DNA of 64,000 nt, taken from Treponema sp. (GTDB lineage: Bacteria; Spirochaetota; Spirochaetia; Treponematales; Treponemataceae). Position numbers and translations under genes: made by a program. Shown piece by piece: positions 1-64,000 of the stretch. Location: positions 80,965-144,964 of the forward strand of contig JAFYZU010000010.1 of assembly GCA_017548565.1 (NCBI GenBank), in the 5' to 3' direction. Below the pieces are notes generated by a model. It saw only the letters and a list, made by a program, of their open reading frames with translations. It was not told the origin of the DNA and did no database searches. The stretch's first letter is position 1; the number at the start of each line of letters is the position of its first letter.

Positions 1-1262
1 CATGTAATGAAACTAATGATAAATATAAACAGGCAATAAAACGTGAAATTCCTATTTATTCCAGAAACAATGATATTCGTTCTGAATTCGAAAGGGATTA
101 CACAAGACTTTTACATTGTGAAGCCTACCGGAGATTAAAGCATAAAACCCAGGTATTTTTTGCACCTCACAATGACCATATCTGCACAAGGATGGAGCAC
201 GTCGGTCACGTTGCATCGGTTGCATCTACAATTTCAAAATATCTGGGGCTCAACGAACAGCTTGCAGTCGCAATTGCAACCGGCCATGATATAGGACACG
301 CACCGTTCGGTCATCATGGAGAAAACTGTCTTAACAATCTTCTTGAACAGAAGGAAGGTACAAACGCACCCAAAAAATTCTGGCACGAAAGGAACAGTCT
401 GTTTTTTGCTGATTTTATAGAAGCACTACCCGATCCCGACGGAGTTGAACAGCCCTTGAATCTTACTTATGCAGTACGTGACGGTCTAATCTGCCATTGC
501 GGTGAAATTGACCAGCAGGGAATCATTCCTCGTGATCATGCAATAGATTTGTATTCAATGAAACGCCCCGGCCTCACCCAGCCTTTTACATGGGAAGGTT
601 GCGTCGTAAAGATTGCAGATAAAATTGCATATTTAGGAAGGGATTTGGAAGATGCACGTGAATACTCAATAATTGACATGTCGTCTTATCGTCAGCTTCG
701 TGAAATTGTAGGTTCAACTCTTGGATTTGAACACAAAGGTGCACATGCACTTCGAAGCGGAAAAGCAATAAATACAACTGTATTAATCAATGATTTAATC
801 GTTGATTTATGTGAACAAAGCTCACCGGAAAAAGGACTCTGTTTTTCAGATCAATATTTTAACTTTATTCTTGAGCTTAAAAAATTCAATTTTGCAAATA
901 TTTACAATCACTGGAGACTTTCTGAATTTGCAATCTATGCAGAAAATATAATCAAAACACTTTTCCGAACACTGCAGAAAGCACAGATTTACGCAAAAAA
1001 CGGACGTGTTGCCCAGATTTTTAAAACATATCCGAAATTATGTTCAACCTTTGAAGACTGGCTTATAAAGCATTCAAATTACAGGGCCTGGTCTACAGAA
1101 AAACACAGTTTTATCGATAAAAAAACTATCCTTCATTACAATACACCGGTTGTTTTCGATATAAATGATAATGAAAGTTATACTAAATGCATAATTGAAT
1201 TTATTTCAGGTATGACAGATCAGTTTGCCATCCAGGTGTACGAAGAGATTATTACATTTTAA
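1..1262 (+). CDS. dgt: dGTP triphosphohydrolase (HD domain), 5'-truncated by the window edge
   Basis: The frame is open from position 3, upstream of the ORF-track start at 192, and encodes FERDYTRLLHCEAYRRLKHKTQVF and TRMEH. Downstream are GHDIGHAPFGHHGE, ADKIAY and a C-terminal FISGMTD, all typical of Dgt. Confidence 0.9.
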   Translation, partial: CNETNDKYKQAIKREIPIYSRNNDIRSEFERDYTRLLHCEAYRRLKHKTQVFFAPHNDHICTRMEHVGHVASVASTISKYLGLNEQLAVAIATGHDIGHAPFGHHGENCLNNLLEQKEGTNAPKKFWHERNSLFFADFIEALPDPDGVEQPLNLTYAVRDGLICHCGEIDQQGIIPRDHAIDLYSMKRPGLTQPFTWEGCVVKIADKIAYLGRDLEDAREYSIIDMSSYRQLREIVGSTLGFEHKGAHALRSGKAINTTVLINDLIVDLCEQSSPEKGLCFSDQYFNFILELKKFNFANIYNHWRLSEFAIYAENIIKTLFRTLQKAQIYAKNGRVAQIFKTYPKLCSTFEDWLIKHSNYRAWSTEKHSFIDKKTILHYNTPVVFDINDNESYTKCIIEFISGMTDQFAIQVYEEIITF

Positions 1263-1278
1263 ATTTCTAAAGGGATGA

Positions 1279-1548
1279 TTATACTCTGTGCATTGAGCTG
1301 AATACCTTTTCGTTCATTACGTTGATTTCAACACCTAAGGTTTCAGCCATATTTAGAAGCTCATTTCTAAGCTCATCTATCGTTATATCAGCTTTATCCA
1401 GTTCAACCATCATCATCATTACAAAATTTCCAGAAAGAATTGTCTGTGTAATATCTGCAATATTGATATTATGATCAGAAAGAAATTTTGTAACTCCTGC
1501 AATAATTCCGACTTTATCTGAACCTACAACAGTAATAATAGCTTTCAT
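1279..1548 (-). CDS. Stand-alone ACT domain protein (UPF0237-like)
   Basis: 89 aa with ITVVGSDKVGIIA and NIADITQT; SD CAGGAG upstream. Confidence 0.88.
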   Translation of the reverse strand: MKAIITVVGSDKVGIIAGVTKFLSDHNINIADITQTILSGNFVMMMMVELDKADITIDELRNELLNMAETLGVEINVMNEKVFSSMHRV

Positions 1549-1568
1549 TTATATCTCCTGAAATTCAA

Positions 1569-2561
1569 TTAAAAATTATTTCCTAAGGTTGCTGCAATTA
1601 CAGCCTTGATTGTATGCATTCTGTTTTCTGCTTCATCAAAAACTACAGACTGACTGCTTTCGAAAACTTCATCTGTAACTTCCATTGAATCAAGTCCAAA
1701 CTTCTGCCCTATTTCCTTACCGATTTTTGTATTCAAATCATGAAAAGACGGAAGATCATGCATGAAAATTGCAGTTTTCTTTGCTTTTTCCATAACTGAT
1801 TTATTTACCTGATAAGGTTTTAAATCTTTTATTCGCTTTGCCCAGACTTCATCAGGTTCACCCATGCTTACCCAGACATCCGTGTATATAATATCTGCAT
1901 CCTTTGCCGCTTTATCGATGCTTTCTTCCAGCGCGATTGAAGCACCGCTTTGTTTACACCATTGGCTGCACTCCTGTACAAGCTCTGCTGAAGGGAAATA
2001 CTCTGACGGAGCACATAAAGTCAGGTTAATTCCAACCTTTGAACACGCAATGCAAAGTGAATTACCGATATTATAACGTGCATCTCCAAAATAAACTAAT
2101 TTAAGGCCTTTAAGTTTTCCAAAATGTTCACGTATTGTAAGAAGGTCTGCGAGCATCTGCGTAGGATGATATTCGTTTGTGAGTCCGTTCCATACAACTT
2201 TTCCTGAATATGATGCAAGGTCTTCAACGATTTTCTGTTCAAATCCGCGGTATTCAATTCCGTCAAACATTCTTCCCAAAACCCTGGCAGTATCGGCAAT
2301 GCTTTCTTTTTTACCGATCTGGGAGCCCTCAGCAAGATATGTAGTACAGATTCCAAGATCATGAGCTGCAACTTCAAAAGCACATCGTGTTCTAGTACTT
2401 GTCTTTTCAAAAATAAGGGCAATGTTTTTTCCGCGATGAATGTCTACAGGAATTCCTTTCTTTTTCTTTTCTTTCAAATCTGCAGCAAGATCAAGCAGGC
2501 CGATAATCTCATCCTGTGTAAAATCTTTTAATGTAAGAAAACTTCTGCCTTTTAAATCCAT
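1569..2561 (-). CDS. argF: Ornithine carbamoyltransferase
   Basis: STRTR carbamoyl-phosphate motif, HPTQ and DVWVSMG present; the HCLP motif reads HDLP. Confidence 0.9.
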
Positions 2562-2612
2562 GTTATTTTCCTTTTTAATAAAGCATTATAATAACAGATT
2601 TATATAAAAAGG

Positions 2613-3281
2613 TTAAGCAGAGATTACATTTAATTTTATATAATCACACATATCTTTAAGGGAACTGCAGACCGCTAAACACATTTTTTCGAGTTCTGAA
2701 TCAGGCTGTATCATATCGGGAACCATAATTACGTTTAATCCTGCATTGAATGCGCTTTTTATACCATTTGGGCTGTCTTCAACGGCAATACATTCCTCTG
2801 GTTTAAATCCGATTTTTTCACATGCAATCCTGTAAATTTCGGGATCCGGTTTACTATGAACGACCATATCTCCGGTAACAATTTTTTCAAAAAAACCGAT
2901 TACCCCTGCAGAAGTTAATTGCCTTTCGACAGTTTTTTTTGCAGTTGAAGATGCAAGGGCCAGCTTAAAATGTCCTTTTAAAAAATCAAGTGATTCAGTA
3001 ACATAAGGAAGAAGAGGAATTCCCGATGAAAATTCAATTTCCCTGAAATATTCACCTGTAAGCGATAAAAACTCATCTACATCGAAATCATCACCATAAT
3101 AGTCTTTTAAAAGAATAACAGTATCATCATAATTAGTTCCGCGGCATTTATTGATGATCTGATCAGATGTTTTTTTTAACTTAAGTGTTTCTGCGGCTTT
3201 CTGCCAGGTAATGTCACTTATTCTTTCTGAATCAAGGATTACCCCGTCCATATCGAAAATTAATGCTTTTATTTTACACAT
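2613..3281 (-). CDS. HAD family phosphatase (beta-phosphoglucomutase-like)
   Basis: FDMDGV, KPDPEIY and EDSPNG motifs; SD GGAG lies inside the end of the kinase gene (13-nt overlap). Confidence 0.9.
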   Translation of the reverse strand: MCKIKALIFDMDGVILDSERISDITWQKAAETLKLKKTSDQIINKCRGTNYDDTVILLKDYYGDDFDVDEFLSLTGEYFREIEFSSGIPLLPYVTESLDFLKGHFKLALASSTAKKTVERQLTSAGVIGFFEKIVTGDMVVHSKPDPEIYRIACEKIGFKPEECIAVEDSPNGIKSAFNAGLNVIMVPDMIQPDSELEKMCLAVCSSLKDMCDYIKLNVISA

Positions 3282-4918
3282 TTTAACTCCGATGAAATAT
3301 AAAGAACGTCCTGATACCAGTCAATTAAAAGTGAAAAATATTCTTCTCTGTACCCTTCGCAATTTACCTTGATTTTCCATACAGTACCTGTTTTTATTTC
3401 TGATAAAGGTATCTTTTTTATATCAACCCATTTTCCGCCGTAATTCATCGTGATTTTTGATTTATCGGTAATATCTTCACCAGTCTGACTGTCCTGAACA
3501 AAGGTTTTTATTTCAAGATTACGTTTTGCATTTTTGAGAAGATTGCATTTAAGTGTCTGACGCGGATGATCTACAGTAAACGACTTCCACCAGATATATG
3601 GTCCTGCGACAACCTTTACACGATAATCTCCGTGCTTCAGAAAAACATCGGTCGTATCATAAGTCACGTTTTTGGAAGTATCGCTTATTACTTCGATCGA
3701 TGGCTTTTTGAAAAGATGATCGAATTTTCTCGAGCCTTTTACCGCAAAAATCCTGTCAGAATTCTTTACCTCAGGAATATCCTTGTTATCGTTTTCAAAG
3801 AAAAATGCTTTTACTGGAAGATCGAGATTTGTCGCCAGTGCCCTTGGTATTTCAATTTCTATATTAATAGGTGTATATTTTTTGCGTAAAACAGTCCTGT
3901 GGAAAAATCCGATTTTTAAAAGACCGAAAAATGTTGCAGCCGCAAGAATTACAATCCCTGAAATCAATGCAACCCTTTTTTGAATCCTGTCTTTAGGTAA
4001 AATTTCAGGATAATTATACATTTTAGACGCAATTACTGATTTTGCTATCTGTACCCTTATTTCATGAGTATCGTAATGACTTAAATATCTTTTTACGCGT
4101 CGTAAAACCCTGTCGATATTCTTTGGTCTTGACGAAGCCTTTGGTTTTATCATCCAGTTGATGAGCCGTTCAAGACTTCTCGGAATAGATTTATCGATTA
4201 ATCTTGGTTTAATGTATTTTCCTTTTTTTATTGTCTTGAGAGTTTCAAGCGTAAATGTTCCCGGGTAAGGTTTTGTTCCGGTAAGCATTTCATAAAGCAT
4301 GATTCCAAGAGCATAAATATCTGCACGACGGTCAACTGCCGCACTGTTCTCAAACTGTTCCGGAGGCATATAAGCCGGAGTTCCAAGAGCAATTCCTGTT
4401 TTTGTAAGAGCTTCCTCCTGCTCCTGTGAATCACTTGCAATACCAAAATCGGCAAGCTTTATTTCACCTCTCTTTGAAATCAATATATTGCCTGGTTTTA
4501 TATCCCTGTGAACTATTTCATTTGAATGAGCATATTTAAGGGCATAACATGCGTCCTGCATAAAAAGCATTGCTACAGGATGAGGTAAAGAAGTCTGTTT
4601 CTGAATAAGCTTGTCTAATGACATACCGTCCACAAGCTCTTCAACCATAAATCTGTAGCTTCCTTCGGTAAAATAATCAAAAAGATGGACGATATAAGGA
4701 CTTTGTAAATCAAGAAGAATCTGTGCTTCTTTCTTAAAACGGCTTGCATCTGCTCCTTTCCTGTTTGACATCTTTTTTATAACTACATATCGTTTCAACG
4801 AAGGATGAATTGCTTTATAAACGACACCCATTCCGCCCTTTGCAATTACACCAAGAACCTTATATTTACCGATCATTGAAGGGCAATCTGCCTTTACCGT
4901 CTGTTCCGTTTCTTTCAT
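3269..4918 (-). CDS. Hanks-type Ser/Thr protein kinase with one TM helix and a C-terminal extracytoplasmic domain
   Basis: GGMGVVY, VIK, HRDIKPGN, DFG, GTPAYMPPE and DIYALG motifs; hydrophobic segment RVALISGIVILAAATFFGLL. Confidence 0.95.
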   Translation of the reverse strand: MKETEQTVKADCPSMIGKYKVLGVIAKGGMGVVYKAIHPSLKRYVVIKKMSNRKGADASRFKKEAQILLDLQSPYIVHLFDYFTEGSYRFMVEELVDGMSLDKLIQKQTSLPHPVAMLFMQDACYALKYAHSNEIVHRDIKPGNILISKRGEIKLADFGIASDSQEQEEALTKTGIALGTPAYMPPEQFENSAAVDRRADIYALGIMLYEMLTGTKPYPGTFTLETLKTIKKGKYIKPRLIDKSIPRSLERLINWMIKPKASSRPKNIDRVLRRVKRYLSHYDTHEIRVQIAKSVIASKMYNYPEILPKDRIQKRVALISGIVILAAATFFGLLKIGFFHRTVLRKKYTPINIEIEIPRALATNLDLPVKAFFFENDNKDIPEVKNSDRIFAVKGSRKFDHLFKKPSIEVISDTSKNVTYDTTDVFLKHGDYRVKVVAGPYIWWKSFTVDHPRQTLKCNLLKNAKRNLEIKTFVQDSQTGEDITDKSKITMNYGGKWVDIKKIPLSEIKTGTVWKIKVNCEGYREEYFSLLIDWYQDVLYISSELKCVK

Positions 4919-5925
4919 GAATTTACCTCGTAAATATCTTTTTCTGGATCAAATATTTTATTTTTTGAAACAATTGCAACATTCTGTTCAAGAGGATTAT
5001 GTATCTGAACAAATTTTCCATTTTGTCTTAAGCTGTATTTTCCATTTACCGGTCTGTGTCCTGCAAAATAAAATGCATCTGATGCTGACTTTTTACCAAG
5101 AAGATTTTCAAGGACAGGCTGCACAGTATTATCCTTTACCTGACCGTTCCTGGTCCATATTAAACCGAATACAGTTTCCGGATCTTCTCGTGCATTAATC
5201 AGTTCTTTTCTTGTAAATGGTTTTGACGGTTCTGCATGCGATATTACACAGTTTTTTGCAGAAACAATCAGCGGAAGGGACTGTTCATAAAATGATATTA
5301 AAAAAAGGATGTCGTCACCATAATATTCAGAAATAAACATTTTTACCATCTGCCCTTCTTCTGCATATTTACAGAAAGCATAATCTCCGTTGGCAGTTTC
5401 ATTCAGAATATTTTCGTGATTACCCTTGATAAAATGAAAATTTTCAGGATAATCGCATTTTAATTTCATGATTGCCGTGAGTGTCGAAAAACATTCTGTC
5501 ATTTCGGCTTTCATTTCCGGACCGGTAAAATTATTTTCATAAAATTCATCTTCTATTTTTTTCCATCTTTCTCCGGTATGCTCAGTATGTATTGCATCGC
5601 CGACACAGACTATATATATCAGTTTTTTTTCAAGTGCTTCCTTTACTGACATATCTTTGTTTTTAAGGATTTTATTACCGGGCTTGAATTTTAAAAGATT
5701 GAGTAAAAAAGACGGACGGGCATGTAAATCAGGAACAATTATTACAGGTATATCATCCTTAAGCTCGAGAAGCGCACCCGGATTTCCTGACTCATCCTTT
5801 GGACGATATTCGGGATTTTCTGCTTCAAGAACTTCAGAAACATTATTAACAAGAGAAAATAAAAAATCATGAGAAGGAAGCTCTTTGTTTTCAAGAAGCT
5901 CTTCAATCGTAAAATCTTTATCCAT
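4915..5925 (-). CDS. Calcineurin-like (PPP-type) metallophosphoesterase
   Basis: DLH, GDAIH, GNHE, SHAE and GH motifs; 4-nt overlap with the kinase start. Confidence 0.88.
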   Translation of the reverse strand: MDKDFTIEELLENKELPSHDFLFSLVNNVSEVLEAENPEYRPKDESGNPGALLELKDDIPVIIVPDLHARPSFLLNLLKFKPGNKILKNKDMSVKEALEKKLIYIVCVGDAIHTEHTGERWKKIEDEFYENNFTGPEMKAEMTECFSTLTAIMKLKCDYPENFHFIKGNHENILNETANGDYAFCKYAEEGQMVKMFISEYYGDDILFLISFYEQSLPLIVSAKNCVISHAEPSKPFTRKELINAREDPETVFGLIWTRNGQVKDNTVQPVLENLLGKKSASDAFYFAGHRPVNGKYSLRQNGKFVQIHNPLEQNVAIVSKNKIFDPEKDIYEVNS

Positions 5926-5928
5926 CTG

Positions 5929-6273
5929 TTACGAAATTACCAGATTCATATTTCCTATGGTAATTTTGTCTCCGGGATTAAGCTTTACGTATTTTTCCGG
6001 CGGAATTCTGTTGCCGTTTAAGAAAGTACCGTTGGTCGAATGTTCATCCTTTATAAAATAAACATCCTTGATTTTCTGAATGATAGCGTGCCGTCTGCTT
6101 GCAAGTTTATTATCAACGACAACATCATTGTCAGATTCGCGGCCAATTGTAATTTTTGCTACAAGCTCAATTTTTTTTCTGTTGAACATAAGATAGCTGG
6201 CAGGTTTTTCTGCACCAAAAGAATTGAGCTGCATTCCAACCGGTGATTTAGATTGTATTGTTTCATTACTCAT
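5929..6273 (-). CDS. Stand-alone FHA domain protein
   Basis: IGR, SRRH and STNGT, the conserved phosphothreonine-binding residues. Confidence 0.93.
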   Translation of the reverse strand: MSNETIQSKSPVGMQLNSFGAEKPASYLMFNRKKIELVAKITIGRESDNDVVVDNKLASRRHAIIQKIKDVYFIKDEHSTNGTFLNGNRIPPEKYVKLNPGDKITIGNMNLVIS

Positions 6274-6279
6274 ATTTTA

Positions 6280-6308
6280 ATTATATATCTGATTTTTCAA
6301 CTTTTCAA
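6280..6308 (-). promoter_or_regulatory. Sigma70-type promoter of the FHA operon, leaderless geometry
   Basis: TTGAAA (6308-6303), 17 nt, TATAAT (6285-6280), 6 nt, ATG; no SD. Confidence 0.7.
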
Positions 6309-6317
6309 ATTTTTTAA

Positions 6318-7472
6318 TTAAAGTGATGAATAAACGATGTTTTTCATCTTTCGCGTCAGTTCCCATGTTCCGGCATCTGTTTTCTGCATGAGCATTACAA
6401 TCACAAGAGAATTTTTCAAATCTACGCTCATATAAGGACCAAGCCATCCGTCCCAGCCGAATTCTCCGTTTTCGGTCAAAGAAAAGCATTCACCCTTTTT
6501 CACTGCTACCCTCATAAGATTACAATAAGTGTATCCTGCAAAATGAGGCATTCTCATTTCGAATTTTTCCTGAAGCTTCAATGGTAAATGAGCCGATGAA
6601 AGATATTCGACTGTTTTTTTCTGTAGGATTCGCTTTGAATTATATTTACCGCCGTTTACAAGCATAAGGCAGAATTTTAAATAATCATCTATCGTGGAAC
6701 ACAAACCGGCTCCTCCGCTTTCGAAGGATGGAGCATGATCCATAAACGGTTGAATGCCAAGATTCGGCTTTTCAAATTTAACAGGGTTTGTAATCCCGTC
6801 GCATTTATAAACGGATGAAAGACGATGCTGTTTTTCCTGCGGCACATAAAAATCTGTATCGTTCATACCAAGCGGAATAAAGATTTCTTTTTTAAGAAAA
6901 TCACTGAATTTCATACCGCTTACAATTTCTATAACTGCTCCAAGAATATCAGCAGAAAGACCGTATGCATAATCTGTGCCAGGGCAAAAGGATGGTTCAA
7001 TGCGGGAAAGCTCTTCTGCTATATCAAGAGTTGATATAGAAGATTTTTTCATACAGTCTTCGTTTAATTTTTGAATAAGAACAGATGTCTGTTTTTCACC
7101 TTCCGTTGAATCATCATTAAATGTACCGTAAGTATAACCGCTTGTCATATTAAGAAGGTCCTGTACGGTAATTATATATTTTTGATTTTTAAAAGACGTA
7201 ATGAATGATGAAATATCTGCCTTTAAATCAAGAAGTCCACGTTCAATTAAAATCCATGCAGCAACTGCAGTAACAGGCTTACTCATTGAATATAAACGAC
7301 AGATTGTACCGCGATTAAAGAGTTTTTTATTTTCGATATCGGCAAAACCAGCCTGCCAGTATCCTGTCTCTTTATTATCCTTTACTACGACACAGTTTAC
7401 TCCTGCTACATTGTTATTTCTTACTGCATCATCAAAAACCTTCTGTAAATTACCAAGATGTTTAAAATCCAT
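6318..7472 (-). CDS. Serine hydrolase, beta-lactamase/class C-like family (esterase or amidase)
   Basis: SMSK (SxxK), YAY, GGAGLCST and WDGWLG; no signal peptide. Confidence 0.88.
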   Translation of the reverse strand: MDFKHLGNLQKVFDDAVRNNNVAGVNCVVVKDNKETGYWQAGFADIENKKLFNRGTICRLYSMSKPVTAVAAWILIERGLLDLKADISSFITSFKNQKYIITVQDLLNMTSGYTYGTFNDDSTEGEKQTSVLIQKLNEDCMKKSSISTLDIAEELSRIEPSFCPGTDYAYGLSADILGAVIEIVSGMKFSDFLKKEIFIPLGMNDTDFYVPQEKQHRLSSVYKCDGITNPVKFEKPNLGIQPFMDHAPSFESGGAGLCSTIDDYLKFCLMLVNGGKYNSKRILQKKTVEYLSSAHLPLKLQEKFEMRMPHFAGYTYCNLMRVAVKKGECFSLTENGEFGWDGWLGPYMSVDLKNSLVIVMLMQKTDAGTWELTRKMKNIVYSSL

Positions 7473-8619
7473 TTATTAATCCCCGTTTCAATTTATATGA
7501 TATTATCCTTCGTAAGCTTTCATTAAATCTATATTCAGTTATTTTTCCGGTTAAAACTGCATTTTTCAAGGCATCAAAAGCATTTTTGTAATCAAGAGGC
7601 ATCAGAATCATATCTGCACCTGCAATAAATGCGGCAACGGCACTTTCACCGCTTGTATAATTATTAACGATAGCCTTCATAATCATTGAATCTGTAATGA
7701 TTATATTTTTGTATTTTAATTCCTTCCGCAATTTATTTGTAATAAGCTCATACGACACGGTTGCCGGAAGATCATTTCCCGTAACCTCAGGACACGAAAT
7801 ATGACCGGTCATAATAAAATCCGCATCCTGATTTATTGCCATTTTAAAGGGTATTATTTCGCATTTGAGCATCTGATTCCATGTTTTATAGGAAAAAGCC
7901 TGACCTGCATGAGAATCAGATAATGTATCGCCATGACCGGGAAAATGTTTAAAACATCCGTCAACTCCAGAAACTCTAAGTCCCTTATACATATTCACGC
8001 AGAATTTACCTGCCTTTTCCGGTTCGGTACTATAAGCTCTCGGACCAATTACAGTATTATATTTGTTTGTAAAAACATCTGCGACAGGTGCAAAATCTAC
8101 ATCAATTCCATATTCCTTAAGATAAGAGCCTATCGTTTCACCTATTTCATGTGCCTTGTTTTCAGGATCATCTGCATTTTTCATCTCTTTTAATATTTCA
8201 TCGAATTTGATTTCTTCAAAATCAGGATTATTGGCAATCCGTGCGACAGAACCGCCTTCCTCGTCAATAAAAACAAGCGGTGTCATATCAGAAAGAGAAT
8301 GGAGCTCACCATTTAATTTTTTAAGCTGATTTTTATTCTTCAGGTTTTTATTAAAAAGAACAAATCCACCCGCAGGATATTTTTCATAAAATTCACGCAT
8401 TTTTTCATTTACAGAAAGCTTGCCGTATTCTGAATAACTGTTTATCTGATCGTTTGTGTAACTTTCATCGAGTGCTTCAGGTTTAATTACAAAAAACTGC
8501 CCTATTTTCTGTTCAAGGCTCATGGAAGCAATAATCTGTTCAAGGAGAATGCTTTTTGAGTTATTCGAAAGAGAAAGAAATAATAATGAGCCAAATAATA
8601 TAAAAGCAATTTTTTTCAT
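7462..8619 (-). CDS. nagZ: GH3 beta-N-acetylglucosaminidase (NagZ-type), exported
   Basis: KHFPGHGDTLSDSH NagZ signature, DEEGG, FAPVAD and ITDSM; N-terminal hydrophobic signal. ATG at 8619 preferred over TTG at 8622. Confidence 0.85.
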   Translation of the reverse strand: MKKIAFILFGSLLFLSLSNNSKSILLEQIIASMSLEQKIGQFFVIKPEALDESYTNDQINSYSEYGKLSVNEKMREFYEKYPAGGFVLFNKNLKNKNQLKKLNGELHSLSDMTPLVFIDEEGGSVARIANNPDFEEIKFDEILKEMKNADDPENKAHEIGETIGSYLKEYGIDVDFAPVADVFTNKYNTVIGPRAYSTEPEKAGKFCVNMYKGLRVSGVDGCFKHFPGHGDTLSDSHAGQAFSYKTWNQMLKCEIIPFKMAINQDADFIMTGHISCPEVTGNDLPATVSYELITNKLRKELKYKNIIITDSMIMKAIVNNYTSGESAVAAFIAGADMILMPLDYKNAFDALKNAVLTGKITEYRFNESLRRIISYKLKRGLINGF

Positions 8620-8626
8620 CAATATG

Positions 8627-8654
8627 ATAATATCATTTTTTTGATTTTATACAA
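8627..8654 (-). promoter_or_regulatory. Probable nagZ promoter, leaderless geometry
   Basis: TTGTAT, 16 nt, TATTAT (8632-8627) with TG extension, 7 nt before the ATG. Confidence 0.5.
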
Positions 8655-8662
8655 ATAAAAAA

Positions 8663-8691
8663 TTGTCAAATACATTAAAATCAGTTATAAT
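8663..8691 (+). promoter_or_regulatory. Sigma70-type promoter of the discoidin-like/VanW/GT-C operon
   Basis: TTGTCA (8663-8668), 17 nt, TATAAT (8686-8691); SD AGAGGA before the ATG at 8720. Confidence 0.7.
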
Positions 8692-8719
8692 AAAATATCA
8701 ATATATCAAGAGGATTGAA

Positions 8720-9835
8720 ATGAAAAAAATTATTTCTACTATTTTATTATCCGTAGCCGCAATGACATTTGTTTTTGCAGCAGATGATGACAACTGGTTT
8801 ATGGCGCAGACAAAAACTGCTCCGGTAGCTTCAATCAACTCTACATCTGAGCTTGTAGAAGCACAGTATGACGGAAAATATCTTTACCCGCCAATCAATA
8901 TTCTTGACGGTGATACTACTACAACATGGTGTGAAGATGAAAAGAATGGTCCTGGAATCGGAGAATCAATCACTATTGAATTCAGTATTCCTGTAAGTTT
9001 TGATGAAATTCAGTTCATCAATGGATTTGCTACTAAGGATTATTACCTTAAAAATAACCGTGTAAAAACAATTCAGATTACACAGGTTGCAAAAAAGCAT
9101 TTCCAGCAGAAAAGCTATGTACTTAGAGACAACTGCGAAACATATCAGTCAATCAAATTCCCTTTAACTCAGACTGCACAGACAATCACCCTCAAGATTA
9201 TGGATGTTTATAAAGGAAATAAATATGATGATACCTGTCTTGATGAATTCAGAATTCTTTACAAAGGAAAGGTTATTCCTTTTACTGGCGTTAAAGAGTT
9301 AAAAGAAGTTCAGACAGAAAATTCAAAACAGATGCTTAAGACAAGTTCAAAAGACTTCAAAAAGGATTTTGCAAAATTATTCACTAACGTACCAAATAGT
9401 GAATATGGTTATAAAGAGCTTCTTCTTATAGCAGACAATAAAAAAGACGGTATTTACTTAAAAGGTCAGATTAATAATGGTGAATTAAATCTCTTCTTTT
9501 TCCAGAACGGAAGTGTTGCTAAAAAACCTGCAAAATTCTCTGATCTCTATAAATTAAATTCAAGCATGGAATATGCAGGTCCTGAAGAGAATGTTTTCAA
9601 AGCATCAACTACTGATAAAGTATTCTACTTCACTTATGAATCAAACTGGTATATCAATGTTCAGTATAAGCTTGGTAATTACAGAATTACAACAGAAAGA
9701 ACAGTATCTTATGTAACAACAGAAACAACAACAATCATCAAGCTCGACGGAAACAGTGTATATATTAACGGTGTACATTATACTGTCGCAAATCCAAATG
9801 ATTATCTGATTGTAGAATTTGACACTGGAATGTAA
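8720..9835 (+). CDS. Secreted protein with a discoidin-like (NADase-type glycan-binding) N-terminal domain
   Basis: Signal peptide MKKIISTILLSVAAMTFVFA; NILDGDTTTTWCE, GIGESITIEF, INGF, KNNRVK and DDTCLDE pattern. Start moved to 8720 because of the SD. Confidence 0.7.
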   Translation: MKKIISTILLSVAAMTFVFAADDDNWFMAQTKTAPVASINSTSELVEAQYDGKYLYPPINILDGDTTTTWCEDEKNGPGIGESITIEFSIPVSFDEIQFINGFATKDYYLKNNRVKTIQITQVAKKHFQQKSYVLRDNCETYQSIKFPLTQTAQTITLKIMDVYKGNKYDDTCLDEFRILYKGKVIPFTGVKELKEVQTENSKQMLKTSSKDFKKDFAKLFTNVPNSEYGYKELLLIADNKKDGIYLKGQINNGELNLFFFQNGSVAKKPAKFSDLYKLNSSMEYAGPEENVFKASTTDKVFYFTYESNWYINVQYKLGNYRITTERTVSYVTTETTTIIKLDGNSVYINGVHYTVANPNDYLIVEFDTGM

Positions 9836-9838
9836 TGA

Positions 9839-10708
9839 ATGTATAAATTCGTTCCGCAAAAAAAACGCAGTCAATTCAGAATAAGGCTTGGCTGCGTTTT
9901 TTATACCCTTAAAAGATATCTTTACTGGTTAAAAAACAATTCAAAATTTGCTTCAATACCTGAAAAATATAAAAAATCAGATAATGAACAGTTAAAAAAA
10001 GATTATCCTGAGATTGTTTTTTACCATTCATCGCCTCTTTACAGGAATCTTTCAAAAGAAGATACAAAGCTTCAGAATGCAAAGGTTAATAACCTTCTTA
10101 TTGCAATTAAAAAAATCAATAAAACCGTCATAAAACCATCACAACTTTTTTCCTACTGGAAATTAATCGGTAATCCTTTAAAAATCAAGGGATATAAAAA
10201 AGGAATGATGCTCGTTAACGGAAGACCAAAGGCGGCAACTGGAGGCGGTTTGTGCGCACTTTCGAACCTTTTATACTGGATTTTCCTTCATTCAAGGCTT
10301 GTTGTAAAAGAAAGATGGCGCCACAGTTATGATGTTTTTCCGGATTCAAACAGAACCTTACCTTTCGGAAGCGGCGCAACCTGTGTCTATAACTTTCGCG
10401 ATCTTATTATCCTGAACGAAACAGAAGATGATTATGCACTTTTAGTAACGATTGAAAATAACCGGTTATGCGGTGAATTACGGGCAAAACAAAATCATAA
10501 TGAGGTTTACGAAGTATATCAGAAGGAGCATCACATTACACAGGAAGGAAGCGGAATTTTTGTCAGACATAATACTATTTACCGCAAAAAATATGAATCA
10601 GAAAATCAAAAAGAGCCTTCAGAAGACATTTATATTACCGAAAATCACGCTTTGATGATGTACAATCCGTTGATAAGTGAAAACAAGGAGACAAAAAGTG
10701 ACAGATAA
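9839..10708 (+). CDS. VanW family protein
   Basis: FSYWKLIG, GGGLCALSNLLY, ERWRHSYD and GATCVYNFRDL resemble the VanW domain. Confidence 0.82.
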   Translation: MYKFVPQKKRSQFRIRLGCVFYTLKRYLYWLKNNSKFASIPEKYKKSDNEQLKKDYPEIVFYHSSPLYRNLSKEDTKLQNAKVNNLLIAIKKINKTVIKPSQLFSYWKLIGNPLKIKGYKKGMMLVNGRPKAATGGGLCALSNLLYWIFLHSRLVVKERWRHSYDVFPDSNRTLPFGSGATCVYNFRDLIILNETEDDYALLVTIENNRLCGELRAKQNHNEVYEVYQKEHHITQEGSGIFVRHNTIYRKKYESENQKEPSEDIYITENHALMMYNPLISENKETKSDR

Positions 10709-12164
10709 ACAAAAAGTGTATAAAATAATAAACATATTAATAATAATTCTTACAATAATCACTATTTTTTTACTTCGTTTTTTAATTCTTTTTAAAACTT
10801 CACATCCTACCGGCCTGGACGGATACTATTATGCGCTTCAGGCAAAATCTTTTGCACTGACAGGAAAACTTGAAAATCCGGATTACGAAGCAGGATATTA
10901 CATCTGTGGTATTTTTGCACTGATATTTAAAAATGCGATACTAGGATGTAAAATCTGGGCAGCCTTATCTTCAACATTAATCAGTGTATCAATTTTTATA
11001 CTAGTTAAGACAATTTCCAGGAATAATAAAGCTGCATTTTTCGCATTAGTTTTAAGTGTACTCTCTCCTTCACTCACAGTTTTTGAAATAAATTACATCA
11101 ATAATCAGACAGGGCTCATGTTTTTCTTTTTTTACGCTGCCTGTTTCTTTACCCTTGTATTTAATTTTAAAAATCTTAGTAAAAAACAACGCATACTTAT
11201 TATAATTTTATGCCCTGTTCTTTTTATCCTTTCATGTATGTCACACCTTGTATCTACCGCTTACTGCTTTATATTTACAATCATTATTCTTGCACAAAAG
11301 CTTTCGGCTAAAAAACAGCTTGTTTTAGTCTGCACAGGAATAGCCGCATTCATTCTTTTATTTATATCACAGATTGGACGTTTCAAATCAGTTTTTTCAT
11401 TAACACCTGTTTTACCGGTATTTTCAAATTATTTCAGGACGAAACTTGGATTTTCTGTATGTCTTGAAATGACACTTTATTTTATTCTCTCTTATGCGCT
11501 TTCAATAATTCTCTTGATAAAAACAAGAAAATTCAATCTTCTTCTGCTGCTTCCGCTTATTCTGTTTTTCCCTTTCTGGAAGCTTGATTCTCTTGACATG
11601 GGCTACAGAATGCTGTTAAATGCAGTACCATGCGGAATCTGTTTTACTATAATAATGCTTTCAAAATCATTCCCTCAGATTACAAAAATCAAACCATTAT
11701 TTTTTTCAATATTCTGTATTGTATTAATACCTCTTTTTTTTCTAACATCAAAAATCTATAATCCCAAAAAAGATCCTCCGTATGAATATTACAAACAGAT
11801 AGTACAGAATGTCCATTTGCCAAAGGATTCTCTTCTTATTGCACATCTTGGATTAAATCACTGCTATACCTATTACATGGGTTTAAAAGACTGTCTGAAC
11901 TATTACTGCGATTATGAAGTTCCGGGGAATGAAGTCTGGCGTCTAGCTTATGGAGTTAATGCAGATTATTTAAAACAATTTTTCGGTGAATACAGCGATG
12001 AAGAGCTGGATAAACTGATTGTACAGATTGACCATAATTATGTGCTGATAAAAGAGGATTTATGGCTCCGTTATCTTTCTTATGAAGATGATGAAATTGT
12101 TGAAGCATTGCAGAACTGGTATAATCCGCATGAATACAGACCATCGTTCATAAGAAAAAAATAA
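10698..12164 (+). CDS. Polytopic membrane protein, GT-C-fold glycosyltransferase-like
   Basis: About ten or more hydrophobic segments; first loop HPTGLDGYYYALQA carries an acidic residue; soluble C-terminal tail. The GTG at 10698 follows SD GGAG. Confidence 0.6.
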   Translation: MTDKQKVYKIINILIIILTIITIFLLRFLILFKTSHPTGLDGYYYALQAKSFALTGKLENPDYEAGYYICGIFALIFKNAILGCKIWAALSSTLISVSIFILVKTISRNNKAAFFALVLSVLSPSLTVFEINYINNQTGLMFFFFYAACFFTLVFNFKNLSKKQRILIIILCPVLFILSCMSHLVSTAYCFIFTIIILAQKLSAKKQLVLVCTGIAAFILLFISQIGRFKSVFSLTPVLPVFSNYFRTKLGFSVCLEMTLYFILSYALSIILLIKTRKFNLLLLLPLILFFPFWKLDSLDMGYRMLLNAVPCGICFTIIMLSKSFPQITKIKPLFFSIFCIVLIPLFFLTSKIYNPKKDPPYEYYKQIVQNVHLPKDSLLIAHLGLNHCYTYYMGLKDCLNYYCDYEVPGNEVWRLAYGVNADYLKQFFGEYSDEELDKLIVQIDHNYVLIKEDLWLRYLSYEDDEIVEALQNWYNPHEYRPSFIRKK

Positions 12165-13859
12165 CTATTTGATATCCTTACGCATGATTTTACCCGAAAT
12201 TGTTTTGGGAAGACTGTCGCGGAATTCCACTATTCTCGGATATTTATAAGGGGCAGTTGTCTTTTTAACGAAAGACTGGATATCCTTTACAAGCTCATCT
12301 GAAGGTGAATAATTTTTGGCAAGAACAATAGTTGCCTTTACAACCTGCCCACGAACAGGATCAGGAGCGGCTGTAACTGCACATTCAACTACTGCAGGAT
12401 GCTGCATCAGAACGGATTCAACTTCGAAAGTACCGATTCTATAACCGGAACATTTAATTACATCATCATTGCGGCCGGTAAACCAGAAATAACCTTCTTC
12501 ATCTCTCCAAGCATTATCACTTGTATGGTAATAACCGTCATGCATTACAGATTTTGTCTTGGCTTCATCTGCAAAATATGACATAAAAAGCCCAGGGAAA
12601 TTACCGTTGCTCATATCTACAACTATCTCACCTACTTCACCATCCTGAACTTCATTCCCCTCTTCATTGAGTAATGTAACGTTATAATAAGGTGAAGGTT
12701 TACCAAGAGAGCCCGGCTTGATTTTTTCATTACCGTAGTTAAAAAGCGAAAGTGTTGTTTCTGTCTGACCAAAGCCTTCACGGATTTCTTTACCGGAAAT
12801 CTCTTTCCATTTATTGAAAACTTCTTCAGAAAGCGGTTCACCGGCAGTTGACCAGTGTTCACATGATGAAAAATCATATTTGCTTAAATCTTCCTGAATC
12901 AAAAATCTGTAGATTGTCGGAGGCGCACAAAAAGATGTTATTTTATGTTTTTCTATCTGCTGAATTAAATCAACAGGCTTGAATTTTGCATGATAGTCAT
13001 AGACAAAAACAGCGCATTCTGCTATCCATTGCCCGTAGAGCTTTCCCCATACTGCCTTTCCCCAGCCTGTATCTGCTACCGTAAGATGAAGTCCGCCTTT
13101 CTTTACCTGCTGCCAGTAGCTTGCAGTAACAATATGTCCGAGAGGATAAAGAAAATTATGAATTACAAGCTTAGGATGACTTGTAGTACCGGATGTAAAA
13201 TAAGCAAGCGATATATCATCGTTTTTACTTATATCATTTCTTGAAAGCTTATAAAAGGCCTCAAGCTGTTCATTCGAAACGTTTTTCATTCCTCTGGTTA
13301 AATCAATCCATTGAGAATGTTCTGCCTGTTCTTTTTCATCAAGACCTTTATCAATTCCAAACGGAGCGCAGGCAATGAGTGTTTTTAATGATTCACATTC
13401 TTTTTTTGCTTCTTCAATATATTTAAAAAGCTCCCTGTCATCAACTGCTACAATGGCTTTTATGAAGGCATTCTGACAGCGGAAAACAATATCTTCTTTT
13501 GTAAGCATGTGAGTTGCAGGAATAACTGCCGCACCGATTTTATGAAGTGCAATAATACTTATCCAGAATTCATAGCGTCTTTGAAGAATAAGCATTACAA
13601 AATCACCGCGCTTAATTCCCTGAGAAAGAAAAAATGCTGCAGCCCTGTCTGAACGTTCCTTTACATCCTTAAAGGTTAAAGTCAGCTCTTCATCATTATC
13701 ATTGCACCACACTAATGCCTTAGCATCAGGAGATTTTTCGGCAAGATAATCTACAACATCGTACCCGAAATTAAAATTCTGAGGTACCTTTATTTTATAA
13801 TTCTTAAAAAAATCATCATAATTCAAGAATTCAGTTTTTTCCAGAAATTGTTCAAGCAT
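12165..13859 (-). CDS. Short/medium-chain acyl-CoA synthetase (AMP-binding enzyme)
   Basis: YFTSGTTSHPK, GFGQTET, GRNDDVIK and PKTISGK. Confidence 0.92.
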   Translation of the reverse strand: MLEQFLEKTEFLNYDDFFKNYKIKVPQNFNFGYDVVDYLAEKSPDAKALVWCNDNDEELTLTFKDVKERSDRAAAFFLSQGIKRGDFVMLILQRRYEFWISIIALHKIGAAVIPATHMLTKEDIVFRCQNAFIKAIVAVDDRELFKYIEEAKKECESLKTLIACAPFGIDKGLDEKEQAEHSQWIDLTRGMKNVSNEQLEAFYKLSRNDISKNDDISLAYFTSGTTSHPKLVIHNFLYPLGHIVTASYWQQVKKGGLHLTVADTGWGKAVWGKLYGQWIAECAVFVYDYHAKFKPVDLIQQIEKHKITSFCAPPTIYRFLIQEDLSKYDFSSCEHWSTAGEPLSEEVFNKWKEISGKEIREGFGQTETTLSLFNYGNEKIKPGSLGKPSPYYNVTLLNEEGNEVQDGEVGEIVVDMSNGNFPGLFMSYFADEAKTKSVMHDGYYHTSDNAWRDEEGYFWFTGRNDDVIKCSGYRIGTFEVESVLMQHPAVVECAVTAAPDPVRGQVVKATIVLAKNYSPSDELVKDIQSFVKKTTAPYKYPRIVEFRDSLPKTISGKIMRKDIK

Positions 13860-13880
13860 ATATTCACATCCCGTATATTT

Positions 13881-14429
13881 TTATATTATCAGATCAAGAA
13901 ATTTTGCTTCTTTTTCAATAGCAACCATTGCATGCTTTTTAGTTGCATCAAAATAAACACTGTCACCTTCTTCAACTTTCATCGTTTTATCATCAACAGT
14001 AAGCTCCATTTTACCGCTGATCATGTAAACGAATTCATGTCCAGGATGAGAGTTATAATGAGGTTCTGCTTTTTCGCTGAAAGGAACAGTAACGATAAAA
14101 GGGTCAGATTTTCTGTTAATAAAACCGCTTGCAAGAGCTTCATATTTATAGTCACTTCGTCGTTCAACAGAAAGTCCCTTACCTTTTTTAGTAAGACAAT
14201 ATGAATGCATGTGAGGTTCTTTACCAGAAATTAAGGTTCCAAGATCGATGTTATATTTTTTAGACATCGACTGTAAAACTCCAACCGGAATATCAATCAT
14301 TCCGGATTCATATTTTTTATATAATTCCAGAGATACTCCGCAGACATCAGCTGCTTCCTGTTCAGAAACATCCATAATGTCACGTAAACCGATTAAACGA
14401 TCAGCAATTGCCTTAATTTCTTCATTCAT
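13881..14429 (-). CDS. XRE-family HTH plus cupin transcriptional regulator
   Basis: N-terminal HTH (LIGLRDIMDVSEQEAADVCG...YESG); C-terminal HPGHEFVYMISG cupin. Confidence 0.9.
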   Translation of the reverse strand: MNEEIKAIADRLIGLRDIMDVSEQEAADVCGVSLELYKKYESGMIDIPVGVLQSMSKKYNIDLGTLISGKEPHMHSYCLTKKGKGLSVERRSDYKYEALASGFINRKSDPFIVTVPFSEKAEPHYNSHPGHEFVYMISGKMELTVDDKTMKVEEGDSVYFDATKKHAMVAIEKEAKFLDLII

Positions 14430-14458
14430 ATTGAACCTCCTTAAAGTTATAAAAGGGA

Positions 14459-16105
14459 TTAATCATCAATTTTCAATGTTTCACGACGATATTTAGTTCC
14501 AATTTCTGTTAATTTAAATTTCTGTATTTTACCGCTTCCTGTCATTGGAAATTCCTTCATGAACATTACAAGCTGCGGCCATTTGAATTTTGCAAGCTTT
14601 CCACGGCAATATTCAATTACATCTTCTTCTGTAAGTGTTTTTCCTTCGTGAAGGATAATAAAGGCACCTGTAATTTCTCCATAACGTTCAGATTTGACAC
14701 CTGCAACCTGAATATCCTTTATTTCAGGAATATGAATGAGGAATTCTTCTATTTCACGAGGATAAATATTTTCACCACCGCGAATAATCATGTCTTTTAT
14801 TCTTCCTGTAATCCTGAAATTTCCGTTTTCATCCTTTACGCCAAGATCACCTGAATGAAGGAAACCGTTTTTATCAATTGTTTCTGCTGTAGCTTCAGGC
14901 ATTTTGTAATAACCTTTCATTACGTTCCAGCCTTTACAGCACATCTCTCCCTGAACTCCGACAGGACATTCTTTCCCTGTTTCAGGATCCAGAACCTTTA
15001 CTTCAATTCCTTCAAATGCATCACCGACAGTAGTTGCTTTTACTTCAACAGAATCATCCCAGTGACTTTGTGTCATTCCTGGACTTGATTCAGTCAATCC
15101 GTAAACAGATGTAATTTCAGGCATATGCATTTTATCCATTACAGTTTTCATAAGTTCGACCGGAACACCGGAACCTGCCATAATACCGGTCCTTAAAGAT
15201 GACATATCGAACATATTAAACATTGGATGATTCAATTCTGAAATGAACATCGTCGGTACACCGTAAATTGCAGTACATTTTTCTTTCTGAATAGATGCAA
15301 GGGCAACAAGAGGATCAAAGCTTTCAAGAAGAACATGAGTTGCTCCATGAGTAAGGACTGCCATTACACCAAGAACAATACCAAAGCAATGAAACAGAGG
15401 AACCGGAAGACATACCCTTTCTTTTTCGGTATAGCGCATTCGTTCGCCGATAATAAATCCGTCATTTATAATATTATGACTCGAAAGCATTACACCTTTA
15501 GGAAAGCCTGTCGTTCCTGATGTATACTGCATATTAACTACATCATGCTGATTAATTTCATTTTCAATTTTATGAATGATTTCAATATCAATGTGCTGAC
15601 CTAAAAGAAGAAGCTCAGGTGTTGAATAAAGACCTCTAAATTTTTCAGGTCCCATAAAAACTACATTACGAAGGCATGGAAAACGTTTAGATTTAAGGCA
15701 GCCTCTTTCATATTCATCAAGCTCAGGAACAAGTTCTTTTATCATCTGAACATAATTTGAATCTTTAACACCATCAGTAAGACAGAGAGTCGTAAGGTCT
15801 GCCTGTTTAACAAGATACTCAAGCTCATGAGATTTATAGGAAGTATTTACAGTAACTGCAACTGCTCCTAGTCTTGCACAGGCAAACATATAAGTAAGCC
15901 AGTCAGGAACATTTGTTGCCCAGATTCCGACATTATCGCCTTTACGCACTCCAATTGCATATAAACCGCATGCAAGATGATCTACACGATTATCAAACTG
16001 TGCATAAGTAAAACGAAGATCGCGATCGGCATAAACCATAAATTCCTGTTCAGGATTCTGCAAAGTTTTTTCTCTTAATAATTTTGATAATGTTAATTCA
16101 ATCAT
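14459..16105 (-). CDS. Acyl-CoA synthetase (AMP-binding enzyme, ACSF2-like)
   Basis: [41 protein letters not shown] and TGSGKIQK. Confidence 0.93.
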
Positions 16106-16111
16106 ATTGAA

Positions 16112-16140
16112 ATTATATATAAAAAAAAGAGAAAATTCAA
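16112..16140 (-). promoter_or_regulatory. Sigma70-type promoter of the acyl-CoA ligase operon, leaderless geometry
   Basis: TTGAAT (16140-16135), 17 nt, TATAAT (16117-16112), 6 nt, ATG; no SD. Confidence 0.7.
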
Positions 16141-16178
16141 TAAAAAAGTTTAAATATATTAAAGAAATTCAGTATAAA

Positions 16179-16589
16179 TTAAGTATTTTCACGCCATTTC
16201 TTGTATTTTTCAAGATCATATTTAACGCATTTTAGACAGATGGAAAGAATTCCCGCATCATCAAGATAACCTGCAAAAGGAATGAAATCAGGAATAACAT
16301 CGAACGGTGAAAGTACATAAAGAAGTGTTCCGATAATTGCGATTATTGTCCCGGCAGGAATATTCGTATATCTTTTCTTAAAATAATCCTTGAGCATCTG
16401 AAAAAACAACTGGACTTCATCGAGGAAGCCTTTTAAAAACCTGTTTTCCATTTTGCCTTTTATCGTATGTTCGTTTTTGAATACCTTTGAAATGTCTTTT
16501 TTCGAATATTTTTTCTGTGAAAAAGAATCGAATGTTTCGTTTACTTTTTGCTGCTGCTGTTCAGTAAGTTTTTTCTGTTTTCCAAACAT
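16179..16589 (-). CDS. YkvA/DUF1232 family membrane protein
   Basis: LLYVLSPFDVIPDFIPFAGYLDD. Confidence 0.9.
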   Translation of the reverse strand: MFGKQKKLTEQQQQKVNETFDSFSQKKYSKKDISKVFKNEHTIKGKMENRFLKGFLDEVQLFFQMLKDYFKKRYTNIPAGTIIAIIGTLLYVLSPFDVIPDFIPFAGYLDDAGILSICLKCVKYDLEKYKKWRENT

Positions 16590-16606
16590 AATATCCCCCT
16601 TTTGAT

Positions 16607-17536
16607 TTAATTGCTGTCAATTAATTTAAATGCTTCATCTATTCTTAAACCTTTATCTTTTGTTTTAGTTACCCAGTTTATCAGTACACCTTTTTTTTCC
16701 ATCATCCTGAACCAGGTTTCCTGTCTTTTTGCAAACTGTCTGATTGCTATAAACAGTTTTTCAGTAAATTCTTCTTTAGATTCATATTTTCCCTGAAGAT
16801 ACTCAGAGCAGTACCTGTATTCTAGCCCTAGCTTTTCCAGACGTTCCCATGATATTCCATCTTTATGAAGGTTTTCAACCTCTTCAAGCATTCCGCCGTC
16901 AATCCTCTGTTTAAGACGCATAAGAATATTATCCCAAAGATCTTTTCTTTCAAGAGTTATTCCTATAATCAATGGTTTTATTTCAGGACGATTAATAGAA
17001 GTTGTATCAAAGCCCTGCTTTTTTGCTTCAATTATTTCAAGCGCCTTGATTACCCTTTCCTTTTCAAGAAGATCATTTTTTGTATGCAAGTCCGGCTGTT
17101 CCTTCATAAGACGGGCTGCTAATATTTCAAGAGGAATATTTTCAAGCTCCTGATGAAGTGCTTTGTTTTCCGGAAGATTTACAAGCTGATAGTCCCGGAT
17201 TACAGCATCCAGATACATTCCTGTTCCTCCGACTATGACCGGAAGCTTTCTGCGTGAAATTATATCCTTGAATGCAATATAAAAATCCTGCTGATATTTA
17301 TAAACAGTATATTCATCAGGCAGACTTACAATATCTATAAGATGATAAGGAATTTTTTTCCCGTTTATTTCATAATCCTGTAAATCTTTTCCCGAACCGA
17401 TATCAAGCTTACGGTAAGTTTGCCGTGAATCTGCAGAAATGATTTCTCCATCATATCTTTCGGCAATCGCCACACCGACAGATGTTTTTCCGACAGCGGT
17501 TGGTCCTAAAACAATAACACAGTTATAATTTTTCAT
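16607..17536 (-). CDS. miaA: tRNA dimethylallyltransferase
   Basis: GPTAVGKT, SADSRQ, GGTGMY and FAKRQETW; likely start at MKNYN (17536). Confidence 0.93.
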   Translation of the reverse strand: MKNYNCVIVLGPTAVGKTSVGVAIAERYDGEIISADSRQTYRKLDIGSGKDLQDYEINGKKIPYHLIDIVSLPDEYTVYKYQQDFYIAFKDIISRRKLPVIVGGTGMYLDAVIRDYQLVNLPENKALHQELENIPLEILAARLMKEQPDLHTKNDLLEKERVIKALEIIEAKKQGFDTTSINRPEIKPLIIGITLERKDLWDNILMRLKQRIDGGMLEEVENLHKDGISWERLEKLGLEYRYCSEYLQGKYESKEEFTEKLFIAIRQFAKRQETWFRMMEKKGVLINWVTKTKDKGLRIDEAFKLIDSN

Positions 17537-17537
17537 A

Positions 17538-18845
17538 TCAGTATATTCTGCAGATAACACATTTTAAATATTCAGATTTAGGATATCCGAGTAAAACAGG
17601 ATGATCCGGTCCCGCACCACGTTTTTCCAGAATCTGAACTTTTTTATGAGAATCTATTGCAGCATGCATAAGCATATCAACAAAAAGGTTCGTTTCCATG
17701 AAATATGAACATGAACAGGTAATTAGTATTCCCCCATCATTTAAAAGACGCATTGCACGAAGATTAATTTCTTTATATCCCCCATACGCTTTTTCAATCA
17801 TTTTTGCAGATTTTGTAAATGCAGGCGGATCCAGAATAATAATATCGAATTTTTGATTTTTCTTTTCATATTCCTTGAGTAACTCAAAAACATCCCTGCA
17901 GACAACTGTCATTTTGTCAGAAGCGTTATTAAGCCTGATATTTTCTCCGACCATTTTTACAGCTTCTTCGGAAATATCAACAGAAATTACACTTTTGGCT
18001 CCGTATTTTACTGCATTCAGACCAAAAGCACCTGTATGAGTAAATGTGTCAAGAACTGATTTTCCTTTTACAAAATTTTTTAAAGTCTGACGGTTATATT
18101 TCTGGTCTAAAAAATATCCTGTTTTCTGACCATTGATTATATCAATCTTAAGCTTTATGTCATTTTCAAGAATAATAAAATCATCTTTTTTATAATAATA
18201 ATCTGAAGATTTACCGGCAAGCTTGAATTCATCATCAGATAAATCAAGCCATCCGCTTATGCACTCAAGACCTTCTTTTTCACGTACAGATGAATCGCTT
18301 CGTTCATAGATAAAATCCGGCTTACAGATTTTCACGATTGAACGAAGGATTTCCTTTCTGAAAATATTACAGCTTAAAGAAAGGAATTGAATTACGATAA
18401 AAACTTTATTTTCAATATCACAGAAGCGTTCACATATTAAACCTGGAATTAAATCTGATTCTCCAAAAACGAGACGATATGAATCTTGAGCCTTAAAATA
18501 TAATTGTCTAAGCTTATAAGAGTTCAGGATTTTATTGTACCAGAAGCTTTCAAAATCATTGCTAATCTGATCTGCGTGTTCATCTGATATGATTCTTACG
18601 GATATTTTTGATTTTTTATTTAAAACACCGCATCCTAAAAAACCGCCTGCTTTTGTATAAATTTCAACAATTTCGCCGTCTTTTATTGTACATTTATCGA
18701 AGGTTTCGTTTTTCCATTCCTGTTTTTCGTTTTCTCTATGTTTAAAATGAGATATTTCATTATCAAAAACCCACGGGAATCCCTGTAAAATTTCTTTTTC
18801 TTCGTTCTTATTCAAAAAAACTCTTTTAAAATTTGTTGACCCCAT
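17538..18845 (-). CDS. rlmI: RlmI-type class I SAM-dependent 23S rRNA methyltransferase
   Basis: PUA-like N-terminus (GFPWVF), GQKTGYFLDQ, LDTFTHTGAF, ILDPPAF and TCSCS. Confidence 0.85.
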   Translation of the reverse strand: MGSTNFKRVFLNKNEEKEILQGFPWVFDNEISHFKHRENEKQEWKNETFDKCTIKDGEIVEIYTKAGGFLGCGVLNKKSKISVRIISDEHADQISNDFESFWYNKILNSYKLRQLYFKAQDSYRLVFGESDLIPGLICERFCDIENKVFIVIQFLSLSCNIFRKEILRSIVKICKPDFIYERSDSSVREKEGLECISGWLDLSDDEFKLAGKSSDYYYKKDDFIILENDIKLKIDIINGQKTGYFLDQKYNRQTLKNFVKGKSVLDTFTHTGAFGLNAVKYGAKSVISVDISEEAVKMVGENIRLNNASDKMTVVCRDVFELLKEYEKKNQKFDIIILDPPAFTKSAKMIEKAYGGYKEINLRAMRLLNDGGILITCSCSYFMETNLFVDMLMHAAIDSHKKVQILEKRGAGPDHPVLLGYPKSEYLKCVICRIY

Positions 18846-18854
18846 AAATATATC

Positions 18855-19430
18855 CTAAAAAAATTTTTTCCATTGCTTTAACAATGATTTTGCATCTGTA
18901 AAACACACTGCATTGATTCCCAAAGAAGAAGCAGCCTGGATATTAACTGTTAAATCATCGGTAAAAAAAGTATCCTGAGGTGTATAATTTTCTGCTTCCA
19001 TAATCAGTTCAAAAAAATCAGAATCCGGTTTTGCTTTTCCTATCTTATTTGAGGGATATGTAGAATCAAAATACGAATAATCACCCCTTTCAATATGAAT
19101 GTCATAATACGGATCTATTGTATTCGTTCCGCAAACAACCCTGTGTTTTTTACGAAGGTGTCTAATAATTTCAATAGTCTCACAATTTAACTCAGGTTGA
19201 AAAAACAATTTAAAATAATCTGTCTCTACAGGTTTTATTCCTTGTTTATCGGAGCGAAGATTAAAGGCAGACCAGAATTCCTTTACTGTTATTTCACCTT
19301 TATTTAATTGTTCATAAAGATCTTTGCTCAGGTCAACAAATGATTGTTTTGAAATACCGATTTTCTGACAAAGACGGTCTTTTTGAGATGTCGTAGTTAC
19401 AACACCACCCATATCAAAAATAAAAAGCAT
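18855..19430 (-). CDS. HAD phosphatase (YihX-like)
   Basis: FDMGGV, TNT, KPD and FTDD motifs. Confidence 0.85.
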   Translation of the reverse strand: MLFIFDMGGVVTTTSQKDRLCQKIGISKQSFVDLSKDLYEQLNKGEITVKEFWSAFNLRSDKQGIKPVETDYFKLFFQPELNCETIEIIRHLRKKHRVVCGTNTIDPYYDIHIERGDYSYFDSTYPSNKIGKAKPDSDFFELIMEAENYTPQDTFFTDDLTVNIQAASSLGINAVCFTDAKSLLKQWKKFF

Positions 19431-19435
19431 CTGAA

Positions 19436-20293
19436 TTATTCTCCATAAGATGCTTCGTATGAAGAAACATTCCTTATTGTTTCACCATCAATCTGAAGAG
19501 CAACAGGTCTGTTATATTCAACTTTAATATTATGACCTTCGAAAATTTTAATCATCGGAAGTTTAGTATGCTCACCCTTGAAAATTTTAGGGAAATTCAT
19601 AAGAAGTTTTAATTTAGATTTTTCAAAGCATACTACACAGGTAATTGTTTTCTCTTTATTAAATCTGTCCTGATCAGGAGCAATCATCATGCCGCCGCCG
19701 TAAAAACGTCCCATCATGCTTGGAGCGAGCCAGACATTTTTATATTCATATACTTTTCCATCAACCGTAATTTTAGCATCAGTAGTTTTATATCCGCCGA
19801 GCATTCCCATAATGGCAATTTTTGTATAATTTACTTTTTTCGGACTTTTATCGCGCTGGATGTCCCCCTGCTCACAGCAATAACCGTCAATTCCATAGCC
19901 GATTCCATTAATAAAATATTTTTCCATTCCATTAACTTTTACAACAGGAAGACTCTTTATAAAATCTTCAAGAGGAACAAGATTATTTTCGATTTTCAAA
20001 TATTTCTGAATATCATTTAAAAAATCATTGCCTGTTCCGCAGGAATACAAAAAAAGTTTCTGTGAGATTTTTTTACCGTAGATATCATTTATAAAGCGAT
20101 TTAAAGTACCATCACCGCCTGCAATGATAATTATATCATTCTTTTTTAAGGTTTTGATTTTTTCATAATAGTTTCCGATTAATGCAGCTTCATAAAAATC
20201 AACCTGCTCTTTTTCAAACATCTTCGAAATTTTTTCTTTTTCCTTAAATGAATCTCCATTGTTTGCAAGAAAATTAAAAAATACATTAATCAT
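19436..20293 (-). CDS. Diacylglycerol/lipid kinase family protein
   Basis: GGDGT, GTGNDF and QIDGE. Confidence 0.88.
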   Translation of the reverse strand: MINVFFNFLANNGDSFKEKEKISKMFEKEQVDFYEAALIGNYYEKIKTLKKNDIIIIAGGDGTLNRFINDIYGKKISQKLFLYSCGTGNDFLNDIQKYLKIENNLVPLEDFIKSLPVVKVNGMEKYFINGIGYGIDGYCCEQGDIQRDKSPKKVNYTKIAIMGMLGGYKTTDAKITVDGKVYEYKNVWLAPSMMGRFYGGGMMIAPDQDRFNKEKTITCVVCFEKSKLKLLMNFPKIFKGEHTKLPMIKIFEGHNIKVEYNRPVALQIDGETIRNVSSYEASYGE

Positions 20294-20308
20294 TTGTTTA
20301 CCTCGCGA

Positions 20309-21142
20309 TTATTTTCCAAGTTTTTGAAGCATCATCTGATGTATTTCTGCGCTCATATCTATTGTATTTGATTTTTCAACCTCATCACCTGTATATACCT
20401 TTATGACATCAAAATTAACCGTTGTTTTTTTAAACGGAAAATTCTTTGCAACATTCTGCGTGCCGTCCATAACAGCAACAACTACAGGACAAAGACTTGA
20501 TTCAGCTACCTTCAGGCATCCGGGTTTAAATTCACCAAGTTCTCCTGTTTTCGATCTTGTTCCTTCAGGAAAAACTGAAATTGAAGTAATATTATTTTTC
20601 AAAAGTGAAATTGCCTTTAAGATTGTGCCAAGGGCTTTTTTTACGTCATCACGGTCAAGTGAAAGATAAAGATTTCTTGTCATGAATCCCTTTGCAAGCG
20701 GAAGATTAAAATTTTCGGGTTTAGAAATTACACCGATAGGTTCATGTTTAAGGGCAACTGTCTGAACAAAAACATCAAAAGCCGAACGGTGATTGCTTAC
20801 GATAAGAAATCGTTTATCCTTAGGAATATTTTCCATTCCGGTTGTTTTGATTTTTACACGGGCAATACAGTTTATATATTCATACCAGGAAGCAAAAACC
20901 CAGTGATAGAATTTTGAAACAGTAGTATATTCTTTGTTGGGATTAACTGCGCCTGCTGCAATAATAAAAAATATCCAGATTAAAACAAATGCAATTATAA
21001 ATCCCGCTGCCAGTCCGCTTATAAAAAGCAGAATTGTCTTAAGTATTAAGGCAGATGAATCTGAATGCTTAAAGAAAAACAAAGCTGCATTGACTACACC
21101 GCCGGTAAAGGCTGCAAAAATATTCAATAAATAGAAAAACAT
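20309..21142 (-). CDS. plsC: 1-acyl-sn-glycerol-3-phosphate acyltransferase
   Basis: NHRSAFD (HxxxxD) and FPEGTRS; N-terminal TM helices. Confidence 0.88.
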   Translation of the reverse strand: MFFYLLNIFAAFTGGVVNAALFFFKHSDSSALILKTILLFISGLAAGFIIAFVLIWIFFIIAAGAVNPNKEYTTVSKFYHWVFASWYEYINCIARVKIKTTGMENIPKDKRFLIVSNHRSAFDVFVQTVALKHEPIGVISKPENFNLPLAKGFMTRNLYLSLDRDDVKKALGTILKAISLLKNNITSISVFPEGTRSKTGELGEFKPGCLKVAESSLCPVVVAVMDGTQNVAKNFPFKKTTVNFDVIKVYTGDEVEKSNTIDMSAEIHQMMLQKLGK

Positions 21143-21148
21143 ATTAAT

Positions 21149-21157
21149 ATTATAGCA
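21149..21157 (-). promoter_or_regulatory. Extended -10 promoter of plsC, leaderless geometry
   Basis: TGCTATAAT ends 6 nt before the ATG; no SD. Confidence 0.6.
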
Positions 21158-21195
21158 AGAATTTATAAAAAAATAAAATAAATTTTCAATATAAA

Positions 21196-22599
21196 TCAGA
21201 AGCCTTTTTCGCGAAGATCCGATACGAGTTGAACGAAGAATTCCTGTACATCGAAACCGTCAAAATTTTCACGGTTAAGATCTATCATATCTCCATGAGA
21301 AATCCCTCGTTTACCGTAAGTAGTAAGGAATTGGAATTTTTCACCCCATGAGCATGAATATTCACCGACAAGACCATCGTTTGCGCCGTCAAATTCGTTT
21401 ACAAGATAATATGAAAAATTAAGAGGAAAACGACCGCCTGTCGGCAGATTTAATTTTGAGCCCACACTCTGATAATAAACCTTTTTAGAATCGAGAACTT
21501 TTTTATTGAACTGACGGCAGAATTTACCGGTAAGATCCTGTGCAGCGGCAATCAAATCAGGATTTTTATCACCAAGCTTTAAAATAAGTTTGTTATAGGT
21601 TGTAGCAATGAGCTGTTTCTGTTTTTCAGGAATTTTTTCAAGAAGATATTCGGCAAATTCCGTTCCCCGATGCGGAGTATTAATTGTAGTTAAACTTGCA
21701 ACATATTTTTCCATACCAAGAATTGAAATTGCATATCTTGAATCAAGACCACCTTTGGAATGAGCGATAATATTTACTTTCTTAGCACCGGTTTCCTTTA
21801 AAATGTCGAGAATCCTGTTTTTAACCTCAAGTGCAGTGTCTTTTACAGGTCTGGCAGACTCCTGATTTCCGTAAAAAATCTGCGCACCATTTTTTATAAG
21901 CTCACCCGGAATCCTTCCCCAGTAATTGAATCTTTTAAAATCACGAAAGAAGATTCCATGTACCATAAGAATAGGATATTTTGTCTTACAAATCTGAAGA
22001 TCATGACGTTTTTCATCAACAATAAGACGGTTATTTTCAATAAGAATTTCATTGTCAACAATCAAAAGAAGTCGGCTTAGAACAATAAGATGAAGTATTG
22101 GAATAAGACCGCAGGCAGCTGCAATTACCCTGTATTTTATTCCAAGCTGTCTAGAAGTAAGAAGGATTCTGATCATCCCGTTCCAGAAAAGAATGAATTC
22201 AATGCAGTAGACAAAAAGGGCATATTGAATAAGATAATTTTTTATTGAAAAAGAAATAACAGGATTTTTGATTAAATCTTTTAAAAGCAGGATACAGAAA
22301 ATGATAATGCAGATTGCAGTTGAACCTAAAAATAATTTTAAAAGAAGATTTCCGTCGGCACATACACGTAATTTTTTTGATTTTATTTCTTTTGTATAAG
22401 GAGACGGGATTATATTACAGAAAATAAAAAACAGCAGAAGGATACATGGGATGAAAATTTTCGTAAAACTGTTATGTGTATAAAAAATAAAAAAATATGA
22501 ATTTGCAAGAAAAGTTATAAGAAACAGATCGAGAACAAAATACATATTTTTTTTAAGAAGTAATAATAATGAATGTTTATAATATCTCATTTTTTTCAT
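21196..22599 (-). CDS. Membrane-anchored alpha/beta-hydrolase (triacylglycerol lipase-like)
   Basis: Several N-terminal TM helices; VHG oxyanion motif, AHSKGG nucleophile elbow, NDGLV and ISHGD. Confidence 0.88.
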   Translation of the reverse strand: MKKMRYYKHSLLLLLKKNMYFVLDLFLITFLANSYFFIFYTHNSFTKIFIPCILLLFFIFCNIIPSPYTKEIKSKKLRVCADGNLLLKLFLGSTAICIIIFCILLLKDLIKNPVISFSIKNYLIQYALFVYCIEFILFWNGMIRILLTSRQLGIKYRVIAAACGLIPILHLIVLSRLLLIVDNEILIENNRLIVDEKRHDLQICKTKYPILMVHGIFFRDFKRFNYWGRIPGELIKNGAQIFYGNQESARPVKDTALEVKNRILDILKETGAKKVNIIAHSKGGLDSRYAISILGMEKYVASLTTINTPHRGTEFAEYLLEKIPEKQKQLIATTYNKLILKLGDKNPDLIAAAQDLTGKFCRQFNKKVLDSKKVYYQSVGSKLNLPTGGRFPLNFSYYLVNEFDGANDGLVGEYSCSWGEKFQFLTTYGKRGISHGDMIDLNRENFDGFDVQEFFVQLVSDLREKGF

Positions 22600-22606
22600 T
22601 TTTAAT

Positions 22607-22635
22607 TTGACAAATCATAATATCGGGTTTATTAT
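22607..22635 (+). promoter_or_regulatory. Near-consensus sigma70 promoter pointing into an intergenic region
   Basis: TTGACA (22607-22612), 17 nt, TATTAT (22630-22635). Confidence 0.55.
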
Positions 22636-22660
22636 ATAGTAAGATGGTAAAACATAGCAA
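22631..22660 (-). promoter_or_regulatory. Probable lipase promoter
   Basis: TTGCTA (22660-22655), 18 nt, TATAAT (22636-22631). Confidence 0.45.
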
Positions 22661-22700
22661 TGCTAATTGTTTTATCAGTTGTATTATATTATTTTTTTAA
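22644..22700 (+). CDS. Candidate 18-aa small protein MVKHSNANCFISCIILFF (alternatively a non-coding RNA)
   Basis: ATG lies 8 nt after the -10 box and the stop codon lies immediately before a terminator hairpin; no homology evidence. Confidence 0.25.
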   Translation: MVKHSNANCFISCIILFF

Positions 22701-22701
22701 C

Positions 22702-22745
22702 AAAGGTCACAAGTCTTAACAAAAGATTGTGACTTTTATTGTTTT
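22702..22745 (+). terminator. Intrinsic terminator, possibly bidirectional
   Basis: Stem GTCACAA(G)TCTT / AAGATTGTGAC followed by TTTTATTGTTTT on the + strand; the U-tract is weaker on the - strand. Confidence 0.7.
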
Positions 22746-22754
22746 AAAACGGTT

Positions 22755-23717
22755 TTACTTCTCCTGATTTTTTGAATCAAAATCGGCCTTTACCTTTTCC
22801 ATCTTCTGAGCAGCAATTTCATCAGGACTCTTAAGTGAAAAATCCCTTACATAACACCAGTATTCACCATTGATGATTACATTTGTATAAAGATATAAAT
22901 ATATGATTTTACCAGGCTTGTATTCATCCTTAAGATACTGGTCAAATCCATTCTGGAAATAAAGCCTCATCGGAACTCCGTCAAATTTAATAGATAATAC
23001 AAAAGGACAGTTTGGAAACAATTTTTTCTGATAGATAGTTTCGGTAACAGATTTTGAAGTAACAGCAGAAGGATATTCTGAAAGCCTTGTTTTTATGCAG
23101 ATCTGAAAACCGGTAAAACTGGATATATTAAGACCACTATTCTCTTTATATGATTTACGTACATTTTCCATAAGCTGTCCGATAGATTCCGGATAATCAG
23201 GAAAATCTATTACTGTATCTTTAGAATCGGCAGGAAGAAAGCTTAAGAATTTAGGTGAAGTATTGAGAAATGAATCTATCCCAAAATAATACCAGCCGTC
23301 TTCAAATTCAGGACAGACATTAGTTACTTCTGTAAGAAATATATCAAAATCCTTTGAGCGGATATTAATCATCGCAGGAGAAACTGCGGCAGTACCGATT
23401 AAATCTCCGTATTTAATTTCAGAATTAACGGACGCAGCCTTTATCTCCTTTGAAAATTTAACTCCGGAAATGATAACCTGATAATTTGTACGGTGTTCCT
23501 GCTTTTCATACCAGTAAACATTTTCATATTCAATGACAATAGTATTTTTATCAAAACATTTTGGAAGCCCTTTATTGCCCTTTTGAACTATTTTTCCATA
23601 AACAGGAGATTTTATTTCATCGCCGGTTTTTACATTAATAGTACCATTTGTTTTATCAACTGCAAAAAGTAAACTGAAACTGAAAATACATAACAAAATT
23701 ACGAATATTTTTCTCAT
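22755..23717 (-). CDS. Secreted protein of unknown function with an M23-like N-terminal region
   Basis: Signal peptide MRKIFVILLCIFSFSLLFA after SD GGAGGA (start 23717). Confidence 0.75.
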   Translation of the reverse strand: MRKIFVILLCIFSFSLLFAVDKTNGTINVKTGDEIKSPVYGKIVQKGNKGLPKCFDKNTIVIEYENVYWYEKQEHRTNYQVIISGVKFSKEIKAASVNSEIKYGDLIGTAAVSPAMINIRSKDFDIFLTEVTNVCPEFEDGWYYFGIDSFLNTSPKFLSFLPADSKDTVIDFPDYPESIGQLMENVRKSYKENSGLNISSFTGFQICIKTRLSEYPSAVTSKSVTETIYQKKLFPNCPFVLSIKFDGVPMRLYFQNGFDQYLKDEYKPGKIIYLYLYTNVIINGEYWCYVRDFSLKSPDEIAAQKMEKVKADFDSKNQEK

Positions 23718-23740
23718 AGATTCCTCCATATCACTGGAAA

Positions 23741-24820
23741 TTATAAAGAATTAAGTTCCTTCTCAAATACTTTATCTGCCTCTTCTGCTTCAACAGTCTG
23801 AATTATTTTACCTTTTTTAAATATAATGGCTTTTTTATCGGTACCTGCAATTCCAAGATCCGCATGTTTTCCTTCACCGGGACCGTTTACCACGCATCCC
23901 ATAACTGCAACTGTTATATTTTTATCCATACTAAGAAGACGGCTTTCCCATCGCTTCATAAAACCATGTACATCGAATCCAAGTCTTCCACAACGCGGAC
24001 AACTGATGATTTTTATTCCGCCTTTTCTTTTTCCACATTCTCGTAAAATGTTCAGACCTGCAATTACTTCATTTTCTACGGAGGATGATAAGCTTACACG
24101 GATTGTATCACCGATATTTTCATTTAATAAAGTTGAAAATGCAATCGATGATTTTACAATACCACCGATTAACGGTCCTGCTTCTGTAACCCCAAGATGA
24201 AGCGGATTATTATATTTCGTTGCATAAAATCTGTTACACTGTATTGTTTCGTTAACATCAGAAGATTTCATGCTCACTACATACTGATCAAAATTATATT
24301 TATCAAAAACCTGAGCTTCTCTTACTGCAGTTTCACATAAGCCTTCTGCACGAGTAATTTTTCCTTCTGCGATCAGCTGTTGTAAATCTTTCGGTAAACT
24401 TCCGGAATTAATTCCAATTCTTATAGCCGTTCCATTTTCGCGGCAGGCTTCAATTACTTTTTGTATATTTTCTTCAGATCCGATATTTCCGGGATTAATC
24501 CTTATGGCAGCGACATTTCCTTTAAGGCATTCAAGTGCAAGCTTATAATCAAAGTGAATGTCTGCAACAAGAGGCATTGAAGTTTCTGCTGCAATCTTGC
24601 ATAAGCCTTGTGCACTTTGAATGTCTGGAACTGCAAATCTGATTATATCGCATCCAAAAGATGAAAGTCTTTCTATTTCATTAATTATCTGTTCAAGACC
24701 TTTATCATCAAGAGCATTTATCGGCTGTTTCCACATCGTCTGTAAAGAAACAGGAGCTTCACCGCCGATACTGATACGTTTTGTTTTTCCTTTTCCACCT
24801 AAAAAAACTTCTTTTGACAT
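23741..24820 (-). CDS. ispG: (E)-4-hydroxy-3-methylbut-2-enyl-diphosphate synthase
   Basis: VADIHFDY, RINPGNIG, HLGVTEAG, GDTIRVSL, CPRCGR and VMGCVVNGPGE. Confidence 0.96.
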   Translation of the reverse strand: MSKEVFLGGKGKTKRISIGGEAPVSLQTMWKQPINALDDKGLEQIINEIERLSSFGCDIIRFAVPDIQSAQGLCKIAAETSMPLVADIHFDYKLALECLKGNVAAIRINPGNIGSEENIQKVIEACRENGTAIRIGINSGSLPKDLQQLIAEGKITRAEGLCETAVREAQVFDKYNFDQYVVSMKSSDVNETIQCNRFYATKYNNPLHLGVTEAGPLIGGIVKSSIAFSTLLNENIGDTIRVSLSSSVENEVIAGLNILRECGKRKGGIKIISCPRCGRLGFDVHGFMKRWESRLLSMDKNITVAVMGCVVNGPGEGKHADLGIAGTDKKAIIFKKGKIIQTVEAEEADKVFEKELNSL

Positions 24821-24847
24821 TATAAAGAATAATTTTAAGGTTATTGA

Positions 24848-25273
24848 TTAACAGAAACCGAATGAGAATGCCATAGCAAACAAAGCTACAGTTTCACAAA
24901 GACCTACAACCATAATGTACTGGGCAAAACCTTTACCAGTTTCTCCCTGTGCATCTGATGCAGCGGCACCTGCTTTACCCTGTGCAATTGCAGAAAGACA
25001 CATTGCAATACCGGAACCAATACCAAGACCAATCAGCTGCCATCCGTTTGTAACGGCAGATTCTATCATTCTTTTTGTAAGAAGGAAACCGTAAAGTGTC
25101 TGTGTAAGAGGAGCACCGGCAAAAACAAGAAGAATAAATGGAGCCGGTTTATTGTTTATATAACAACGTTTCCAGGCTCCTATAGCACCCTGTCCGGCAA
25201 TTCCAATTCCAATTGCAGATCCAATAGCAGCAATACCCATACAAATTGCAGCACCTAACATTCCAAAATTCAT
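24848..25273 (-). CDS. ntpK: V-type ATPase rotor subunit K (4-TM, Na+-binding signature)
   Basis: PLTQTLYG, AQG and CETVA; start at 25273 after SD AGGAG. Confidence 0.93.
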   Translation of the reverse strand: MNFGMLGAAICMGIAAIGSAIGIGIAGQGAIGAWKRCYINNKPAPFILLVFAGAPLTQTLYGFLLTKRMIESAVTNGWQLIGLGIGSGIAMCLSAIAQGKAGAAASDAQGETGKGFAQYIMVVGLCETVALFAMAFSFGFC

Positions 25274-25312
25274 ATTTATACTCCTTTTTGTTTGCAATGC
25301 AAACTTAAATCC

Positions 25313-27214
25313 TTATTTATTGCCTTTTTCAGAGAAAGGACTGTATTTAAGCCCAGACCACGACATACCAAGGTGGCTTGAAAATTCAAGTGTATTTAAG
25401 CGGACTCCGTGAACAAGAACTGAAAGAAGATTCAATACCATATTCAAACCGTGTCCGAAAACAAGCAGAATAACTCCGATTGCAAACAATATTGCATGTC
25501 CTAAAATCGGCCCTGCCATTGTATTTACGGTTGCAGAAATTGCAGCCCCCGCAAGTCCTACTGCCCAAAGACGGATATAAGAAACTATATCTGAAAAAAC
25601 ATTTACAACGCCAAGAATAACAGGGATTATTCCTTTAACGCTGGCAAGAATTGATTTTGAAACACTTCCTTCATAGTTAGCAAAGATAAAGCTCAACACA
25701 AAACCAACTGCTATCAGGGCAAGCTCGACATAACCTATCGGAATATTATAAATAACCTTGTTCAGAGCAAAATGTTCAGAGCTTACGACAAGATTAAGAA
25801 CGATATAATACAATCCTATTAACTGCAAAAGCGATCCAAGTTCACCGAAGAATTTCAGTGATTTTCTGTTTACAATCATTCCTTTTATATGAGCAACAGA
25901 TAATTGCAGCAATGCAAGGGTAAAACAGAAAATCTGAAGATTCTGATCTGTAGTAAAACCCTTAAGCTCATTTGTATATGCACTTGAAAGGGGCTTAACA
26001 GAAATTGTCTTTAAGAAAGACGGAAGCTGTTCAGCAGGAATCCCAAACCATGTACAAGTAACAGTACCCCAGATTATCGTTGAAATTCCAAGAATGATTC
26101 CAAGGAAAAGCAGCGGAGGATTCTTTTTTCGTGTAACTGCATTCTTAAGTATAATAAAAAGAAATGCAGCAGTAAGCAGAAGTCCATAGCCACCGTCACC
26201 GAAAATCATACCGAAGAAAATTGAGAAGAAAAGCAGGAACCAGCCCGAAATATCATATTCACGGTAACCTGGAACTGTCCCAAGAAAATCTGTAAGCGGA
26301 TAGATAAGGCTGACAAGTTTATTGTTCTTTAATTTTGTCGGAACAGATAAATCATCTTCTTCTGGATCAGAATATGCAAGAGCCCATTCATTTTGACGGC
26401 ATGCTTCCTTTAATGCTTCAAGATCTTCTTCAGGAACAAAACCTGAAATCCAGGCAAGATCAGTCTTTTCGTTTTCATTTTCATGAGACATGCCGCTGTT
26501 TATGTTTTCAAATTCTATATCTGTCTGCAGCCTTTTTTTATAAGCCTGTATCTGTGGAAGATATACGGCATTTTTAACGAAAAATTCTTCAATTTTTGAA
26601 ATTTCACGTTCTGCCTGTCTTACTTCATTTTCTATAACTGATGTACTTTCGCGTGGAAATGAAACCTCGAATGCTTCGGGCATGAGTTTTTCAGGACGAC
26701 CTTCTCCACCGTTTATAATCAGGAACCGGTTGATTTTCTTTCCTGTATTAACTAAAAGCGTATCGATGGATTTATCTATCAAGGGATATTTAGCCGAAGG
26801 TATTTCATACATCTTAAGCTGAATTCCATTTTCCTTAAGATATTCAAAATCTTCGAGTGAAACATTTCCCCAGCCGGAAAATCTGTCCAGCTCATTTACA
26901 TCTGCCGTAATTACATCAAGAAGCTGTTTTTTACGTTCAGACTGTGCGACAATTTCCTTTGTAAGCGCAACAATTTCATCATCTTTTAAAACTTTTATCT
27001 GCTGTTTTTTCTGTGCCTTTGAAAGCTTTATTTCAGATAAAATTGATTCACTTATCATTGAATTATTCGAAATTTCTTTAAAAAACGAAAGCTTTTCACC
27101 GAAACCTGTAAGTGTTTCAAGATGAACAAGACCAAGCTTCCTTAATATTTTTAAAGACTGCTCTCTTTCTTTATTCAAAAGAACAATAGAGACTTTTTTC
27201 ATAGGTAAAATCAT
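25313..27214 (-). CDS. ntpI: V-type ATPase subunit I
   Basis: FGMIFGDGGYG, SYIRLWAVGL and HGVRLNTLEF. Confidence 0.95.
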   Translation of the reverse strand: MILPMKKVSIVLLNKEREQSLKILRKLGLVHLETLTGFGEKLSFFKEISNNSMISESILSEIKLSKAQKKQQIKVLKDDEIVALTKEIVAQSERKKQLLDVITADVNELDRFSGWGNVSLEDFEYLKENGIQLKMYEIPSAKYPLIDKSIDTLLVNTGKKINRFLIINGGEGRPEKLMPEAFEVSFPRESTSVIENEVRQAEREISKIEEFFVKNAVYLPQIQAYKKRLQTDIEFENINSGMSHENENEKTDLAWISGFVPEEDLEALKEACRQNEWALAYSDPEEDDLSVPTKLKNNKLVSLIYPLTDFLGTVPGYREYDISGWFLLFFSIFFGMIFGDGGYGLLLTAAFLFIILKNAVTRKKNPPLLFLGIILGISTIIWGTVTCTWFGIPAEQLPSFLKTISVKPLSSAYTNELKGFTTDQNLQIFCFTLALLQLSVAHIKGMIVNRKSLKFFGELGSLLQLIGLYYIVLNLVVSSEHFALNKVIYNIPIGYVELALIAVGFVLSFIFANYEGSVSKSILASVKGIIPVILGVVNVFSDIVSYIRLWAVGLAGAAISATVNTMAGPILGHAILFAIGVILLVFGHGLNMVLNLLSVLVHGVRLNTLEFSSHLGMSWSGLKYSPFSEKGNK

Positions 27215-27834
27215 TCTGCAGCCTCCTGTTCTTCGTCAATTTTAGCCTGAAGTTTTTTCTTGGAAATTTTACTTCTAACTACAGCGGCAACCTGTTCATC
27301 GCCCAAATATACTGTAATTTTCTTTATATTTGCCTTTGTTTCAGGAATCTTTACTTTTTCAAAAAGATTAACTCTTTGAGTAGTAGTCCTTAATTCAACA
27401 GAAAGTAGTCTTACCTGTTCATCAAGAACTTCTGCTTCAAGATCAAGCGACAGGGCTTTTTCCATACGGTCTGCAGCCATATCAATCCATAAAGGAGTTT
27501 CATAAAGATCATAATCGCCGCGTGAAAAATCTGCACCTTCATAAACAGGAATTGTAACACCTGCAATATTACCAAAACCCTTACGGATATTTTTTACAGT
27601 AACCATTTCAGGCTTAAAGGCATCCTGTTCACCGAAAACGGCAATCCAGTCATTGAATTCTTTTTCAAGTTCAATTCTTGCCTGCCTTACTTCCCTTGCC
27701 TTGGCATCTATTGTGCGGATTTCTGACTGCAGCTGTTGTTTCTTGAGCATTAATGTAGGAAGATAACGCTTATACATCTTAAGTGCATCTTTCTGTACCT
27801 TGAGCTCATTTTTTGTCAGCTTTATTTTTGCCAT
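27211..27834 (-). CDS. ntpD: V-type ATPase subunit D
   Basis: LKKQQL and TTQRVNLFEKVKIP; position in operon. Confidence 0.95.
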   Translation of the reverse strand: MAKIKLTKNELKVQKDALKMYKRYLPTLMLKKQQLQSEIRTIDAKAREVRQARIELEKEFNDWIAVFGEQDAFKPEMVTVKNIRKGFGNIAGVTIPVYEGADFSRGDYDLYETPLWIDMAADRMEKALSLDLEAEVLDEQVRLLSVELRTTTQRVNLFEKVKIPETKANIKKITVYLGDEQVAAVVRSKISKKKLQAKIDEEQEAAE

Positions 27835-27870
27835 TCATCATTCTCCATGTCAATTAAAGACATTGCTGCA

Positions 27871-29169
27871 CTACTTCTTTTTAGGCCAGTATTTTTCGAT
27901 TAACGAAGATTTTAAGCCGGTTTCTTCAGGTTCAAAACAGTCGGCAAGGATTTTCCATCCGTTGTCGAGAGCTTCTTCAAGCGGAACATTTTTTGAAAGA
28001 TCCATCATCTCACTTTCAAATTCTGCACCATAAGTTAAAAGCTTATCATCCCATTTACTCATATTGAAACCCATGGATTTCTTTTCGAGTGTATCTTTAT
28101 AGCTTGAATAAAGACGAATCATACCATCCATTAAAGCACGATGGTCATCTCTCGTACTTCCGTTTACATTCTGTTTAAGACGTGAAAGTGAACCGAAAGG
28201 CTCAATTCGTCCTCCTTTAAGATAGTACTGTCCTTCTGTAATATATCCTGTGTTATCAGGAACCGGATGAGTAACGTCATCTCCAGGCATTGTAGTAACT
28301 GCAAGAATTGTTACAGAACCCGCACTGTCAAAATCAACTGCTTTTTCATAGCGTGCTGCAAGCTGAGAATATAAATCGCCGGGATAACCACGGTTTGAAG
28401 GAACCTGTTCCTGTGTAATGGCAATTTCCTTCATTGAATCAGCATAGTTTGTCATATCTGTTAAAAGAACAAGAACATCTTTTCCTTTAAGGGCAAACTG
28501 TTCTGCAACTGCAAGAGATAAATCAGGGATTTTCTGACATTCTACGGTAGGATCACTCGCAGTATGAATGAACATTACGGTTCGGCTTAAAGCACCACCG
28601 CTTTCAAGTGTTTTCTTGAAATAAAGATAATCATCATATTTTAATCCCATTCCACCAAGAACGATTACATCAACCTCTGCCTGCATCGCAATTCGTGCAA
28701 GAAGCTGATTGTAAGGTTCACCTGAAATAGAGAAAATAGGGAGCTTTTGGGATACGACAAGTGTATTGAACATATCAATCATCGGAATTCCGGTACGAAT
28801 CATTCGTCGTGCCATAATACGTTTTGAAGGGTTTACCGAAGGACCTCCGATAGGAACAAGTGAATCTGTCAAGGCAGGACCTTTATCTCTTGGCTCAGCA
28901 GAACCATTGAATATTCGTCCAAGGAGATTGTCCGAAAAACTTACACGCATTGAATGACCGAGAAACTTGATATGATCACCTGTTGAAACACCACGGCCTC
29001 CTGCAAAAACCTGAAGCGAAACTACATTACCGTCAATCTTATTTACTTCTGCAAGTGATTTTCCGAAACGTGTATCTATTTCTGCAAGTTCACCGTAAGC
29101 AACATTATCAGCTTTTACTGTAATAACACTACCAGTGATGGATTCAATTTTACTATAAACTTTGTTCAT
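27871..29169 (-). CDS. ntpB: V-type ATPase subunit B
   Basis: [35 protein letters not shown] and PFGSLSRL. Confidence 0.97.
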
Positions 29170-29171
29170 AA

Positions 29172-30941
29172 TTATTCACCATCCTTTAAGAGTTTTTTAA
29201 CATCGTCGCGGATTTTTCCATCAGCAGATTTATAATGAGCGTCAATGTCTTTTTCTGCATTTTTAAATTTATCAGATTTCCATGGAGAATAGTTCCAGTC
29301 AATGAATTTCTGCCTCATCTGGTTGAAGAAATTTCGTGCTTCATCCTTTTCTTTAAGCTCAAAATCTGAACCAAGAATTGTAACAACCTTTGCAAAAGTA
29401 TATTTCTGTCTTTCAACACTTACAGCCGCATCAACTTCATCGAACGAGTTCTGCTGCATGTAAACTGCATCAAGAAATTCACTCTTAAGATATTCAATGT
29501 AATCTAAAGTTGTAGTTCCTTCTTCACCGATAACCTTCATCATCTGGTTTACTTCAACACCAGCAAGATAAACCTTTCGCGCATAGTTTACGAGACTCTG
29601 TTTGATAACAGAATTATATTTTGACCAGGAAATAATCGGGTCAATGGCAGGATATTTTCGTGCATCAGAACGTTCACGGCTCAAACCATGAAATGCACCT
29701 ACTACCTTTAGTGTTGCCTGAGTTACAGGCTCTTCGAAGTTACCGCCGGCAGGTGAAACTGTACCACCGATTGTTACAGAACCGGAAGATCCGTCGCGTA
29801 ATTTAACAAAGCCTGCACGTTCATAGAAAGCGGCAATATAAGATTCAAGATATGCAGGGAATGCTTCTTCACCAGGAATCTCTTCAAGACGACCAGACAT
29901 TTCGCGTAAAGCCTGAGCCCATCGTGATGTTGAATCTGCAAGAAGAAGTACATGAAGTCCCATCTGACGGTAATATTCAGCAAGAGTTACCGAAGTATAA
30001 ACGGAAGCTTCACGGGACGCAACCGGCATAGATGAGGTATTACAAATAATGATTGTTCGTTTCATAAGGCTTTCACCGGTACGAGGATCCTTTAATTCAG
30101 GGAATTCCTTAATTGTTTCAACAACTTCACCGGCACGCTCTCCACAGGCTGCAATAATTACAATATCAACATCGGCATTTCTTGAAGTTGTATGCTGTAA
30201 TACTGTTTTTCCTGCACCGAATGGACCCGGAATACAATATGTTCCACCTTTAGAAACAGGATAGAATGTATCGATAAGTCGAACCTGAGTAACCATCGGC
30301 TCAGAAGGCGCAAGTCGTTCTGCATAACAGTCAACTGCACGCTTTACAGGCCATTTAAATGTCATAGTAATTTTATGATTTTTTCCCTTCTCGTCTGTAA
30401 GGACTGCCATTGTTTCATCTATTGTATATTTTCCCTTTTTGGCAATTTCCTTTACGGTATAAATTCCGTACATATCAAAAGGAACTAATATTTTATGAGT
30501 AAAAGGACCTTCCGGTACAGTACCGATTGCATCACCACGCATTACTTTTGCAGCAGGTTTTACAGTCGGAGTAAATTCCCATTTTACTTTTCTAGGCAAA
30601 GATTCAATATAAACACCTTTTTCAAGAAAGTATCCTGCTTTTTCGGCAACGAGTGGAAGCGGATTCTGAAGACCGTCGAAAATCTGACCTAAAAGTCCGG
30701 GACCAAGTTCTGCACAAAGAAGATCGCCTGAAAGTTCAACGACATCACCGGTTTTGATGCCCTGAGTCATTTCATAAATCTGCATCTGTGCTTTATTTCC
30801 GCGGATTCGGATTACTTCACCCTTTAATTTTTTTCCATCTACATTAACGTAACCAACTTCGTTCATTGAAACATTACCGTCAAATTCGATGGTTACCATG
30901 TTTCCATTAATGCCGACTACTTTTGCATTTGCTAGCGTCAT
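29172..30941 (-). CDS. ntpA: V-type ATPase subunit A
   Basis: Walker [28 protein letters not shown] and [10 protein letters not shown]. Confidence 0.97.
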
Positions 30942-31480
30942 ATTGTTTCTCCAAGTATTGAATCATAAATTTTATGATATGCAGAGGTTCCATTCTCAAC
31001 ATTAAATTTACGGATTCTTTCTATAAGCATAAGTCTTATACCGTATGCATAAACTGCATCAATCGAAAAGGCGTCCATTGGACGTAAATCATTGAGCAGG
31101 CGTAATCTATAATCATAAAGAAATTGTTCTGCGGAATAAGGACTGTTCATTCCTACTGCAGTTCTCGCAGCATTTATTATGTCTGTAGTACATCCCGGAG
31201 GAAGTGTTACTGCATCCTTCTTCATCCTTTGTGAACGTATCTGAGCAAGAGCAAAACGAAGATTTCTTTCTTTTTCATACCAGGTATCCAGAAAAGCAGA
31301 ACCTGTCGGTTTTAACTGCCTAGGCGGAACTAAACTCAGATTACTTATTATTTTCTTTTCTTTTTCAGAAACAAACCTTGAACATAATTCAATAAAATCT
31401 TTTGTAGTTAAAGGAAGTGCAGATTTGCTGTCTGAAGAGGAAATATTCGGTAATTGTGAAACCAAATAATAATAAGCCAC
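30938..31480 (-). CDS. DUF2764 family protein (V-ATPase subunit C-like)
   Basis: YYYLVSQLP N-terminus; sits between subunits E and A. Confidence 0.85.
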   Translation of the reverse strand: MAYYYLVSQLPNISSSDSKSALPLTTKDFIELCSRFVSEKEKKIISNLSLVPPRQLKPTGSAFLDTWYEKERNLRFALAQIRSQRMKKDAVTLPPGCTTDIINAARTAVGMNSPYSAEQFLYDYRLRLLNDLRPMDAFSIDAVYAYGIRLMLIERIRKFNVENGTSAYHKIYDSILGETI

Positions 31481-32100
31481 TATTTTACTTCCTTAGCTGC
31501 TTTCTGTAATAATTCAGATACCTTAGGATTCAAATAAGCACTGAACATCTGTGCAAGACTTTCTGCTGAATAATCATAGAAAGCCTGTCCGTTTTTAACA
31601 CCGATTCTGAATCCAGCAGAAAGTGTCTTATCTGCTTTGATTTCAAGACCTTTGGAAATCTGTGCCTTTAACTGTGTTTTAAAATTTGAACTCAATGTCT
31701 TTAAATCTTTTTCACTCAATAAAACAGAAAGCTCAGATGCATCACAGTTTTTACACCAGGCTTTTACTACATCAGGAATCAATTTTGAAAGCACATCCTT
31801 CGAAAGTGATTTTTCTGTCTTTTCCTGAACTATAACATTAAGCTCGGCAATCAGCGATTCTCTGAATGATAAAAGCATATTTCTTCCAGCCTGAACGATT
31901 GCTTCTTCACTTACCTGTTCAAATTTTTCAGATTCTGCTTTTGCTTTTTTAATGATGTCTTCAGCTCTTTTTTCTGCATCTGCAATTATTTCTTCTGCTT
32001 TTTTTTCTGCTTCTGCTTCAATCTGTGCTGCTTTTTTATCTGCTGAATCTACACCGGCTTTTTTAATTTTATCGATTAGTTCTTGTAACTGCACATCCAT
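31480..32100 (-). CDS. ntpE: V-type ATPase subunit E
   Basis: MDVQLQELIDKIK, Ala/Glu/Lys coiled coil and GFRI; first gene of the operon. Confidence 0.92.
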   Translation of the reverse strand: MDVQLQELIDKIKKAGVDSADKKAAQIEAEAEKKAEEIIADAEKRAEDIIKKAKAESEKFEQVSEEAIVQAGRNMLLSFRESLIAELNVIVQEKTEKSLSKDVLSKLIPDVVKAWCKNCDASELSVLLSEKDLKTLSSNFKTQLKAQISKGLEIKADKTLSAGFRIGVKNGQAFYDYSAESLAQMFSAYLNPKVSELLQKAAKEVK

Positions 32101-32147
32101 TGCGGTAACCCCTTAATAAATATTATTTACAATAATATATTATACTA

Positions 32148-32176
32148 ATAATACTCTTGAATTAACGATAATTCAA
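32148..32176 (-). promoter_or_regulatory. V-ATPase operon promoter overlapped by a perfect palindrome
   Basis: TTGAAT (32176-32171), 17 nt, TATTAT (32153-32148); palindrome TTGAATTA-N4-TAATTCAA at 32157-32176. Confidence 0.6.
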
Positions 32177-32183
32177 TGAAATT

Positions 32184-32203
32184 TTTCAGTTTTTTTACTG
32201 AAA
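32184..32203 (-). terminator. Possible weak hairpin downstream of galM
   Basis: TTTCAGT / ACTGAAA 7-bp stem with a 6-nt loop; poor U-tract. Confidence 0.35.
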
Positions 32204-32231
32204 TTGAGATTTTTTTATTATGAAAATATTT

Positions 32232-33293
32232 TTATATCTTAAATGAATAAACTGTCTTTGCCTTCATCTTCTGACCAGGTTTTAAATTACATGAAGGAAA
32301 TTCCTTTTTATTCGGTGTATCAGGAAAAGCCTGAGTTTCAAGACAGAATGCTCCGTGATTCGGATAAGAAACTCCATTCTTTAATTTAATACCATTGAAG
32401 AAATTGGCGGTAAAGAACTGACATCCTTCCATGTTTGTATAAACGCTCATTTCGTGTCCGGTAGAAGGATCTGTAACTGTCGCAAATTCAACAAGATCAT
32501 CGCACGATAAAGGCATTGCGCATTGCGGGTTTTCAGGATTATACATTTCGGTAACATAACAATGATCGTAACCGACTCCGGTTTCTTTTATATCTTTACC
32601 GATAGTTTTAGGTTTGTTGAAATCAAATGCAGTTCCGTCAACAGGGAGAAGCTTTCCGGTAGGTATCAGCCCTTTATCTATATCAAGAGTATAAGCACTG
32701 TTCATCTGAAGAACATGATTTTCTACGCTGCCCGTTCCTGCAAGATTAAAGAAAGCATGATTTGTAATATTCACCGGAGTTTCTTTATCTGTAACGGCTG
32801 TATAATAACATGTAAGATTATTTTTGTTATCAAGAAGGTAATTGATTTCGAAATTTACATTTCCAGGAAAGCCCTGTTCACCGTCCGGAGAAGTTCTTGA
32901 AAATTTTACACCGCAGTAATGCTTAGATTTTATTACCTTTGCTTTCCATATCATCTTATCAAAACCGTCAGAACCGCTGTGGAGGGTGTTTTTTCCTTCG
33001 TTTGCATCTGTCTTATATTTGATTCCATTTACGCTAAACGATGCGTTTCCGATTCTGTTACCGAATCTTCCGATTATTGCACCAAAAAAGGAACGGTTAT
33101 TAATAAAAGCTTCAAAGGTAGGAAAACCTACGATTACATCGGTTTTCGTTCCGTCGCTGTTATTCAGGACAATGCTCGTTATAGTACATCCGTACTCTGT
33201 GCACGAAAAAGACATATTGTCATTCTTGATGGTATAAAGATTGATTTTTGTTCCATCACTCAATAATCCGAATTTTTGTTTTGTTACTTTCAT
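32232..33293 (-). CDS. galM: Aldose 1-epimerase (galactose mutarotase)
   Basis: GAIIGRFGNRI, NTLHSG, NITNHAFFNL, GYDHCY and FCLETQAFPD. Confidence 0.93.
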   Translation of the reverse strand: MKVTKQKFGLLSDGTKINLYTIKNDNMSFSCTEYGCTITSIVLNNSDGTKTDVIVGFPTFEAFINNRSFFGAIIGRFGNRIGNASFSVNGIKYKTDANEGKNTLHSGSDGFDKMIWKAKVIKSKHYCGVKFSRTSPDGEQGFPGNVNFEINYLLDNKNNLTCYYTAVTDKETPVNITNHAFFNLAGTGSVENHVLQMNSAYTLDIDKGLIPTGKLLPVDGTAFDFNKPKTIGKDIKETGVGYDHCYVTEMYNPENPQCAMPLSCDDLVEFATVTDPSTGHEMSVYTNMEGCQFFTANFFNGIKLKNGVSYPNHGAFCLETQAFPDTPNKKEFPSCNLKPGQKMKAKTVYSFKI

Positions 33294-33304
33294 AGTTATA
33301 CCTC

Positions 33305-34057
33305 TTAATTATTTATTTCCATGTCTATAATCATTTCAACTTCAGTTTCAGAACATGATAATTCAGAAGCAATCTGCTCTACAGTATAATCCTGTTCAAG
33401 AAGCTGGCGTATTTTTTTCGTCAGGTTTCTTTTTGCATTTTCCAGCTGAGGTTTAGGATGCTCATCGGAAGTAACATATTCATCATCATAGACTTTTGTA
33501 ATGACAAGCGGGACTTCTTTGTACGCAGCACCATCGGCTGTTAATATAGTTTCATCCTTCCAGGCATTTTTCGACGAACTGTTATCTTCTGAAAATAAAT
33601 CAGGTTGATTTGAAGCAGTAAGCTCATAAGCAGAATCTGCAGATATTTCAACCTTTGGCTGACTTTTAGGCTTATTTTTTAAATATTCATTTACATTTTT
33701 AATTGCTGATTTATTATTTATTTTATTAAAATCCTGGAAAAGTGAACTGCTCTGATTTGAAATTTTATTTATTCGGTCAGCTTCGGCAATCATATCCTTT
33801 AAACGCTGGGAAGCTTCTTTAAAAAGCTCAATCTTCTTCTGAGTTTCTTCAATAGACTGATTTATGCGTTTTTCGGCTTCTCCTGAAAGATATAAATCAC
33901 GTTCTGTGGCTTCATCAATATTTTTTATCATTTTATTGATTTTATCAGCAGTTTTTTCAACAACCTTATCTGTAGAAAACAGTCTTTTAAATCTGATTAA
34001 AAAAATAATCCAAAGGAGAACATTAAATGCTGTCAAACTGATTATAAATATGGACAA
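33305..34057 (-). CDS. Membrane-anchored flagellar-operon protein with a C-terminal HTH-like motif (DUF6115/SwrB-like)
   Basis: N-terminal TM, coiled coil, and C-terminal LLEQDYTVEQIASELSCSETEV; TTG start. Confidence 0.6.
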   Translation of the reverse strand: MSIFIISLTAFNVLLWIIFLIRFKRLFSTDKVVEKTADKINKMIKNIDEATERDLYLSGEAEKRINQSIEETQKKIELFKEASQRLKDMIAEADRINKISNQSSSLFQDFNKINNKSAIKNVNEYLKNKPKSQPKVEISADSAYELTASNQPDLFSEDNSSSKNAWKDETILTADGAAYKEVPLVITKVYDDEYVTSDEHPKPQLENAKRNLTKKIRQLLEQDYTVEQIASELSCSETEVEMIIDMEINN

Positions 34058-34060
34058 TTT

Positions 34061-34390
34061 TTACCTCGTAATATCTATGATTGTTCCGACATACGGTGGA
34101 TTATTCGTATTTGTTTTGTGTTCAACTTTCGGTTGATTTTTCTTTTGCTCTGCTGCCTGATGTTCATTCTGTGAAGTACCGTTTTTTCCGTCTTCATTTA
34201 CATTGTTCGTATTCTGGGCATCCTCATTTGTCTTTGAAACTTTGGAAGATTGTTCCATATTCTGCTGGATTATATTCTGCTGTTCCATTGAAGAAGCAAG
34301 TTGATTCAACTGCGGCTGATTCGTAAAGGTTTTAGAGACGTTTGAAAGCTGCTGATACATGTTCTGTAAATCAATGGGCTGAATAGACAC
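34061..34390 (-). CDS. Small Gln/Asn-rich conserved hypothetical protein
   Basis: MSIQPIDLQ N-terminus and GTIIDITR C-terminus; GTG start; directly downstream of fapA. Confidence 0.7.
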   Translation of the reverse strand: MSIQPIDLQNMYQQLSNVSKTFTNQPQLNQLASSMEQQNIIQQNMEQSSKVSKTNEDAQNTNNVNEDGKNGTSQNEHQAAEQKKNQPKVEHKTNTNNPPYVGTIIDITR

Positions 34391-34406
34391 TGTTTTACCC
34401 CATCAT

Positions 34407-36374
34407 TTAATGTGTTGAATAACCTTCTAATTCTTCCTGAGTTATTGAAGGCGGTTCATATTCACCACGTTTACAGAAACTCTTGTCAAAATAGAAGGTT
34501 GTATTTTTAACGTCAATCTTTACTTCATCAAGAACATCGCGTACATAAATTTTTACACCGGCATAAACAGTATCTTCTACCTTTACCTTACCTACAGCCT
34601 TAAGCTCCCTTAAACGTGACTGAATTGAATCTATTTCTTTTGTCATATTTTCAAGCTCGTCAGTAATAATCTTCTGCTGCTGTTTTAACTGGGTAAGTTT
34701 ATCTTCCTTATCCTGTGAAAGACGGCGGCGGATATTTTTCTGTTGTTCAAGTGTCTGAATATCAAGTTCGACATTTTCAAGTTCCTTAGAGCTTGAATCC
34801 TGTTTTTTTTGAAGCTCAAGAAGCCTTTTTTTAGCTCTTGGATCTATGCCGACTTCGAGAATTGTTTCAGCACCACCACCGGGTGAGCCGACTTTTTTTG
34901 CACATATTTCCTCGGTAGCCAGAAGATGTCCACCGATAATCTGAGCTTTTCGTCCGCGAAGCACGATGTTTTTCATTGCAGTAACATTCGAATTTACAAT
35001 ACTGTCAGAAACAATTACATTTTCTTCGGCTTCTACAGTTGCATCGTTTATGAATTTAGCCCATAAAGACTGACCGGCCTTAATGTAACCTTCGCCTTTT
35101 CCGAAAACACCCTGACGTACATAAATATTTCCTGTTGCTTCAAGCCGTGATTTATCGACAATTCCATTAACTTCAATATTTGTTGCTTCAACCTTATATC
35201 CGTCTTCGACAGAACCTTTAATGACAACTGTTCCGACGAATTTAATATCACCGGTTTTAACATTAACAGCATCAAGATATTTAACGGGTTCGACACAGAT
35301 TTTTCCGTTTATAAGCATTACTTCACCGTCAATCTGTGCTTTAATTGTAACGCCGTCACGGTCAAGCTTAACGTTTGTTCCAAGCTGAATAGGAATATCT
35401 TTTCCGTTTTTAGCTTCAAGATAGCGTCCGAAAATAGTTTTGCCGCCTTTACCGCGTTCAGGAGGCATTTTCTGCGCAAGCGGTTGATCAGCAATAACGT
35501 TCTGAATCTGATTAAGTTCCTTATAATTGATATTACCTGATTCTGAAACCTGAGCACGAAGTTTTTTAGTATCTGTTTCGAAATTGTATGCAATGTATGC
35601 ATCTTTTCCATCTACCGGCATGATTGCTTCTGCAACTTCAAATGGAATGTTATAGATAGGATTATCAACGAATTCATTGACCTTATCCATATTAATGCAC
35701 TGGTCAATAACACCCTGTGTCATCAAAGCACGAAGGATTCCGTCTTTAGATGCTTCTGCACCACTCATCGAAGGCGGTGAAACAATAATGCTTGCCTTCA
35801 TTTCATCCTTTGTAGTATCTACAGAAATGAGCGCATCGCCGGCCTGAACATGTTTGTATTTACCGACAGACTGATATTCACCATCGGTTCCGTTTTTAAT
35901 ATATTTTTTTACCTGATTTTCATTGAATTCAAGGGTATCGGGACGCTGTAAATCGGCAAGGACTTCCTTATAATCAACAGGAGTTCCAGAGCCGACCGGA
36001 AGAATGACCTTAAGCCACAATTCTGAACCGAAATGACGTACATAAAACAATCCGTCCTGATTTTTTGTCTGTACTCCTTCCTGCTCTTCTGAATCGAAAT
36101 CCAGACCGTCCGATGCGAGTTTTTTTCCTTTTTTGATTGTTGAAGGATTCTGATATATTTTTAATTTCCACGGCTTTTTTCCGATTCCTAAAAAACCGTC
36201 GCTTCCTTTCTCAAGAATTTCATACTGAAGGTTTGAAAGCTTTGTATCAAGCTGAACGGCTGCATCTGCAAGAGCTTCATCGATAGTATCAGCATGAACA
36301 TCAACCATGTGAAGTTCACTGTCCTGTTCGAGTCGTAATTTCATTTCCTGACGAAGCTGCTCTAAAGATACCAT
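34407..36374 (-). CDS. fapA: FapA (DUF342) protein with an N-terminal Jag_N-like domain
   Basis: TIDEALADAA...YEILEKGSDGFLGIGKKPW (Jag_N-like); beta-solenoid repeats VNVKTGDIKFVGTVVIKGSV; C-terminal coiled coil. Confidence 0.87.
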   Translation of the reverse strand: MVSLEQLRQEMKLRLEQDSELHMVDVHADTIDEALADAAVQLDTKLSNLQYEILEKGSDGFLGIGKKPWKLKIYQNPSTIKKGKKLASDGLDFDSEEQEGVQTKNQDGLFYVRHFGSELWLKVILPVGSGTPVDYKEVLADLQRPDTLEFNENQVKKYIKNGTDGEYQSVGKYKHVQAGDALISVDTTKDEMKASIIVSPPSMSGAEASKDGILRALMTQGVIDQCINMDKVNEFVDNPIYNIPFEVAEAIMPVDGKDAYIAYNFETDTKKLRAQVSESGNINYKELNQIQNVIADQPLAQKMPPERGKGGKTIFGRYLEAKNGKDIPIQLGTNVKLDRDGVTIKAQIDGEVMLINGKICVEPVKYLDAVNVKTGDIKFVGTVVIKGSVEDGYKVEATNIEVNGIVDKSRLEATGNIYVRQGVFGKGEGYIKAGQSLWAKFINDATVEAEENVIVSDSIVNSNVTAMKNIVLRGRKAQIIGGHLLATEEICAKKVGSPGGGAETILEVGIDPRAKKRLLELQKKQDSSSKELENVELDIQTLEQQKNIRRRLSQDKEDKLTQLKQQQKIITDELENMTKEIDSIQSRLRELKAVGKVKVEDTVYAGVKIYVRDVLDEVKIDVKNTTFYFDKSFCKRGEYEPPSITQEELEGYSTH

Positions 36375-36389
36375 CTTTGCCCCTGAAAA

Positions 36390-37172
36390 TTATAAAATTC
36401 CTTTGCGTAAATTTGTAAGCTTTGCACGTAACCTTAAATTTGCTTTTGTATGAAGCTGGGAAATACGAGATTCACTGACTTCAAGAACCTCACCTATTTC
36501 TTTAAATGTAAGGTCTTCGTGATAGTAAAGGACTATAACCATTTTTTCTTTTTCCGGCAGCTCGTTGATTGCTTCGGCAATTACTTTTTTGATTTCTTCA
36601 CGCTCGGCAATAACATCCGGATTAAGGCTTGCAGGAGATTCAATGTTATTTCCAATAGACATGTTGTCATTATCATCACCGGCATACCACACATCGTTTA
36701 AAGAAAGAATGCTTGTTCCCGAAACCTTCATTACGGTTCGGTGATATTCATCTTCAGTCATGCTCAAAGAATCAGCAATTTCGGCATCAGTTGCTGTTCT
36801 TCCAAGACGTGCTTCAAGGGTCGTAATTGCATCTTCTATTTCACGGGATTTCTGCCTTACCGAACGAGGAACCCAGTCAATCTGACGAAGCTCATCAAAA
36901 ATTGCACCACGGATTCTTGTTACTGCATAAGTCTTGAATTTGACATTTTTCGATGTATCATATTTATTGATTGCATCCAGAAGTCCGAACTGTCCGAATC
37001 CGACTAAATCATCGAATTCAACGCTATTAGGCATTCCTACCGCTACTTTTCCGGCAACGTATTTTACAAGAGGCATGTATTGTCGAATAAATTTATCCCT
37101 TATAGCGGGAGATTTTGTTTTTTTGAACTCATCCCAAAGATCATCTTCTTCTTTTTCGTCATTAATCGGCAT
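36390..37172 (-). CDS. fliA: RNA polymerase sigma-28 factor
   Basis: DDLVGFG, FKTYAVTRIRGAIFDELRQIDW and LTFKEIGEVLEVSESRISQLH. Confidence 0.96.
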   Translation of the reverse strand: MPINDEKEEDDLWDEFKKTKSPAIRDKFIRQYMPLVKYVAGKVAVGMPNSVEFDDLVGFGQFGLLDAINKYDTSKNVKFKTYAVTRIRGAIFDELRQIDWVPRSVRQKSREIEDAITTLEARLGRTATDAEIADSLSMTEDEYHRTVMKVSGTSILSLNDVWYAGDDNDNMSIGNNIESPASLNPDVIAEREEIKKVIAEAINELPEKEKMVIVLYYHEDLTFKEIGEVLEVSESRISQLHTKANLRLRAKLTNLRKGIL

Positions 37173-37188
37173 TTTGTCTCATCCTTTT

Positions 37189-37959
37189 TTATGATTCTTG
37201 TGCTAAAATCGAACTGATTGCTTTCGCCATAAGCGAAGAATCTTTGATTTCGCCGGAGTTATCTTCCTTTGATTTATAAACAAGCGATGAATCTACGAAG
37301 CCGTCATCAGATGCATCTGAATCATAAGATTCTGATGCTGACTGATTTACCGGTTGTGAATTAAATACACTGTCACTTAAATCCGGAAGTATATCAAGTT
37401 CACCCGCAGGAGTCTGCTGCTTCTTTGGTTCAGCATTTTCTTCTGCAGTTTCTTCTTCACCTGTTTCTTTTTCAGCCGGTACAATACCTTCTGCTTCAGT
37501 TCCCGAAATATTCGTTAAAGTTTCAAGCTTTCTGACCGGGACAAATTCACTGTTATTCTGATTGATTTCTTCTTTTAAAGATTTTGATGACTGGACATCA
37601 GATTCATCAAGCATCTGCCTGTTATTGCCTACATCAAAATGATTTGAAGATTCTCCATCATCAAGCTCCTGATCTTCAACGACAAAATCAATATGCTGAC
37701 CCACCGGAGAAACAGGAATTGCTTCAGTAGAAGCTGCAGATTTGGGAGCATCGGAAGAATCAACCTTAAGCAGTGTTTTAAAAGCAACTTTAATAAGAAC
37801 TGCAAGAGCCGCAAAAACAAATGCAAAGATAACTGCAGTTAAAAGTATTTTACCAAATCCAGAACGGGAGAATAAACCGCAGATAAGTGACAGTACAAAT
37901 CCACAGATTGCAAAAACAACTGTAAAATTTGAAGACGATGCCGCTTTTATGCTTTTCAT
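37189..37959 (-). CDS. Hypothetical protein: two TM helices plus an acidic low-complexity tail
   Basis: Start at 37959 after SD GGGAGGA; C-terminal MAKAISSILA; lies between flhG and fliA. Confidence 0.75.
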   Translation of the reverse strand: MKSIKAASSSNFTVVFAICGFVLSLICGLFSRSGFGKILLTAVIFAFVFAALAVLIKVAFKTLLKVDSSDAPKSAASTEAIPVSPVGQHIDFVVEDQELDDGESSNHFDVGNNRQMLDESDVQSSKSLKEEINQNNSEFVPVRKLETLTNISGTEAEGIVPAEKETGEEETAEENAEPKKQQTPAGELDILPDLSDSVFNSQPVNQSASESYDSDASDDGFVDSSLVYKSKEDNSGEIKDSSLMAKAISSILAQES

Positions 37960-38030
37960 TATTCCTCCCATCTAAATTTATAATATTATACACCATTATT
38001 TAAAAAAATAACAGTAAATTATTTTATGTA

Positions 38031-38903
38031 CTATTTCTTTTTGCTCAGGAACTTCTTTAAGAAATTCTGAACGCCGTCATTATATTCAGGCTCATTCTTT
38101 TCAATTTTTCCGACAATGTGTTTAAGACAAACAGCAGGCTTCGATGTCGGATTTACAACTATAAACGGTTTCTGCCTGATTACACTTGCCTGAACAACAG
38201 GATCCTCATAAACAAAGCCGAGATATTCAACTTTATAACCGAGGAATTGTCCTACAATCGTAATAATTCGTTCAGAAATACGTTTTCCTTCATCTGCAGA
38301 ATGTACCCTGTTTACAATGAGCTTAATGTCAACCGTGCGTTCAACAATTTCGGTAGTGATGATTTTTATGATTCCGTATGCATCTGTAATCGCAGTCGGT
38401 TCCGGTGTAGTAACTACAAAAACTTCATCTGCAGCCGCAACAAACTGAAGAACATTGTTCGCAATTCCAGCCGCAGTATCTATGATAATGATGTCGGCAT
38501 TACCTAAGGATGCAAACTGTTTTGCAAAATAATCAAGCTCATCAACACTTAAGTTTGCGATTTTTGAAAAACCATTGGCACCTGCAATAAATTTAATTCC
38601 GAATTCAGTATCCATGATAATTTCTTTCATGGTCTTTTTCTTATTTATTACATGCATTAAAGTATATGTAGGGACAATATTCAAAAGAACGTTAACGTTA
38701 GCCATTCCAAGGTCACCGTCAATAAGAATTACCTTCTTACCAAGCTGTGCATATGCAATAGCCATATTAACCGATACATTTGTTTTTCCAACCCCGCCTT
38801 TACCACTCGTAATCGCAATGATTCTTGTTGAATGATCACGCTTTGGCGCTGCAGATTCTGTATCCTTCATCAATTCCCTTAATTCTTCTGCCTGTTCTTC
38901 CAT
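38031..38903 (-). CDS. flhG: FlhG/FleN MinD-like ATPase
   Basis: [24 protein letters not shown] and [11 protein letters not shown]. Confidence 0.95.
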
Positions 38904-38908
38904 AGTTT

Positions 38909-40162
38909 TTATTCTCCAAATTCATTCTCTATATGTATTCGATCAATATCAAACCCGGAAAGATTTTTCAATATCTCAATTACATCTGCTTTCTGAATAT
39001 TACGAGGCACATGCTGTCCATCGGTAATATACGAAATTGATTTATGCTTTTCCCAAAGAACACTTATTACATTACCAATCTGCTGTGTTTCATCAAACTT
39101 TGTGATAATTACAGAATCGTAAGCAAAAGGTTCGTAGTTCCTGAAAATATTATGAAGATCACTCGTCTTTGTCGAAGCAGCAACCGCAAGATATACATCT
39201 GCATTCATCTTAGTATCAAGAATTGTCTTCATATTGCTGATTTTAGTCGCGTCGTTCGGACTATATCCGCTTGTATCTATAAAAATATAATCAACATGCT
39301 CTTTATATTCATCATAAAGATCACGTAAATCATCAGCGCTCTCTGCTTTTAAAACATTTTTACCGAGAATATTTGCAAAAACCTCAAGCTGTTCCTGTGC
39401 ACTTACACGCATTGTATCTATTGTTATAAGACAAATTTCAGGATCCGGAAGATCATTTTTACGTGCCTCGAGAATCAGTCTTGATGCAAGCTTTGCAATG
39501 GTCGTTGTTTTACCGATACCAGTAGGTCCTACGATAACCACTACGTGCGGAGGACGGAAAACCTTTTCTTTGCTGATTTGTATTGATTCTCCGATCCAGT
39601 CTACAACCTGACGCTGTACAAGCTTATAATCATCAAGCTGTTCAAGTGAAAACTTTGAACGGATCTTTTCTTCAATCATTTTTATGTATGCATAAGAAAA
39701 TTCATTTTCAGCAAGTATTTCACTGATTTTTGAAATAGTTTCATGAGTTTCTACCGGTTGATTAGAGTCTACCTTATTATTTACCGATTTAAGCTGTTCA
39801 CTGAGTTCATCGAGCTTTTCTGCCATCTGTGCAATCTGCTGAATCTGAATGTTCTGAAGCTTATCCATATTCTGCTGAACGATTGCCTTTCTGTTTTTTT
39901 CAAGTTCCTGCTGTTCGTTTAACTTTGCACCTGTAGAAATATTGTAAGCATCTGTCTCATTCATTATTGCCTTGCGACGACCTGTTATATATTTTACAAC
40001 GATATATTCTCTTGTAGAAAGATTTAAAAATCCGCCAGGTTTGAATTCTGTACGCTGATTTATCAACTCCCAGTCTTCACCATATTCACGGCGCAGTTTC
40101 ATCTTACATTCTTCGAGGGTTCTGCCTGTAATTTCTTTAACTATCTGATTATCTTTTGTCAT
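38909..40162 (-). CDS. flhF: Flagellar SRP-type GTPase FlhF
   Basis: [14 protein letters not shown] and TKFDE; follows flhA. Confidence 0.93.
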
Positions 40163-40171
40163 CGCCAGCTG

Positions 40172-42289
40172 TTACTCCTCATATGATATTTCATCCAGAA
40201 CTTCAACTTTAATATTTCTTCCTGCCTGATAAAGCTCCAGTTCAGAAAGAATGATAATTCCAGGCATTTCATGTTCAATTGCAGAACGGACAAGAATACG
40301 GATACCACTTGGACAAAGGATAATCGGCTGATATCCCTTCTGTTCAAATTTAGCTAAAGATTCGCTTACACTTTCAATCCATTTTCTGCGTTCAACCGGA
40401 TCAAATTTAACAAGAGGTTTTGAACCATCCTGCGGATAAAAGGCTCTGTTCTGAATCTGTTCTGCCCATTTCATTGAAAGCTGCATCAAACGCAGTGTTT
40501 TATCTTCATCCGCATACTGCATGCAAATCTGAAGCCCCAATGCTTCCCTGACCTTTTCCGTTAAATCCCATGGATTTTTAGTTATACTAGAATAATTGGC
40601 AAGAGTTTCAAGAATCGTGACAATATTTCTGATTGATACCTTTTCTTGAAGAAGATTCTGTAATACTGATTCAATAAGACCGTAAGAAATTTTTGCAGTA
40701 TTGAGTACTTCATCAACAAGCACAGGATTCGTTTTCTTGACAGTTTCCATGATTGAAGAAACTTCCTGACGACCGAGCATCTTAGCCGCATTAGCCTTGA
40801 TTATTTCCGTAAGATGTGTTGCTATGATTGTAGGTGGATCTACTACTGCATAACCCGCATCCTCTGCTTCCTGTTTGTTTTCTTCAGAAACCCATATTGC
40901 ATCCATTCCGAAAGCAGGATCCTTTGTTTTTTCACCTTTAATCGGATTAACTACAGAACCAGTATTCATACACATATAATACCCAAGTCTTATGGATGCA
41001 CGACCTGCTTCAATTCCATTTATTTTAAAACTGTATTCATTCGGATCAAGCGTCATGTTATCCTGAATATGAATTTTAGGAATTACAAAACCCATATCAA
41101 GCTTTGCTTCATTTCTGATTCTCGTAATCCTTTCAAGAAGCTCAGCACCTTTTTCCTTGCTTACAAGAGGGATGAGTGCATAACCGATTTCAAGAGAAAG
41201 AGGATCTAGCATTGTAATTGAATCTGAACCCGGGACAACTTCGCCTGTCTGATTTTTTGCTGCTTCTTTTTCTTCCTGCTTCTTTGTCTGAAGCGATTCC
41301 TTTGCTTTTTTCCTGGAAAGCCTGAAGCCGACAAAAATAAAGAAAAGCCCGAACGGAATAAGAAGATACTGAGTACCGTTTCTTAAAGCAATTCCTGATA
41401 CTGCAAGAACCGCTCCGACAATTTCGTAAATATATCCGGATCTTGTAAAATCGTTTGTAATCTGTTCGCCAAGAGATTCATCAGATTTAGTACCGGTAAC
41501 GAGTAAGCCTGTAGCAAAAGAAATTACAAGTGATGGAAGCTGGGACATCAATCCGTCACCGATTGTTAATTTTGAATATGCACTTAATGCGTCGGTTGCC
41601 GAAAGATTATTTTTCCACATCCCCATTATAAATCCACCAAGCAGATTGATAACTGTAATGAAGATTCCGGCCTTTACGCTACCTGAAACAAATTTAGAAG
41701 AACCGTCCATGTTTGAATAAAAGTCTATTTCCCTTCTTGCAGCATCCTTTAGTCTCAAGGCTTCTTTATCATCAATTGCACCTGACTGAAGTCTGTTATC
41801 TATATCAAAAAACTTGGTATTCATAGAATCCAGAGAGAATCGTGCAGCAACTTCAGAAACACGGCTTGCACCCTTTGTAATAACGACAGCCTGAACAATG
41901 ACAAGGATTATAAAGATAATGAATCCGACAACAGGTTCTGAGCCTGCAACAATATTTGCAAAAGCCTGAACCATAGCACTCTGCTGATTAGAATACCCGG
42001 TAGTAACAGGACTTGTTAAAATAAGTCTTGTAGAACTTACATTTATTGCAAGTCCTATCATCGCCTGAAAAAGAATGATTCTAGGGAAGGTCTGAAAATC
42101 AGAAGCCCTGGGTGTATACAATACACTCAGTAATACTACAAACGAGAACGCAAGATTAAAAATCATGCATAAATCTATAAGTATTTTTGGAAGAGGGATG
42201 AACATTACAAAAACAATTATGATTGCACCGACGGCAATATAATTGTTATAGATAAAATTAATTACTCTTCCTCGACCTTCGTTTGCCAT
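40172..42289 (-). CDS. flhA: Flagellar export gate protein FlhA
   Basis: GASRVSEVAARFSLD, FYSNMDGSSKFV, TIGDGL and EKVSIRN; likely start at MANEG (42289). Confidence 0.96.
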   Translation of the reverse strand: MANEGRGRVINFIYNNYIAVGAIIIVFVMFIPLPKILIDLCMIFNLAFSFVVLLSVLYTPRASDFQTFPRIILFQAMIGLAINVSSTRLILTSPVTTGYSNQQSAMVQAFANIVAGSEPVVGFIIFIILVIVQAVVITKGASRVSEVAARFSLDSMNTKFFDIDNRLQSGAIDDKEALRLKDAARREIDFYSNMDGSSKFVSGSVKAGIFITVINLLGGFIMGMWKNNLSATDALSAYSKLTIGDGLMSQLPSLVISFATGLLVTGTKSDESLGEQITNDFTRSGYIYEIVGAVLAVSGIALRNGTQYLLIPFGLFFIFVGFRLSRKKAKESLQTKKQEEKEAAKNQTGEVVPGSDSITMLDPLSLEIGYALIPLVSKEKGAELLERITRIRNEAKLDMGFVIPKIHIQDNMTLDPNEYSFKINGIEAGRASIRLGYYMCMNTGSVVNPIKGEKTKDPAFGMDAIWVSEENKQEAEDAGYAVVDPPTIIATHLTEIIKANAAKMLGRQEVSSIMETVKKTNPVLVDEVLNTAKISYGLIESVLQNLLQEKVSIRNIVTILETLANYSSITKNPWDLTEKVREALGLQICMQYADEDKTLRLMQLSMKWAEQIQNRAFYPQDGSKPLVKFDPVERRKWIESVSESLAKFEQKGYQPIILCPSGIRILVRSAIEHEMPGIIILSELELYQAGRNIKVEVLDEISYEE

Positions 42290-42339
42290 AAGTCCCCACC
42301 CAAGCAATCCAATTAAAGTTTTTTAAAATTTTATATTAC

Positions 42340-42368
42340 ATTTTACACTTATTTCTTCAATTTTTCAA
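42340..42368 (-). promoter_or_regulatory. Internal sigma70-type promoter upstream of flhA
   Basis: TTGAAA (42368-42363), 17 nt, TAAAAT (42345-42340) in an AT-rich gap of about 100 nt between flhB and flhA. Confidence 0.5.
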
Positions 42369-42386
42369 CATATAAAATTTCAACTG

Positions 42387-43463
42387 TTAAAGATTACCTC
42401 CAAGTTCATCTTTTTTTATCTGAGCATAAATTTCAGCAATAATCCTGTAATATTTTTCAGGTATAACATCACCGACTTCAAGATTCGAATACAATTCCCT
42501 TGCTACCGGACGATTTTCTATTACAGGTTTATTATTTTCTTCTGCAAGCCGCCTGATATATAAAGCAGTATTATCTTCACCCTTTGCAGTCATCATAGGA
42601 GCTGAATCGGCAGCCTGCTCGTCATATTTCAAAGTTACGGCATAATGAGTCGGGTTTGCGATTACTACGTCTGCTTCTTTTACGGCACGAGGAATATTCA
42701 TTTTCAGAAGCTGCTGCTGCATGGACCTTAATTTTGATTTTACTTCAGGATCTCCTTCGAGTTCTTTATATTCCTGTTTTACTTCCTGTTTTGTCATTTT
42801 TAAAGATTCCCGGAATTCCTTGCGCTGAACAAAATAATCAGGAATTGAAATAAGAAGAAACATCATTGCAACAAAAAGTAAAATCTGAGCCGCCATAGAT
42901 GCAATTTTTCCTACTGCCTTTAAAATCTGTCCGTTATCAATAATCTGAATAAGTACAAAAATATCTTTTCTTATAAAAATATATCCGATTACGCAGATTA
43001 AAATAACTTTTATAAAATTTTTGGCAATATTAAAAAGTCCTCTTCCCGAAAACAAAGTCTTTTTAAAATATTCTCCGAAATGAGGGAGGATTTTATCAAA
43101 TTTCGGCTGAATTGGTTTCCAGCTGAAAATAAAGCCTCTTGTCTGAATTATATTTCCGGTAACTCCCGCAAGAATTCCGATTGAAGTTATCGGAAGGATT
43201 ATCTTTAAAAATGATGAAAGAAAAACTGAATACATTGTTTTATCCGAAAGATCTGCCTCTGCGCATCTCTGGAAAAAATATTTATAAATGTTCATGCATT
43301 CAGAAAAAATAAATTTTGCAAGAAAAACTAAAATCAATACTGCAAATAAAATTACAAGTGCAGCGCTTATCTCCTGACTTTTAGCGACACGGCCTTCTTT
43401 ACGGGCTTTTTCAATCCTGTACTCCGAAGGTTCTTCGGTTCTTCCTTCATCTTCTGCTGCCAA
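42387..43463 (-). CDS. flhB: Flagellar export switch protein FlhB
   Basis: RTEEP, NPTH autocleavage site, and KMTKQEVKQEYKELEGDP. Confidence 0.97.
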   Translation of the reverse strand: MAAEDEGRTEEPSEYRIEKARKEGRVAKSQEISAALVILFAVLILVFLAKFIFSECMNIYKYFFQRCAEADLSDKTMYSVFLSSFLKIILPITSIGILAGVTGNIIQTRGFIFSWKPIQPKFDKILPHFGEYFKKTLFSGRGLFNIAKNFIKVILICVIGYIFIRKDIFVLIQIIDNGQILKAVGKIASMAAQILLFVAMMFLLISIPDYFVQRKEFRESLKMTKQEVKQEYKELEGDPEVKSKLRSMQQQLLKMNIPRAVKEADVVIANPTHYAVTLKYDEQAADSAPMMTAKGEDNTALYIRRLAEENNKPVIENRPVARELYSNLEVGDVIPEKYYRIIAEIYAQIKKDELGGNL

Positions 43464-44270
43464 CTATCCGAACCTCCTTTGTAAAACTTTGAATAACTGC
43501 TCTAAATTTGCAAAACCTCCCTCGAAGGATCTCATGAAAAAATCCACGAGATTAGGAATAAGCGATAAAATAATCAGAAATGAAGTTAAAATCATTACCG
43601 GAAATCCTTCCGAAAGAAGATTCATCTGTGGTGCCGCTTTTGTAAGAAGTCCCGTACAGATTGTTATTAAAACAAGAGTTCCCATTACAGGAAGTGCGAT
43701 TATCATTGCATCTGCAAAAAGTTTTGTTAATCCTTTTAAAATAAAAGTAACAAGACGTTCATTATTTTCAACAAGATTAAAGCAGTTTAAGGTTGAAAAG
43801 CTGTTTACAAGTCCGCCCAAGAAAAGCTTCTGGAACCATTTTCCCTGAATAAAAATAAGCATTGCAATAAAATTGAAAAACTGACCCATCAAAGGATTTT
43901 CAACCTGTGACAAAGCATCATAAGTACTTGCGGCACTGAATCCCATCTGAAAAGCAGTAAACTGACCAGCCGTACTGAATGCGGCGAAAATAATCGTGAT
44001 ATAAAATCCCAGTATTACACCTATCAGGGCTTCACCGACAGCAACAAGAATAAACTCAAGAGTTGCAACACCTTCAGAATTAAGATATTTAGAATATACA
44101 TCAAGATTTACAGTTCCGAAGATAAAAAATGCCATATAACCCGCAAGTGCAATTTTTGCAATACGAGAAACTGAACGCATGGAAAAAAGAGGAAGAGTCA
44201 GAAGCATTGTAAAACATCGTATGAATACGAGAAGAAAAACTGGACCATTTAAAATAATTGAATTAATCAT
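43464..44270 (-). CDS. fliR: Flagellar export protein FliR
   Basis: AGQFTAFQMG and KAAPQMN. Confidence 0.94.
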   Translation of the reverse strand: MINSIILNGPVFLLVFIRCFTMLLTLPLFSMRSVSRIAKIALAGYMAFFIFGTVNLDVYSKYLNSEGVATLEFILVAVGEALIGVILGFYITIIFAAFSTAGQFTAFQMGFSAASTYDALSQVENPLMGQFFNFIAMLIFIQGKWFQKLFLGGLVNSFSTLNCFNLVENNERLVTFILKGLTKLFADAMIIALPVMGTLVLITICTGLLTKAAPQMNLLSEGFPVMILTSFLIILSLIPNLVDFFMRSFEGGFANLEQLFKVLQRRFG

Positions 44271-44272
44271 TT

Positions 44273-44542
44273 TTATTTAGCTATATCCGGTATTTTCTGA
44301 AATAATCTTATTGTAAATTCTCCAAGAGATGTAAACATTGTTCCCGCCAGTAAAGCAATCAGAAGAAGAATAACAAGAAGCTTAGGAAGAAATGTCAGAG
44401 TCTGCTCCTGGATGGATGTAACTGCCTGAAATATTGCGACTATTAATCCGACTATCAGAGCGACTATAAGAATCGGTGCGATGAGTGAAATTATCTGAGC
44501 GACTGATTCTCTTGTTAATGAAACTATATCACCTATTGTCAT
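44273..44542 (-). CDS. fliQ: Flagellar export protein FliQ
   Basis: QAVTSIQEQTLTFLPK. Confidence 0.96.
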   Translation of the reverse strand: MTIGDIVSLTRESVAQIISLIAPILIVALIVGLIVAIFQAVTSIQEQTLTFLPKLLVILLLIALLAGTMFTSLGEFTIRLFQKIPDIAK

Positions 44543-44550
44543 TTAAGCAC

Positions 44551-45393
44551 CTAATGAATTACAGAAGCAAAAAGCTGCTGTGTTAATAAACCCCATCCGT
44601 CGACAAGTACAAATAAAATCAACTTAAACGGCATGGATATCTGTACCGGAGGAAGCATCATCATACCCATAGACATAAGGATACTAGCGACGACCATATC
44701 TATGATTATAAACGGAATATAAAGGAATATTCCTATGTAGAACGCGACTGTAAGCTCATGAAGTATATAAGCAGGAATTAAAATATATGTAGGAACATCT
44801 GAAGGAGTTTTCGGTTTTCCAAGCTTAGCCATATTCATGAACATTCCGATATACCCTCTTTCTTTGGCAGCATCATCCTGAAGCTGTATAAACATGAATT
44901 CACGTATCGGTTTTTCTGCTTCACGTATAGCCTGCTCAAGTCCTATAGTCCCATCAGACATAGGTTTATATGCATTATCATAGATTTTAGTAAAGGTAGG
45001 CCACATGATGAAAATTGTCATAAAAAAAGCAATTCCATTTAAAACTGCAGTCGGTGGAACCTGCTGTAATGAAAGCGCACGTTTAATAAAATCAAGAACG
45101 ATTGAAAACCTTAAAAAACATGTTACGAGGATTAAAATACTTGGCGCAAGGGTTAATATAGTAAGAAGGATTAAAAGCCTTACTGAAAAAGCAACCTCAC
45201 GTCCTGTCTGCGGCTGAGTAATCTGAACAGCCACATTAGGAATCTGAACAGGATTTACGTTCTGATTCATCGTAGTTGTTCCACGAGCCGGTGAGTTCGG
45301 GAAATTGTTATTCTGCGCATTTAAAGAAAACAGAGTTCCGGTAATAATGAGGATAAAAAATAATAACTTTAATTTGTTTTTAAGGCTTTTCAT
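44551..45393 (-). CDS. fliP: Flagellar export protein FliP
   Basis: QQVPP, PAYILHEL, MGMMMLPP and PFKLILFVLVDGW. Confidence 0.97.
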   Translation of the reverse strand: MKSLKNKLKLLFFILIITGTLFSLNAQNNNFPNSPARGTTTMNQNVNPVQIPNVAVQITQPQTGREVAFSVRLLILLTILTLAPSILILVTCFLRFSIVLDFIKRALSLQQVPPTAVLNGIAFFMTIFIMWPTFTKIYDNAYKPMSDGTIGLEQAIREAEKPIREFMFIQLQDDAAKERGYIGMFMNMAKLGKPKTPSDVPTYILIPAYILHELTVAFYIGIFLYIPFIIIDMVVASILMSMGMMMLPPVQISMPFKLILFVLVDGWGLLTQQLFASVIH

Positions 45394-45396
45394 TTT

Positions 45397-46032
45397 TTAT
45401 TTATTCCTCATATTATTAACGCGGTCTTCTGCTTCTGAATAGATGTTCGAAGTTTTATTTCCTTTATTTGTAAACATCTCAAGGATTTCACCAAAATTGA
45501 GTGGTTTCTTTACTGACTGTTTTTTATCAAGATTAAGATTAAGGGCCTGAATCATTTCCTTATCTTCAATTTCAGCAATAAGGTTAATGCTTCCTTCCGT
45601 AACTCCCAGAATATATCCTTTATCGATTAAGGTAATGATTTCAACAGATTTTCCAGGTGATAAAGATAAAGATGAAACACGTCGTAAAAAATCATCATCA
45701 CTTTTGACAATATTGTTTTTCTTTTTAAAGAAGAACATCAGTGCATATATTGCACCTACTACAAGAGCAAGAAAAAGAATTATCTTGATTATTACTCCTG
45801 CCATCCCTGAAGATTTTTTATTTTCAGTTTCTGCTGTAAATGAAGGAGCAAAATAATCGGTGTTATTTTCAAAACTGTCTGAATCAGAAACAACTGAATT
45901 ATTTTCAACAACCGTATTATTGTTACCTGAAGATGAATTATCTGAAATTTCCTGAGAAAAAAGATTTAAATTAAAAGAAAGAAACAGTAAAACTGCAACA
46001 AGAGATTTTATTATTTTGACCAATTTTCCCAC
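45397..46032 (-). CDS. fliO: Flagellar protein FliO/FliZ
   Basis: TM helix followed by LSLSPGKSVEII...ILGVTEGSINLI; between fliY and fliP. Confidence 0.85.
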   Translation of the reverse strand: MGKLVKIIKSLVAVLLFLSFNLNLFSQEISDNSSSGNNNTVVENNSVVSDSDSFENNTDYFAPSFTAETENKKSSGMAGVIIKIILFLALVVGAIYALMFFFKKKNNIVKSDDDFLRRVSSLSLSPGKSVEIITLIDKGYILGVTEGSINLIAEIEDKEMIQALNLNLDKKQSVKKPLNFGEILEMFTNKGNKTSNIYSEAEDRVNNMRNK

Positions 46033-46049
46033 CCTTTTAAATTGGTTTA

Positions 46050-47231
46050 TTAATTTATATCACTTACCCTTTCCATCGGAGAAAGAATTTCAGTTACACG
46101 AACACCAAAGTTTTCGTCAATAACTACTACTTCTCCTTTAGCAATAGGTTTATGATTTACAAGGATATCAACTGGTTCACCGGCAAGCTTATCCAATTCA
46201 ATGATTGTACCCTCACCCATTCCAAGAATATCCTTGATAGATTTTTTTGTACGACCGAGTTCTACAGTCATCTCCATGAAAACATCCATAATCAAACCGA
46301 TGTTTCCCTGTTCTGAAGAACTTATTCCAGCCTGAAGATTAGGGAACTGAAGAGACTGAATATTCGGAACATTCATACCCATGTTCTGTCCCATATTAGG
46401 CATTCCCATGTTCATCTGCATGTTAGGCATTCCCATATTTTGCATTCCCATATTCATTTGCATGTTCGGCATTCCCATATTCTGCATTCCACCCTGTGCA
46501 GCATTCATTGAAGCACCCTGTAAATCCATCATATTAGACTGCATTGCAGCATCTAATGCAGGAGGATCTTCAGCCTTAGGTTTATTTCCACCAAGAGCGT
46601 TAGATATTTTTTCTGCAGGTTCTCCACCAATACATTCCCAGAGAGTATAAGCATTTGAATCCAGAGTTACAGGATAACTGATAAGAGCAAATTCTCCCTG
46701 AGGGAACATAATCATTGCTTTAGATTCATTTATACTTTCCGGTGTACTATAAGAAAGGCCCGGTAATTTACCTGTTGCATCAAGTATAGTAATCTGAGAG
46801 CTGATATATGTAGCAATTACTTCTGAAACTACAGAAAGTACCATATCATCAACTTCAGAAGCTTCTTCATTGTTCGTAAGTGCAAAAAGCTTGAGTGCAA
46901 ATTCAGATGATAAAAGATAAATATGATTTCCTTTTGCACTGTCTGAATAATCAGAGGAAACTGTTACTACAACTTCCGGAAGCTTAGACAAAACCTTATC
47001 TCTTTCAGAAAATTCAACAATCGGAGTACCAACTTTAAATGAGGCACCTGTAAATTTATTGACATTTTCTTCCAGTTTAGGCTGCAGATCTTCTGCAAAT
47101 TTAAGAAGGGTCGGAATATCAATCTGAAAACTTGGTCCGTTACCAACGTGTCCAGAGGAATTTAACCCGTCTATTGCAACTCCTGACAACAATGCGTCAA
47201 TTTCATCCTGTGAGATAGCACCATCACTCAT
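46050..47231 (-). CDS. fliY: Flagellar switch protein FliY/FliN
   Basis: ISQDEIDALL N-terminus, CheC-like middle region, and C-terminal SpoA domain (VELGRT, LDKLAGEPVDI). Confidence 0.93.
   Translation of the reverse strand: MSDGAISQDEIDALLSGVAIDGLNSSGHVGNGPSFQIDIPTLLKFAEDLQPKLEENVNKFTGASFKVGTPIVEFSERDKVLSKLPEVVVTVSSDYSDSAKGNHIYLLSSEFALKLFALTNNEEASEVDDMVLSVVSEVIATYISSQITILDATGKLPGLSYSTPESINESKAMIMFPQGEFALISYPVTLDSNAYTLWECIGGEPAEKISNALGGNKPKAEDPPALDAAMQSNMMDLQGASMNAAQGGMQNMGMPNMQMNMGMQNMGMPNMQMNMGMPNMGQNMGMNVPNIQSLQFPNLQAGISSSEQGNIGLIMDVFMEMTVELGRTKKSIKDILGMGEGTIIELDKLAGEPVDILVNHKPIAKGEVVVIDENFGVRVTEILSPMERVSDIN
46376..46494 (-). repeat. In-frame tandem repeat in the FliY linker: (GMQNMGMPNMQMNM)x2 plus partial copies
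   Basis: 42-nt unit duplicated with synonymous differences. Confidence 0.85.
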
Positions 47232-48261
47232 ATGTTTCGTCTCCTTCTACGGAAAGTTCTTCAAATTCTTCTGCATCCAGATCTTCAAGTTTACCGGTAA
47301 TTTGAACTGCCATTTTTTTACCTACAACACCAGGCTGACAATTAAATTTCTTTTTATTTCCTACACTTAAAGTTAACGGATCTCCAACTTTTATTGAATT
47401 AAGTCTTACGACATCACCTACGCGAAGGGAAAGAACATCCCTTATCGGCAGATTTATTGTTCCTATTTCAGCTACTACATCCATATCTACAGATGAAAGC
47501 TGATCTTTGATTGTTCCAAGATACTGGGTCGTTGAATTTCGTCTTACCGATGAGAACCAGAACTGTGTCGAAAGCTTAGAGCTTATCGGTTCAATAGTAA
47601 GATAAGGAATACAGAAATTCATCATTCCTTCTTCATCGCCGACTTTTGTGTCAAGTGTAACAAGAACGACCATTTCATTAGGCGGTACAATCTGTGCAAA
47701 CTGAGGATTTGTTTCAATCTGAGCAAAACGCGGACGAAGGTCAATTACCTGACTCCATGCTTCCCTCATATTTGCAAGAAGACGTACGATTACACCTTCC
47801 ATTACTTCCTGTTCAATATCGGTTAAATCACGGTTTTTACTGCTGCTTGTTGCTCCTCTTCCACCGAAAAGACGGTCAATCATACAAAAAGTAATTGCAG
47901 GGTCAATTTCAAGAACCGCATTACCTTTAAGAGGATCCATGTTGATTACTGCAAGAGTTGTAGGTGTCGGGATTGAACGGATAAACTCTTCGTATGTAAG
48001 TTCATCAACCGATGCTACATGTACATGTACCAGTGAACGAAGCTGTGCAGACAAGCTTGTAGTCGTAGAACGTGCAAAAGTTTCGTGCATGTTCGAAACT
48101 GTACGAAGCTGTTCCTTTGAGAATTTATTAGGACGTTTAAAATCATAAATTTTTATCTTTCGGGCACTATTAACCGGCTTAAAGTCATCAGCATCATTAT
48201 CACCTGAACTGATTGCAGTAAGAAGCTGGTCAATTTCGTCCTGCGATAAAACCTCGTTCAT
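47224..48261 (-). CDS. fliM: Flagellar switch protein FliM
   Basis: VLSQDEIDQLL, YDFKRP, TYEEFIRS and ETNPQF. Confidence 0.97.
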   Translation of the reverse strand: MNEVLSQDEIDQLLTAISSGDNDADDFKPVNSARKIKIYDFKRPNKFSKEQLRTVSNMHETFARSTTTSLSAQLRSLVHVHVASVDELTYEEFIRSIPTPTTLAVINMDPLKGNAVLEIDPAITFCMIDRLFGGRGATSSSKNRDLTDIEQEVMEGVIVRLLANMREAWSQVIDLRPRFAQIETNPQFAQIVPPNEMVVLVTLDTKVGDEEGMMNFCIPYLTIEPISSKLSTQFWFSSVRRNSTTQYLGTIKDQLSSVDMDVVAEIGTINLPIRDVLSLRVGDVVRLNSIKVGDPLTLSVGNKKKFNCQPGVVGKKMAVQITGKLEDLDAEEFEELSVEGDETYE

Positions 48262-48282
48262 CTACACTCCACCTTTAACTTT

Positions 48283-48837
48283 TTAATTCGGATCAACAAC
48301 ATCAAGCTGATCAAAATTAACAGCCTTAATTTTAGAAGTACTTAAAATTCTATCATTAATGGCATTTTTTATTTCAATTGCAAATTTAGTTTCATTATCT
48401 GCATTCTTTAATTCTGCTGCAGATTTTCCCCTGAAATATTTTCTTATAAAGCTTTTAATTTCAACTGCCATGCTCGAAATATCTGCCGATGCAGACTTAT
48501 CATCTTTTTTATAACCAAGATAAACAGTTACACGAACAGTTGCAGGAGGATCATCATTTGTGAAAACCTGAATTGTATCTATTGATTTATACCAGTCATA
48601 GGATTCACCTACTTCCTTGTATTCTTCTGAGTAAGTTGCAGGATTATAGTCACCTGTTTTATTATTAGTATAGATTTTTATACAAATAAGACAAATTACA
48701 ACAATAAGGATTATAGCGCAAATACCAATAATGACCCATTTTAAAACATTAGGTAAAAAAGAACCAAATCCGCCTTTTTTCGCAGGACCACCAGAAGATC
48801 CTGTATCATCAAGGTTCAATTCATCATCATCTGCCAT
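48283..48837 (-). CDS. fliL: Flagellar basal body protein FliL
   Basis: Single TM and FliL-like C-terminal domain; between motB and fliM; start at MADD (48837). Confidence 0.85.
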   Translation of the reverse strand: MADDDELNLDDTGSSGGPAKKGGFGSFLPNVLKWVIIGICAIILIVVICLICIKIYTNNKTGDYNPATYSEEYKEVGESYDWYKSIDTIQVFTNDDPPATVRVTVYLGYKKDDKSASADISSMAVEIKSFIRKYFRGKSAAELKNADNETKFAIEIKNAINDRILSTSKIKAVNFDQLDVVDPN

Positions 48838-48879
48838 TTTCCCCTCCAGCAAACAATTTAAATATAATACATAATAACA

Positions 48880-49608
48880 TTAAAAATGTCCTTCGTCTAG
48901 AATAATTATGTCAACACGTCTGTTGTATGCACGACCTTCAGCAGTATTATTTGTAAATTTCGGACGCGTATCGGCATAACCGGCTATAGAAAAGTTTTTA
49001 TCTTCTACTCCATAATCGGCAAGATAATGCAAAACATTAGCAGCTCTTGTCGAAGAAAGCTCCCAATTGCTCGGGAACGGAGAATCTTCGGCTACAGGTG
49101 TATTATCTGTATGACCTTCAATTCTGTATCTTTTATCTTTAACTTCCGGACTCGTAAAGAAATCAGAAAGCCTGAGTAACGTTTCACGGGTTTCATCTAT
49201 GTTCAGTTCTGCACTTCCTTCATCGAAATAATTATCTGCAAGAAGTGTAATTACAAGTCCCCTTTCATCGCTCGTAATGGTAATGCGGTTTGTTTTTACA
49301 TCAGGAGCAAACAGACTTACAGCCTTTTTCTTTGCAAGACTGAGAGATTTTCCTTTTTCGGTTGATGGAAGTGAATTTATATTGTTTCCAAGATCTGCAA
49401 GACGACCGTTAGACAAAGAAAGTCCGCCTGAGGTTGTATCGGTTTCCTGCATCTGAAGACTCTGGGTAATTGTTGCAAGCTGAGTAACATCTACCTCTGA
49501 AGGATTATAAAGCATAACAAAGAAACAGAGCATAAGAGTAATCATATCACCATAAGTTCCAAGCCATGCGGTAGAAGGTTTCTGTGGCTCTTTAGTTTTC
49601 TTAGCCAT
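48880..49608 (-). CDS. motB: Flagellar stator protein MotB
   Basis: WLGTYGDMITLMLCFF TM segment; OmpA-like IEGHTD, NWELSSTRA and NRRVDI. Confidence 0.96.
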   Translation of the reverse strand: MAKKTKEPQKPSTAWLGTYGDMITLMLCFFVMLYNPSEVDVTQLATITQSLQMQETDTTSGGLSLSNGRLADLGNNINSLPSTEKGKSLSLAKKKAVSLFAPDVKTNRITITSDERGLVITLLADNYFDEGSAELNIDETRETLLRLSDFFTSPEVKDKRYRIEGHTDNTPVAEDSPFPSNWELSSTRAANVLHYLADYGVEDKNFSIAGYADTRPKFTNNTAEGRAYNRRVDIIILDEGHF

Positions 49609-49621
49609 ATTTTATCCCTTA

Positions 49622-50404
49622 TTAATCCTTTAAGATATCCTGTTCAACAGCTTTTCTTGTAACAGGATCAAGATATGTAAGAAGCTTCTGTCCCATGATA
49701 CGAGGGTTTTCACCGGCCTGAATAGCAAGTACACCTTCAACAATCATTTCTTTAACTCTGATTTCCTGTGCATTATGACCAAGGAGCTTTGTCGCAAAAG
49801 GAGCGATTAACCAGTTTGCCATGAAAGATCCGTACAAGGTAGTAATCAAGGCAACGGCCATATTAGGACCAAGAGAAGACTTATCTTCAAGGTTCTGAAG
49901 CATACCAATAAGTCCGAGAACGGTACCCATCATACCAAAACCAGGAGCAAAACCGGCCCAGGCATTGATTAAACCGATCCATTCCATATGTCTTGCTTCT
50001 ATCTGATTCATCTCGTTTTCCATAATGGCACGGATGATATTTCCGTCAGTACCGTCGACTACAAGGCGTAGACCCATTTTCATAAAAGGATCTTCAAGAT
50101 CTTCAAGCTGATCTTCAAGTGCAAGAATACCTTCACGACGTGCTTTTTCTGAAAGTGCCTGCAGACTGCTTATGATTGTTTTTTCTCCGAAATCCGGTAC
50201 TTTAAAGGTTCTTCCCATTACCTTAAGCATACCTATTACTTTTTTTAACGGAGCAGATACCCACATTGAAAAGTAAGAACCAAGAACAGTCATTAAAACA
50301 GAAGGAATGTTCCAGATGTTCCTTAAGTGACCGCCTGAGGTGAGCGTTGACATGATAATCATGGCAAGACCGCCGACAATACCGATTATTGTAGATATAT
50401 CCAT
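49622..50404 (-). CDS. motA: Flagellar stator protein MotA
   Basis: ARREGILAL, APGFGMMGTVLGL and ALITTLYG. Confidence 0.96.
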   Translation of the reverse strand: MDISTIIGIVGGLAMIIMSTLTSGGHLRNIWNIPSVLMTVLGSYFSMWVSAPLKKVIGMLKVMGRTFKVPDFGEKTIISSLQALSEKARREGILALEDQLEDLEDPFMKMGLRLVVDGTDGNIIRAIMENEMNQIEARHMEWIGLINAWAGFAPGFGMMGTVLGLIGMLQNLEDKSSLGPNMAVALITTLYGSFMANWLIAPFATKLLGHNAQEIRVKEMIVEGVLAIQAGENPRIMGQKLLTYLDPVTRKAVEQDILKD

Positions 50405-50604
50405 TACAAAACCTCTTGCTTATCTATACCGAGTTTTCTTCGATAATCAATAATTTTCTGTATAATTTCTTCGGGGGAATTTCGGACAATGATTTTTTTA
50501 CCCGATAACATTGATAATGTTAAATCAGGAGTAGATTCCATACTTTCGATCATGTGCGGATTCACCCAATAAATTTTCCCATCTAACCGCATTACATCTA
50601 TCAT
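50404..50604 (-). CDS. flbD: Flagellar FlbD family protein
   Basis: MIDVMRLDG...VNPHMIESME...IIVRNS pattern; immediately upstream of motA. Confidence 0.92.
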   Translation of the reverse strand: MIDVMRLDGKIYWVNPHMIESMESTPDLTLSMLSGKKIIVRNSPEEIIQKIIDYRRKLGIDKQEVL

Positions 50605-50616
50605 TTTGTTACTACT

Positions 50617-50644
50617 ATTATAATCGGATTTTATATTATTTCAA
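50617..50644 (-). promoter_or_regulatory. Sigma70-type promoter of the flbD-mot-fli operon
   Basis: TTGAAA (50644-50639), 16 nt, TATAAT (50622-50617), 12 nt before the ATG; no SD. Confidence 0.55.
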
Positions 50645-50647
50645 TAA

Positions 50648-50696
50648 ATAATTTTTATCAAATGCGAATTTTTTTATTAATAATGATAAAAATTAT
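50648..50696. repeat. 13-bp perfect inverted repeat with a 23-nt spacer (possible hemW terminator or operator)
   Basis: ATAATTTTTATCA (50648-50660) / TGATAAAAATTAT (50684-50696). Confidence 0.4.
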
Positions 50697-50703
50697 GCAT
50701 AAA

Positions 50704-51861
50704 TCAGTGAATTTCTTCTAAAAACCGGTTCAAAAATAACATTCCGTCGGAATTAAGCGCAAAATACCCGTTTTTTTCCTGAGCAAGATTTTTTTTCTTC
50801 CATTGCTCAAAAACTTCCAGAAATCGTGAAGGAAGCGGTCTTTTGAAAAAGCTTAAGAACTTTTCGCGTGAAATTCCACGTCTTGTCCTGAACCCCATCA
50901 TGAAAAACTCAAATTCAAGTGTTTTTTCATCAAGAAATTCGGTTTGCTGAGGAATGTTTTTTTCTTCCGGAGACGACATCCAGAAACTGATATATCCGTT
51001 AATATCATCCGTATTCGTAAAACGAACAGTGTCCATATTACCATAAACTGTAGAGCTTGCCCCGCTGCCTGCTCCAATGTAAGATTCCAAAGACCAGTAA
51101 GTCATATTATGACGGCTGTAAAAATCATCACGGCAGAAATTTGAAATTTCATATTGAACATAACCGCTTTTCAAAAGGACATCTTTTGCCTTTAACCAAA
51201 GCGAATCTGAAAAATCATAATCATATTTAATTTTACCCGACTGTATTTTATCAAAAAGTACAGTTCCCTCTTCTACCGTAAGACTGTACATTGAAATATG
51301 ATGAGGCTTATATTCAATTATATCATTTACTGCCTGTAAAAAAGATTTTTCTGTTTCATAAGGAAGTCCACAGATTAAATCAACGCTTATCTGGCCATTC
51401 CATTTTTCTCTGATAAGCCTGATTGCATCAAGATTTTTTTTCTTATCTGCACGCCTATGTATAAATTTTAATACATCATCACAAAGAGACTGAATTCCAA
51501 GCGAAAGACGATTCACACCGCAGCCGGATAAAACTTCAAGAAGGGACAGGTTTATATCATCAGGATTTGCTTCAAAAGTAATTTCAATATCATCTGATAA
51601 AATGAAATTCTTTCGGATAAAATCAAATATAAACCTTATCTGCTTTTCAGAAAGAAGGCTTGGTGTTCCTCCTCCGATATAAATTGTCTTCAAAATATGT
51701 ATATTGTATTGTTTTTTTCTGTAAAGAAGTTCACTGCAAAGCGCTTTGATATAATCATCGGGGATTTTTTTATCCTGACATTTTATACTGAAAAAATCGC
51801 AGTAATCACATTTTGAAATACAGAAAGGAATATGAATATAAAGCGAAAGAGAATTATCCAT
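50704..51861 (-). CDS. hemW: Radical SAM heme chaperone HemW
   Basis: YIHIPFC, CxxxCxxC (CISKCDYC), YIGGGTPS, YEISNF and the HNMTYW (HNxxYW) HemW hallmark. Confidence 0.9.
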   Translation of the reverse strand: MDNSLSLYIHIPFCISKCDYCDFFSIKCQDKKIPDDYIKALCSELLYRKKQYNIHILKTIYIGGGTPSLLSEKQIRFIFDFIRKNFILSDDIEITFEANPDDINLSLLEVLSGCGVNRLSLGIQSLCDDVLKFIHRRADKKKNLDAIRLIREKWNGQISVDLICGLPYETEKSFLQAVNDIIEYKPHHISMYSLTVEEGTVLFDKIQSGKIKYDYDFSDSLWLKAKDVLLKSGYVQYEISNFCRDDFYSRHNMTYWSLESYIGAGSGASSTVYGNMDTVRFTNTDDINGYISFWMSSPEEKNIPQQTEFLDEKTLEFEFFMMGFRTRRGISREKFLSFFKRPLPSRFLEVFEQWKKKNLAQEKNGYFALNSDGMLFLNRFLEEIH

Positions 51862-52559
51862 TAATAAAGTTTGAAATCAGAAAACGGAAAATATGCTGCA
51901 AAAACACATCCCTTTATATCATCCTGCTTTACCGGTCCATAAAGTCTTGAATCGAGCGTTGAATATCTGTTGTCGCATAAAACAAAATATTCATCCTCTT
52001 TTAAAGTGATTTTATCAAAGCTGTCTGAAATACCGATTGCCTGTTCCCATCCATCAGGAAGCTCTTTTGTCTGAATATCATAGGTTGTTTTTGTAAGCTC
52101 AAATTCCGAAAGAAAATAATTGCTGTCAGAATGTTTAACATAAACAACACCATTATTCATATAGATTGTATCGCCCGGAGTACCGACAATTCTTCTTAAA
52201 GAAGGATAAGTACCGGCAAAGCTTTTATCTTCAATCAGATTTTTCTGCTGGGCTGTAAAAAAAGAACAGATTCTTGAGGCAAACCTTACAATTTTTTTTC
52301 TTGGAAGCTCTGTTCGTGGTTTTAACAGAACTGCATCACCGACCTGTGGATTTTTATTCGTAAGATTAATCATTATAAAGGAATTTTCACGGAAATTAGG
52401 AGTCATTGAATCAGAAACCTGACGTACCGGCATAAAAAAAAGTTTTATTACAACATTTATTATTATGATGGCAATGAGAAAACAGACAACGAGATATGTA
52501 TTTTTACGTTGTTTTTCTTTTCGTAAAGTATATGAAAGTTCAAATAACCGCTTGTTCAT
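51861..52559 (-). CDS. lepB: Signal peptidase I family protein (catalytic Lys position is Arg)
   Basis: TM, SDSMTP box B, LRRIVGTPGD box D, and FVLCDNR...DSRLYG box E. Confidence 0.85.
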   Translation of the reverse strand: MNKRLFELSYTLRKEKQRKNTYLVVCFLIAIIIINVVIKLFFMPVRQVSDSMTPNFRENSFIMINLTNKNPQVGDAVLLKPRTELPRKKIVRFASRICSFFTAQQKNLIEDKSFAGTYPSLRRIVGTPGDTIYMNNGVVYVKHSDSNYFLSEFELTKTTYDIQTKELPDGWEQAIGISDSFDKITLKEDEYFVLCDNRYSTLDSRLYGPVKQDDIKGCVFAAYFPFSDFKLY

Positions 52560-52627
52560 TTATTAATCCGTACAATATTAAAATAACATATTATCTGATG
52601 TTCTTCAATATTCAATTTAACAGTTGA

Positions 52628-53203
52628 TTAAGCGGGAGTATAAACTACTGCAAGAATTTTTGCCTTACTGTTTCCATGACTGTGAACGTGATGGGCAACG
52701 ATTGATTCATAATAAATTGAATCTCCGGTTTTAAGCTCATATTTATCTTTACCGTAAAGGATTTCTACTTCACCCTCAAGCACATAAATAAATTCTTCAC
52801 CTTCATGTGTAGAAAGTTTAACTTCTTCTTCTGATGAAGGAAAAATATCAATGATAAAAGGATCCATATGACGGCCTGCTTTATTCTGTGCAAGCGTATA
52901 AAAATCAAGATCTGAATTAACTGCATTTCCTCTGTCAGAAAAACGTGTCACTTCTTTTTTATCCTGAGCGCGTGCAATGACAGGACCTAAATTTTCGTCA
53001 TCATCCATAAATGTTCCAAGTCTTACGCCAAGCACACGTGCTATCTTAATCAGAGGAGTAAGATTAGGAACAAGACTTCCGTTTTCAATGCTTGTAATCT
53101 GTTCTACGCTTAAATTTGTTCTTTCACTTACATCTTCAATTGAAAGCTTTCTGTTTTCTCTGACTAATTTTACTTTTGCACCGATTTTATTTTTTTCACT
53201 CAT
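52628..53203 (-). CDS. XRE-family HTH plus cupin transcriptional regulator
   Basis: HTH with IENG...IKIARVLGV; STHEGEEFIYVLEG cupin; 1-nt overlap with the upstream gene. Confidence 0.92.
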   Translation of the reverse strand: MSEKNKIGAKVKLVRENRKLSIEDVSERTNLSVEQITSIENGSLVPNLTPLIKIARVLGVRLGTFMDDDENLGPVIARAQDKKEVTRFSDRGNAVNSDLDFYTLAQNKAGRHMDPFIIDIFPSSEEEVKLSTHEGEEFIYVLEGEVEILYGKDKYELKTGDSIYYESIVAHHVHSHGNSKAKILAVVYTPA

Positions 53204-53763
53204 TATTTTCCACCTTGAATTTCGTATTCCCTGTTATATGCCGCTTCAATTGTTGCAATATTAATAGGATTGAATTTTTTATTTCTTGCAGATATTGCTT
53301 CATCAAGAGCAAATTCAAATGGTTTTGGACCACTTATCATACCGTTAATTACTTTTGCAAGACAGCCCAGAACAACCATATTTGCACCACGAGGATTATT
53401 TGTTTCTGCTGCCAGTTCATTGCATGGTAAAGCAAGAAACCTTATGTCATTTCTCTGCGGTTTTATATCAATAAGACTCGAATTATAAATAAGAAGTCCA
53501 CCCTTTTTCAAAAGTGATTCAAATTTTGTCATACTCGGTTTATTGAGTGCTACGACAACATCCGGCTGTTCTATAACGGGAGATGCAACTTCTTCATCGC
53601 TTACAATAACCGAACAGTTGGCAGTACCACCGCGCATTTCTGCCCCGTAAGAAGGAATATGCGATACAAATTTCTGTTCACTCATACCGGCAAGTGCAAG
53701 AATTTTGCCTGCAAGGATTACTCCCTGACCTCCGAATCCTGCAAAAATTATTTCTGTTGTCAT
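53203..53763 (-). CDS. 2-oxoacid:ferredoxin oxidoreductase gamma subunit
   Basis: AGFGGQGV and SYGAEMRGG. Confidence 0.94.
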   Translation of the reverse strand: MTTEIIFAGFGGQGVILAGKILALAGMSEQKFVSHIPSYGAEMRGGTANCSVIVSDEEVASPVIEQPDVVVALNKPSMTKFESLLKKGGLLIYNSSLIDIKPQRNDIRFLALPCNELAAETNNPRGANMVVLGCLAKVINGMISGPKPFEFALDEAISARNKKFNPINIATIEAAYNREYEIQGGK

Positions 53764-54554
53764 TTTGCACCTCCTACAACGCCGGCAGTTGGTTTTGCTG
53801 CTTCAGGCACATTTCCTGCAGGAACATCCCTGAAAACCCCAAGCGGATAATATGGTTCCATCGCATCCTTTACCCATTGTGCTGCGGCAACAGGAGTAAC
53901 ACCCCAGTTAGTCGGACACATTGAAAGGATTTCAACAAATGAATATCCCTTCCCTTCCTTTTGATATGTAAGGGCTTTTTTAATAGCCGCCTTTGTCTGA
54001 TTTATATGCTTGACGTCATAAACGGCACATCGTTCGATATATTTTGGTTCAACGAGGGTATTGATTATTTCACAAGCCCTTATAGGATAACCTACATCAT
54101 CTGCATTTCGTCCATATGGGGTAGTTTTCGTGACCTGTCCTACGAGAGATGTCGGTGCCATCTGACCGCCTGTCATACCGTAAATTGCATTGTTTATAAA
54201 AATTACGGTAATATTTTCACCACGATTTGCCGCATGTACTGTTTCTGCAGTACCGATTGCAAGGAGATCTCCATCACCCTGATAACTTATAACGATTTTA
54301 TCCGGATGAACTCTTTTCAAGCCTGTTGCAACTGCAGGTGCACGACCATGAGCCGCTTCACACGAATCAACATTGATATAATTGTATGCATAAACTGCAC
54401 AACCAACCGGCGCTACAAGAAGAACGTCATTCTGAATATTCATCTCATCTATAACCTGAGCAATAAGTTTGTGAACAATTCCATGTCCGCAGCCGGCACA
54501 ATAATGAGTTTTAACATCTTTCATCGATCGTGGAAATTCATATTTTTTAGACAT
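53760..54554 (-). CDS. 2-oxoacid:ferredoxin oxidoreductase beta (TPP-binding) subunit
   Basis: YCAGCGH, HGRA, QGDGD, NNAIYGMTGGQ and CP. Confidence 0.94.
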   Translation of the reverse strand: MSKKYEFPRSMKDVKTHYCAGCGHGIVHKLIAQVIDEMNIQNDVLLVAPVGCAVYAYNYINVDSCEAAHGRAPAVATGLKRVHPDKIVISYQGDGDLLAIGTAETVHAANRGENITVIFINNAIYGMTGGQMAPTSLVGQVTKTTPYGRNADDVGYPIRACEIINTLVEPKYIERCAVYDVKHINQTKAAIKKALTYQKEGKGYSFVEILSMCPTNWGVTPVAAAQWVKDAMEPYYPLGVFRDVPAGNVPEAAKPTAGVVGGAK

Positions 54555-55596
54555 AGCTTTTTACCTTCTCAATAATTGCATCTACCTTCGGAATGATTCC
54601 GCCTGGTTCACCATAAAATTCTACATCGCTTACCTGATGCCCGCTGTAAAGCTTTACATCCTGTACCATCTGACCCATTGACATTTCTACAGTAAGAATC
54701 TTTTTTGCCTTTGATGATGCTTTTACGAGCTGTTCTTTCGGGAATGGCCACAAGGTTACCGGTCTGAACAATCCGGCTTTTATTCCCTGTTCACGAAGCA
54801 TCTTTACTGCTTTTTTACATACACGTGCTGCAGTACCATAACCTGTAAGAACTATATCCGCATCATCACACATAAAGGATTCACTGATAGTCTCGTTCTT
54901 CTGGATTTTTTCATAATTATCAAAAAGCTCTTTTGTATGCTTATTAAGATCAAAATCATCACCATTTAATCTTAAAGAAAGTACAATGTTATTATCACGT
55001 TTATCTGTTTTACCTGTTAAAGCCCATGGTTTTGAAGGAAAATCCTTTACATAATCAGGAAGTTCACAAGGTTCACTCATCTGTCCTAAATATCCGTCGC
55101 CTAAAATCATGCATACAACTCGATATTTATCTGCAATCTCAAAGGCTTTTACAGTATAATCTGCCATTTCCTGAACAGTTCCCGGAGCAATAACGACTAC
55201 ATGATAGTCACCGTTTCCGCCGCCACGTGTTGCCTGAAAATAATCGCCCTGTGCACCGCTGATATTTCCAAGACCGGGACCACCTCGCATCATATTTACA
55301 ACAACTGCAGGAAGCTGTGCCCCGGAAAGATATGAAATTCCTTCCTGCTTTAAAGAAATTCCTGGTGAAGATGAAGAAGTCATTGCCCTTGCACCTGCAG
55401 CACTCGCACCCATTACCATATTTATTGCAGCAAGTTCACTTTCTGCCTGTAAAAAAGTACCATGTTCTTCGGGAAGACGCTTTGCCATATATGCAGGAAT
55501 TTCATTCTGCGGTGTAATAGGATAAGCAAAATAAAAACGGCATCCGGCCCTGATTGCGGCCTCTCCGATTGCTTCATTACCTTTCATTAAAACCAT
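54547..55596 (-). CDS. vorB: 2-oxoacid:ferredoxin oxidoreductase alpha subunit, VorB-like (branched-chain 2-oxoacid type)
   Basis: MKGNEAIGEAA, YPITPQNE, QAESE, SSSPG and RGGPGLG; start at 55596 after SD GGAG. Confidence 0.88.
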   Translation of the reverse strand: MVLMKGNEAIGEAAIRAGCRFYFAYPITPQNEIPAYMAKRLPEEHGTFLQAESELAAINMVMGASAAGARAMTSSSSPGISLKQEGISYLSGAQLPAVVVNMMRGGPGLGNISGAQGDYFQATRGGGNGDYHVVVIAPGTVQEMADYTVKAFEIADKYRVVCMILGDGYLGQMSEPCELPDYVKDFPSKPWALTGKTDKRDNNIVLSLRLNGDDFDLNKHTKELFDNYEKIQKNETISESFMCDDADIVLTGYGTAARVCKKAVKMLREQGIKAGLFRPVTLWPFPKEQLVKASSKAKKILTVEMSMGQMVQDVKLYSGHQVSDVEFYGEPGGIIPKVDAIIEKVKSYV

Positions 55597-55606
55597 ATAC
55601 ACTCCA

Positions 55607-55819
55607 TTACAGCTGTTCAATTTCTATTGCACAATCCGGACACATTGTTGCGCAGAACGAACATGCAATACATTCAGCTTCATTTTTACATACAGGATAA
55701 TTAACACCCTGACCGTTAGTTTCTTCTGACATTTCCAAAATATTTTTTGGACAAGAACCGATGCAAAGTTCACATCCCTTGCAGCGCTCTTTATCGATTA
55801 AAGGTCTTCCTTTAGCCAT
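55607..55819 (-). CDS. 2[4Fe-4S] ferredoxin (delta subunit)
   Basis: CKGCELCIGSCP and CIACSFCATMCP. Confidence 0.95.
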   Translation of the reverse strand: MAKGRPLIDKERCKGCELCIGSCPKNILEMSEETNGQGVNYPVCKNEAECIACSFCATMCPDCAIEIEQL

Positions 55820-55837
55820 TTAATACTCCTGAACCTT

Positions 55838-55866
55838 ATATTAAATCAAAATACAAAAGAATACAA
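55838..55866 (-). promoter_or_regulatory. Promoter of the oxidoreductase operon
   Basis: TTGTAT (55866-55861), 17 nt, TAATAT (55843-55838); SD AGGAG. Confidence 0.55.
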
Positions 55867-55878
55867 TACAGTTTTATT

Positions 55879-55905
55879 AAAAAACTTTAATATTATTAAA
55901 GTTTT
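55879..55905 (-). terminator. Probable intrinsic terminator
   Basis: 11-bp perfect stem AAAACTTTAAT / ATTAAAGTTTT ending in a T-run on the - strand. Confidence 0.5.
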
Positions 55906-55910
55906 AAATG

Positions 55911-57476
55911 TTATTTCTTTAGCTTAAACTTTTTCTGTGTAGTGAAAACATAAGGATTATTAACATTCTGCTTATATTCAACCAGATTATCTTCTTTGAT
56001 GTAACCTGTTTCTGCAATAACAATCATAAAGGTTTTAAGCGAAGTTTCTGTAAAATAATATGATGATAAAAACTCTTCATTAGGATTTTTATTTCTGTAG
56101 GCAGTCTTTGAATCTGCTTCACCAATCTTTAAAAGCTCATTACCCCTTATGGAATAATATTTTACCGTAAAATCAGTTTTTGAATTTTCTGTAGTGATAA
56201 CAAGATAAGGAACTGGATTTTCAAGCTCATAGGCAAATCCAAGTTCATAAGAAGTATTATTTACATCAAAAGTAAATTTATCCTTTGAAAAAAGCTTTAA
56301 AAGATAATTATTATTTTTGTCATAAATAACAAAAGATTTTTCCTGAGTATTGAAATCGGTATTAATATAAAGAAATTCCTGTTCACCGTCGTAATCAATA
56401 TCGCATGAAGAAATAAATCCCTTTATTTTTGTTTTGTCAGAAGGTTTTGCGTAAAAATCAGTTACATCAAGCTTTTCAACCTGGGTTTCCTTTATCATTG
56501 AACGGATATATTCAGGTTTTTTGATTTCACAATATTCGCCGCTATACATTTTCTTGTCCCATATATAATCGTATCTTTGTTTAAAACGTGTATTATCTGC
56601 ACAAAGTCCTGAATTGATCAGATTATTTGCATAATCATTGTCATATTTTTTATTTGTAAGTGAATAATACTGAAGAAGATTACGTCCATATTTATCGGTA
56701 TTATAAAAAACAGGTTCATCTACAGAAAGTGCACCCAGATTAATGACGTTTTCAAAAATCTGGTCATTTAATTTAATAGTCCATGCATCCAGAACTTCAA
56801 TATTGACTTTTTCTACGGATGAAGAGCCCTTTGGCGAAAGCTCAAGCTGATTTATTGAAAGGACCTTCCAGTTTCCGTTTTCATTATAACTTCTGTAACT
56901 GTTTCCCTTGATGTAAATACCGCTGAGAGTAAAAAGACAGAAATCCGATGTTTCCTTATTACGCCAGGTTGCTCCCGTAAGAAGGTTTTCTACATTTTTT
57001 TTAGACCAGTTCTGCGGTAAAGTTTTAAGATCCTTCTGATTTTTCGAAAGATAAGCACCAAAAACATACCCTGTATCTGATCCGGCACTTTTCTGAAGAT
57101 AACGGGGAATATAAATCTTTACCCAATAAGATTCAAGATTATCGACTGTTTCCTGTTTTCCAAGTTTAAGGATTTTTACAGGCATGTTAAGCGGAACGTT
57201 ACACAAAAGCTTTGAAGTAACATTTTCATCTTTCCTTACATTAATGCCTGATATTGAGCCGACGAACATTGTACTTTTAAGACTGTAATTTTCATTTTTA
57301 AAGAATTCCTCGTTCTTAAAGTCATCGCATTTCTTGTAATACGACACTGTATCACCCGCGCCTTTAAACTCTTCTTTAATCTGATTAAAACCGTCTTTTA
57401 CTGTATTCCATACGTCTGCAGCAAAAACACAATTAAATAAACTCAAAGAAATAATAATGTTAATGATTTTTTTCAT
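55911..57476 (-). CDS. Secreted protein with an SH3b-like domain
   Basis: Signal peptide; INVRKDENVTSKLLCNVPLNMPVKIL...YWVKI (SH3b-like); DIDYDG Ca-binding-like motif. Confidence 0.7.
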   Translation of the reverse strand: MKKIINIIISLSLFNCVFAADVWNTVKDGFNQIKEEFKGAGDTVSYYKKCDDFKNEEFFKNENYSLKSTMFVGSISGINVRKDENVTSKLLCNVPLNMPVKILKLGKQETVDNLESYWVKIYIPRYLQKSAGSDTGYVFGAYLSKNQKDLKTLPQNWSKKNVENLLTGATWRNKETSDFCLFTLSGIYIKGNSYRSYNENGNWKVLSINQLELSPKGSSSVEKVNIEVLDAWTIKLNDQIFENVINLGALSVDEPVFYNTDKYGRNLLQYYSLTNKKYDNDYANNLINSGLCADNTRFKQRYDYIWDKKMYSGEYCEIKKPEYIRSMIKETQVEKLDVTDFYAKPSDKTKIKGFISSCDIDYDGEQEFLYINTDFNTQEKSFVIYDKNNNYLLKLFSKDKFTFDVNNTSYELGFAYELENPVPYLVITTENSKTDFTVKYYSIRGNELLKIGEADSKTAYRNKNPNEEFLSSYYFTETSLKTFMIVIAETGYIKEDNLVEYKQNVNNPYVFTTQKKFKLKK

Positions 57477-57494
57477 TTTTCCATCCTTAAATCA

Positions 57495-58202
57495 TTAGAA
57501 ATTGAACCATTGTGCGGCAGTCTGATCTGCAGTCTGCAATAAAAGCACAAGAGGATTCTGTAAAATTACTGAATAATTATAACTTTCTGATTCAGATAAA
57601 TCGGAAAAGCCCATGTGACGGCTTACTGCTTCAAGAACAGGCCTGTTGTCTATGAGAGACGGCATTATCTTAAGCATAATCAGCACTGATTCATTTCCGT
57701 GACCTAAATTCCGGCTTTCACTTTTTGTTTTATAAAAAGGCTTTTTTATCCAGTTACCGTTCAAATCCTTTGCATTACGGTATTCGATTTCATAAAAATT
57801 TGTTTTACAGAAATCATGGCATAAGGCACATAAAAAAATATCCTTTGCAGTGACGGTATAGTTTTCTGCCTCAGGAGAAGTAAAGAAATTCGAAAGCATC
57901 GGCTGTGCAAAAATAAGTGACTGTCTTATTACCATAAAGGTATGACAGGCAAGTCCTCCCTTAAAATCACCATGGAATTTCGTAGAGGCAGGAGCTGTAT
58001 AAAAGTCTGAAGTTTCAAGAAACTGTAAAAGCTTTTCAATTTCATTTTTATCTTTTACGATGAATTTAATCATTTCGGTAACTGCAGGTTTTACTGCTTC
58101 AACAACCAGTGAAGATGATTGAGTAAGCGGACAGTATTCATTGCAGATATCTGTCAATTCGTTTATTTCTTCGAACAATTCGTGCTTTTCTTCTTCTGTC
58201 AT
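57495..58202 (-). CDS. HD domain phosphohydrolase (YhaM-like HD domain without the OB fold)
   Basis: FYTAPASTKFH...GGLACHT, LCHDFCK, GHG, HMG and AD motifs. Confidence 0.85.
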   Translation of the reverse strand: MTEEEKHELFEEINELTDICNEYCPLTQSSSLVVEAVKPAVTEMIKFIVKDKNEIEKLLQFLETSDFYTAPASTKFHGDFKGGLACHTFMVIRQSLIFAQPMLSNFFTSPEAENYTVTAKDIFLCALCHDFCKTNFYEIEYRNAKDLNGNWIKKPFYKTKSESRNLGHGNESVLIMLKIMPSLIDNRPVLEAVSRHMGFSDLSESESYNYSVILQNPLVLLLQTADQTAAQWFNF

Positions 58203-58208
58203 ATTCTA

Positions 58209-58237
58209 AAGATAATAAATTTTTAATTAAAATTCAA
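58209..58237 (-). promoter_or_regulatory. Probable promoter of the HD gene, leaderless geometry
   Basis: TTGAAT (58237-58232), 17 nt, TATCTT (58214-58209), 6 nt, ATG. Confidence 0.5.
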
Positions 58238-58249
58238 TTTATTGTATTA

Positions 58250-59404
58250 TTATTCAAGGATTGTTATTTCTACCCTTCTGTTTCTTGCCTTACCTTCAGG
58301 TGTTTCATTATCGCTTACAGGCTTTGTTCCACCCCATCCCTTACAGATAAACCTTGATGAAGAAATACCACGCTTTGCAAGCTCCCTTACGATTGCATGG
58401 GCACGTTCAACGGAAAGCTGCATTTCACCCTTTGGATTTCCTGTCGATGCAGTATGACCTTCGATAAGGAACATTGAATCAGGAGCATTTTTCAAAAGCT
58501 CTGCAATTTTATCAAGACGTTCACCTTCACCTTCAAGAATTTCACTGCTGTCAGGGGCAAAACGTATGTCAGATAAAATGAATTTAAGCCCCATATCTGT
58601 TTTTTCAAATTCAAACCGAGTTTCATTTTCAGGGATTTTTTCTAGTATTGCTTCTTTATTTACTGTCATAGGATTTTCGGTAAAGATTGAAACGGTTCCC
58701 TTAAACGTTACTTTTTTCCCGTCCGCATATGAAAAGGTTTCTTCAACCCTGTCGCTTATCAAGAGCGCCTTAAGTGATTTTTTATCGACATAAATAACTG
58801 CATCATTTTTTCCCTGCGCACTTAAAAGCGAAGAATCTCCCTCTTCATCAATTATATTTGAAAATCCACCGTATCTTGTTGCCCAGAACGCATTAAGTAC
58901 ATATACTTCTGTACCGTTATAAATCATATCTTTAACATAAGTGTATTTTACAAGGACAGGCATTCTGGTATTTATTCCGTTTTCAAGAGGATCAACGCTT
59001 CTCTCTGAACTGCATTCCCAGGTATCACCAGGTTTTATTTCGTTTTCAACAAAAGATGGAAAACCACGGAACGACGGATATCCGTTGTCAACAAGCATTC
59101 GAAATCCGTTTTCATCATCTATCGAAAAAGAAGAAAGAATTGCATCATTAATTCCGTCATTTACGCTTACATTATTGCGTTTTGTATTCTGATTAACGTA
59201 AAAATATCCGTTATACAATAATCCGTCAGATGTTTTTGAAGGAACGATAAAGGAACGGACCTCTCTTGAAAGAAGCCCGATGTATTTTCCATTATCATAA
59301 CGACGAAGATCGCTCCGCTCCACAAGAATATAATTCTGTGCATTTAGAATAAAAAACATATTAAAAAATAAAACAGATGACAGTAATTTCCTTACGGATT
59401 TCAT
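58250..59404 (-). CDS. OmpA-like domain protein, exported
   Basis: Signal peptide; C-terminal IRFAPDS, IEGHTA, LSVERA and NRRVEI. Confidence 0.9.
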   Translation of the reverse strand: MKSVRKLLSSVLFFNMFFILNAQNYILVERSDLRRYDNGKYIGLLSREVRSFIVPSKTSDGLLYNGYFYVNQNTKRNNVSVNDGINDAILSSFSIDDENGFRMLVDNGYPSFRGFPSFVENEIKPGDTWECSSERSVDPLENGINTRMPVLVKYTYVKDMIYNGTEVYVLNAFWATRYGGFSNIIDEEGDSSLLSAQGKNDAVIYVDKKSLKALLISDRVEETFSYADGKKVTFKGTVSIFTENPMTVNKEAILEKIPENETRFEFEKTDMGLKFILSDIRFAPDSSEILEGEGERLDKIAELLKNAPDSMFLIEGHTASTGNPKGEMQLSVERAHAIVRELAKRGISSSRFICKGWGGTKPVSDNETPEGKARNRRVEITILE

Positions 59405-59452
59405 ATTTATTGCTCCAAAAAGAATTTTTCTTTATTATATAAACATTTAAAG

Positions 59453-60655
59453 ATGAATAAAAGAAACAGATTCATAATATTTATTATATTATTTTTTCTT
59501 CAATTTCTGAACTCACAGGAAAAATCCTGCAATAAGGCACTGGACTTTTTTCTTTCTTTTACGGAAGTTTTTTATATAAATCTTGGAGTAACTACAGCAA
59601 ACAATCTTATTACCGGTTATGAATGGTCATATTTTTTACCTGAAATCATAAAAGAAAACTTTTCACTGCCACCAGTCTGGGATATTTCAAGTTTTTCCAG
59701 GAATCAGCTTGCACATCCATATTTCGGTTCATTTTATTTTAATGCTGCACGGACAAACGGAATGAATTTTTACGAATCGTTTCTCTTCACTGCAGCCGGT
59801 TCTGCAATGTACGAAACTCTGATTGAACGCGGAAACATCTCTATAAATGATCTTATTACTACAAGTTACGCAGGAACTCTTACAGGAGAAATGCTTTTCA
59901 GACTCGGGAACCAGACATCAGTTATAAATCCCTTGTTTAACTTCATCATTAATCCGATGTCATTCATCAATTATCTTATAAAAAAAGATACAGTACGCTG
60001 CAAGGCTCCGGATTATTTTTATCACAGTTACAGCTCCAGGACAATTTATGATTTTTACAATAATACGGCACTTACAGGTATTGCATTGAACATAAAATAC
60101 AATAAACCTTACAGACAGGATACAATTGAACCTTTTGATCAGTTTAATCTTTGCATAAACGCACTCGCTGGTAAAGAAGGATTTTCGTATGATTATAAGC
60201 TTGACGGGGCACTTTTTTCCAGAAATTTCAATGAAAGCACCTTTGGAATCTGCTCACTTTATGAAGCAGACAAAAAAATAAATGATAATTTTTCAGACAG
60301 TTCCATAGGATTGTTTTACAGTTATTCAAAGGATGTTAACGATTTTAGACTTTCTGCAGACTGTAAAATTTATTATACACTTCTTGCAACATCCTTACCG
60401 TGCAATTATGGTCATGGGCCGGCTTTCAACACCTCTGTAAATTTAAATCTGAACAGATCCGGTAATATTACGACAGATTACAGCGTATTCTTTCTTTTTC
60501 CTTATGATGGAAGTTATGCGACAGTTCAAAAACTTTATTTAAGCTATACATTAAAATTTGCCCGGTATTTTTTCATCAATACCGAAGCATCATTTATGTT
60601 TAATGAGAAGACAAAATGTTTTTTAACGATAGATATCGGTGCCTGCTTTGATTAA
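59453..60655 (+). CDS. DUF3943-like protein, probable outer-membrane beta-barrel
   Basis: Signal peptide; NQLAHPYFGSFYFNAARTNG and NDLITT; C-terminal half has alternating aromatic residues. Confidence 0.72.
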   Translation: MNKRNRFIIFIILFFLQFLNSQEKSCNKALDFFLSFTEVFYINLGVTTANNLITGYEWSYFLPEIIKENFSLPPVWDISSFSRNQLAHPYFGSFYFNAARTNGMNFYESFLFTAAGSAMYETLIERGNISINDLITTSYAGTLTGEMLFRLGNQTSVINPLFNFIINPMSFINYLIKKDTVRCKAPDYFYHSYSSRTIYDFYNNTALTGIALNIKYNKPYRQDTIEPFDQFNLCINALAGKEGFSYDYKLDGALFSRNFNESTFGICSLYEADKKINDNFSDSSIGLFYSYSKDVNDFRLSADCKIYYTLLATSLPCNYGHGPAFNTSVNLNLNRSGNITTDYSVFFLFPYDGSYATVQKLYLSYTLKFARYFFINTEASFMFNEKTKCFLTIDIGACFD

Positions 60656-61287
60656 AAACCAAGCTCTTCGTTTATAAGCACAACCTTGATTCTTCCTTCA
60701 GGTCTGCAGAACCTTGTAGTCACAAACTGTGCACAGATAGATTTAATGCTGTTACAGTCGAAGCACATTCCGGTTTTATTGCAGGGTGTATCTGCATCAA
60801 AACGCTGGCAGTTCAAGGGAGCAGTATAATTTCTTACCTTCAGATATGCTTCATCAAGATTTTTAACTATTTTATTCATTCCGGCAATTATCAGCACCGA
60901 TTCAGGACCATAGCATAAAGCTGCAACCCTGTTTGCGTTACCGTCAATGTTAAAAAGCTCACCGTCCTGTGTAATGGCATTTGAACTCATAATATATGTA
61001 CCGCAGTTCAATGCTTCGTGCATAAGAGCATTTTTCTCTTCAGGAGTAGCAGCACTGTCACGGTCTAAAAGTTTATATCCATTTTCCGCTAAAAGCTGTT
61101 TAATTCCAAGCTGTTCCATTGTTTTTGATCCGCCCCATGCCACTGAATGAGAAGACGGAATAAGCTCAAGTATTTTTTTTATTGCTTCATTCCTGTCTGA
61201 AAAATAATATGCATCAAAATGCTTCTGTTTAAGATTTTTGACAATCTGCGGACCAAGCTTATCATTCCTTATTGTTTTAACATCCAT
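60652..61287 (-). CDS. Lactate utilization (LUD domain) protein
   Basis: GGSKT, SSNAIT, NIDGNANRV and a Cys-rich C-terminus (CQR...PCNKTGMCFDC...C). Confidence 0.85.
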   Translation of the reverse strand: MDVKTIRNDKLGPQIVKNLKQKHFDAYYFSDRNEAIKKILELIPSSHSVAWGGSKTMEQLGIKQLLAENGYKLLDRDSAATPEEKNALMHEALNCGTYIMSSNAITQDGELFNIDGNANRVAALCYGPESVLIIAGMNKIVKNLDEAYLKVRNYTAPLNCQRFDADTPCNKTGMCFDCNSIKSICAQFVTTRFCRPEGRIKVVLINEELGF

Positions 61288-61303
61288 CGATAATCCTCCA
61301 TTT

Positions 61304-61954
61304 TTACCAGATATATGGAATCAGCCGATATTTTACACGGATCATATATTCTGCATATCCATAAATATCTTCTTTTAGAATTTTTTCGTCTTTTTTTATT
61401 TTAAATATGATCAATACAGGAAAAAAAAGAAATATCAGAAAAGACCAGAGTGAACCTAAAATAAGAGGAAGTGAAAGAAAGGTAAGGATGAGCGCCGAAT
61501 AAGTCGGGTGCCTTACTACGCCGTAAAGACCTGCATCAAAAACTGTCCTTGTAAAAAATCTGTTTTCCTTTAACGAAGAACCTACAATCACATATGCAAT
61601 GATAAAGATTACAAATGCCTGTATATAAATCCATACAGGATAATTTTTCGTAAGATTGAATCGGAAATCAAAGCCTGCCATCAAAAAGCCGGAAACAATG
61701 TCAATTATCATAAGATTAAAAATTGAATCCTGCTTCCTGAATATTTTACGAAGATTAAAATTCTGCTTCATCAGATAAGGATTCTGATTGAAAAGAAAAT
61801 AAAGAAATATTGCAAATGGAACAAAAATCAGGACTATTGCTACATAACCGTTCCAGTATTTACAGGAGCCTGCAGGAACAAACAATAAAAATATTACGAA
61901 AAGCATAAGAAATGAGAGTTTTATGTATATTTTTTTTAAATAATCATCTTTCAT
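61304..61954 (-). CDS. Isoprenylcysteine carboxylmethyltransferase family membrane protein
   Basis: GLYGVVRHPTY and YRLIPYIW; multiple TM segments. Confidence 0.85.
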   Translation of the reverse strand: MKDDYLKKIYIKLSFLMLFVIFLLFVPAGSCKYWNGYVAIVLIFVPFAIFLYFLFNQNPYLMKQNFNLRKIFRKQDSIFNLMIIDIVSGFLMAGFDFRFNLTKNYPVWIYIQAFVIFIIAYVIVGSSLKENRFFTRTVFDAGLYGVVRHPTYSALILTFLSLPLILGSLWSFLIFLFFPVLIIFKIKKDEKILKEDIYGYAEYMIRVKYRLIPYIW

Positions 61955-61957
61955 ATT

Positions 61958-63958
61958 CTATCTTTTCTTAACATTTGTAATAGTAAAGTTTAAGGTTTTT
62001 TCGGTTTCCATTCCCGGTTCAAGTTCTACATCCCAGAAAAATGTATTTACAAAAGACATATGGCAGTTTTTAAGCTCATAAATCGATTTTGAAACAGGAC
62101 GTTTAATTGTCAGCGGCATATAAAAGAACTGCGCATTTTCATTAGGTTCAAGTCCAAATGACACACCGCTTTGTTCATCAGTAAGTCGTATTGCCTGAAC
62201 ATTCTGAAGCTTTCCTTTATTCAAAAGCTGGCGTACAGATTTTTTCGTATCAATATTAATGATATCCTGGTTATCTGCAACTTCAAGATCATAATAAGTA
62301 AGATTTTCCTGTTCAAAGCATGTATGAGAAAAATTTGATTCAACTCCGAATTTTATCTTAAGCTTTCTTTCACTTTCATTACGAAGAATATACTGAATAT
62401 TCATTCCGTCAGAATTAATGATGTATTTTTTTCGAAGATATATTTTCTGTTTCAGTGTTCCGTAAACTGCCTCAGCACATAAAGTAATTTCCCGGTGTGA
62501 TTGAGAAAATTTAATCTCTGAATATTTTATCTTTGAGAAAACACCGTTCCCAGAAGGTTCACCGTTTATATAATTCTGATACTGCTCATCACTCAAAATA
62601 TGATCAATAAAAAGTCCACGTTCATAATCATCATTGCAACCGTCAAATTCAAGGATTCGCGAAAGATTATCTGCATAATTTCCTGTATTTTTAAGGATTT
62701 CAAGTTCCTGAATAGCACCACCGATGAGCGAAATATATGCAAAATAATTATTCATGCGGAGGATATATTCATTTATACCGTCGCCATTATAATCAAACGA
62801 TGAAATTGTTTCCTTGAAGTTACCGTCTTCACGAAGGATTTTTTCAGCTTCCATAAGATATTTATATGACTGCTGCCTGTCTTTTGACGTAGAAAAGGTT
62901 CCGTCCTGAGTACAGATCAATCCGAAGCCGCTCTGAGCCTGCCACAATTTTTCACGTGCCGCCTTTTTCCTCATCTTATCATTCTTATACTGATTTATGA
63001 GCATAGTCATATATACGATTCTGTTCAAAAGTGAATGACAGCGCGGATATGTATCCATAAAATCATAAACATTATAATTATTGTTGCTGTTTAAAATTGT
63101 ATATTTATAGGCATCCGGAATGAATTTTGCAATCTGACCATTAATACCGCATGGAATGTATGCTGGAACCTTTATGCTTTCAATTTTTTTATAGGCAAGA
63201 GGAGTCGTTGTTTTTATCCTGCAGTTAGGATTGTTTTTAAGATATTTATCAAGGTTTTCAAAGAATTTCGATTCAATAAGTTCTATCATCTGCTGGTGCG
63301 TAAGATTGATATTTACGATACGGCAAGGAGCACATTGAAAATATTTATCTTTCTTTTCAATTTTTTCAACGTTTCGTGTAACTGACAATACAAATTCCTT
63401 TGCAGTAGTCTCACGCTCCGGTCTGAACGAATCATAGCACGGGAATATTTCAATTGCCTTTCCGAGATTTGACATGATAAGCGGAAGATATTTTCTTTTT
63501 TCCTGAGGAACACTTGATGAATCAACAAGCACATATTCTATACCGCAAGTCTGAAGCGGATTTACAAGTGAAGAATCCCAGCAGTCTGCAAACAAAGAAA
63601 TTCCTCTGGGACGTTTACCGAAAGCAGGTCTTATTTCTGCAGAAAGCATATCTATCTGACCGTTACAGTCAACAGTACTTAAAAGTGGTAATACAGGATC
63701 ATAATATCCGCCGCCAAGGATTTCTATCTGATCACGTTCGACAAGCTGACGGCATATAGTGATGAATTCATTTTTTCGTTTTTTAAAATAATTAATCTGA
63801 TTTCCTGAAAACTGGAATGAAAAATTAAAGTCAGGATGAGAATAAAGAAATCTGGTAACAGGCTTATAAACAGACTGATAATCTTTTTCAAGCAATTCAT
63901 TTTTATCTGAACGAAATGAGGCAGATTTCAGACTGAAGCAAACGTATATCGAATTCAT
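61958..63958 (-). CDS. GH57 4-alpha-glucanotransferase-like protein with DUF1925/DUF1926 domains; catalytic residues degenerate
   Basis: FSG, QIEILGGGYYDPVL, GIEYVLVD and FDYNGDG...EY; the nucleophile motif reads RGISLFADCW. Confidence 0.82.
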   Translation of the reverse strand: MNSIYVCFSLKSASFRSDKNELLEKDYQSVYKPVTRFLYSHPDFNFSFQFSGNQINYFKKRKNEFITICRQLVERDQIEILGGGYYDPVLPLLSTVDCNGQIDMLSAEIRPAFGKRPRGISLFADCWDSSLVNPLQTCGIEYVLVDSSSVPQEKRKYLPLIMSNLGKAIEIFPCYDSFRPERETTAKEFVLSVTRNVEKIEKKDKYFQCAPCRIVNINLTHQQMIELIESKFFENLDKYLKNNPNCRIKTTTPLAYKKIESIKVPAYIPCGINGQIAKFIPDAYKYTILNSNNNYNVYDFMDTYPRCHSLLNRIVYMTMLINQYKNDKMRKKAAREKLWQAQSGFGLICTQDGTFSTSKDRQQSYKYLMEAEKILREDGNFKETISSFDYNGDGINEYILRMNNYFAYISLIGGAIQELEILKNTGNYADNLSRILEFDGCNDDYERGLFIDHILSDEQYQNYINGEPSGNGVFSKIKYSEIKFSQSHREITLCAEAVYGTLKQKIYLRKKYIINSDGMNIQYILRNESERKLKIKFGVESNFSHTCFEQENLTYYDLEVADNQDIINIDTKKSVRQLLNKGKLQNVQAIRLTDEQSGVSFGLEPNENAQFFYMPLTIKRPVSKSIYELKNCHMSFVNTFFWDVELEPGMETEKTLNFTITNVKKR

Positions 63959-64000
63959 GAATTACGAATACGGCTTCCCCACCCGAATACCGTTTATTCT

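Follow-up and report, generated by a model that had tools for sequence, protein, structure and literature searches.

A three-gene FHA, metallophosphatase and Hanks kinase module as the probable phospho-signalling pathway of a Treponema genome

Does a short row of genes in a Treponema genome encode a self-contained Ser/Thr phospho-signalling circuit, and which of the genes belong to it? The window analysed here is a stretch of 64,000 nucleotides from one contig; the source is a gut or rumen Treponema. Four minus-strand open reading frames stand in a row and encode an FHA protein, a metallophosphoesterase, a kinase and a HAD hydrolase. Our analysis suggests that this locus is probably the single Hanks-type phospho-signalling pathway of the organism in a minimal three-gene form that excludes the HAD gene. 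The features are, in plain terms:

6280-6308, minus strand: promoter, TTGAAA-17 nt-TATAAT
5929-6273, minus strand: FHA gene, open reading frame of 114 aa with a Pfam FHA match
4915-5925, minus strand: metallophosphoesterase gene, open reading frame of 336 aa with a Pfam Metallophos match
3269-4918, minus strand: Hanks-type kinase gene, open reading frame of 549 aa with a Pfam Pkinase match
4121-4864, minus strand: kinase catalytic domain, residues 19-266, from the Pkinase match and the invariant motifs
3917-3973, minus strand: kinase transmembrane helix, residues 316-334, from Kyte-Doolittle hydropathy
3272-3907, minus strand: kinase C-terminal sensor region, residues 338-549, predicted to be periplasmic and to form two tandem beta-sandwiches
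2613-3281, minus strand: HAD gene, open reading frame of 222 aa with a HAD_2 match, a HAD-IA (beta-phosphoglucomutase-family) hydrolase

Gene layout and transcription

The tight coupling described in the initial annotation was confirmed on the sequence at all three junctions. The FHA and phosphatase genes are separated by a 3-nt gap (TAA-CAG-ATG), the phosphatase and kinase genes share a 4-nt ATGA overlap, and the kinase and HAD genes overlap by 13 nt, with a GGAG Shine-Dalgarno sequence lying within the 3' end of the kinase gene. The promoter matches 11 of 12 consensus positions. As only 6 nt separate the end of its -10 element from the FHA ATG and a Shine-Dalgarno sequence is absent there, the operon transcript is probably leaderless. 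At 48 of 82 orthologous loci a -35/-10 pair stops 5-9 nt short of the FHA start codon, and the same placement occurs once before the phosphatase gene (1/83) and never before the kinase gene (0/80). The region shows no general excess of promoter-like sites (29 found vs 33 expected). The strong promoter postulated ahead of the four genes is thus near-consensus, and its position is conserved across orthologous loci; FHA, phosphatase and kinase genes would be transcribed from this conserved promoter abutting the first ATG. The upstream neighbour, a beta-lactamase-fold gene, ends 44 nt from the operon. No terminator was found between this gene and the operon or between the operon and the downstream OTCase gene, so that read-through into or out of the operon is possible.

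Kinase, FHA protein and phosphatase

The kinase is an RD kinase of the Hanks Ser/Thr type. It matches Pkinase (PF00069) with 187 bits and carries the complete motif set, GxGxxG (G28-G-M-G31), K48, E64, H137-R-D139, D157-F-G and P186-E187, which is invariant in 27 homologues. Within the activation loop L171-T-K-T-G...G179-T180, T172 and T180 are likewise invariant in these homologues. A single transmembrane helix (19-residue Kyte-Doolittle maximum 2.51) precedes the C-terminal region, residues 338-549, for which there is no Pfam match and whose 116 homologues are all Treponema or Spirochaetales kinases. The AF2 model of this region (pLDDT 85.5) is all-beta, and Foldseek returned only generic Ig-like and carboxypeptidase-regulatory-like matches. 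Presumably, the ectodomain is periplasmic and consists of two tandem beta-sandwiches of no described family.

The FHA protein matches Pfam FHA (PF00498) with 82 bits at a cut-off of 20.7. Its FHA core (residues 41-107) follows a 38-aa N-terminal extension, and the residues that bind phospho-threonine can be read from the sequence: G44-R45, S59xxH62 and N81-G-T83. The extension carries the motif T5-I6...S10-P11-V12-G13, which takes the form ETIx[TS]xSPVG across orthologues. Among 83 orthologues T5 and I6 are 99% conserved, as is S/T at position 10 (99%), and the T5-I6 motif recurs in an FHA orthologue of a distant class. FHA domains usually prefer a hydrophobic residue at +3, and the residues around Thr5 deviate from this pattern. 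The protein thus has the architecture of the GarA/OdhI type, a conserved predicted phospho-acceptor Thr in an N-terminal extension followed by a single FHA domain. Its scores with the OdhI and FhaB equivalog models fall far short of the cut-offs; for the GarA/OdhI equivalog NF041660 it reaches 40 bits where 200 are required.

The phosphatase is only barely recognized by Pfam Metallophos (PF00149; 22.9 bits, cut-off 21.5) and matches no NCBIfam family; no curated family covers it. Its metal-site motifs D66xH68, G109-D110-xx-H113, G168-N-H-E171, H230 and G289-H290 are invariant in 24 homologues, including all six metal ligands and the His of GNHE. These five dinuclear metal-site motifs, together with a score above the gathering cut-off, place it in the calcineurin-like metallophosphoesterase superfamily. 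All of the best 50 Foldseek matches of its AF2 model (pLDDT 87.9) are PP5, PP2A or PP1 structures (E 8e-14 to 9e-12, TM 0.53-0.66), with no ApaH, nuclease or diesterase among them, and a search of the PDB with the family profile matched PP1, PP5, PP2A and BSU1 only. By model, Foldseek and profile, the protein is therefore predicted to have a PPP catalytic fold. The motifs that had been reported as intact are indeed present in the FHA protein, the phosphatase metal site and the RD kinase with its LTKTG...GT loop.

The designation as a PPP phosphatase holds for the fold but not for family membership, which we reject since the protein has just one of the four PPP signature motifs. GNHE is found in 24 of 24 family members, whereas GDxHG is found in none (0/24; PDxHAR instead), and neither is GDxxDRG (0/24; GDxxH[TS]E instead). 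GDxxDRG supplies the Asp that pairs with His and the Arg that binds phosphate, the residues equivalent to PP1 Asp95/Arg96. As equivalents of these residues are absent, the substrate class cannot be read from the sequence. The fourth motif, [ILV]D[ST]G of bacterial and bacterial-like PPPs (PMC2887360), is also missing from all 24 members. Compared with PP1/PP2A/PP5, the bacterial PrpA/PrpB/PrpE and Pph2, the Treponema enzyme shares the fold, GNHE and all metal ligands but lacks GDxHG, GDxxDRG and [ILV]D[ST]G and has about 30 extra residues between motifs II and III. The helix before GNHE resembles that of PP1 (LKxxFPENFHFLKGNHE vs YKIKYPENFFLLRGNHE). The 336-aa protein is presumed to be the cognate Ser/Thr phosphatase of the kinase.

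Conservation, proposed mechanism and alternative explanations

Conservation of gene order across Spirochaetota had been set beforehand as a test, and the triad passes it. The order FHA, phosphatase, kinase is kept at 79 of 80 and 77 of 77 related Treponema loci and recurs in three further genera of the same family. The phosphatase family occurs in 70 of 301 genomes and 45 of 125 genera of Spirochaetota. A Pkinase domain starts 36-318 nt downstream of the phosphatase gene on the same strand in at least 55 of 66 sampled Spirochaetota genomes, and most of the other cases are at contig ends. Within the family of the window's organism, a strong kinase accompanies the phosphatase in 13 of 13 genomes and is found in none of the 16 genomes without phosphatase, three of which, from the same genus, lost both. 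Phosphatase and kinase genes are thus gained and lost together and, judged by gene order, the conserved unit is three genes, not four. In other spirochaete families the module is wider and includes a vWA-FHA protein and a 297-aa FHA protein. Homologues of these two were not detected in the window's genome by tblastn, and comparison of the loci indicates that the triad arose by reduction from a larger module found across the spirochaetes.

The proposal of a self-contained reader-eraser-writer module agrees with the inventory of this 96%-complete genome, which contains one Pkinase, one FHA domain and zero PP2C_2. Five SpoIIE-type PP2C phosphatases are encoded elsewhere in it, and none of the PrpC type. 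In the literature searched we found no description of the system in treponemes, as had been supposed. The triad is an undescribed, reduced form of a kinase/phosphatase/FHA module type that is already known. The initial annotation did not mention the FHA Thr motif, the two beta-sandwiches in the kinase ectodomain, the promoter of leaderless type or the triad as a reduced module.

From the gene structure, motifs, fold, conservation and co-occurrence described above, we infer how enzyme activities, phospho-acceptor, signal and output might be connected. The receptor kinase, with its cytoplasmic RD domain, single transmembrane helix and periplasmic double beta-sandwich, would sense an envelope or extracellular cue and autophosphorylate on the invariant activation-loop Thr172. 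The 114-aa FHA protein would read phospho-threonine, most likely as a switch of the GarA/OdhI type: the kinase would phosphorylate Thr5, the FHA domain would bind its own tail, and the tail-bound protein would be released from, or recruited to, a putative target. PP2C is the usual phosphatase in most bacterial kinase operons. Here, its place may be filled by the divergent metallophosphatase with its PP1/PP5-like fold, which, given fold, metal ligands and gene linkage, could remove the phosphates from kinase and FHA protein. Tentatively, and as a possibility rather than a probability, we propose that the 336-aa protein represents an unrecognized family of bacterial Ser/Thr phosphatases with a PPP fold and its own DxHAR/GDxxHxE/GNHEN signature, that it is the dedicated eraser of a Spirochaetota-wide receptor kinase and replaces PP2C, and that in the Treponema clade the pathway has been pared down to one kinase and one GarA-like FHA switch (Thr5). 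If so, this would be the simplest complete Hanks signalling circuit open to study.

The metallophosphoesterase could instead hydrolyse a nucleotide or second messenger, as ApaH-like or phosphodiesterase-like enzymes do, with this molecule modulating the kinase pathway, and would then not be a protein phosphatase. [quoted passage not shown] However, we consider it unlikely, given that profile and structure searches yielded solely PPP-family Ser/Thr protein phosphatases, that linkage to the Hanks kinase is tight throughout the phylum with joint loss of both genes, and that the genome has no PrpC-type PP2C to reverse the kinase. Distinctly unlikely is a four-gene circuit in which the HAD hydrolase provides a regulated small-molecule output of kinase, phosphatase and FHA protein, as initially suggested. 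The HAD protein is a HAD-IA hydrolase (HAD_2, 123 bits; TIGR01509, 70 bits at a cut-off of 29.4; nucleophile motif D10-M-D12) that falls short of the beta-PGM equivalog (92 vs 189). Nothing in its sequence relates it to FHA binding or to kinases, and its nearest relatives are housekeeping enzymes, capped small-molecule sugar-phosphate phosphatases. The 13-nt overlap and the Shine-Dalgarno sequence inside the kinase gene imply that HAD is translationally coupled and co-expressed in the window's organism, and a HAD gene lies within 5 kb downstream of the kinase on the same strand at 28 of 80 loci. Still, among about 70 informative loci only 16 have HAD directly after the kinase. These 16 all come from one clade, within which at least three losses of HAD followed, and so HAD fails the test of conserved gene order. 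At 12 loci lon stands between kinase and HAD, at four OTCase lies directly 3' of the kinase, some related loci lack HAD altogether, and no other family or class examined has it in the module. This distribution indicates that the adjacency arose once, by a single rearrangement, and that HAD is a clade-specific neighbour outside the conserved signalling module. Co-expression in the window's genome would go back to this ancestral rearrangement, which took lon out from between kinase and HAD, and a local functional tie to the module is conceivable in this organism.

Two further explanations start from the kinase domain, whose best NCBIfam match is the Stk1/PknB PASTA-kinase model NF033483. That the module senses the cell wall as PASTA kinases do, in functional connection with the upstream genes, seems very unlikely. 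These genes, a NagZ-like GH3 and the beta-lactamase-fold/PBP4B-like gene, are of types that recycle or remodel peptidoglycan, and they share the strand of the operon with no terminator in between. But the pair is seen at just two loci, those of the window and of its closest relative, and the gene upstream of the module in other loci is a Mbeg1-like hydrolase. Moreover, the match to the PASTA model covers the kinase domain alone (250 bits, cut-off 450), which does not support membership among PknB/Stk1/PrkC kinases, and neither the Pfam search nor Foldseek of the ectodomain revealed PASTA repeats. It is extremely improbable that the locus is an anti-phage defence kinase cassette: the PADLOC models PD-T4-6 and mad6 do match, but only over the generic kinase domain, while the FHA, phosphatase and HAD proteins match no PADLOC model and system-specific partners are absent. 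Besides, the module keeps its synteny and is inherited vertically within the genus and the phylum, its distribution is not the patchy, island-like one that would favour a defence cassette, its kinase is the one Hanks kinase that the genome encodes, and a mobile-element context was not seen.

Relation to known systems

Operons combining FHA proteins, PP2C phosphatases and Hanks kinases are known, such as the actinobacterial fhaA-fhaB-pstP-...-pknA-pknB, prpC-prkC and the T6SS ppkA-pppA-fha1. The Treponema triad resembles them in that one operon encodes the FHA reader, the phosphatase and a membrane-bound Hanks kinase, and in a kinase domain nearest the Stk1/PknB model. It differs in that the eraser is a PPP-fold metallophosphatase and not PP2C/PPM, that the kinase has neither PASTA repeats nor a link to rodA/pbpA or T6SS, and that this kinase is the only Hanks kinase of its genome. 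A PPP-type phosphatase also acts in the archaellum network of Sulfolobus, together with ArnA (FHA), ArnB (vWA) and the Hanks kinases ArnC/ArnD (PP2A; PMC5007285). Of the solved FHA domains, that of ArnA is one of the nearest to the Treponema FHA protein, and the wider spirochaete module likewise has a vWA domain, in its vWA-FHA protein. However, the network is archaeal, its components are not encoded in one operon, and the window's organism no longer has the vWA protein or the second FHA protein. In Deinococcus radiodurans, DRA0331-DRA0334 (vWA, STPK, FHA, PP2C) form an operon-encoded push-pull module (bioRxiv 10.64898/2026.01.23.701218). With its kinase, FHA and phosphatase genes this operon, listed here with the vWA/kinase/phosphatase triads of the TerY-P type, resembles the extended spirochaete form, but its phosphatase is a PP2C with a KI-FHA domain. 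A vWA partner as in TerY-P-like, DRA0331-0334-like or extended spirochaete modules was not found in the window's genome by tblastn.

Regarding the reader, GarA/OdhI of Actinobacteria are likewise small stand-alone proteins with a short N-terminal extension, a conserved Thr preceded by Glu and one FHA domain. By analogy, the Treponema FHA protein is likely a direct substrate of the kinase. It differs from GarA/OdhI in its motif (ETIxT/SxSPVG vs ETTS) and in being encoded beside its own kinase.

Layout and promoter of the operon

Operons that combine a kinase, a phosphatase and an FHA protein are already known as a type of system. To our knowledge, almost all characterised bacterial examples carry a PP2C phosphatase, and Ser/Thr signalling has hardly been studied in spirochaetes. 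The locus described here is an undescribed, minimal form of this kind of signalling module, for which signal, target and enzyme specificities are putative. Our literature search found no paper specifically on a Hanks kinase, FHA or metallophosphoesterase module of Treponema or other spirochaetes, in agreement with the initial annotation, which had called the system uncharacterised in treponemes. The operon consists of four genes:

5929-6273, minus strand: ORF of 114 amino acids, FHA protein
4915-5925, minus strand: ORF of 336 amino acids, metallophosphoesterase (the phosphatase)
3269-4918, minus strand: ORF of 549 amino acids, Hanks kinase
2613-3281, minus strand: ORF of 222 amino acids, HAD hydrolase

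The ORFs lie exactly where the initial annotation had placed them, all motifs it quoted are present in the sequence and the tight coupling it described was found. FHA and phosphatase genes are separated by a 3-nt gap (TAA CAG ATG), phosphatase and kinase genes overlap by 4 nt (ATGA) with GAGG ahead of the overlap, and kinase and HAD genes overlap by 13 nt with GGAG 5 bases upstream of the HAD ATG. Pfam scores are 82 bits for FHA, 187 bits for Pkinase and 123 bits for HAD_2; the Metallophos score is marginal (22.9 bits at a cut-off of 21.5). The operon is located on contig C59 of a 2.55-Mb genome that is 96% complete. Named relatives of the locus come from Treponema of the rumen, gut and faeces (MAGs, T. 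porcinum, T. bryantii, Treponema sp. JC4 and C6A8). The nearest of them, the MAG Treponema sp. RUI208, shares 81% identity in the phosphatase and an identical order of eight genes.

The strong promoter claimed previously corresponds to a TTGAAA-17-TATAAT element at 6308..6280 that matches 11 of 12 consensus positions. Its -10 hexamer ends 6 nt upstream of the FHA ATG, with no Shine-Dalgarno sequence in between. Scoring orthologous loci for the pattern TTGnnn-16..18-TAnnnT ending 5-9 nt before the ATG, we found this element, again without Shine-Dalgarno sequence, before the FHA gene in 48/82 loci, whereas it precedes the phosphatase gene in 1/83 and the kinase gene in 0/80. This supports a real and conserved promoter, and the first gene is probably carried on a leaderless mRNA. 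A minority of loci has a GGAG Shine-Dalgarno sequence upstream of the FHA gene instead of the abutting promoter.

Upstream on the same strand, a NagZ-like GH3 gene (7462-8622) overlaps by 11 nt with a gene for a class-C beta-lactamase-fold/PBP4B-like protein (6318-7472). Only the window and its nearest relative, L033, share these genes directly upstream of the operon, and a cell-wall link was rejected for this reason. An anti-phage defence function was likewise rejected, as PADLOC returned only generic kinase matches. At the other end, the spacer between the HAD and OTCase genes (51 nt, window 2562-2616) holds a promoter-like TTAACC-17-(TG)TATTAT element and an AAGGAAA ribosome-binding site, so that OTCase and ACT-domain genes may be driven by their own promoter. 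No terminator-like hairpin was seen in this spacer 3' of the HAD gene.

A PPP-like phosphatase linked to a Hanks kinase

No NCBIfam model matches the 336-residue metallophosphoesterase. In an alignment of 24 family members, D66xH68, G109-D110, G168-N-H-E171, H230 and G289-H290 are invariant; these residues make up the complete dinuclear metal site together with the GNHE histidine. A search of the PDB with the family profile matched only PPP-family protein phosphatases (PP1, BSU1, PP5, PP2A), the match spanning the helix and strand that lead into GNHE. The AlphaFold model (pLDDT 87.9, pTM 0.90) has PP5, PP2A and PP1 structures as its top 50 neighbours (E ~1e-13, TM 0.53-0.66). Of the PPP signature motifs that PMC2887360 defines, however, the family retains only one.

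Occurrence of PPP signature motifs among members of the phosphatase family
GDxHG: 0/24
GDxxDRG: 0/24
[ILV]D[ST]G: 0/24
GNHE: 24/24

The family instead carries a signature of its own, DxHAR / GDxxHxE / GNHEN. The invariant residues R70 and R291/R300 are candidates for taking the place of PP1 Arg96/Arg221. Classical PPP membership was therefore rejected on the motifs although the fold agrees, and of the earlier designation "PPP phosphatase" the fold stands and the family membership does not. The enzyme is best described as PPP-like by predicted fold and outside the PPP family as currently defined. The family is small, since searching 1.84 billion representative proteins exhaustively yielded only 496 clusters at E<=1e-3.

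Every catalytic residue of the kinase is invariant, and so are T172, the putative autophosphorylation site, and T180 of the activation loop. A single transmembrane helix (residues 316-334) precedes a C-terminal region of 212 residues that 116 kinases share, none of them from outside Treponema or Spirochaetales. This region is matched by no Pfam family and is predicted to form two beta-sandwich domains (pLDDT 85.5). As the ectodomain has no Pfam match and Foldseek returned only generic Ig-like and carboxypeptidase-regulatory-like folds for it, a PASTA-like or PEGA-like nature was rejected.

When 301 Spirochaetota genomes from 125 genera were sampled evenly, the phosphatase family turned up in 70 of them, spread over 45 genera and many families. 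When phosphatase positions were crossed with Pkinase matches, the start of a same-strand kinase domain lay 36-318 nt 3' of at least 55 of the 66 full-length phosphatase genes, a lower bound because most of the others lie at contig ends or outside the matches listed (one of them, in genome G191, is adjacent). Within the window's family, strong kinase matches occur in 13/13 genomes with the phosphatase and in 0/16 without it, two of the latter having weak kinase-like matches. Within the window's genus, three near-complete genomes (G156, G234 and G278) have neither the phosphatase family nor any Hanks kinase, which suggests that the whole pathway is dispensable and was lost as a unit. Many further sampled members of the window's family, among them a genus with genomes of 2.1-2.9 Mb and one genome of 1.1 Mb, are without the module, and Treponema pallidum and Borrelia have been reported to be devoid of Hanks-type Ser/Thr kinases (PMC1262709). 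The apparent joint gain and loss is the strongest available evidence that phosphatase and kinase work together. Given this phylum-wide linkage, a non-canonical PPP-fold partner outside curated models is a clear and testable candidate for a new cognate phosphatase family.

Outside spirochaetes, the family may not be uniformly kinase-linked, because one distant member (30% identity; L133:228-3255) is encoded between genes for a TLC ATP/ADP translocase and a cNMP-binding protein with no kinase nearby. The neighbours of distant members offered either no informative context or no kinase link. The same phosphatase domain also occurs in proteins of 800-1900 residues (P0321, P0333, P0341, P0345, P0348, P0351 and P0372), in which no second Pfam domain indicative of a Rosetta-stone fusion was found and whose short contigs gave no gene context or origin.

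Conservation of gene order and the HAD hydrolase

The initial annotation had named a lack of conserved gene order as a refutation; the order proved conserved for FHA, phosphatase and kinase but not for HAD. Among 80 related loci with 7-kb flanks, the FHA gene lies directly 5' of the phosphatase gene in 79, and a kinase that shares the C-terminal region comes next on the 3' side in all 77 loci with contigs long enough, whereas HAD directly follows the kinase in only 16 loci. Twelve loci have the order kinase-lon-HAD, about 24 have lon 3' of the kinase with no HAD seen, and in four the kinase is directly followed by OTCase. Within the genus, the genes most commonly run Mbeg1-like hydrolase, FHA, phosphatase, kinase, Lon, HAD; the window's genome carries lon on contig C1 and the Mbeg1-like gene on contig C47, both away from the operon.

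In a maximum-likelihood tree of concatenated phosphatase and kinase sequences, the window and all 16 loci with direct HAD adjacency fall into one clade of 21 rows (SH-aLRT 85; 99 for an inner clade of 20), within which HAD has been lost from this position at least three times. One clade with later losses suggests that the adjacency arose once, through removal of lon. The nearest relatives of HAD are capped small-molecule sugar-phosphate phosphatases (the MtlD mannitol-1-phosphatase domain, TM_1254, pseudouridine-5'-phosphatase and beta-PGM). On synteny and phylogeny we rejected HAD as a member or output of the signalling system, which corrects the earlier idea of a HAD phosphatase output; together with the sugar-phosphatase kinship, they lead us to conclude that HAD is a putative co-expressed passenger, a by-product of gene order. 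The conserved unit is thus three genes, not four.

The interpretation as a Ser/Thr circuit is supported for these three genes, without the HAD output. The genome encodes exactly one Pkinase domain and exactly one FHA domain; a genome-wide search detected no PP2C_2 phosphatase, and five SpoIIE-type phosphatases are encoded elsewhere. Cross-talk complicates work on Hanks pathways in actinobacteria and myxobacteria. With a single kinase, a single FHA protein and a single candidate phosphatase, this genome would offer an unusually clean system for studying Hanks-pathway control, and this simplicity and the non-canonical PPP-fold phosphatase are the main points of interest.

Relation to known and extended modules

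The FHA protein has intact pThr-binding residues and shares the architecture of GarA/OdhI. However, it scores far below the equivalog cut-offs (40 bits against 200 for OdhI, 60 against 125 for FhaB). Its N-terminal extension is conserved among 83 orthologues (T5 and I6 99%, S/T8 88%, S/T10 99%; also P11 and G13), the motif DDTIIGSSPVG recurs in an orthologue from a distant class, and we infer that T5 may be phosphorylated. The triad follows the same logic as bacterial FHA/PP2C/Hanks-kinase operons but differs in its eraser, a PPP-fold enzyme rather than PP2C. The nearest PPP-using functional parallels are archaeal, namely the Sulfolobus ArnA/ArnB/ArnC/ArnD/PP2A system (PMC5007285), and few solved FHA domains come as close to that of the window as the one of ArnA.

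Other spirochaete families and classes have a larger module, in which phosphatase and kinase are followed by a 297-residue protein with a C-terminal FHA domain and then a vWA-FHA protein; some of these loci also carry the small FHA gene, 0.8-1.5 kb upstream, together with a pair of paralogous genes that encode an unassigned domain. This extended module resembles the vWA/STPK/FHA/PP2C operon DRA0331-0334 of Deinococcus (bioRxiv 10.64898/2026.01.23.701218). Since tblastn detected no homologue of the 297-residue FHA, vWA-FHA or L116-type paralogous proteins in the window's genome, its triad is a reduced form of the larger module. The L116-type pair, from another spirochaete class (L116:5537-7001, also L118), is encoded between small FHA and phosphatase genes; one protein (291 residues, opposite strand) has an HU-like DNA-binding tail and the gene of the other (196 residues) abuts the phosphatase gene. 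In some genomes from the genus of the window (L021:7273-7992, and at the equivalent place L024 and L025), an OmpR/PhoB-type winged-helix protein (Trans_reg_C) of about 240 residues, with no recognised receiver domain, is encoded directly 3' of the kinase. It is absent from the window's genome; where present, it could serve the pathway as its transcriptional output.

Follow-up and report, generated by a model that had tools for sequence, protein, structure and literature searches.

Macs from M. acetivorans (MacsMa, PDB 3ETC) is an AMP-forming acyl-CoA synthetase with a two-domain fold that prefers 2-methylbutyrate; it adenylates C3-C8 acids, and CoA ligation is completed only with 2-methylbutyrate (PMC10455477). 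In genomes of Methanolobus, Methanobacterium and further Methanosarcina, the Macs orthologues are encoded between vorDABC and an orthologue of XreL, one of the XRE-cupin proteins discussed below. A second enzyme, MbcS of S. aureus, activates exogenous 2-methylbutyrate and isobutyrate and feeds FabH for lipid synthesis (PMC10026030); it is linked neither to a VOR nor to an XRE-cupin gene. Four-subunit VORs of delta-alpha-beta-gamma composition are anabolic in Methanothermobacter and catabolic in Pyrococcus and Clostridium, and a proposal for the methanogen enzyme is that it works in the reverse direction to make amino acids. Branched acids are used by methanogens for isoleucine and leucine (PMC10658910). 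In Bacteroides, an IOR encoded beside an arylacetate-CoA ligase has been read as a route from acids to amino acids, and an AMP-forming ligase next to a 2-oxoacid oxidoreductase has been argued to mark the biosynthetic direction; this module acts on aromatic acids, has a two-subunit IOR, and has no described XRE-cupin partner (PMC13285125). The XRE-cupin factors themselves, exemplified by PauR, PsdR and ErfA of Pseudomonas and PuuR of E. coli, combine HTH_3 and Cupin_2 domains and are local repressors of adjacent metabolic genes (PMC7901475).

The window analysed here, a 64,000-nucleotide stretch of DNA from a rumen Treponema sp., carries a ligase cassette and, 36.5 kb away, a vor operon. Most likely, these genes serve to make valine, isoleucine and leucine from branched short-chain fatty acids that the cell scavenges. 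Methanogens and the anaerobes of rumen and gut need or use such acids (isobutyrate, 2-methylbutyrate and isovalerate), which are fed to ruminants as 'isoacids'; a search of the literature on branched-acid assimilation genes and their control turned up no paper assigning genes or regulators to the route. The locus and its relatives offer a testable set that consists of two ligases, one VOR, IlvE, a candidate regulator and a 17-bp operator, and the same genes and operator are found in T. bryantii NK4A124, a named species that has been cultured.

Gene content of the two loci

All genes of both loci are intact ORFs on the minus strand. The initial annotation described a ligase / XRE-cupin / ligase cassette (12165-16105) and a vor operon (52628-55819) ending in an XRE-cupin gene with no ligase after it, and domain searches confirm these genes; the gene that follows the operon encodes a signal peptidase.

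Both ligases of the cassette possess the domain pair of the ANL superfamily of AMP-forming acyl-CoA synthetases, AMP-binding (PF00501) and AMP-binding_C (PF13193), which score 208 and 81 bits in Lig1 (12165-13859) and 310 and 56 bits in Lig2 (14459-16105); the two proteins are 22% identical to each other. Lig1, putatively of the Macs/MbcS type, matches MacsMa over its full length with 660 bits, including the two-domain fold. It differs from MacsMa in being bacterial and encoded about 39 kb from vor in the window. The best NCBIfam model for Lig1 is MbcS (NF047394), but the score of 439 bits falls short of the equivalog cut-off of 850, and by this test Lig1 does not belong to the MbcS family. 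By homology, Lig1 is likely to be a 2-methylbutyrate/isobutyrate-CoA ligase. Lig2, of the PRK12583 type, scores 684 bits with NF009233, under the cut-off of 832; its best match among solved structures is at 253 bits, and it is without a characterised close relative. The gene between them, xreL (13881-14429), encodes a protein with a Cupin_2 domain (61 bits) and an HTH_3 domain whose score of 24.6 bits is barely above the cut-off of 23. The intergenic gaps in the cassette are 21 and 29 nt long and contain Shine-Dalgarno sites. Sequence reading and a consensus scan (10 of 12 matches) place a promoter, TTGAAT-17-TATAAT-6-ATG, directly upstream of Lig2 (16106-16140), and the mRNA starting there is probably leaderless. 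This promoter is also kept in relatives with a split cluster.

The vor operon encodes four separate VOR subunits, namely the delta subunit VorD (55607-55819), a small 2x[4Fe-4S] ferredoxin-like protein of 70 amino acids with two CxxCxxCxxxCP-type motifs; the alpha subunit (54547-55620; POR_N and PFOR_II domains); the TPP-binding beta subunit (53760-54554; PF02775); and the gamma subunit (53203-53763; PF01558, 127 bits). This is the composition of the enzymes from Methanothermobacter, Pyrococcus and Clostridium. The delta ORF precedes alpha in all relatives, where the delta-alpha-beta-gamma order is conserved. With 512 bits against a cut-off of 399, the alpha subunit passes NF005507 'VorB', a curated model specific to VOR; the alignment with its homologues begins at residue 10, and translation probably starts at an ATG some 8 codons into the listed TTG ORF. 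For the beta and gamma subunits, the matches are to generic models only, under their cut-offs (for beta, models of 2-oxoacid:ferredoxin oxidoreductase beta subunits). The last gene of the operon, xreV (52628-53203), encodes the second XRE-cupin protein (HTH_3, 45 bits; Cupin_2, 59 bits).

Two halves of one ancestral cluster

The initial annotation proposed that one pathway had been split by rearrangement, and the synteny comparison that it called for supports this. The genes vorDABC-xreV-lig2-xreL-lig1 form an uninterrupted cluster in eight spirochaete loci, one of which, L016, is from a Treponema that also has the upstream flank of the window. Within the genus, the gap between xreV and lig2 takes values of 0.16, 4.4, 9.8, 11.8 and 36.5 kb. 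In the window, the two loci have kept one strand and the ancestral order, and the intervening DNA (16179-52559, minus strand) consists of core genes of flagellar and housekeeping function that run in the same direction (DUF1232, MiaA, a methyltransferase, V-type ATPase, FlhA/FlhF/FapA, FliM/FliN, MotAB, a radical-SAM gene and the signal peptidase). This 36.5-kb segment, for which neither tRNA genes nor flanking repeats were found, is missing at the xreV|lig2 junction of relatives.

Among 61 sampled genomes of the genus, XreV and Lig2 occur together in all ten that encode XreV, and are never apart in complete genomes; in 64 of 80 related loci, Lig2, the conserved partner of XreV, is encoded downstream of it and in the same orientation. 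This comparative evidence from relatives shows that the pairing of the two loci is not due to chance. Judged by gene order, they are the halves of a single ancestral cluster, vorDABC-xreV-lig2-xreL-lig1, within which the conserved unit is a regulator followed by a ligase (XreV-Lig2 and XreL-Lig1). Thus, the apparent ligase-XRE-ligase arrangement of the window is the tail of a series from which XreV has been cut off. Such 1:1 pairing of regulators and ligases is not described for the Pseudomonas XRE-cupin set.

XreL is always encoded directly upstream of Lig1-type ligases, with an orthologue ahead of Lig1 in Bacteroidales and methanogens as well as in spirochaetes. The contiguous vor-XRE-ligase order, which the initial annotation gave for some Bacteroidota and methanogens, is instead that of spirochaetes. 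Methanogens have the order XreL-Macs-vorDABC (with XreL-Macs-vorD-vorA contiguous in four of them) plus a separate XreV-Lig2 pair, and Bacteroidales have vor close by, though in convergent orientation or at a distance of a few kb.

A common putative operator and the link to ilvE

A 17-bp palindrome, CTTTAATA-N-TATTAAAG, precedes vorD, lig2 and the unlinked ilvE, and is conserved at these positions in relatives. The vorD site is a perfect 25-bp palindrome (55881-55905, with the 17-bp core at 55885-55901) located 66 nt upstream of the vorD start, and is the sole zero-mismatch operator in the 2.55-Mb genome; the operator before vorD is conserved in 13 Treponema-type loci, often in tandem. The proximal lig2 operator (16148-16164), separated by 7 nt from the -35 hexamer of Lig2 downstream, has 3 mismatches, a level at which 1.85 matches per window are expected by chance, and the distal one (approximately 16167-16183) is degenerate. 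The weight of the lig2 operator in the window derives from its conservation in relatives. Five related loci contain two tandem operators at the homologous site, 44 and 63 nt ahead of the start of Lig2, and in relatives with a split cluster the tandem operators on the lig2 side have 1-2 mismatches. In L016, the palindrome is also present at the xreL promoter.

The ilvE gene, located on another contig, has a tandem operator pair between its promoter and Shine-Dalgarno site. Its product passes two branched-chain aminotransferase equivalog models, NF009897 (449.9 bits against 307) and TIGR01123 (382.4 against 250). The operator is found before ilvE in four species, and in T. bryantii (3.3 Mb) the sole perfect match precedes this gene. 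At vorD and lig2 the operator comes before the -35 hexamer, whereas at ilvE it comes after the -10 hexamer, so that no single mode of control emerges. The loci of Bacteroidales and methanogens yielded no matching operator. Given the common 17-bp site on both halves and at ilvE, these genes probably still form one regulated pathway, which would show that a pathway can remain one regulon despite the physical scattering of its genes.

Predicted pathway and alternative readings

These observations are best compatible with a reading that we consider reasonably probable, namely that the halves of the ancestral operon-like cluster still act as one regulon with the unlinked ilvE, and that branched acids are activated and reductively carboxylated to amino acids. 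The AMP-forming ligases would activate exogenous branched short-chain acids to acyl-CoAs, with the Macs-like Lig1 probably taking 2-methylbutyrate and isobutyrate and Lig2 contributing a second specificity. The four-subunit VOR, using reduced ferredoxin, would convert the acyl-CoAs to branched 2-oxoacids by reductive carboxylation, and IlvE would transaminate these to valine and isoleucine, with leucine made from 2-oxoisovalerate via LeuABCD. The same acyl-CoAs may additionally prime branched lipid synthesis. Expression would be controlled by an XRE-cupin dimer, most likely of XreV, at the palindromes of the vorD, lig2 and ilvE promoters, in response to a small ligand at a His/Glu/His metal site. 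The branched-chain interpretation, already put forward in the initial annotation, gains support from the homology of Lig1 to Macs, the match of the alpha subunit to the VorB-type model and the presence of ilvE in the putative regulon. As to the direction of flux, synthesis is favoured by the contiguous XreL-Macs-vor genes of methanogens, by the proximity of AMP-forming ligases to a 2-oxoacid oxidoreductase, by the gene losses in spirochaetes with three regulator/ligase pairs that are given below, and by the single PTA/PTB-family and acetate-kinase-family genes of the genome. The genome also encodes KARI, IlvD, two LeuA-like proteins, LeuB and an ALS-like enzyme; because the de novo ilv/leu genes are kept, the route would be a facultative salvage that is not needed for prototrophy.

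The main rival, unlikely in our judgement but deserving serious attention, is the supply of primers for branched membrane lipids. Here, MbcS-like ligases and an oxidative VOR, a Bkd analogue fed by IlvE from amino acids, would produce branched acyl-CoAs for the synthesis of iso- and anteiso-fatty acids by FabH, and selection would not be for amino-acid synthesis. The activity of MbcS, the best NCBIfam model for Lig1, in priming FabH is in line with this proposal, as are the presence of FabH in the genome and the full-looking ilv/leu set, which would make amino-acid salvage dispensable. Furthermore, T. bryantii has IlvD, and Stanton and Canale-Parola are said to have found in 1980 that it requires isobutyrate and 2-methylbutyrate, a combination more in keeping with a requirement for lipids than with one for amino acids. 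However, the XRE-cupin/Macs/vor module is contiguous in methanogens, whose lipids are isoprenoid, and a VOR making primers oxidatively from de novo 2-oxoacids would not be expected to leave a requirement for branched acids. Genes in clusters usually act in series rather than in parallel, which also speaks against this rival. In the five spirochaete genomes with three regulator/ligase pairs, matches to IlvD and KARI are absent from all, LeuA-like proteins are present in all and IlvE in four; this loss of IlvC and IlvD with retention of LeuA-like proteins points to a supply of 2-oxoacids. The number of regulator/ligase pairs may predict branched-chain amino-acid auxotrophy from genome sequence.

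Alternatively, such a single unit could take arylacetates, or unbranched acids of short or medium length (propionate, butyrate, valerate), and convert them to other 2-oxoacids. Membership in the VOR clade leaves the substrate unfixed, since HpdDEFG, an enzyme of this clade, is arylpyruvate-specific, and the VOR of M. thermoautotrophicum has some phenylpyruvate activity; the range of acids adenylated by Macs and the lack of a characterised close relative of Lig2 point the same way. We nevertheless regard this reading as improbable in view of the branched-chain equivalogs passed by IlvE and the operator before its gene, the completion of CoA ligation by Macs with 2-methylbutyrate only, the VorB-type alpha subunit, and the association of three ligase pairs with the loss of IlvC and IlvD.

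Very unlikely, too, is a catabolic role of the kind described for free-living spirochaetes, in which IlvE and VOR would oxidise valine, isoleucine and leucine to acyl-CoAs for energy, the ligases being unrelated neighbours or serving to recapture acids. VOR is reversible, with well-known catabolic representatives in Pyrococcus and Clostridium, the operator is common to ilvE, and Harwood and Canale-Parola reportedly described in 1981 a marine spirochaete that ferments branched amino acids under starvation. Yet catabolic VOR clusters contain kinases and phosphotransacylases, whereas the cluster described here contains regulators and only AMP-forming ligases, which favour acyl-CoA formation. A lone PTA/PTB-family gene and a lone acetate-kinase-family gene are present in the genome, unlinked to each other and to vor, and the same module is found in methanogens, which do not ferment amino acids.

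Least credible is the independence of the two loci, with their likeness a relic of descent and the lig2 palindrome of the window a chance AT-rich match: the 3 mismatches in that site, and the different transcriptional context of vor implied by the 36.5-kb gap and the lack of a clear terminator after xreV, are set against the better-preserved tandem sites at the homologous position in split-cluster relatives, the constant company of XreV and Lig2 in the complete genomes of the genus sample, and the integrity of both halves, whose proteins are 80-95% identical across species.

The XRE-cupin regulators

XreV and XreL share an N-terminal XRE-type HTH and a C-terminal cupin domain, the architecture of the PauR, PsdR, ErfA and PuuR regulators, and are distant paralogues (26% identity across the linker and cupin, E=8e-13). 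XreV does not qualify as PuuR, scoring 47.9 bits against the equivalog cut-off of 211 for NF007408. Its best matches among solved structures are HppE and methylphosphonate synthase, which combine an HTH-like domain with an Fe(II) cupin; these are enzymes, whereas XreV carries a canonical XRE HTH and is associated with a palindrome at promoters. The residues H133, E137 and H171 of XreV are invariant in 13 homologues and align with H138, E142 and H180 of HppE, which we take to be its iron ligands, suggesting that the XreV triad forms an HppE-like, putatively metal-binding site.

The placement of the palindrome at promoters adjoining XRE-cupin genes resembles the control of neighbouring metabolic genes by the PauR/PsdR/ErfA/PuuR-type regulators, and XreV is the likely binding protein; the putative XreV regulon differs from theirs in that it includes the unlinked ilvE and, in this genome, a distant former neighbour. 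The XreV family reaches across Bacteria and Archaea at 53-60% identity. A more speculative joint reading, which we put forward tentatively and consider doubtful as a whole, is that XreV senses a branched 2-oxoacid, amino acid or acyl compound in a metal-dependent manner through its His/Glu/His cupin and is the trans-acting master regulator of the vor, ligase and ilvE regulon, an undescribed spirochaete functional counterpart of CodY/Lrp-type control. The regulator-ligase module might, given this level of identity, have moved between Bacteria and methanogenic Archaea, and each added XRE-cupin/ligase pair might represent one more acid specificity, with the pair count tracking the branched-chain amino acids that are no longer made de novo.

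Gene content of the two loci

The window derives from the genome of a rumen Treponema (2.55 Mb, 36% G+C), and its XreV shares 99% identity with the XreV of the MAG RUI208 and 95% with the one of T. bryantii NK4A124. The ligase group, on the minus strand from 16105 down to 12165, encodes the AMP-forming acyl-CoA ligase Lig2 (548 aa), XreL (182 aa, HTH_3 and Cupin_2 domains) and a second such ligase, Lig1 (564 aa), with intergenic gaps of 29 and 21 nt, each of which contains a Shine-Dalgarno site. The vor group, on the same strand from 55819 down to 52628, encodes the delta (VorD), alpha, TPP beta and gamma subunits of 2-ketoisovalerate:ferredoxin oxidoreductase (VOR), followed by XreV (191 aa, HTH_3 and Cupin_2). 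The alpha subunit passes the NCBI VorB-type model with 512 bits (cut-off, 399). The next gene after XreV encodes a signal peptidase, not a ligase, and a search for an intrinsic terminator after xreV found none. XreV and XreL are distant paralogs, with 26% identity across the linker and the cupin domain, and the two ligases share 22% identity. Gene calls and domain matches thus agree in every particular with the two loci and their make-up as described in the initial annotation. A 495-aa ORF (10677-12164, plus strand) without a Pfam or NCBIfam match is preceded by a VanW-domain gene and is convergent to Lig1, the ends of the two ORFs abutting exactly (12164/12165).

Split of an ancestral cluster

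The synteny comparison proposed in the initial annotation was made by mapping the window proteins onto each of 80 loci that encode XreV relatives. In eight spirochaete loci (L016, L021, L022, L025, L026, L027, L030 and L119), vorD-A-B-C, XreV, Lig2, XreL and Lig1 are contiguous, and five of these contain an additional XreL'-Lig1' pair. The L016 locus is from Treponema and shares its upstream flank with the window; therefore, the contiguous state is ancestral and the vor side stayed in place. In 64 of the 80 loci, a co-oriented Lig2 gene is found downstream of XreV; these include loci from Bacteroidales, Methanosarcina, Methanolobus and Methanobacterium, where XreV identity is still 53-60%. Thus, the true repeating unit is a regulator followed by a ligase, and the ligase-XRE-ligase cassette of the window is what remained once XreV was cut off Lig2. 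Both halves retain the ancestral gene order and strand, and the 36.5 kb between them consists of ordinary core genes (MotAB, FliM, FliN, FlhA, FlhF, FapA, the V-type ATPase operon, MiaA and a methyltransferase). A search for direct or inverted repeats, tRNA and mobile-element genes identified none at the edges of this insert, and the insert itself is free of tRNA and mobile-element genes. The proposal of one pathway split by rearrangement is supported by the contiguous cluster in relatives, the joint occurrence of XreV and Lig2, and an operator common to both halves and to ilvE; the split, newly observed here, is proven for the window.

Among 61 sampled Treponema genomes, XreV is present in 10 and Lig2 in 11, including all 10 genomes with XreV. 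The two genes travel together, and their junction opened repeatedly within the genus, a series of events that is also new in this analysis. The XreV-to-Lig2 distance is 0.16 kb in genome G019, 4.4 kb in G020 and G053, 4.4 kb with Lig2 inverted in G037, 9.8 kb in G011, 11.8 kb in G032 and 36.5 kb in the window's genome; in T. bryantii NK4A124, it is apparently 17.6 kb, if contig C9 is scaffold 9. The 4.4-kb insert carries genes for a FIST sensor and for a HydA-like/GGDEF/EAL protein. These genes fill the XreV-Lig2 gap in several rumen Treponema (L011:7943-12192; L118:4855-9071), and the operator-bearing intergenic region is common to them and Lig2, the insert genes being divergent in L011 and co-oriented behind Lig2 in L118; therefore, c-di-GMP signaling may be tied to the regulator of Lig2.

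The 53-60% identity of XreV across Treponema, Bacteroidales and Methanosarcinales/Methanobacterium (L037-L086) is unusually high for a cross-domain transcription factor and suggests that the regulator-ligase pair has been transferred across domains. Locus L012, a 2.5-kb contig from the "Candidatus Onthoplasma sp." bin, encodes XreV and Lig2 with 91% and 86% identity to those of the window, and is probably a mis-binned Treponema contig.

A conserved operator

The sequence 66 nt before vorD contains a perfect palindrome of 25 bp, whose core reads CTTTAATA-N-TATTAAAG. In a scan of the whole 2.55-Mb genome, which yields 8 sites with at most two mismatches, it is the sole zero-mismatch site. Treponema-type loci retain the palindrome ahead of vorD, frequently as a pair of sites 19 bp apart. 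Another conserved element, AAAACTGTATTGTAT (55855-55880), lies between the operator and the -10 region of vorD in the window and is shared with L007, L008, L009, L014 and L016; it may be an additional binding site or represent the -35 region.

A separate promoter precedes Lig2 (16106-16140; TTGAAT-17-TATAAT-6-ATG). The 6-nt distance to the ATG and the absence of a Shine-Dalgarno site, which the internal genes xreL and lig1 each possess, suggest a leaderless mRNA. A palindrome copy with three mismatches is located 7 nt upstream of the -35 hexamer; taken alone, it would be weak, as 1.85 such matches per window are expected by chance. Relatives with a detached Lig2 (L010, L011, L013, L015, L017, L116 and L118) all carry operator copies before this gene, with no more than two mismatches to the cores used in the search (up to three in L011 and L013). 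These copies are located 44 and 63 nt before Lig2, in tandem in all loci but L116, and the promoter regions align. No operator site was found before Lig2 in the contiguous clusters; in L016, a matching tandem-site promoter precedes XreL-Lig1.

On another contig of the window's genome, the -10 hexamer and the Shine-Dalgarno site of ilvE flank a tandem operator pair; the ilvE product passes two branched-chain aminotransferase equivalog models (450 bits vs 307 and 382 vs 250). In T. bryantii (3.3 Mb), the degenerate palindrome has a single perfect match, located in the same place before ilvE, and HAN031 and RUI554 likewise carry copies before ilvE. Therefore, a single conserved operator is common to the vorDABC-xreV, lig2-xreL-lig1 and ilvE transcription units; the operator and the link to ilvE are new observations. 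Other near-matches in T. bryantii and RUI554 were rejected as regulon sites, being within genes or beside genes without an evident link (VWA protein, unknown proteins, GcpE, PurA). A search upstream of XreV in the Bacteroidales and methanogen loci recovered neither the Treponema operator nor any shared 8-mer that stood out. In the window's genome, a two-mismatch copy (C14:45553-45569; about 3054-3070 in L088) is located between hisG and the gene for another AMP-forming ligase, the third, which is PRK06187-like and has 31% identity to Lig2; this copy could mark an additional member of the regulon or be due to chance.

XreV is predicted to bind the palindrome and to sense, through a metal site, a ligand of the carboxylate type. 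Its best solved relative is HppE, whose three iron-binding residues align with the invariant H133, E137 and H171 of XreV; XreL retains the same three residues. The point favoring XreV as the putative binder is its strong, canonical HTH match (45 bits), compared to the marginal one of XreL (24.6 bits). An argument from species apparently without XreL was dropped when Lig1 was found 3.7 kb past Lig2 in one such genome. The XRE-cupin factors studied to date are local repressors of neighboring metabolic genes (PMC7901475). The operator position downstream of the -10 hexamer at ilvE fits repression; the position upstream of the -35 hexamer at vorD and lig2 would allow activation as well.

Probable direction of the pathway

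The alignment of Lig1 with M. acetivorans Macs (PDB 3ETC, 660 bits) runs from end to end; Macs prefers 2-methylbutyrate, the sole substrate that it takes through to CoA ligation (PMC10455477). Of the NCBIfam models, Lig1 scores best with MbcS (439 bits, under the equivalog cut-off of 850), the substrates of which are 2-methylbutyrate and isobutyrate (PMC10026030). Among NCBIfam models and solved structures, no close characterized relative of Lig2 was found. An XreL ortholog precedes the Lig1 ortholog, and vorD-vorA directly follow it, in Methanobacterium oryzae, two Methanosarcina and one Methanolobus, an arrangement newly observed here. Methanogens lack fatty-acid lipids and are not amino-acid fermenters. 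They build isoleucine and leucine from branched acids (PMC10658910). An AMP-forming ligase beside a 2-oxoacid oxidoreductase has been argued to mark the biosynthetic direction, catabolic VOR clusters having kinases in place of such ligases (PMC13285125).

The window's genome encodes a single gene each of the PTA/PTB and acetate-kinase families, and there is no dedicated ATP-yielding catabolic branch. It also encodes KARI, IlvD, two LeuA-like proteins, LeuB and an ALS-like enzyme, so that a need for branched acids for want of ilv genes is rejected, and the branched-acid route here is then a facultative salvage. The acyl-CoAs might also serve as lipid primers; FabH is encoded in this genome. The evidence supports assignment of the window module as a probably anabolic oxidoreductase-plus-ligase system under an XRE-cupin regulator, both of known kinds. 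The underlying biochemistry is long known, and literature searches identified no paper describing the vor/XRE-cupin/ligase cluster or its regulator.

The number of regulator/ligase pairs correlates with the absence of ilvC and ilvD, which is also new in this analysis. In five spirochaete genomes with three pairs (G005 and G071-G074; loci L021, L022, L023, L025 and L026), which represent only two or three lineages and are of unstated completeness, IlvD and KARI are found in none, LeuA-like proteins in all five and IlvE in four; IlvD is present in 6 of 6 tested genomes with two cluster ligases. Having a leucine branch in the absence of IlvC and IlvD is understandable if VOR supplies 2-oxoisovalerate. 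In the window's genome, POR_N is also detected in two more large ORFs of about 640-670 aa (C53:21812-22309, L005; C20:4428-4988, L006); these may be alpha subunits of indolepyruvate-type oxidoreductases and, if so, would suggest that a route for aromatic acids exists in parallel.
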